DNA from: a virus
DNA length: 14,336 nucleotides
Reading direction: 5' to 3' (one strand)
UHGV virus genome: UHGV-1706348
Positions 1 through 14,336 of this stretch are shown in pieces. The notes below the pieces were generated by a model, which saw only the letters and a list, made by a program, of their open reading frames with translations, had not been told where the DNA came from and did no database searches. The position numbers were made by a program, and so were the translations under genes. The number at the start of each line of letters is the position of its first letter. The stretch's first letter is position 1.

Positions 1-45
1 GATTGCCTCTTGTCTCGTGGGCTCGGAGATGTGTATAAGAGACAG
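1..45. other. Library adapter contamination (Nextera i7 side): tail of P7 (gat), 8-nt index TGCCTCTT, GTCTCGTGGGCTCGG, then the 19-nt Tn5 mosaic end AGATGTGTATAAGAGACAG
   Basis: Read directly: positions 12-45 are GTCTCGTGGGCTCGGAGATGTGTATAAGAGACAG, the Nextera transposase read-2 adapter; positions 4-11 (TGCCTCTT) fit an i7 index as it appears in the adapter (N711 from memory). Genomic sequence starts at 46. Confidence 0.9.
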
Positions 46-528
46 CTTTTCTTCCTCGGTAGCCATATCTAAATCGACAGCATCCTGCAGCGTGGCAATG
101 ATTTCACCTGCATATGCAATCTGCTCTTTCTTCTGAGACTCCGCCGCTCTGACAAGCGCATCACGCTCTGCATTCTCATCATTCACCCACGCATTTCCGT
201 TCCATTTCTGATAATCCCCCTCCGGGGAAATGGCTGTCACGTCTGGAGGTAATGCGCCAAGTTCAGAAATATAAATGGCTGCTCCCGTTTTCGTTTCGTA
301 GACAGTCTTTCCGCGATGATCTTCCATCAACTCCCATTTCATTTCATCTGCATTGAAAACGGCTGCATAACCAGCAGGAATATCAGGTGGTGCAATATCT
401 GTACTGTTTGCAGGCAGGCCAGTATACGGCGGAATATATGCATCACTTTCGCCAATAAACTCATTGGTTCCATCAAGTAAATTGAAAACGCGGATAGTTT
501 GTGCTTCTGCACTCATTCTGAAAGCCAT
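46..528 (-). CDS. tfa: Tail fiber assembly protein (chaperone), lambda Tfa-like; 3'-partial, truncated by contig end and adapter
   Basis: My translation from ATG at 528 reads [59 protein letters not shown]...[14 protein letters not shown], close to the lambda Tfa N-terminus as I recall it ([54 protein letters not shown]...). Start ATG overlaps the tail fiber stop by 1 nt (TAATG). Frame runs open to position 46, where adapter begins. Confidence 0.85.
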
Positions 529-3146
529 TATGCAAGCCTCACAATATAGTTAAATGCGATGTTTTTGACGGTGTTTTCGGTATTACCAGTAGCATTTACG
601 GTAATGGAATGCCCGTGTGAGCCAATAGCAACAGTGTGTGAATGTGCACCAATACCAACAGTATGGTTATGTGCTCCAATGTCGACTGTATGTGCATGAT
701 TGCCTGATGAACTTGTAGTCGTAGCACCTTTATCACTTCGCGGAACACCATAATCTGCACCGCCTGATTGCACGCTCACAGCAAAACCGACGGTATGTGT
801 ATGATTGCCAGAAGTATTGGTTGATTTTGTGCCGTGGTTAAACGTACTGACTGTTTTTGTCCCGTAATCAAATGAACTGGTCGTTTTCGTTCCTAAGTCC
901 GTATTTGACGCACTGGCGCTGTGAGTATGCGATTTAATCCCGTCCTGTTCCTGTGACAATACGGCACGCCCACTGGCGGGTTTGCCCTTGATTGTCCAGC
1001 CGCGCATATCAGGAATAACACCAGAAGGATAGGCAATAGCCAGTTTCGGATATGCAGCCTTATCAAACGTCTGCCCCTGCATGATCGCATAGCCTGCAGG
1101 TGGTGTATCTGATGGCCACGGCAGCGGAACACCTGGCGGAAACGCTTCAATATTTGCCGAGCCGTCAAATTTTACGCCGTTAATTGTCCTTGGCGTTTTC
1201 AGCTTTGTAGCTGTAGCCGCATTGCCGGACAGTTCGCCTGAAATACCGGCGCTGAAGGTTTGTTTCGCCGCCCATGTCTGAGCTTCGTCGATAATTGGCA
1301 CACGTCTTGTCGTGATCGTGCGGCTTCCCGGATTTCCTGAAATACGCACCATAAAAAAGCGGTAATTCGCTTTACTTACAGTGCTGCGCCATACATGCAT
1401 TGAGCGCCCCGTACCGGAATCATCACTCGGACCAACTGCGATGTTTATCAGGTTGCCATCAATGACGCCCCAGTCCATACCGTCGGGAATGTTGGTCATG
1501 TTATCAAGCCGAACGGTTATCAGACTGCCCGGCACAAAGTCGTGGGTCTGCCAGTCCAGGCTGGTGAGCTTTGCCACTGCACCGCCGATACCCAGATTCA
1601 GGGGAAGTGAATACGAGGTGTAGACTTCCCGCCATTCGCTCCACGAGCTGCCGGTATAGACGCGCTCAAACGTGCGACCTTTAAGGGTTGCACCTGTTCC
1701 GGCAGTTGTATAACGCTGCCATACGTTAACACCATCAAAGCGCCTCAACACTTCCAGAATACCGAGGACTGTCACGCCGTTTCCGTCCAGTATTGGACCG
1801 TTGGTCGCTTTACCTGTAACGCTGTAAATACCTGGTGAAGTCACATCATTCAAATCCCCGTCGTAATAACGACTCTCTGACTGATGACCGACTCTTAACC
1901 ACGGTTCCCACTGCGGATTTGATGCATCCCAGCTTGCCGCAAGGCAGCGGACATACATATTTCCACGGCGAGTGGTATAACGTTGCGTTCTTCCATAATT
2001 CCCGCCTTCGAGGATCTCAAGCGTCCCCTGAGCAAAGCCGCCTTCCTCTGGATAATTGCGTTCATATGAAGCTATAGCCGAGCTACTGTTACGCCATAAA
2101 CCAAGATGTTCGGCAGCTCCAAGCGTATTCAGGTCTATAGTCGTACTCAAAGGGCGGGTAGCTGATTGAGTGTGACGCCATACGCCCCATGGACCATCAG
2201 TACCATTCCACTTATTGGCGAGTTTACGCATGTATACATTGCCGTCTCTCGTGATAAAGCGTTGCGTGCCTGCAAAATTGCCGGCAGCAAAAACCTCAAG
2301 CACACCGACAGCATTATCTTCCGGGAAATTTTTCTCCAGTGTTGCGTTAGTTGAGGTAGCTTTAGACCAGCTCCCCAGATAAGCCTTAACTGGACCAAAT
2401 GTATTCAGATCAGCATCAACCGGCATTTCGCCGTTGTTTTTCATAAACGTCAGGCTGGTAACGCCAACATTGTCCAGAAAAGCTGATTTATCCTGGATAT
2501 CTGCACCGTTCTGATTTTTCGCCAGACGTGAATTTGCGTTGTCATTCGCAGCCTTGACCGCTTTTGGCGTTGCCGCCAGTTTTTCACTGGTGCTGTTTGT
2601 TGCGCTGCTTAACTGGGTAAAACCTTTTTCTGTCAGCGTGGCGTCAGGATGGCGGCGGGACTGCTCATGTTCTGCGATTTTGTCATCGACGTAATCCTGC
2701 GTCGCCATCACTGTGCTGGCATCAATACTCAGCTCAACGGACGCCACGTTACTGACAATAATAACCATGCGACAGGTCTGCGCACGCCCGGAGCCTTCAG
2801 CGAGTTCAGGCTTATAGCTTTCTGCCATGTTGGCGACCGCAATCAGTGTTCCGGCATCGTCATACAGACCAAGCTCACGCATCCAGAAGCCGCCCACTTC
2901 GGGCGGTACAACCAGTTCAGCCACGATATAGTTTTTATTCTTGTTATCCACGCTGACTTTATTCAGAGCGTGACGCCAGACCTCATGCACCAGTTTCGTC
3001 TGACCGGCATCCGGCACCGGCAATTTGCCATTACCGTCACCCACGGCCATTGCAGACAGGTTTACTTTTTTCCCGCCGGGGACAGTGGCGGCTGCCAGCT
3101 TTGCGGCTCCGGCAGTAGTGATAACGGTTTTAAATTTCGTGCTCAT
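528..3146 (-). CDS. H: Tail fiber protein (872 aa): P2 gpH-like N-terminal domain, triplicated shaft repeat, lambda Stf-like His-x-His C-terminal tip
   Basis: Complete ORF in the track. N-terminus [21 protein letters not shown]...[31 protein letters not shown] is P2 H-like; C-terminus ...[58 protein letters not shown] is lambda side-tail-fiber-like. Sits between the baseplate genes and tfa. Confidence 0.9.
597..932 (-). repeat. His-x-His motif repeats in the tail fiber C-terminal tip (aa 739-850), preceded by GTKT repeats
   Basis: Motifs [42 protein letters not shown] read from the translation. Coding repeats, not CRISPR. Confidence 0.6.
1617..2330 (-). repeat. Three diverged ~58-aa tandem protein repeats (~91-aa period) inside the tail fiber shaft (aa ~273-330, 364-422, 455-510)
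   Basis: Aligned by eye: [53 protein letters not shown] / [56 protein letters not shown] / [52 protein letters not shown]. Nucleotide identity between copies is only moderate, so the duplication is old. Confidence 0.6.
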
Positions 3147-3156
3147 TGTTTCTCAC

Positions 3157-3687
3157 TTATCCGGGATAAACAGTAATAACATCACCATCACAGACCACAC
3201 CGCCTGTATACAGACAGCCGGGAATGTCCTGGATAATGTTCAGACCGATAAGGTGGCGACTTGCGGGTTTGGCATCGGCAATCAGCCGTTCCATTTCCAG
3301 ATACATCTCCTCCGTGATGCCGCTTTCCAGTACGCCGATATCAAGGCGGAAGGTTCCGGGCGGGTCGTTTGTCTCCCACCATTCCTTTACGTGAATGAGA
3401 TAGCCGAGCGGCTCCACCACACGCCGGATTGCGCCGACAGTGCCTTTATGACAATGAATGAAATAGGCATCGCGGATAACGGCGCGTTTTGTCGCTTCCG
3501 GCCACTTTTCATCCCACCTGTCGACCGAAAACGCCCACGCCAGCCACGGCAGCAGATTTGCCGGACAGGAGTCCGGGTTCCACAGCTCACGAATACTGAC
3601 CGGCGTTTTTTCAATTTCCGCACAGGCTTTTGCGGCAGCGACTTCAAGCGGTGATGAGCCGGTCGGCAGCAGTCGCGAATCACTCAT
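3157..3687 (-). CDS. I: Baseplate assembly protein I (P2 gpI-like), 176 aa
   Basis: Complete ORF, same length as P2 gpI, positioned between J and H; start overlaps the J stop by 8 nt. Confidence 0.85.
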   Translation of the reverse strand: MSDSRLLPTGSSPLEVAAAKACAEIEKTPVSIRELWNPDSCPANLLPWLAWAFSVDRWDEKWPEATKRAVIRDAYFIHCHKGTVGAIRRVVEPLGYLIHVKEWWETNDPPGTFRLDIGVLESGITEEMYLEMERLIADAKPASRHLIGLNIIQDIPGCLYTGGVVCDGDVITVYPG

Positions 3688-4588
3688 CCGAGCCTCCGGT
3701 CACGACGCGGTATTCGGTACAGAAAGACGCCTGCGTACTGTTGAGCACGATGTCGGCCAGTGGTGCAGCCAGTTCGACACGCTGCACGCCTTCCACATGC
3801 AAAGCGGCATAAATGGCAGACAGACGGATGTCACGCCCCAGCCGGTGCTGTGCCGTGATATACGCTTCCAGTTTTTTCACGGCGGCAGCGCGAATGGGTT
3901 CGCTTTCGGGACCAGGGTAAAGGTAAAGCGTGGCGTTTATCTGGTATTCAACGATGGCGGCAGACTGCACAGTCACGCGGTCGGCCACCGGCCTGACATC
4001 CTCGCCATTAAGGGCGTTACGTACCACAGCCAGCAGGTCTTCGGATGCGACACCATTATTCTCACGTGACAGCACAGAGATGGTGACGCAGGCCGGAGAC
4101 GGACTGGTGACAGAGATATCCGCGACACGCCCGTCGGCACTGCGGCCATGATACTGATAGGCACCCACCGACCCGGCGACGCTTAAACCTTCAAACGCCT
4201 GCTGAATACGCAGACGATAATCGGTGTCAGATTCCATCACTGCCGGTGTCGGCGGAATGGTCGAATCATCTGCCGGGGTGATAATCAGGCGTGTGGTGTT
4301 GTAATTGGCACCAATCACATCAAGGTCATTACCGGCTGCACAGGCCAGCATCACCGCCCGTGCGGCCTCATTCACACGCTGACGCCAGATAAGCTCACGA
4401 TAAGCATTTTCCTCCAGCAGTTTAACGAGAGGCTCAGATTCCAGCGTCAGGGTACGGGCGACCGCCTCCTGCTGGTCTTCCGGGTAAAGGGAAATCAGTG
4501 TCGCCTTGCGTTCAGCGAGAATGGTTTCAAAGTCCAGCTCCTCGACCACATCCGGTGCGGGTAGCTGGTTCAGGTCGATAATCGGCAT
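3680..4588 (-). CDS. J: Baseplate assembly protein J (P2 gpJ-like), 302 aa
   Basis: Complete ORF beginning MPIIDLNQLPAPDVVEELDFETILAERKATLISLYPE..., same length as P2 gpJ, sits between W and I. Confidence 0.88.
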   Translation of the reverse strand: MPIIDLNQLPAPDVVEELDFETILAERKATLISLYPEDQQEAVARTLTLESEPLVKLLEENAYRELIWRQRVNEAARAVMLACAAGNDLDVIGANYNTTRLIITPADDSTIPPTPAVMESDTDYRLRIQQAFEGLSVAGSVGAYQYHGRSADGRVADISVTSPSPACVTISVLSRENNGVASEDLLAVVRNALNGEDVRPVADRVTVQSAAIVEYQINATLYLYPGPESEPIRAAAVKKLEAYITAQHRLGRDIRLSAIYAALHVEGVQRVELAAPLADIVLNSTQASFCTEYRVVTGGSDE

Positions 4589-4592
4589 GGTT

Positions 4593-4940
4593 TCAACTCA
4601 CAGGGATGGTTAATGAAAGTGGCTGGCCGGTGTCGTTGTGCTGGCCGGTTAACGTGACCGTCATTCGCCCGTCAAAACTGCGCTCAGTGATGACGGATGA
4701 CAGGGTGACGCGGGGTTCCCATTTCAGCACCGCCATGTAACAGGCGACCTTAATCTGCAACTCAAGCGCCGGGGTCTGCGGCTGGTCAATCATTGACGCC
4801 AGCAACGAGCCGTAATCACGACGCATCACCCGTGAGCCGACCGGCGTGCGCAGGATATCGCCGATACTCTGGCTGATATGCTCAAGGTCAGTGACAGTCA
4901 GGCCATCACTGCGATTCATTCCGAGATAACGCGCTGTCAT
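4593..4940 (-). CDS. W: Baseplate assembly protein W (P2 gpW / T4 gp25-like), 115 aa
   Basis: Complete ORF of P2 gpW size; ATG overlaps the V stop as ATGA (4937-4940). Confidence 0.85.
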   Translation of the reverse strand: MTARYLGMNRSDGLTVTDLEHISQSIGDILRTPVGSRVMRRDYGSLLASMIDQPQTPALELQIKVACYMAVLKWEPRVTLSSVITERSFDGRMTVTLTGQHNDTGQPLSLTIPVS

Positions 4941-5572
4941 AAAGGCCTCCCGGTTGTGCCGCCGCTGTCGCCGGGGTGTTTATGGGTATGCAGTACCTTA
5001 CCGTTTGATGAGAGTTCACCGCCGGTATGTTCAATGTTGCCGCGCATCGTCCCGCCCTTCTGCACTTCCAGCGTGCCGGTGATCAGCTTGTTTGTGCAGA
5101 CCACCTCCGGCGTGTCCAGAGTGACACGGGTTGATGCTTTCACCGTGACCACCGGCACCGTGGCAGTAACAGAATCAGAAGCCGTCACGCTGGCCGTTTT
5201 AATTCCGCTTACCGTGAGTGCACTGGTTTCAGGTTCATACTCAATCACCGCCCCGTCAGGGAAACGGATATGCAGGGCATCCGCCGACGCAGACGGCGCG
5301 GGGTTATCACCGGAATAAATCCCCGGCAGAACAAACGCCGTGTCGAGTTCACCGCCCACGGACAGAATCAGCACCTGTTCCCCCACGGAAGGTGCCCACC
5401 ATGTGCGCGAACGTCCGGCGCGATGGGTCAGCCACTGAAGCCAGTCGGTGCACATGCCGCCGGTCTGCACACGGCAGCGACCGGCGTTAAGGTCGGTTTC
5501 AACGATAATGCCGGTGCGGATCATGTTGCGCAGTGCGCGCGCGAGTTCCTGAATATTTGCGAGAGTGTTCAT
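4937..5572 (-). CDS. V: Baseplate spike / assembly protein V (P2 gpV-like), 211 aa
   Basis: Complete ORF of P2 gpV size, first gene after the S-V intergenic gap; C-terminal part is Gly/His-rich (...KVLHTHKHPGDSGGTTGRPL). Confidence 0.85.
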   Translation of the reverse strand: MNTLANIQELARALRNMIRTGIIVETDLNAGRCRVQTGGMCTDWLQWLTHRAGRSRTWWAPSVGEQVLILSVGGELDTAFVLPGIYSGDNPAPSASADALHIRFPDGAVIEYEPETSALTVSGIKTASVTASDSVTATVPVVTVKASTRVTLDTPEVVCTNKLITGTLEVQKGGTMRGNIEHTGGELSSNGKVLHTHKHPGDSGGTTGRPL

Positions 5573-5584
5573 AACGGGAAGGAT

Positions 5585-5606
5585 GCCGCCGGGTCATACC
5601 GGCGGC
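5585..5606. promoter_or_regulatory. Perfect 8-bp GC-rich inverted repeat (GCCGCCGG-gtcata-CCGGCGGC) in the 66-bp S-V intergenic region
   Basis: Read directly from the sequence. No U-tract follows on either strand, so it is not a canonical intrinsic terminator. In P2 this position lies upstream of V, where a late promoter is expected. Confidence 0.5.
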
Positions 5607-5638
5607 AATGTGACGATGAGGTGTCGGGAATGGCACAA

Positions 5639-6091
5639 CTAACGGTCGAGATGAGCCAGGATAATCTCTTCAATCATCTGCACATCCTCACCGGTAAAGC
5701 CGAGCAGAGGACGCGCCGGATAATCAATTTTCTTACCGTCTTTCCGGGTTTCTTCCGACAGACCGAACTGATGCACGCTGGCGATTTTCGGTGACTTCCC
5801 GCCGTAAAATTCCATTGATGCCTGTTCCGGGCTGGCGCGGATATGCAAAAAGCGACTGGTAATAAGTTTCGCAAACATTTTTCGCTTAACACGACCGGTC
5901 TTTTTTTTGGCGCTCTGCTGCTGGCGTGGCGCGTAGGGTGTGCCGTCCGGGGCTTTCTGTGCCATCACCCGACGCTGCTGACTCTGTCGCAGACGTTTTG
6001 CCAGTTCGGCACTCAGTCGCCGACGCCCTGACGGTGACAGCGATTCAGTCAGTCCGGTCAGCCGGTCTTCAAAACGCTTAAACTCATTCAT
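5639..6091 (-). CDS. S: Tail completion / virion morphogenesis protein S (P2 gpS-like), 150 aa
   Basis: Complete ORF of P2 gpS size and position; start overlaps the R stop by 8 nt. Confidence 0.8.
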   Translation of the reverse strand: MNEFKRFEDRLTGLTESLSPSGRRRLSAELAKRLRQSQQRRVMAQKAPDGTPYAPRQQQSAKKKTGRVKRKMFAKLITSRFLHIRASPEQASMEFYGGKSPKIASVHQFGLSEETRKDGKKIDYPARPLLGFTGEDVQMIEEIILAHLDR

Positions 6092-6551
6092 CCCACTTGC
6101 TCACCAGTTCGCCATTGATATACAGCTCCATCGGGCGGGTGACCGGCTCCGGCGGCGGAGGTTCCGGGATATTCTTCACATGCAGTGCGCCGTCCACCTC
6201 ACTGACCAGCGTGCGCTCGGTCAGCATCAGGCTGATGCTGATATCAAAGCTGCTGTCATTGTTGATGTCTGCATAAAACGTGAAGCCCTTTTTCTGGCCT
6301 TCGTCGGTGGTCATGATGTCGGGCTGATTTTCCCGCAGCCACGCCAGCACCGGCACGATGAGCAGGTCAAAATCACCGGTAAAGTCGGTCACAATGACAT
6401 TGAGCGTGTAACGCTTTTCGAATGACAGCGACGTCGCCAGTGTGGAGGCAATACTCCCGTTATCCACGAATATCCGCAGCATCTCGGGGCTGGTTTTCAG
6501 CACCGTGACGGCATCAGTCAGTGCCCTGCGCAGGCTGTCGGGTTTGAGCAT
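6084..6551 (-). CDS. R: Tail completion protein R (P2 gpR-like), 155 aa
   Basis: Complete ORF of P2 gpR size, immediately after the lysis cassette. Confidence 0.8.
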   Translation of the reverse strand: MLKPDSLRRALTDAVTVLKTSPEMLRIFVDNGSIASTLATSLSFEKRYTLNVIVTDFTGDFDLLIVPVLAWLRENQPDIMTTDEGQKKGFTFYADINNDSSFDISISLMLTERTLVSEVDGALHVKNIPEPPPPEPVTRPMELYINGELVSKWDE

Positions 6552-6804
6552 CGTTTTCGTCCTGACAGTGTTTAATCATTTTTACCTGGCTGGCACAACG
6601 TGCCAGCGCGTTCTCAAGCTGCCGGATATCGGCACTTAAATCGCCGTTCGTCTGCGGGTCACTGCCCGGCATCGGGCAAAGACTCACTTTCGGGCAGGCG
6701 TTGTGGACAATCACTGGCGTCGGTGCAGGCCGGACGCTGGTGCAACCGGCGCACAGCATCAGGCAGGTCAGCGCCGTACCAGCGGCGAAAATCTTCGTTT
6801 TCAT
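6514..6804 (-). CDS. lysC: Outer-membrane spanin lipoprotein (Rz1-like; P2 LysC-like), 96 aa, out of frame with and overlapping lysB
   Basis: Translation MKTKIFAAGTALTCLMLCAGCTSVRPAPTPVIVHNACPKVSLCPMPGSDP...: signal peptide, lipobox-like LCAGC, Pro-rich mature region. Overlaps the 3' end of lysB (6659-6804) and the 5' end of R. The exact start is uncertain. Confidence 0.7.
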   Translation of the reverse strand: MKTKIFAAGTALTCLMLCAGCTSVRPAPTPVIVHNACPKVSLCPMPGSDPQTNGDLSADIRQLENALARCASQVKMIKHCQDENDAQTRQPAQGTD

Positions 6805-7084
6805 TCAGTAACCTCGTGATGGTTTTCTCGCGCTGTGCTTCACGCTTCGCCGCGTTCTCCAGTTCCTGACGCAGTGCCACCTGCGCCAGCTCGTTTTTGT
6901 CTGCTCTGGTGAGGGCAACATGAAGCTGATTTTTCAGCATGGTGATGGTCGTCTGCTGCCCGCTGGCGACGTTGTTCGCCCTGTCCAGCGAGGTGCGCAG
7001 GCTGGCGTTTTCATGCTTCGCCAGAAACAGACCGGCCACCGCCAGTGATAACAACACAACCAGCACAATCATCAGCTTTGACAT
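6659..7084 (-). CDS. lysB: Inner-membrane spanin (Rz-like; P2 LysB-like), 141 aa
   Basis: N-terminal transmembrane segment MSKLMIVLVVLLSLAVAGLFLA followed by a charged, probably coiled-coil region (QLHVALTRADKNELAQVALRQELENAAKREAQREKTITRLLNENEDFRRW); start overlaps the lysA stop. Confidence 0.8.
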   Translation of the reverse strand: MSKLMIVLVVLLSLAVAGLFLAKHENASLRTSLDRANNVASGQQTTITMLKNQLHVALTRADKNELAQVALRQELENAAKREAQREKTITRLLNENEDFRRWYGADLPDAVRRLHQRPACTDASDCPQRLPESESLPDAGQ

Positions 7085-7497
7085 GGTTCCCGCCCCTCAA
7101 AACGCTGACGACAGGCCGTGCGTATCAACCGGAAGAACACCGACGCCACGAGGTAAATCAGCGCGGTAAAAATCCACCCGGCAGCGACCAGCGAGATAAA
7201 CGTCGCCACCATCACCACCAGAGCCGCCGCCCGTCTGCGCCACGGCACCGGCTGCAAAAACAGCGACGCGACAATCTTCACGGCCAGCGATTCCGGCGGC
7301 AGCTCCCGCCCGTAGCGTTCCAGCACATACTCAGTGGCATACACGCCGACACCACCGGCAACCACACAGATAACCGTCGCCAGAATCGCCCAGGCGGCGA
7401 CAAAACTGACGGCCACGCTCTGCGGGTAAATCAGGGACAGTGCCAGCATCAGCGCCAGCGACACGTTCAGCATCAGTGAAAGGGATAATTTCTTCAT
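7072..7497 (-). CDS. lysA: Lysis timing membrane protein LysA-like, 141 aa, multi-pass hydrophobic
   Basis: Highly hydrophobic translation with several predicted TM segments, located between K and lysB as in P2. Confidence 0.7.
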   Translation of the reverse strand: MKKLSLSLMLNVSLALMLALSLIYPQSVAVSFVAAWAILATVICVVAGGVGVYATEYVLERYGRELPPESLAVKIVASLFLQPVPWRRRAAALVVMVATFISLVAAGWIFTALIYLVASVFFRLIRTACRQRFEGREPCQS

Positions 7498-7511
7498 GGT
7501 GTTTACTCCGT

Positions 7512-8009
7512 TTAAGCCGGTACGCCGCCAGCGGTACGCCAGACGGTGACCAGTTTTTCCAGTGAATGCTCACGCTGACCGTAACCGGCACCCGGCAGGG
7601 ACGCCCAGATATTGCGACAGCGTGAAATGGCGCGCTCAATGCGTCCCGCCCGGATGTCATCCAGTGCACCGCGTTCGCGGATCAACTGAATGGCGAGCCT
7701 GTCCTGTGACAACGGACTGAAATCCGGCAGGGCAAGCTGTTTGCGGTAATGCGGCCAGAACAGGTAAAGCTGCTGATAGCGCCCGGAGGCCGTGGATTTT
7801 TCACCGCGACGGTTAAACACCTTCGCCGGTCGGCCATGCGCGAACGGGTGGTCACTGTAGTCAGTGAAAATTTCCGGCTTCCCGTCCAGTCCGGTGACTA
7901 TCACGTCATAGCCCCGGTTTTTCGTCAGCGGATGATTCGCCGTCCCTTCGGACACGGCCAGCATGTCGAGAAAGGCGGCGATATTCTGATGCGTGTTAAT
8001 TACCGGCAT
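7512..8009 (-). CDS. K: Endolysin, lambda R-like (lytic transglycosylase family), 165 aa
   Basis: Translation MPVINTHQNIAAFLDMLAVSEGT...RGYDVIVTG...FTDYSDHP...GRYQ...FSPLSQD...RCRNIWASLPGAGYGQREH aligns by eye with lambda R as I recall it (AFLDMLAWSEGT...HGYDVIVGG...FTDYSDHP...GRYQ...FSPKSQD...RCSNIWASLPGAGYGQFEH). Start overlaps the Y stop (TAATG). Confidence 0.9.
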   Translation of the reverse strand: MPVINTHQNIAAFLDMLAVSEGTANHPLTKNRGYDVIVTGLDGKPEIFTDYSDHPFAHGRPAKVFNRRGEKSTASGRYQQLYLFWPHYRKQLALPDFSPLSQDRLAIQLIRERGALDDIRAGRIERAISRCRNIWASLPGAGYGQREHSLEKLVTVWRTAGGVPA

Positions 8010-8290
8010 TACTGTTTCCCCCTGCCCTTAAAGCGGCGCTGAATGGCAATCTCAATCACCTGATAACCGGCGATACCCAGCATGGAGCCGATGCCGCACA
8101 CCGCAGGCAGTGACAGGTCAGGAAACTGCACCAGAACAACACCGGCAACCATCGAGACAAAACCACCGAGCAACATGCGCCCGATAAACAGACGCGGGGT
8201 GATGGGTTCACCACCGGCAAGCACCTTGCCGACAACAATCAGCACCCCAATCATGAAAAGCGACAGGACGCTTTTTTCTTCTGCTGTCAT
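8009..8290 (-). CDS. Y: Holin (P2 gpY-like), 93 aa
   Basis: Small protein with hydrophobic TM segments and a charged C-terminus (RRFKGRGKQ), immediately upstream of the endolysin. Confidence 0.8.
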   Translation of the reverse strand: MTAEEKSVLSLFMIGVLIVVGKVLAGGEPITPRLFIGRMLLGGFVSMVAGVVLVQFPDLSLPAVCGIGSMLGIAGYQVIEIAIQRRFKGRGKQ

Positions 8291-8293
8291 GCG

Positions 8294-8497
8294 TTACTCC
8301 CACAGATTGACAGTTTCAGCCACGGGCGCGGTCTGAACGTCGGGCAGTTCGACGGCGGTGCCGTGTGGCAGCACCGCACCCAGTTCAGCCAGTCCCGGAT
8401 TTGCGGCGAGCACGGTCTCAACCACGCCCTCAGTGCGCCCGTAATACCGGACACAGATGGCGTCGAGCGTGTCGCCCTGTAGCGCAAAGGTCTTCAT
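8294..8497 (-). CDS. X: Tail protein X (P2 gpX-like, LysM-like), 67 aa
   Basis: I place the start at the internal ATG (MKTFALQGDTLDAICVRYYGRTEGVVETVLAANPGLAELGAVLPHGTAVELPDVQTAPVAETVNLWE), not at the 90-aa track ORF, because this gives the 67 aa I recall for P2 X and a 1-nt stop/start overlap with L (TGATG). Confidence 0.72.
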   Translation of the reverse strand: MKTFALQGDTLDAICVRYYGRTEGVVETVLAANPGLAELGAVLPHGTAVELPDVQTAPVAETVNLWE

Positions 8498-9006
8498 CAG
8501 ATTTGACTCACGATGCAGCGCGGCTTGTCCTGGATACGCGCCACCGCCCAGCGCATATCCCGCCACAGCTCATCAATAGTGCTGTCAATGCTGTCGGCCT
8601 TCTTGTCGCCTTTCGCACTGGCATCCACGCCGCGATAACGCTCATAAAGCGACGCGGTCGCCATCGCACACACGGCGCGCTCGTAGTAAAAAACCTTGAT
8701 GCTTTCACCGTCGATATCGTCCGCCGGGACGTCAGCCAGACGCGTAAAACCGGCGGCAATTTTCTGTTCGCGGTACTCGTACAGCTCCGCATTCGTCTCC
8801 GCCATGCCTGACTTGATGGCCTCACGCAGACGGGCGGGGGCGACGGTCTGCTCAAGGCGCATACGTTCCCGGACGCGCTTCGGGTCGATATCGGGAAAAA
8901 AGAACGTGTTTTTAATCACCGGCTCGTCGCCTGCCGGTTGCGGGATGACCACCGTACCCTCACCGGACACGGGAGCCTCCTTTCGCGGAATAATCAGCGT
9001 CATCAT
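8497..9006 (-). CDS. L: Head completion / stabilisation protein L (P2 gpL-like), ~169-170 aa
   Basis: Start placed at the ATGATG at 9006/9003 (MMTLIIPRKEAPVSGEG...), preceded by GAGG; the 189-aa track ORF extends upstream into untranslated spacer. Confidence 0.8.
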   Translation of the reverse strand: MMTLIIPRKEAPVSGEGTVVIPQPAGDEPVIKNTFFFPDIDPKRVRERMRLEQTVAPARLREAIKSGMAETNAELYEYREQKIAAGFTRLADVPADDIDGESIKVFYYERAVCAMATASLYERYRGVDASAKGDKKADSIDSTIDELWRDMRWAVARIQDKPRCIVSQI

Positions 9007-9105
9007 GACTACCTCAGAAAAGTCGGGCGGTGGACGCCGGTACAGTGTCAGGTGATTCACCCACACTGACCGGCGTGCCGCCCTGGCGCGGGGCGCATTC
9101 GGTTG

Positions 9106-9849
9106 TTAACTGGCTTTCTTTTTCGGGCGTCCACGTTTTGCCGGTGTCGCACTCCGGGTCTTACGCGGGGCACGGGTGGCCGCTTTGGGCTGCGGCTCCG
9201 GCTTCGGTTTCAGCTCCCGCTCCAGTCGTTCAATCTCTTTTTTGACGCCTGCCTGACAGTCGAGCTGTGTCGCACGTTGCAGGTGCGCCAGCGCACCGGC
9301 GGCATCACCAGCGTCACGCAGAAACAGACCGGTGATTTTGTGCAGCTTTGCGCGCACTTCATCAGGCATGTCAGCCGTGGCGGTCAGTTCAAGGGTGTCC
9401 GTCAGCAGGCGGGGATTCACAGACTCACCGGCAGCGTGAGCGCGCATGGCCGCAAGCGCCACCTCCTCGGTGAACATGTACGGCGGGGTGCGGCGGTGTT
9501 TACCCGGCATGGTCAGACCGTACTTCAGGGCATAACGGGCAATCTCCAGCGCACCGGCAATATCGCCGGTATCCAGACGCCACAGCATGACCGTCATCAG
9601 AATGTCATCCTGTGCACCTTTGCCCTGCTCCAGCACGCCGTTCACCCACGGCAACCAGAACGGCAGCAGTTCGCGTTTTTTCGCGGCCTTCAGCTCTTTT
9701 GAATAAATCGCTTTCAGTGTGCGCTGGTCTGCGGCGAGCTTAACCAGCATCTGCTCATAGACAGTTGCATGTCGCAGCGGGGCGGCTTCCCGCTGCGCGG
9801 TCATCGCTGCCGAGACCCGCATCATGTGGCGCTGTGCGGGACTCGTCAT
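9106..9849 (-). CDS. M: Terminase endonuclease (small) subunit M (P2 gpM-like), 247 aa
   Basis: Complete ORF of P2 gpM size, with a basic Lys/Arg/Pro-rich C-terminal tail (...KPKPEPQPKAATRAPRKTRSATPAKRGRPKKKAS), located right after the capsid gene. Confidence 0.85.
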   Translation of the reverse strand: MTSPAQRHMMRVSAAMTAQREAAPLRHATVYEQMLVKLAADQRTLKAIYSKELKAAKKRELLPFWLPWVNGVLEQGKGAQDDILMTVMLWRLDTGDIAGALEIARYALKYGLTMPGKHRRTPPYMFTEEVALAAMRAHAAGESVNPRLLTDTLELTATADMPDEVRAKLHKITGLFLRDAGDAAGALAHLQRATQLDCQAGVKKEIERLERELKPKPEPQPKAATRAPRKTRSATPAKRGRPKKKAS

Positions 9850-9852
9850 CGG

Positions 9853-10926
9853 TTACGCTCCCGGCTCTGCGGTCGCCCTGGCCGGTGTGGAGAAATCACC
9901 GACCTTAATTTTTTCCACCAGGCAACCGGCGGCGTAGTCTTCCACCACGTAATCAATATTCATTGACTCGTAGTTCTCCACGCGGTCGAGTTTCGGGTTT
10001 TCCTCAATCACGCGGCGATGGCTGTCATCCATGTAGTAGATGGACAGGTTTTCCAGCTTCGTGATGAGCATCGCATCCGCCGGGAAGTACGGGACGCGTA
10101 CCGCTGGCAGGTTGCCGATGCGTTTCTGGCTGATGATGACGTCAGCGGCCAGCATCTCGCTGTTGTCCTGCTCCTTGTTGACGATGGGGAAATACTTGTC
10201 CGCCAGTAGCTGACGCCCCACAATCACCACAAGGTCAGGGTCTTCCTGATACCACGGTTCAATCAGGTTGTTGGTCGCATCCATCACCAGTGCATCAAGG
10301 CTGGCATAATCACCGCCCTTACCCACGCGGATAACCTCAGAGGTGGTGCGGCCTTCCTCGTCAGTGACCTTGCTCATCACGCGCGCCGGGGCTTCATTGC
10401 GGTATTTCTGCAGCCAGCCGACCGCCACATCCTGCAACATCGGATTGCTGCTGCGGTCAGAGGTTTCGGCACGCTTCACGCCGTTAAAACCGGCCATGAT
10501 GAAATCAAGGGACTGGCGTTTGATAATGGCGTTACGGATACGGAGCTGGAAATCCTGATAACGCGCCCACAGGTCCAGCGTTTTGTAGCGGATATAAAAA
10601 TCGAAGTTAATCTGGTCGCATTCGTACTTGTTTGACGCCAGCTTCGAGAAGTCCTTCGGCTGACGTTCGGTGCCACCGGCGGTGTCGGTGGTGCTGGCGA
10701 TGGAGCCGGTGACACCGATGCCAATTTTTTCCCCTTTCATTTCGCTGACCGGCACAATGTTGATGCGGGTCAGAAAGTCAGAGGACTCCTGCATGGTGTT
10801 CATCAGGGTCTGGGTGACCGACGGTTCAACGGTGAATTTTTTCGACACATCACCGGCGTCGATGCCGTTCAGTTCGGCAACACGGGACAGATAGGCATTA
10901 AATTTAAAACGGGTTTCCTGGCGCAT
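9853..10926 (-). CDS. N: Major capsid protein N (P2 gpN-like), 357 aa
   Basis: Complete ORF of P2 gpN size, between scaffold and small terminase; AGGA Shine-Dalgarno 6 nt upstream of the ATG. Confidence 0.9.
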   Translation of the reverse strand: MRQETRFKFNAYLSRVAELNGIDAGDVSKKFTVEPSVTQTLMNTMQESSDFLTRINIVPVSEMKGEKIGIGVTGSIASTTDTAGGTERQPKDFSKLASNKYECDQINFDFYIRYKTLDLWARYQDFQLRIRNAIIKRQSLDFIMAGFNGVKRAETSDRSSNPMLQDVAVGWLQKYRNEAPARVMSKVTDEEGRTTSEVIRVGKGGDYASLDALVMDATNNLIEPWYQEDPDLVVIVGRQLLADKYFPIVNKEQDNSEMLAADVIISQKRIGNLPAVRVPYFPADAMLITKLENLSIYYMDDSHRRVIEENPKLDRVENYESMNIDYVVEDYAAGCLVEKIKVGDFSTPARATAEPGA

Positions 10927-10984
10927 ATTTGTTCCTGAAATTAAGGGTTAATCGTGAAGGTTTTCCCGGACTGACTGACGCCGG

Positions 10985-11839
10985 TCAGCAGTTCGTCATC
11001 AGGGCGTCTCCGCCACCGCCGGTGGCCTTGCTGCGGCGCTGCTGGGTCAGACTTTCGGTGTGGTCGAGACTGTTTTTCAGGCGGGTGAATGCCTGGCTGG
11101 TTTCATCCGCCCTGTCAGTCACATCCTGCTTAAGTGCGGAAAAGGCGGTTTCCATCTCAGCGAGGCGCTGCTCAGTGGCGCTCAGTTTTTCCTGCACATG
11201 TTCAGCAACAGCGGTCACCGCTTCATGCACATCATTCAGACGGGCGTCATCACTGGCCTGTTTGCGACCAAAAATGGATTTCACCTTTTCGGTCAGGGCG
11301 GTGAACACGGTTTCAGGCAGGTCTTCAAATTCCAGCTCAACGGGCGTTGCCACTGAAATCAGGTTTTCAGGGCTTAATTTGAAGCGGTTCAGGGGGTTGT
11401 GTTTTGCCTTGCGGCAGAATTCCAGGTATTCCGTGCCGAGGCTCGCCGGGTCGTCGGTGACGGCCAGACCCACCAGATAACATTTGCCGGTATTGGCAAA
11501 GTTCGGCTGAATTTCCATTGAGGTGTAGACCTTCTGCGCGGCCTTGTTCATCGCGATAAGGTCATCGGTCGGGGTGATTTTCGCAAACAGCGCCCATTTG
11601 CCTTTCAGCGCCGAATCGTCGTCAATCTTTTCGGCCTTCAGTTCGACCACATCGCCATAACGTTTAAAAATACCGTCAGGCAGGATGCCGCGCAGATGTT
11701 CCAGGTTAATGCGGCAACCATAGACACGCGGGTCAAAGGTTTCGGCCATTTCCTGAATATCCTGCGCACTGATGACACGCCCGTCACAGGTGTCACCCTC
11801 AACGCCGATACGAAAGAATTTTGAGACTTTTTTTGCCAT
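10985..11839 (-). CDS. O: Capsid scaffolding protein O (P2 gpO-like), 284 aa plus initiator Met
   Basis: Start placed at the internal ATG giving MAKKVSKFFRIGVEGDTCDGRVISAQDIQEMAETFDPRV..., not the 306-aa track ORF; C-terminal half is helical and charged (...SATEQRLAEMETAFSALKQDVTDRADETSQAFTRLKNS...). Confidence 0.85.
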   Translation of the reverse strand: MAKKVSKFFRIGVEGDTCDGRVISAQDIQEMAETFDPRVYGCRINLEHLRGILPDGIFKRYGDVVELKAEKIDDDSALKGKWALFAKITPTDDLIAMNKAAQKVYTSMEIQPNFANTGKCYLVGLAVTDDPASLGTEYLEFCRKAKHNPLNRFKLSPENLISVATPVELEFEDLPETVFTALTEKVKSIFGRKQASDDARLNDVHEAVTAVAEHVQEKLSATEQRLAEMETAFSALKQDVTDRADETSQAFTRLKNSLDHTESLTQQRRSKATGGGGDALMTNC

Positions 11840-12012
11840 TGTCAGGAGTCCTGAATAGTGATTAGAGGAGTCACATGTCGGCATCAGTTTCCCGACGATG
11901 CGCATCCTCCGCCATCAGTCCCGGATGGCTTATCACTGACACAACAGCACCTTAGCGAATCGCGGGGCGCGACTCAGTAGCCTTGCCGTGTATTCATCAC
12001 GGCGAGGTATTC
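11840..12012. promoter_or_regulatory. Divergent intergenic region between O (-) and P (+); expected site of the two divergent late promoters of a P2-like phage
   Basis: 173-bp non-coding gap between divergent operons. P2 has Ogr-dependent late promoters here with a TGT-N12-ACA element near -55; I find no perfect copy, only TGG-N12-ACA at 11926-11943. A 6-bp inverted repeat GCCGTG-tattcat-CACGGC (11985-12003) abuts the P Shine-Dalgarno (GAGG 12004-12007). Confidence 0.45.
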
Positions 12013-13785
12013 ATGACCATCACCACAGACACCACTCTTTTACACGACCCGCGTCGTCAGGCGGCGCTGCTGTACTGGCAGGGGTTTTCCGTGCCGCAGA
12101 TTGCCGCCATGTTGCAGATGAAACGTCCGACGGTGCAGAGCTGGAAACAGCGCGACGGCTGGGACAGTGTTGCCCCCATCAGCCGTGTCGAAATGAGCCT
12201 GGAAGCGCGGCTGACCCAGCTCATCATCAAACCGCAGAAAACCGGCGGTGACTTCAAGGAAATTGACCTGCTGGGACGCCAGATTGAACGACTGGCACGG
12301 GTCAACCGCTACAGCCAGACCGGCAACGAGGCAGACCTTAATCCGAACGTCGCTAACCGCAACAAAGGCGGGCGGCGCAAACCGAAAAAGAATTTTTTCA
12401 GTGACGAGGCCATCGAAAAGCTGGAGCAGATTTTCTTTGAGCAGTCTTTCGAATATCAGTTGCACTGGTATCGCGCCGGGCTTGAGCACCGCATCCGCGA
12501 TATCCTGAAATCCCGCCAGATTGGCGCGACGTTTTATTTTTCCCGCGAGGCGCTGCTGCGTGCCCTGAAAACCGGTCATAACCAGATTTTTCTGTCGGCC
12601 AGTAAAACGCAGGCGTATGTGTTCCGCGAATACATCATCGCCTTTGCCCGTCTGGTTGACGTTGACCTGACCGGTGACCCGATTGTCCTGGGCAATAACG
12701 GCGCAAAACTGATTTTTCTCGGCACCAACTCCAACACCGCGCAGAGCCATAACGGCGACCTGTACGTCGACGAGATTTTCTGGATCCCGAATTTTCAGGT
12801 ACTGCGTAAGGTGGCATCAGGTATGGCCTCACAGAGTCACCTGCGCTCGACCTATTTCTCCACCCCGTCCACGCTGGCGCACGACGCCTACCCGTTCTGG
12901 TCAGGTGAACTGTTCAACCGGGGACGCGCCAGCGCCGCCGAACGCGTGGAAATCGACGTCAGTCATAACGCCCTTGCCGGTGGGCTTCTCTGTGCGGACG
13001 GCCAGTGGCGGCAGATTGTCACCATTGAGGACGCCCTGAAAGGTGGCTGCACGCTGTTCGACATTGAGCAGCTCAAACGTGAAAACAGCGCCGACGATTT
13101 TAAAAACCTGTTCATGTGTGAATTTGTTGACGACAAGGCGTCAGTGTTCCCGTTCGAGGAGCTGCAACGCTGCATGGTCGACACGCTGGAAGAATGGGAA
13201 GACTATGCGCCGTTTGCCGCGAATCCGTTCGGCTCCCGCCCGGTATGGATTGGTTACGACCCGTCACACCGTGGCGACAGTGCCGGATGCGTGGTGCTGG
13301 CACCGCCGGTGGTGGCCGGTGGCAAATTCAGAATACTTGAGCGTCACCAGTGGAAAGGCATGGACTTTGCCACTCAGGCGGAATCCATCCGCAAACTCAC
13401 CGAAAAATACAACGTCGAATACATCGGTATTGATGCCACCGGCCTCGGTGTCGGCGTGTTCCAGCTCGTGCGCTCGTTCTATCCCGCCGCGCGCGATATC
13501 CGCTACACACCGGAAATGAAAACCGCAATGGTGCTCAAGGCAAAAGACGTTATCCGCCGTGGCTGTCTGGAATATGACGTCAGCGCCACCGACATCACCA
13601 GCTCGTTTATGGCTATCCGCAAGACCATGACCAGCAGCGGACGCAGCGCCACCTATGAGGCCAGCCGCAGCGAGGAAGCCAGCCACGCCGACCTCGCCTG
13701 GGCGACCATGCACGCCCTGTTAAATGAGCCACTCACCGCCGGTATCAGCACCCCGCTGACATCCACCATTCTGGAGTTTTACTGA
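12013..13785 (+). CDS. P: Terminase ATPase (large) subunit P (P2 gpP-like), 590 aa
   Basis: Start placed at ATG 12013 (MTITTDTTLLHDPRRQAALLYWQGF...) with GAGG upstream, not the TTG-initiated 600-aa track ORF. Stop TGA (13783-13785) overlaps the Q ATG by 1 nt. Confidence 0.9.
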   Translation: MTITTDTTLLHDPRRQAALLYWQGFSVPQIAAMLQMKRPTVQSWKQRDGWDSVAPISRVEMSLEARLTQLIIKPQKTGGDFKEIDLLGRQIERLARVNRYSQTGNEADLNPNVANRNKGGRRKPKKNFFSDEAIEKLEQIFFEQSFEYQLHWYRAGLEHRIRDILKSRQIGATFYFSREALLRALKTGHNQIFLSASKTQAYVFREYIIAFARLVDVDLTGDPIVLGNNGAKLIFLGTNSNTAQSHNGDLYVDEIFWIPNFQVLRKVASGMASQSHLRSTYFSTPSTLAHDAYPFWSGELFNRGRASAAERVEIDVSHNALAGGLLCADGQWRQIVTIEDALKGGCTLFDIEQLKRENSADDFKNLFMCEFVDDKASVFPFEELQRCMVDTLEEWEDYAPFAANPFGSRPVWIGYDPSHRGDSAGCVVLAPPVVAGGKFRILERHQWKGMDFATQAESIRKLTEKYNVEYIGIDATGLGVGVFQLVRSFYPAARDIRYTPEMKTAMVLKAKDVIRRGCLEYDVSATDITSSFMAIRKTMTSSGRSATYEASRSEEASHADLAWATMHALLNEPLTAGISTPLTSTILEFY

Positions 13786-14291
13786 TGAGTAAGAAAAAAG
13801 GGAAAACACCGCAACCTGCGGCAAAAAAAATGACCGCCAGCGCCCCGAAAATGGAGGCATTCACCTTTGGTGAGCCGGTGCCGGTACTCGACCGCCGTGA
13901 CATTCTGGATTACGTCGAGTGCATCAGTAACGGCAGATGGTATGAGCCGCCGGTCAGCTTTACCGGTCTGGCGAAAAGCCTGCGTGCTGCCGTGCATCAC
14001 AGCTCGCCGATTTACGTCAAACGCAATATTCTGGCCTCGACATTTATCCCGCATCCGTGGCTTTCCCAGCAGGATTTCAGCCGCTTTGTGCTTGATTTTC
14101 TGGTGTTCGGTAATGCGTTTCTGGAAAAGCGTTACAGCACCACCGGTAAGGTCATCAGACTGGAAACCTCACCGGCAAAATATACCCGCCGTGGCGTGGA
14201 GGAGGATGTTTACTGGTGGGTGCCGTCCTTCAACGAGCCGACAGCCTTCGCGCCCGGCTCCGTGTTTCACCTGCTGGAGCCGGATATCAAT
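13785..14291 (+). CDS. Q: Portal protein Q (P2 gpQ-like), 3'-partial (first ~169 aa), truncated by contig end and adapter
   Basis: Translation MSKKKGKTPQPAAKKMTASAPKMEAFTFGEPVPVLDRRDILDYVECISNGRWYEPPVSFTG...; downstream of and coupled to P as in P2. The last residues of the track ORF (LSLIHI-stop) are encoded by adapter, not genome. Confidence 0.85.
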
Positions 14292-14336
14292 CTGTCTCTT
14301 ATACACATCTGACGCTGCCGACGAATAGAGAGGTGT
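14292..14336. other. Library adapter contamination (Nextera i5 side, reverse complement): mosaic end CTGTCTCTTATACACATCT, GACGCTGCCGACGA, 8-nt index ATAGAGAG, GTGT
   Basis: Read directly: 14292-14324 is CTGTCTCTTATACACATCTGACGCTGCCGACGA, the reverse complement of the Nextera read-1 adapter; 14325-14332 (ATAGAGAG) is the reverse complement of CTCTCTAT (i5 index 502 from memory); GTGT begins the P5 tail. Confidence 0.9.

Follow-up and report, generated by a model that had tools for sequence, protein, structure and literature searches.

Positions 1-45 of the window (the whole stretch of DNA analysed here, 14,336 nt) are a synthetic Illumina Nextera library adapter and not phage sequence. They represent a sequencing artefact without biology. 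The same artefact is present at the 3' end, and the adapter finding is to be extended there. The DNA between the two adapters is genuine: it holds the late genes of a P2-like E. coli prophage and is cut within a gene on each side (Table 1).

Adapter sequence at the two ends

A comparison of the Tn5ME-B oligo GTCTCGTGGGCTCGGAGATGTGTATAAGAGACAG with window positions 12-45 gave 0 mismatches. None of 200 dinucleotide-preserving shuffles gave a match to this sequence, even when up to three mismatches were allowed, and the adapter match at 1-45 cannot be chance. By scripted string comparison, positions 1-45 are the final 45 nt of the composite string CAAGCAGAAGACGGCATACGAGAT-TGCCTCTT-GTCTCGTGGGCTCGGAGATGTGTATAAGAGACAG, and the outer 21 nt of P7 are all that is missing from the left remnant relative to the complete oligo. 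The i7 index TGCCTCTT of primer Ad2.11 corresponds to Nextera index N711.

These strings are well documented as reagents. The Tn5ME-B and Tn5ME-A oligo sequences are printed by Picelli et al. 2014 (PMC4248319), and the Ad2.11_AAGAGGCA primer is given as CAAGCAGAAGACGGCATACGAGAT-TGCCTCTT-GTCTCGTGGGCTCGGAGATGT (PMC10440357). The window's GAT-TGCCTCTT-GTCTCG... is that catalogue primer, and the junction string recurs in 19 published papers. The Tn5ME-B string, its Read-1 partner and the word Nextera appear jointly in 1,773. The claim of the sequence-only reading, that 1-45 consist of adapter and index, is thus borne out by an exact match to oligos described in both sources. Its coordinates for the left end stand, but the description was incomplete: the first three bases, which are the P7 tail, had been left unassigned and the adapter at 14292-14336 went unmentioned.

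The right end mirrors the left. A search of the window for the mosaic end also matched exactly at 14292-14310, on the minus strand. The last 45 nt, which read CTGTCTCTTATACACATCTGACGCTGCCGACGA-ATAGAGAG-GTGT on the plus strand, are by scripted comparison the exact reverse complement of the Read-1 adapter, an i5 index and the P5 tail; missing from this remnant relative to the complete oligo are the outer 25 nt of P5 only. The sequence ...GATCTACAC-CTCTCTAT-TCGTCGGCAGCGTC is the Illumina index i5 S502 primer (PMC11921620).

Taken from left to right, the layout of the window is (P7 tail)-i7-ME-insert (46..14291)-ME-i5-(P5 tail). Both ends are base-for-base identical to the Illumina Nextera / Nextera XT dual-index adapters and lie in the orientation of the Tn5 transferred strand. 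The AGACAG-3' of each mosaic end abuts the insert and points inward, which is the geometry of Tn5 strand transfer. The mosaic ends at 27-45 and 14292-14310 consequently form a perfect 19-bp terminal inverted repeat that flanks the insert, and a repeat search of the window found a window-spanning terminal inverted repeat (I1, 22 nt, 95% complementary).

Table 1. Adapter parts and phage features of the 14,336-nt window
Feature	Position	Strand	Basis
P7 flow-cell tail GAT (last 3 nt, ...ACGAGAT)	1..3	+	exact suffix of the full i7 primer string
i7 index TGCCTCTT, sequenced as AAGAGGCA, primer Ad2.11	4..11	+	literature primer and string match
Tn5ME-B / Nextera Read-2 transposase adapter, 34 nt, GTCTCGTGGGCTCGGAGATGTGTATAAGAGACAG	12..45	+	exact match
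Tn5 mosaic end, 19 nt, 3' AGACAG abutting the insert	27..45	+	last 19 bases of Tn5ME-B
Insert, late-gene block of P2-like (Peduovirus) E. coli prophage	46..14291	both	identity and gene content
tfa, tail fibre assembly gene (P2 gene G type, Pfam Caudo_TAP), 161 of 192 codons, 3' end missing	46..528	-	
Portal gene (P2 gene Q type), 169 of 344 codons	13785..14291	+	native continuation in six loci
Tn5ME-A / Nextera Read-1 transposase adapter, 33 nt, TCGTCGGCAGCGTCAGATGTGTATAAGAGACAG on minus strand	14292..14324	-	exact match; PMC4248319
Mosaic end (right)	14292..14310	-	inner part of Tn5ME-A
i5 index CTCTCTAT on minus strand (ATAGAGAG on plus strand), S502	14325..14332	-	primer in PMC11921620
P5 flow-cell tail ACAC on minus strand (last 4 nt)	14333..14336	-	string match

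Phage DNA between the adapters

The insert carries on its minus strand, in this order, tfa(G)', H, I, J, W, V, S, R, lysC/B/A, lysozyme, holin, X, L, M, N and O, and on its plus strand P (terminase ATPase) and Q' (portal). Annotated relatives show that the minus-strand products include a tail fibre of 872 aa, the small terminase, the major capsid protein and the scaffold. The order is that of the bacteriophage P2 late region (Q P O N M L X Y K lysA lysB lysC R S V W J I H G), the Pfam families correspond to those of P2 gene by gene, and the capsid, terminase, baseplate and lysis genes are of the P2 family. Peduovirus P2 is 97% identical to the window over 1192-14292. Unlike in P2, however, the distal part of the tail fibre together with tfa (46-1191) is of another type, which is common to P24A7b and some E. 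coli prophages, and Q and G are truncated by the artefact.

By megablast, at least 80% of the window is present at ~98% identity in 846 of 5,426 complete E. coli genomes, and all alignments listed among these 846 genomes span 46..14292. The median number of matching places per matching genome is two. The best matches among phage records are Peduovirus genomes, at 96.6-97.3% identity. An independent NCBI assembly (GCA_040341295.1, contig ABTCZM010000002.1, locus L027) is 100% identical to 46-13146, with 0 mismatches in 13,101 nt, the extent of this alignment being bounded solely by the amount of DNA retrieved. No adapter 11-mers (Nextera, TruSeq or IS50) are found inside 46-14291. Internal adapter joins or a chimeric assembly were considered and are ruled out, as these 11-mers are absent and the insert is colinear with native prophages.

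Where does phage sequence stop? Homology to native genomes ends at 46 and at 14291/2 in every comparison. On the left, native sequence reads ...CAGTGTGTCAGGCTTAA up to the junction and CTTTTCTTCC... after it, whereas the window reads ...GTGTATAAGAGACAG and then the same CTTTTCTTCC...; identity is 100% from 46 on, but before 46 it falls to 13 of 45 positions in an ungapped comparison, near the 25% chance level. On the right, ...GATATCAATC is followed by AGGAGCTG... in all relatives and by TGTCTCTT... in the window, with an ungapped identity of 12/45 past the junction. Base 14292 (C) is by chance common to the native sequence and the mosaic end, so that BLAST alignments end at 14292 and not at 14291. 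The adapter is absent at the homologous position from native, independently assembled genomes, their alignments ending at 46 and 14291/2. The identity of the adapter, its exact boundaries and the native continuation elsewhere are established.

The left break removes the final 96 nt of tfa; the right break follows codon 169 of the portal gene, which has 344 codons. Natural phage DNA ends were also considered as the origin of these breaks and are ruled out, because both breaks are intragenic and the sequence runs on past them in all relatives examined. What 46 and 14291 mark are places where Tn5 cut library molecules, not natural DNA ends.

The tfa gene begins with a start codon at 528-526 that overlaps the stop of the 872-aa fibre gene. 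In its native form (loci L001, L002 and L027) it has 192 codons, or 579 nt including the stop, and the window copy therefore lacks the last 31 codons and the stop. Precisely this part is supplied by L027, which continues past the left break with 96 native bases representing 31 codons plus stop. A complete 192-aa tfa is found in 8 of the 8 loci shown that have an identical tail fibre, and no adapter is present on the contigs carrying the identical tail-fibre protein, among the 8 shown of 15. In the window, by comparison, the frame runs into 15 adapter-encoded codons and off the window end without a stop. The gene belongs to the Caudo_TAP family by a score above the gathering cut-off and by its position directly downstream of the tail fibre gene: against PF02413 the window tfa scores 84.3 bits (cut-off 22.1) and covers profile positions 1-104 of 131, versus 137.1 bits and 131 of 131 positions for the native 192-aa protein.

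It had been proposed from the sequence alone that the assembly, and not biology, truncates tfa at 46, and that features called across 1-45 are artefactual. The native continuation in L027, the complete gene in all eight loci and the Caudo_TAP coverage (104 versus 131) uphold the former, and the run of the frame through 15 adapter codons with no stop upholds the latter. Strictly, Tn5 cut a single library fragment at 46, and assembly did not proceed past that point. One detail can mislead. The adapter-encoded tail reads EK-LSLIHIS where the native protein reads EK-LSLTHWK (window 37-54; tfa residues 160-167), and the L-S-L-x-H common to both is there by chance. Since it is shared, protein alignments place the truncation 3-5 residues too late.

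The portal gene is affected in a parallel way. The listed open reading frame 13785..14312 (175 aa) is a chimera, in which the adapter supplies the residues LSLIHI and an in-frame TGA that acts as a false stop; native continuation past the break is shown in six loci. No Pfam family was matched by the chimeric 175-aa frame at the default threshold.

The relatives also differ from one another at sites in or near this region. The S/V intergenic site (5573-5638) is empty in the window and in L027; in P24A7b and in loci L025, L026 and L029 it holds a gene of 261 aa on the opposite strand, with no Pfam match. Identity to L025, L026 and L029 changes from 99.8% (46-5572) to 97.5-97.7% (5637-12272), and this switch at the S/V site suggests a recombination breakpoint. 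Outside the window's left end, in loci L025-L032, which have the identical tail fibre, tfa and the tail sheath gene are separated by a pair of genes for an AAA_15 ATPase and a DUF4435 protein, about 1 kb past tfa (L027 14228-16330, for example). This domain pair is that of the PARIS (AriA/AriB) anti-phage system, and the genes may represent that system in a known P2 hotspot. Outside the right end, beyond the portal gene (locus positions ~5800-7773), loci L033-L038 have contents that differ in every relative: GmrSD_N plus HEPN, a retron Ec48-type RT pair, AAA_15/AAA_21 ATPases, or a ParB_N-like gene. The post-portal region appears to be a second variable cargo site, and the window ends before reaching it.

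Adapter copies in public collections

How widespread is the 45-nt sequence? It has no match in the 5,426 complete E. coli genomes. Exact copies of 1-45 in adapter-free assemblies of related phages, which had been put forward at the outset as evidence that would speak against an adapter, were found in none of the collections searched.

Matches do occur in 44 GenBank phage records, with hosts that include Bacillus, Streptococcus, Listeria, Staphylococcus, Acinetobacter and Pseudomonas. The 34-nt part is 100% identical in these records and the 8-nt index part is variable. Among the 40 records listed, about half have the match within ~120 nt of the record end and the rest have it internally; the 3' adapter behaves in the same way as the 5' adapter across GenBank phage records. 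In IMG/VR the exact 45-mer is found in 22 contigs (23 copies), 0-28 nt from an end, all pointing inward and each followed by a different downstream sequence. None of these 22 contigs is similar to the P2-like insert.

The species-representative bacterial genomes give the largest sample, with the exact 45-mer in at least 120 contigs. The titles listed are mostly of MAGs, e.g. Rhizobium, Methylobacterium, Chromatiales, Clostridia, Collinsella, Prevotellaceae and Myxococcaceae, and there is also a Streptomyces isolate. Nearly all copies (124/126) face inward from a position no more than 30 nt from an end, each of the 126 continues into a distinct 20-mer, and the bases on the outer side continue P7 in 101 of the 103 cases where this can be tested. 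Adapter of 45-51 nt was kept in 121/126 copies and of exactly 45 nt in 21/126, in a search with a 45-mer query to which remnants shorter than 45 nt are invisible. The clustering at 45-51 nt hints at an assembler graph rule.

Such a distribution marks the sequence as a reagent, not as part of a genome. The window resembles the publicly available adapter-contaminated contigs (MAGs, IMG/VR contigs and GenBank phages), where the same 45-mer sits near ends, points inward and lies beside unrelated DNA. It is unlike them in that both ends are affected, by one adapter of each type, with exactly 45 nt of each.

Peduovirus P22H1 (L039, LR595870.1 / NC_049386.1), a close relative represented by a public reference genome, has the 33-nt Nextera Read-1 adapter at 1297-1329, inside the annotated terminase ATPase coding sequence. 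It sits there in a 36-nt in-frame insertion, and the coding sequence has 602 aa, compared with 590 aa in the window and in every relative examined. Adapter also lies under annotated coding sequences in several other phage records, e.g. SPFM13, vB_EcoM_G4507 and BK070041.1. The IMG/VR contig L004 (IMGVR_UViG_3300045988_000945) carries the same i7 adapter at both ends (4-48 and 11727-11771), with the same 20-mer inward of each adapter on opposite strands, an arrangement that resembles an inverted-duplicate (hairpin-like) assembly artefact.

Origin and consequences of the adapter ends

How did both ends of the window come to carry adapter? Very probably, reads from a Nextera (Tn5 tagmentation) Illumina library were assembled without adapter trimming, and the window is one complete contig of that assembly. 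The outermost library fragment at each contig end would have been shorter than the read length. A read would then cross the Tn5 junction and continue through the mosaic end, the sequencing-primer site and the 8-nt index as far as the first P7 or P5 bases, and the assembler may have retained these adapter bases as tips. At the left end Read 1 would have read through into the i7 side, and at the right end Read 2 into the i5 side. An assembler with good coverage normally clips adapter tips and extends, and an extra condition is therefore needed: extension may have stopped at both cuts because of low coverage, or because of a graph branch from a diverging second P2-like prophage. We infer that untrimmed short reads were assembled, that no reads span the junctions, and why extension stalled.

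Two properties of the window lie outside this short-read model: both remnants are exactly 45 nt, and the total of 14,336 nt equals 14 x 1024. The symmetry and the length could come from an assembler k-mer rule, from post-processing or from in-silico construction. They are the grounds for supposing that a fixed-length slice of a real genome was given its adapter ends in silico, by addition or overwriting, either during processing or deliberately as a control. Such an origin is very unlikely, as the index pair, the partial P7 and P5 tails and the orientation form a real read-through pattern and remnants of 45 nt arise naturally in public assemblies (the 21 bacterial copies above). The order P7-i7-ME-insert-ME-i5-P5 is also that of a complete Nextera library molecule, and with no internal adapter joins in the insert the window might be read as one physical 14,246-bp tagmentation product sequenced end to end (by long reads or synthetic long reads), with the outer P7 and P5 clipped. 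This is likewise very unlikely. Chance alone gives a short-read assembly one adapter of each kind in about half of cases, ordinary SPAdes/metaWRAP assemblies commonly contain contigs that end in 45-51 nt of the same adapter, and the lack of mismatches to L027 is ordinary for polished short-read contigs; the clipping of both primers to 45 nt, moreover, has no explanation if the product was a single molecule. Were it one, positions 1-45 and 14292-14336 would still be synthetic adapter without biology.

Could the 19-bp inverted repeat instead mark a natural or engineered transposon of the Tn5/IS50 type, i.e. a 14-kb mobile element or an EZ-Tn5 insertion? The terminal inverted repeat I1 does span the whole window, and the IS50 / Tn5 ends (OE and IE) are 19 bp like the mosaic end, the same length as the terminal repeat in the window. 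The mosaic end was engineered from the IS50 ends. The 19-mer in the window is nevertheless the synthetic mosaic end, with 3 mismatches to OE and 4 to IE. The ends are also inverted relative to those of a cargo-bearing transposon: AGACAG-3' abuts the 14 kb on both sides, which makes the 14 kb target DNA between two insertions and not cargo. On their outer flanks are an Illumina primer site, an index and P7 or P5; a transposase is absent, and P2 prophages without such ends are colinear with the interior. The chance that a transposon is involved is negligible, and a Tn5/IS50 element or mobile-element inverted repeat is refuted by sequence, orientation and flanks.

The adapter finding matters for data hygiene only. 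If the left end is left unmasked, the tfa protein appears without its last 31 residues and with a false 15-residue tail; at the right end, the first half of the portal gene gives rise to a seemingly complete 175-aa open reading frame. Unmasked ends also leave a 19-bp inverted repeat that can be mistaken for transposon ends, and they produce spurious nucleotide matches to unrelated phages and bacteria with the same contamination. Both 45-nt ends should be masked or trimmed ahead of annotation of this P2-like late-gene block, and the positions where the contig starts and stops carry no conclusion.

Follow-up and report, generated by a model that had tools for sequence, protein, structure and literature searches.

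Predicted module structure of the tail fiber and chaperone in the host-recognition locus of a P2-like Escherichia coli prophage

The fiber locus and its P2-like surroundings

The window analyzed here, a 14,336-nucleotide stretch of viral DNA (UHGV virus genome UHGV-1706348), carries Nextera adapter sequence at both ends (positions 1-45 and 14292-14336). Positions 46..14292 were aligned to the chromosome of E. coli 1217KP as a single collinear match with 98.1% identity and at most one gap column. The late genes follow the order V-W-J-I-H-G as in phage P2 (NC_001895), and collinearity of the window with P2 extends from Q to H, with 92-98% DNA identity upstream of the fiber gene. The backbone aligns to P2 at 98.0% and 91.8% DNA identity, and similarity then ends at position 2541 (H codon ~202). 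The flanking late genes are intact and their open reading frames (ORFs) have the lengths of those in P2, which, together with the collinearity, bears out the statement of an earlier sequence-only reading that all other genes in the window are P2-like in length and order.

The fiber gene lies directly after the gpI homologue (3157..3687) and is followed by a tail fiber assembly (Tfa) gene, the same operon position and fiber-then-chaperone pairing as gpH and gpG of P2 (Table 1). At 872 aa, the fiber exceeds P2 gpH (669 aa) by 203 aa, close to the difference of about 200 aa given in the sequence-only reading. The start codon of Tfa overlaps the fiber stop codon by one base (ATG and TAA, at 528). 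The Tfa frame can be read to base 46, and the residues past ...ATEEEK are encoded by the adapter; the last 31 residues, beyond the insert, were therefore taken from the 99.4% identical 1217KP copy. GC content drops to 44-46% in the fiber tip, and a drop was also seen in Tfa. Promoter-like and terminator-like sites in 1..3400 were at or below the expectation from shuffled sequence, with no sign of an internal regulatory element. Three antisense ORFs within the fiber gene (2649..3176, 1381..1623, and 1835..2077, all on the + strand) had no PHROG family match and were treated as chance ORFs.

Table 1. Coordinates of the fiber and chaperone features in the window
Feature	Fiber residues (aa)	Position in window	Strand	Basis or remark
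Tail fiber gene (P2 gene H position)		528..3146	-	Uninterrupted ORF, 872 codons + stop
Module A, P2 H-type N-terminal region, presumed baseplate attachment	1-207	2526..3146	-	Identity to P2 H 1-207
"Phage tail fibre repeat" PF03406, first module junction	170-211	2514..2639	-	PF03406, E=4.2e-21
Module B, putative shaft of knob-like beta domains	226-631	1254..2471	-	Tandem repeats aa 245-323 (2178..2414) and aa 337-416 (1899..2138)
Conserved linker motif (31 residues), second module junction	636-666	1149..1241	-	PhiR44_2 alignment, megablast
Module C, predicted receptor-binding tip, T4 gp37 / lambda Stf class	667-872	531..1148	-	2XGF match; tip similarity from about aa 653
Tip apex, presumed receptor-contact loop, between HxH motifs 2 and 3	785-816	699..794	-	Aligns with T4 gp37 "tip subdomain" 932-959
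Tail fiber assembly gene Tfa (P2 gene G position)		46..528	-	First 161 of 192 codons, MAFRMS... start, cut by insert end

Modules of the fiber and branch of the chaperone

The fiber was mapped by BLASTP and sliding-window identity, by Pfam domains (PF12571, PF03406, PF07484, and PF02413), and by matches to PDB entries 2XGF, 5YVQ, and 8JU3. Comparing the fiber by region and Tfa with known phages, and tabulating identity per region, as the sequence-only reading had proposed, gave a map of N-terminus, shaft, and tip. The BLASTP matches of the fiber and Tfa parts are not due to chance (E from 1e-75 to 1e-109), and the reading frame is unbroken across both module junctions. A search of NCBIfam returned no match for the fiber or Tfa. 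On these comparisons the fiber is best described as three modules, a P2 H-type N-terminus, a shaft of putative knob domains, and a T4 gp37 / lambda Stf-class tip. The sequence-only reading had proposed a P2 H-like N-terminus fused to a lambda Stf-like tip; both parts were recovered, but the ~450 aa between them, left uncharacterised there, make up a third module.

P2 H and the fiber share 84.5% identity over the N-terminal 207 aa, in agreement with the first ~200 aa having been called P2 H-like, and BLASTP against P2 H found no similarity past aa 207. PF12571 (phage tail-collar fibre) was matched at aa 1-151 (2694..3146) with E=6.4e-58 and 195 bits against a cutoff of 23. Across the repeat at the first junction, identity to P2 H drops while identity to phage 613R2 climbs. 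This repeat is 67.5% identical to aa 355-394 of lambda orf-401 by BLASTP and also matches fibre S of phage Mu in 5YVQ and 8JU3. By anchor and gene position, not by tip, the fiber is assigned to the P2 gpH type; compared with P2, its tip is of another class and the N-terminal domain of its Tfa is unrelated to that of G.

The shaft is common to ~25 Peduovirus isolates, one non-P2 myovirus, and one T-even gp37, and the extra length of the fiber is attributable to this module, which many Peduovirus isolates share. Its two tandem repeats (K1 and K2) are significantly similar to each other by Smith-Waterman alignment with shuffles (z=29.7). The same procedure gave no significant repeat similarity for domains K3 and K4, BLASTP of the shaft against itself gave no output, and Pfam at E<=10 gave no match in the shaft. 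An AlphaFold2 (AF2) monomer model of the shaft was of moderate confidence (pLDDT 64.7) and, among other phage fiber domains, matched the R1/R2 pyocin fibres. Only domain-level matches of this model were used; its global superposition TM-score is low (about 0.2), as the positions of its domains with respect to one another are arbitrary. The knob domains of R-type pyocin fibers (PDB 6CL5, 6CL6, and 6CU2) share 17-19% identity with the shaft in this moderate-confidence comparison, and the shaft falls in no Pfam or NCBIfam family.

At the second junction, the H protein of PhiR44_2 is identical to the fiber through ...ATKLKT and divergent after it, and megablast similarity to ~25 Peduovirus genomes ends at query nt 1955 (aa ~652). 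In JK23 gp37, the same motif precedes the shaft module. At both junctions, then, the modules appear to meet in a conserved linker motif found again in many phage fibers, the most likely place for recombination.

In the tip, a collar domain (PF07484) was found at aa 672-719 (990..1133; 40.6 bits against a cutoff of 24), and the T4 gp37 tip structure 2XGF was matched with E=6e-77. Identity is 57% to T4 gp37 over aa 636-872 and, over aa 658-872, 58% to lambda orf-314, which corresponds to the C-terminal portion of Stf. The description of the fiber end as lambda Stf-like holds as far as orf-314 is concerned, but T4 gp37 is equally close and its solved structure covers the tip. Among the last 40 residues, 37 match T4 and 33 match lambda. 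Six HxH motifs (aa 740, 782, 817, 826, 835, and 844) align, as motifs alone, with those of T4, which has one more (seven); lambda has eight, with an apex of 45 residues against 32 here. From these homologues an intertwined trimeric needle with metal (iron) held at the HxH motifs is predicted. T4 gp37 therefore shares the collar, the needle motifs, and the near-identical C-terminal 40 residues with the present fiber, and differs in an unrelated apex and in its chaperone, gp38 (28% identical to Tfa).

Tfa was matched by PF02413 (Caudo_TAP; E=1.5e-22, 80.5 bits against a cutoff of 22.1) and by phrog_105, "tail fiber assembly" (E=1e-73), and is 99.4% identical to the 192-aa Tfa of both 1217KP and Peduovirus P24A7b (NC_049390). 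The fragment in the window shares 64-65% identity with lambda Tfa in a 160-aa BLASTP alignment, whereas P2 G is matched in a single stretch of 39 aa (44%); the C-terminus aligns with P2 G at 39% over 99 aa. The N-terminal ~120 aa align only with the chaperones of lambda, 613R2, and Chlobot and with T4 gp38, and the C-terminal ~70 aa align also with P2 G and Mu U. The chaperone had been read as lambda Tfa-like and not as P2 G, and the short, C-terminal match to P2 G agrees with this. Of two chaperone branches, Tfa belongs to that of lambda.

Relatives and distribution of the allele

Several named systems share parts of this gene pair. N-terminus, collar, and needle are the same in the isolated P2-like phage P24A7b, and its Tfa is near-identical; its shaft is only 35-75% identical, and its apex has been replaced. 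Lambda Stf and Tfa (Ur-lambda; orf-401 + orf-314, and orf-194) correspond to the tip and chaperone at the identities given above. The last 206 aa of the Stf of the lambdoid phage Chlobot are 95% identical to the tip, apex included, and its Tfa is 65-67% identical overall, with the divergence mostly C-terminal. In lambda and Chlobot these are side fibers of siphoviruses with another N-terminal attachment. A literature search found no mention of phage Chlobot.

The unit of tip plus Tfa was described in 2022 by Magaziner & Salmond as a family of >200 phages (PMC9659904). Members of that family (for example PhiNP ORF6) are homologous only in their last ~215 aa, diverge chiefly around the T4 specificity region, and are followed directly by a Tfa gene (PMC9659904). 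The present tip is likewise homologous through its last ~215 aa, with the collar and a conserved C-terminal sequence of 15 residues; the tip and Tfa share 75% DNA identity with PhiNP, and the present Tfa falls in the lambda/PhiNP/SEN5 branch (PMC9659904). By this comparison the tip is a further member of the family, carried on a P2-type fiber, with no difference in kind.

The whole fiber is 99.7% identical along its length to WP_488913226, the H protein of the P2-like prophage in 1217KP (3 of 872 residues differ), and the same Tfa lies downstream. The 1217KP and ST131 prophages (WP_488913226 and WP_142439888) have the same gene pair and flanks, a complete Tfa of 192 aa, and fibers that differ at 3-12 of 872 residues by point substitutions only. 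The block is held by 98 of 5,426 complete E. coli genomes, ST131 included, from humans, poultry, swine, and dogs on several continents. The sequence-only reading had taken the fiber and chaperone as the part most likely to differ functionally from known relatives, and had allowed that a uniform match to a single P2-family H protein with its own downstream gene would make them an ordinary variant. The locus is indeed the sole part of the window that departs from P2, yet the 1217KP prophage provides just such a uniform match. Given this match and the 98 genomes, the locus is a common P2-family allele and not a new junction: the combination is an established allele circulating in E. coli prophages and already catalogued. 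The canonical P2 H and G genes were themselves reportedly described as horizontally mosaic in a 1992 paper (Haggard-Ljungquist).

Viewed against canonical P2 alone, with the abrupt stop of similarity at H codon ~202 and a lambda-like gene downstream, the fiber could be taken for a recent or unique recombinant of a P2-like phage and a lambdoid prophage, with a new junction and a host range unseen in known relatives. Among isolated named phages none matches the whole fiber uniformly, the best being P24A7b at 76%. This reading is very improbable and is refuted by the 3.1-kb block, which is matched from end to end at 97.9-99.5% identity in the best 25 of the 98 E. coli genomes; moreover, the 1217KP fiber differs at so few positions and each junction is present in other phages. 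The adapters that bound the window raise the further thought of an assembly or library artefact joining P2-like and lambdoid fragments. The end-to-end collinear alignment with the 1217KP chromosome, the same junctions in many independent complete genomes and phage isolates, and the intact frame over both junctions leave this explanation with almost no probability.

A decaying prophage remnant is suggested by the PGAP/RefSeq annotation of the locus as three "incomplete" pseudogene fragments in AR_0089 and others. It is nevertheless very unlikely, as the ORF is uninterrupted in the window, AR_0089, ST131 isolate 46, and 1217KP (no internal stop, 3-12 substitutions) and none of the flanking late genes is broken or departs from its P2 length. 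Given the uninterrupted ORF, the fragmented annotation is a labelling artefact for a mosaic protein. An invertible segment with an alternative tip, of the Mu/P1 type, was also considered and dropped; complete relatives have neither an invertase nor a second tip/Tfa pair downstream.

The apex and the proposed function of the unit

The 32-residue apex is the most variable stretch among relatives by sliding-window identity, and it shares about 5 of 32 residues with P24A7b (counted from the alignment). Of the 5,426 E. coli genomes, 61 contain the 228 nt around the apex (657..884); among isolated phages, Chlobot alone does. Alignment of the apex with T4 gp37 932-959 showed no conservation. In T4, this tip subdomain carries the residues that contact LPS and OmpC (I933, N937, G938, G940-G943, K945, S947, Y949, I951, and Y953; PMC6957217). 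Lambda Stf resembles gp37, both bind OmpC (PMC12617516), and the lambda and T4 tips have been proposed to enter the central cavity of the OmpC trimer (PMC6957217, PMC12617516). P2 binds the LPS core.

Because the apex is unlike those of T4 and lambda, both OmpC binders, sequence comparison does not point to a particular receptor. The scaffold of collar and needle, 57-58% identical to both of these proteins, and the proposed fit of their tips to the OmpC cavity would be consistent with a tip that binds OmpC, with or without LPS core, as do T4 gp37 and Ur-lambda Stf. We regard this as doubtful: the T4 contact residues sit in the apex, which has no detectable similarity here, members of the tip family diverge precisely in this stretch (PMC9659904), and P24A7b bears a wholly different apex on the same scaffold. 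The latter difference suggests that the apex is the part swapped to change receptor. A more novel reading, of less than even probability, is that the apex acts as a distinct specificity cassette and would direct this P2-like phage and Chlobot to a receptor different from OmpC or the K-12/B LPS core; a candidate would be, for example, a surface structure typical of the ExPEC lineages that carry the allele.

Overall, the unit is very probably the host-recognition module of a P2-like (Peduovirus) E. coli prophage, consisting of a trimeric fiber with three exchangeable modules and its chaperone. The P2 H-type N-terminus (aa 1-~207) would fix the fiber to the P2 baseplate, as its homology and gene position suggest, and the knob-like beta domains (aa ~226-631) would supply its length. 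With 57% identity to the solved T4 tip as a guide, the tip (aa ~653-872) is predicted to form a collar and a needle held by metal at the six HxH motifs, with the apex loop contacting the receptor. Tfa is probably translationally coupled to the fiber gene. In Mu Tfa, a modular mechanism has been described in which the N-terminal domain binds the tip and the C-terminal helices drive trimerisation (PMC9608196). By analogy, the N-terminal domain of the present Tfa may bind the tip and its conserved C-terminal helices may drive trimerisation; the N-terminal domain co-varies with tip class, as a tip-binding role predicts. Modules would be exchanged by recombination at the two conserved linker motifs. 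Homologues are the basis for predicting that the fiber trimerises, binds metal, and attaches to the baseplate and that Tfa acts as its chaperone.

Units of fiber plus chaperone set phage host range and are swapped by phage and tailocin engineers; published constructs include lambda-P2 chimeric stf genes and a fusion of P2 H with gp37 from the T4-like phage S16. The locus illustrates no principle that was not known before, and its allele can already be found in public genomes. It is a clean natural example of a P2 anchor that carries a shaft also present in T-even phages and other myoviruses and a tip that lambdoid phages have as well. In practical terms, what it offers is the apex alone, which differs from that of every characterised relative and may be of interest where ST131-type strains are studied. 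If the apex is indeed a specificity cassette, the P24A7b apex and the present one, on one scaffold, would form a natural minimal receptor-switch pair for engineering.

Layout of the window and ends of the insert

The window carries late genes in P2-like order on the minus strand, namely Q (cut), P, O, N, M, L, X, Y, K, lysA, lysB/lysC, R, S, V, W, J and I, followed by the tail fiber (at the position of P2 gene H) and its assembly chaperone, Tfa (at that of P2 gene G). DNA identity to P2 was 98.0% from Q to S (5637-14292) and 91.8% from V into H (2541-5572), and given this step the baseplate operon may have had a different history from that of the head and lysis genes. DNA similarity to P2 ends at window position 2541, at H codon ~202. 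In P2 the S-V interval is occupied by orf30, a non-essential gene of 786 nt on the opposite strand; it is absent here, where the gap spans only ~65 nt (5573-5638); the Peduovirus P24A7b, unlike the window, has a gene at this position. GC content was 44-46% in the fiber tip and chaperone (1-900) versus 55-59% in the baseplate genes (3300-6900), a drop that would be expected for imported DNA. Antisense ORFs in the fiber region had no family match in a PHROG comparison, and promoter and terminator matches in the fiber/Tfa region (1..3400) were at chance level only.

Coordinates of the fiber ORF, Tfa ORF, adapters and family-scan domains (nucleotide positions in the window; aa, fiber residues)
Feature	Position	Strand	Remarks
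Fiber ORF	528..3146	minus	872 codons, uninterrupted
Tfa ORF (MAFRMS...)	ATG at fiber end, down to base 46	minus	161/192 codons present
Nextera adapter	1-45 and 14292-14336		both window ends
PF12571, P2 H-type N-terminal domain	aa 1-151		family scan
PF03406, "phage tail fibre repeat"	aa 170-211		family scan
PF07484, collar domain	aa 672-719		family scan

The adapter consists of CTGTCTCTTATACACATCT plus index-side bases and is reverse-complemented at the left end; the genuine insert is 46..14291. Since adapter sequence begins at base 45 and runs down, the Tfa gene is cut by the insert end. The terminal residues of both end ORFs ("...LSLIHI..."), the tail of Tfa included, are adapter-encoded, which indicates that the contig had not been adapter-trimmed. 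The Tfa ATG and the fiber TAA share one base (window 526-530), and this stop/start overlap suggests that translation of the two genes is coupled.

Modules of the fiber and type of the chaperone

Sliding-window comparison, BLASTP and family scans resolved the fiber into three modules rather than two: a P2 H-type N-terminus (module A, aa 1-~207), a shaft of putative knob-like domains (module B, aa ~226-631) and a receptor-binding tip (module C, aa ~653-872). The sequence-only reading had proposed a two-part chimera of P2 H and lambda Stf, a correct but incomplete account of the architecture. It was correct that the fiber is about 200 aa longer than P2 gpH (872 vs. 669 aa, a difference of 203) and that it begins like P2 H, module A being 84.5% identical to P2 H 1-207 by BLASTP; beyond aa 207, BLASTP returned no P2 H match anywhere in the fiber. 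Between module B and the gp37 protein of JK23, a T-even phage, identity is 60%.

Module C matched the solved T4 gp37 tip (PDB 2XGF) at E=6e-77. The lambda Stf-like character ascribed to it was borne out by 58% identity of aa 658-872 to lambda orf-314, which forms the C-terminal portion of Stf, but the tip lies at the same distance from T4 gp37 (57% identity to residues 785-1026). The last 40 fiber residues are identical to T4 at 37/40 positions and to lambda at 33/40, and six HxH motifs in the tip align with the seven of T4. Both module junctions fall in conserved linker motifs. One is the PF03406 repeat, a motif that Mu fibre S shares and with which lambda orf-401 ends; the other precedes the tip, and the alignment to phage PhiR44_2 is identical as far as this second motif and divergent beyond it.

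The chaperone is of the lambda type and not a P2 G, as had been proposed: in BLASTP the fragment aligned with lambda Tfa over 160 aa at 65% identity and with P2 G over 39 aa only. For its N-terminal ~120 residues, alignable sequences are confined to chaperones of gp37/Stf-class tips (lambda, 613R2, Chlobot and T4 gp38); in the C-terminal ~70 residues P2 G and Mu U are alignable too. This pattern agrees with the modular mode of action reported for Mu Tfa (reviewed in PMC9608196): the part that binds the fiber is an N-terminal domain of variable sequence, and trimerisation is driven by C-terminal helices that are conserved.

Occurrence in phages and prophages

Modules A and B (aa 1-652) were found in ~25 Peduovirus isolates at 87-95% DNA identity (e.g., PhiR44_2, P24C9 and 10W), where, in contrast to the window, they run into a P2-type tip and then a P2 G-type chaperone. 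Module B and a portion of the tip (aa ~160-760) recur at 95-100% identity on the fiber of vB_EcoM-613R2, a myovirus whose 26.6-kb record has a baseplate gene set not of P2 type. The same record (locus L005, 4243-8233) holds a lambda-type Tfa, with a serine acetyltransferase gene just downstream on the opposite strand. Module C and the chaperone are shared with P24A7b (collar and needle 97-100%, Tfa 99.4% identical), but its apex (the 32 residues at aa 785-816) differs, with ~5/32 residues in common. More distant holders of this pair are Salmonella phage STYP1, Citrobacter phage PhiNP, the ESSI2 phages and lambda. In the lambdoid phage Chlobot (gene order J, lom, stf, tfa, int) the last 206 aa are 95% identical, apex included.

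The 3.1-kb block of fiber and Tfa is 99.5% identical to a P2-like prophage of E. coli 1217KP, whose fiber differs at 3/872 residues and is followed by the same 192-aa Tfa; a single P2-family H protein with its own downstream gene is therefore matched throughout, which is the outcome that the sequence-only reading had named as making the fiber an ordinary P2-family variant. Among 5,426 complete E. coli genomes, 98 contain the block (counted where a genome place covers ≥ 80% of it), and this refutes a unique, recent recombinant. Among the best 25 of these 98 genomes, which include several O25b:H4-ST131 strains, identity was 97.9-99.5% over 100% of the block. The adapters at the window ends suggest an assembly chimera, but many complete genomes are collinear with the window, which refutes it; against 1217KP the entire window gave a single collinear alignment at 98.1% with ≤ 1 gap column. 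Intact ORFs in related genomes likewise refute a decaying pseudogene. In several genomes, PGAP/RefSeq splits the fiber locus into three "incomplete" pseudogene features, including AR_0089 (locus L011, 3001-5619), where the 872-codon ORF is intact with no internal stop; since the ORF is intact in those records, the fragmented labelling is an artefact of annotating a mosaic protein.

Taken by itself, the apex stretch (window 657..884) occurs at 75 places in 61 E. coli genomes, some of which carry the allele twice, the second copy probably on another prophage in the same cell and perhaps a lambdoid one. The window stops short of the post-Tfa Z/fun cargo site of P2. At this site, the closest complete relatives, 1217KP (locus L007, 16228-18330) and the ST131 prophage (locus L012, 7228-9101), encode an AAA-family ATPase and a DUF4435 protein, a pair of the kind that constitutes the PARIS anti-phage system; AR_0089 (L011, 6892-7602) encodes a RES-family NAD+ phosphorylase instead.

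Predicted attachment and standing of the locus

Judging from homologues, the N-terminal domain would anchor a trimeric fiber on a P2-type baseplate, the shaft would determine its reach, and the tip would adopt a gp37-type build of collar, metal-stapled needle and apex. The chaperone would bind the fiber through its N-terminal domain and drive trimerisation through its C-terminal helices, as Mu Tfa does. Tip and chaperone together have been defined as the "T4- and lambda-based RBP family" of >200 phages, with homology confined to the last ~215 aa, two chaperone branches and an apex stretch that generally varies between members (PMC9659904). The T4 residues that contact its receptors, LPS glucose and OmpC, belong to the "tip subdomain" 932-959 (PMC6957217), which aligns with aa 785-816 here with zero conservation. 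Because the apex is unconserved relative to T4 and variable in P24A7b and the family, the receptor cannot be inferred from sequence. Lambda Stf and T4 gp37 both use OmpC (PMC12617516). By analogy, OmpC would be a tentative and rather doubtful candidate receptor.

Tail fiber genes were reportedly found by Haggard-Ljungquist et al. in 1992 to be exchanged horizontally between P2 and unrelated phages. Engineered counterparts also exist, both as lambda-P2 chimeric stf genes (PMC11338833) and as P2 H fused to gp37 of the T4-like phage S16 (PMC9594776). The mosaic combination is not new, and the locus adds to known kinds one more member, which had been sequenced before. Judged against sequenced prophages, the fiber is an ordinary allele of the P2 family; relative to phage P2, it is still a chimera.

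Follow-up and report, generated by a model that had tools for sequence, protein, structure and literature searches.

Nextera adapter and index sequence at both ends of a P2-like prophage contig, and a false stop codon in its portal gene

We have found that the first 45 and the last 45 nt of the window, that is, of the whole 14,336-nt stretch of DNA analysed here, are synthetic Illumina Nextera adapter and index, a technical artefact without biological novelty, and that the stop codon of the portal gene Q is a product of the laboratory and not of biology. All 90 terminal nucleotides are identical to the Nextera / Nextera XT dual-index adapters (Tn5ME-A/B, S502, N711), in the order and orientation of a library molecule. 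It is very likely that the two stretches are the untrimmed ends of an N711/S502 Nextera library on a short-read contig, reached by read-through and assembly extension, with an ordinary P2-like insert between them.

At the 3' end, the string expected on the P5 side is the reverse complement of AATGATACGGCGACCACCGAGATCTACAC + CTCTCTAT + TCGTCGGCAGCGTCAGATGTGTATAAGAGACAG, and exact string comparison of its first 45 nt with positions 14292-14336 gave identity at 45/45 bases, the window reading CTGTCTCTTATACACATCTGACGCTGCCGACGA-ATAGAGAG-GTGT. A previous reading of the sequence without database searches (hereafter, the sequence-only reading) had taken these positions for the reverse complement of the read-1 adapter followed by that of an index, an assignment that holds for 41 nt, the final four (GTGT) belonging to the P5 tail instead. 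The start that it gave, 14292, is confirmed. Database alignments of the window begin at 46 and end at 14292, and they reach this last base because the C found there is common to the adapter and to the CAG with which the natural gene continues, a chance sharing; the boundary 14291/14292 stands, as any later start would leave the 19-nt mosaic end incomplete. The 33-nt read-1 adapter occurs once in the window when up to three mismatches are allowed, and in none of 200 dinucleotide-preserving shuffles.

The 5' end was matched in the same manner, positions 1-45 reading GAT + TGCCTCTT + GTCTCGTGGGCTCGGAGATGTGTATAAGAGACAG, which is the end of the N711 i7 primer followed directly by the read-2 adapter (45/45). 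The two termini therefore do carry different adapters, as had been proposed, with read-2 and N711 at the 5' end, where a gene is also cut. Tn5ME-A, Tn5ME-B and the 19-nt mosaic-end oligonucleotide have been printed as laboratory oligonucleotides (PMC7402673), and the N711 (...GAGATTGCCTCTTGTCTCGTGGGCTCGG) and S502 (...CTACACCTCTCTATTCGTCGGCAGCGTC) primers are printed in PMC7757419, so that both indexes, TGCCTCTT and CTCTCTAT, come from the same primer list. Two or more of the three adapter strings occur together in 3,344 papers. At each end of the window, a mosaic end lies inward against the insert and is followed outward by the read-1 or read-2 segment, an 8-nt kit index and the beginning of a P5 or P7 tail (Table 1); these bases are absent at the junctions in natural relatives and present on unrelated sequences. 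Compared with a complete Nextera molecule, the window retains little of either flow-cell tail (3 nt of P7, 4 nt of P5). Within 46-14291, no piece of adapter reaches 10 nt.

Table 1. Adapter components, insert and affected genes along the window (rc, reverse complement)
Feature	Positions	Strand	Evidence
Final 3 nt (GAT) of the Illumina P7 tail CAAGCAGAAGACGGCATACGAGAT	1-3	+	Exact match
i7 index as written in the N711 primer, TGCCTCTT; read as AAGAGGCA	4-11	+	Exact match and printed primer
Nextera read-2 transposon adapter	12-45	+	Exact match; Tn5ME-B oligonucleotide; bases absent from relatives
Read-2-specific segment GTCTCGTGGGCTCGG	12-26	+	Exact match
19-nt Tn5 mosaic end AGATGTGTATAAGAGACAG	27-45	+	Exact match; abuts insert, faces inward
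Genuine insert, late-gene block of a P2-like (Peduovirus) E. coli prophage	46-14291	.	Single-piece alignments
Tail-fibre assembly gene (P2 G-like, Caudo_TAP), first 161 of 192 codons	46-528	-	Relatives and Pfam PF02413, 84 bits
Terminase ATPase/large subunit gene (P2 P), complete, 590 aa	12013-13785	+	Exact protein recorded in many assemblies
Portal gene (P2 Q), first 169 of 344 codons, genuine	13785-14291	+	Identity to relatives
rc of Nextera read-1 transposon adapter	14292-14324	+	Exact match; 13 relatives diverge here
rc of 19-nt Tn5 mosaic end, CTGTCTCTTATACACATCT	14292-14310	+	Exact match; abuts insert, faces inward
rc of read-1-specific segment, GACGCTGCCGACGA (read-1 segment TCGTCGGCAGCGTC)	14311-14324	+	Exact match
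rc of i5 index, ATAGAGAG (i5 index CTCTCTAT = S502)	14325-14332	+	Exact match and printed primer list
GTGT, rc of ACAC, final 4 nt of the P5 tail	14333-14336	+	Exact match

Natural relatives differ from the window at precisely these two junctions. The 13 relatives that cover the 3' junction read CAGGAGCTGTACGGC... past position 14291, and in five of them an identical 30-nt anchor is followed by CAGGAGCTGTACGGCCTGCCGGAATATCT..., as opposed to CTGTCTCTTATACAC... in the window. At the 5' junction, nine relatives share one identical natural 45-nt sequence (GCGATTCAG...GGCTTAA), unlike that of the window. The 1 kb adjoining the adapter matches 1,681 of 5,426 complete E. coli genomes (28 Gb), whereas the adapter 45-mer finds no match in the same genomes, even at E <= 10.

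This last result bears on a reading in which the terminal bases would be genomic, for example through insertion of a Tn5-derived transposon into the portal gene, to which we give a vanishingly small probability. The 19-nt element is indeed a recognition end of the Tn5 transposase, but no transposon body lies beyond it: there follow the primer site for Illumina read 1, a kit index of 8 nt and the P5 tail. The ends face inward around phage DNA, as they do on a tagmentation fragment, rather than outward around an element, and the same string is found where contigs of unrelated phages end, with Listeria, Bacillus, Vibrio and Streptococcus among the hosts. A natural Tn5/IS50 or an engineered Tn5 insertion was consequently rejected, as neither a body nor outward-facing ends are present. 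The mosaic end is itself a synthetic sequence that combines the natural outside and inside ends.

The consequences of the 3' adapter for the portal gene can be followed codon by codon. The open reading frame 13785-14312 encodes a 175-aa product, of which the first 169 residues end ...HLLEPDIN and the last six, LSLIHI, come from the adapter, as does the stop. Position 14292 is the first base of codon 170, and the TGA (14310-14312) spans the border between the mosaic end and the read-1-specific part. A second open reading frame, 13867-14328, likewise terminates within the adapter. Residues 1-169 are identical to the portal of an E. coli EFF60 prophage (WP_000038161.1) and align without gaps, and with two differences, to P2 gpQ (NP_046757.1, 344 aa). 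The arrangement is also that of P2, with the gene order P-Q and the stop of the 590-aa terminase P overlapping the start codon of Q. In contrast to P2 gpQ and the portals of P2-like E. coli prophages, the copy in the window is devoid of residues 170-344 and bears the six adapter-encoded residues, whereas past the junction (...PDIN) the portals of relatives continue QELYGLPEY..., QELYGLPEYLSALN... through residue 344.

The sequence-only reading had proposed that this TGA is encoded by the adapter, that Q is truncated and that LSLIHI is not real, and each of these points is substantiated: by string match the TGA lies inside the adapter, LSLIHI occurs in no relative, and comparison with the full-length P2-family portal shows collinearity over residues 1-169 followed by divergence, the complete protein having 344 aa. 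Downstream of the identical terminase protein, 10 further loci carry a Phage_portal protein of 339-344 aa. A 344-aa relative scores 53.3 bits against Phage_portal PF04860 (cut-off 39.1), while the 175-aa product of the window, short of a full-length portal, has no Pfam match at E <= 0.001.

At the opposite end, the tail-fibre assembly gene has its 3' end cut at position 46, and its frame continues into the adapter for 15 residues without reaching a stop. The full 192-aa protein, found in two relatives (L003 and L006), continues LSLTHWKKYRVLLNRVQPEDAPDIEWPEMPQ. As the natural protein proceeds LSL(THWKK...) and the adapter-encoded tail LSL(IHISEP...), the artefact seems to begin three residues later in the protein than in the DNA, which differs between the two; the shared LSL is a coincidence at the protein level. 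The neighbouring tail-fibre protein (528-3146, minus strand) has 872 aa, compared with a shorter fibre in classical P2, and it is present with identical sequence in several E. coli assemblies and metagenomes. The alignments of many P2-like phage records start only at window position 1192. Because of this late start, and because the fibre is longer than that of P2, the distal tail fibre and the assembly gene probably form a swapped host-range module.

Between the two adapters, the window was compared as a whole with the 5,426 complete E. coli genomes, which gave single-piece alignments over 46-14292 at about 98% identity, one place covering at least 80% of the query in 846 genomes. One E. coli assembly (GCA_040341295.1, L006) is 100% identical over 46-13146 (13.1 kb), the full reach of the fetched locus, and the best matches among phage records are P2-like Peduoviruses. 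According to the annotation of L003, the minus-strand order is G', H, I, J, W, V, S, R, lysC/lysB/lysA, K, Y, X, L, M, N, O, and the plus-strand genes after O are P and then Q'; the annotated products include endolysin, holin, small terminase M, capsid N, scaffold O, terminase ATPase P and portal Q. Chimerism within the insert, or adapter left inside it, was considered as well and is ruled out by the single-piece alignments and the lack of internal adapter fragments noted above. By its alignments and gene order, the insert is an ordinary, unrearranged fragment of a P2-like E. coli prophage.

The relatives of this fragment vary in the genes that they carry at one site within it and beyond its borders. 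Three otherwise near-identical prophages (L004, L005 and L008) have, at 6706-7491, an extra 261-aa gene on the opposite strand between S and V, without a Pfam match; it is absent from the window (site 5572-5637) and from L006, and the S/V intergenic site resembles a moron site with variable cargo. Downstream of the tail-fibre assembly gene, L004-L011 carry an AAA_15/AAA_21 ATPase with a DUF4435 protein. Downstream of the portal, L012-L021 carry, variously, GmrSD_N with a HEPN-domain protein (HEPN_MAE_28990/HEPN_RiboL-PSP), a reverse transcriptase (RVT_1) adjoining a Retron_Ec48_antiviral-family protein, AAA_15/AAA_21 ATPases, Fic, cytolethal distending toxin genes and PDDEXK_GAPS4. These cargo flanks are variable regions of P2-like prophages.

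The same adapters are found on a large number of other viral sequences. Among GenBank/RefSeq phage records, 32 contain the read-1-side and 44 the read-2-side adapter, most sites being near the end of the record, and the hosts include Listeria, Bacillus, Vibrio, Streptococcus, Staphylococcus, Acinetobacter and Pseudomonas. When IMG/VR was scanned for exact matches to the read-1 adapter, at least 120 loci (L023-L142) were returned, with 121 sites among the matches listed, and 119 of these 121 are located within 100 nt of the locus end, pointing outward. The terminal stretches of these 119 listed cases measure 33-86 nt and cluster at 42-49, six of them being exactly 45 nt long, and the reverse-complemented P5 string follows the index in all 70 of the viral contigs, among the matches listed, that have at least 4 nt beyond it. 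Such a terminal distribution is the signature of a laboratory sequence and not of a mobile element. The window shares with these contaminated public assemblies the location at the end, the outward orientation and the range of lengths, and it differs from the usual contaminated contig in that both of its ends are affected, that they are equal in length and that two proteins acquire false C-termini.

Untrimmed Nextera adapters are thus widespread in public phage data. Many of the adapter-bearing IMG/VR contigs, among the matches listed, come from one data set (3300045988), and several phage records have CDSs annotated over the adapter, for instance inside T4-like tail-fibre and baseplate genes. 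A P2-like sibling in RefSeq, Peduovirus P22H1 (NC_049386.1 / LR595870.1, L022), which is 97% identical to the window, contains the Nextera read-1 adapter at 1297-1329, inside the CDS annotated as terminase large subunit, where an in-frame 36-nt insertion adds CLLYTSDAADDP to the protein (between ...NEPLT and AGISTPL...); positions 1-31 of the same record are 31 nt of the same adapter.

As for how the adapter came to lie at these junctions, we infer that read-through reads were assembled without trimming, which is the usual cause and fits the case. In a dual-indexed N711/S502 library, some fragments would be shorter than the read length, and reads from them would cross the whole insert and go on into mosaic end, adapter, index and flow-cell tail. 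Where the prophage coverage ended, the assembler would have followed these untrimmed reads, leaving 45 nt of inward-facing adapter at each end; the equal lengths may reflect a k-mer graph that broke at the first all-adapter k-mer, with k about 45. The adapters interrupt Q past codon 169 and the tail-fibre assembly gene past codon 161, and their translation supplies the false C-termini.

Read-through alone predicts neither two stretches of exactly 45 nt each nor a window of exactly 14336 = 14 x 1024 nt. The equal stretches are compatible with the k-mer-graph break, with chance (6 of the 119 IMG/VR cases among the matches listed) and with a constructed window. That 45 nt might be an unusual length for such a stretch was considered as well and rejected, given the lengths recorded in IMG/VR among the matches listed. 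Deliberate construction, in which adapters would have been appended to, or written over the ends of, a real prophage fragment, for instance as a control window, would account for these two numbers and also for the absence of the exact 3' junction string from the viral, metagenome and genome contig collections searched, and of the false 175-aa protein from the gene-position index. We nevertheless hold it to be highly improbable, as 45 nt falls within the range of natural artefacts, the indexes form a realistic kit pair and absence from collections that are incomplete is weak evidence.

It is also improbable that the window is one physical N711/S502 library molecule, its 14.2-kb insert sequenced from one end to the other by a long-read or synthetic-long-read method of high accuracy. 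Read from the P7 side, the layout is the one that such a molecule would have (P7 tail, i7, read-2, insert, and the reverse complements of read-1, i5 and P5), both indexes are from one primer list, and the insert is free of internal adapter fragments and rearrangement; however, the tails retain only 3 and 4 nt of a full 24 and 29 nt, two independent assembly ends would differ in adapter half the time anyway, and ordinary short-read viral contigs commonly show this terminal pattern too. Moreover, standard Nextera PCR does not normally give products of 14 kb. Were either the library molecule or the constructed window the true explanation, the terminal bases would still be synthetic, with nothing biologically new in them.

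The importance of these results is one of data hygiene only. Left untrimmed, the contig gives rise to two spurious products, a "portal" of 175 aa that ends at a false stop and an assembly protein fused to adapter-encoded residues, and a recognisable portal gene is turned into a hypothetical protein with the wrong C-terminus; in addition, shared adapter ends can make unrelated contigs seem related, or a contig seem circular. The remedy is to trim 45 nt from each end and to mark both terminal genes as partial. Because public reference records of P2-like phages show such contamination as well, an adapter check of this kind is worth automating. For the prophage itself, what the adapter truncation has removed from the contig are the variable flank regions of P2-like prophages.
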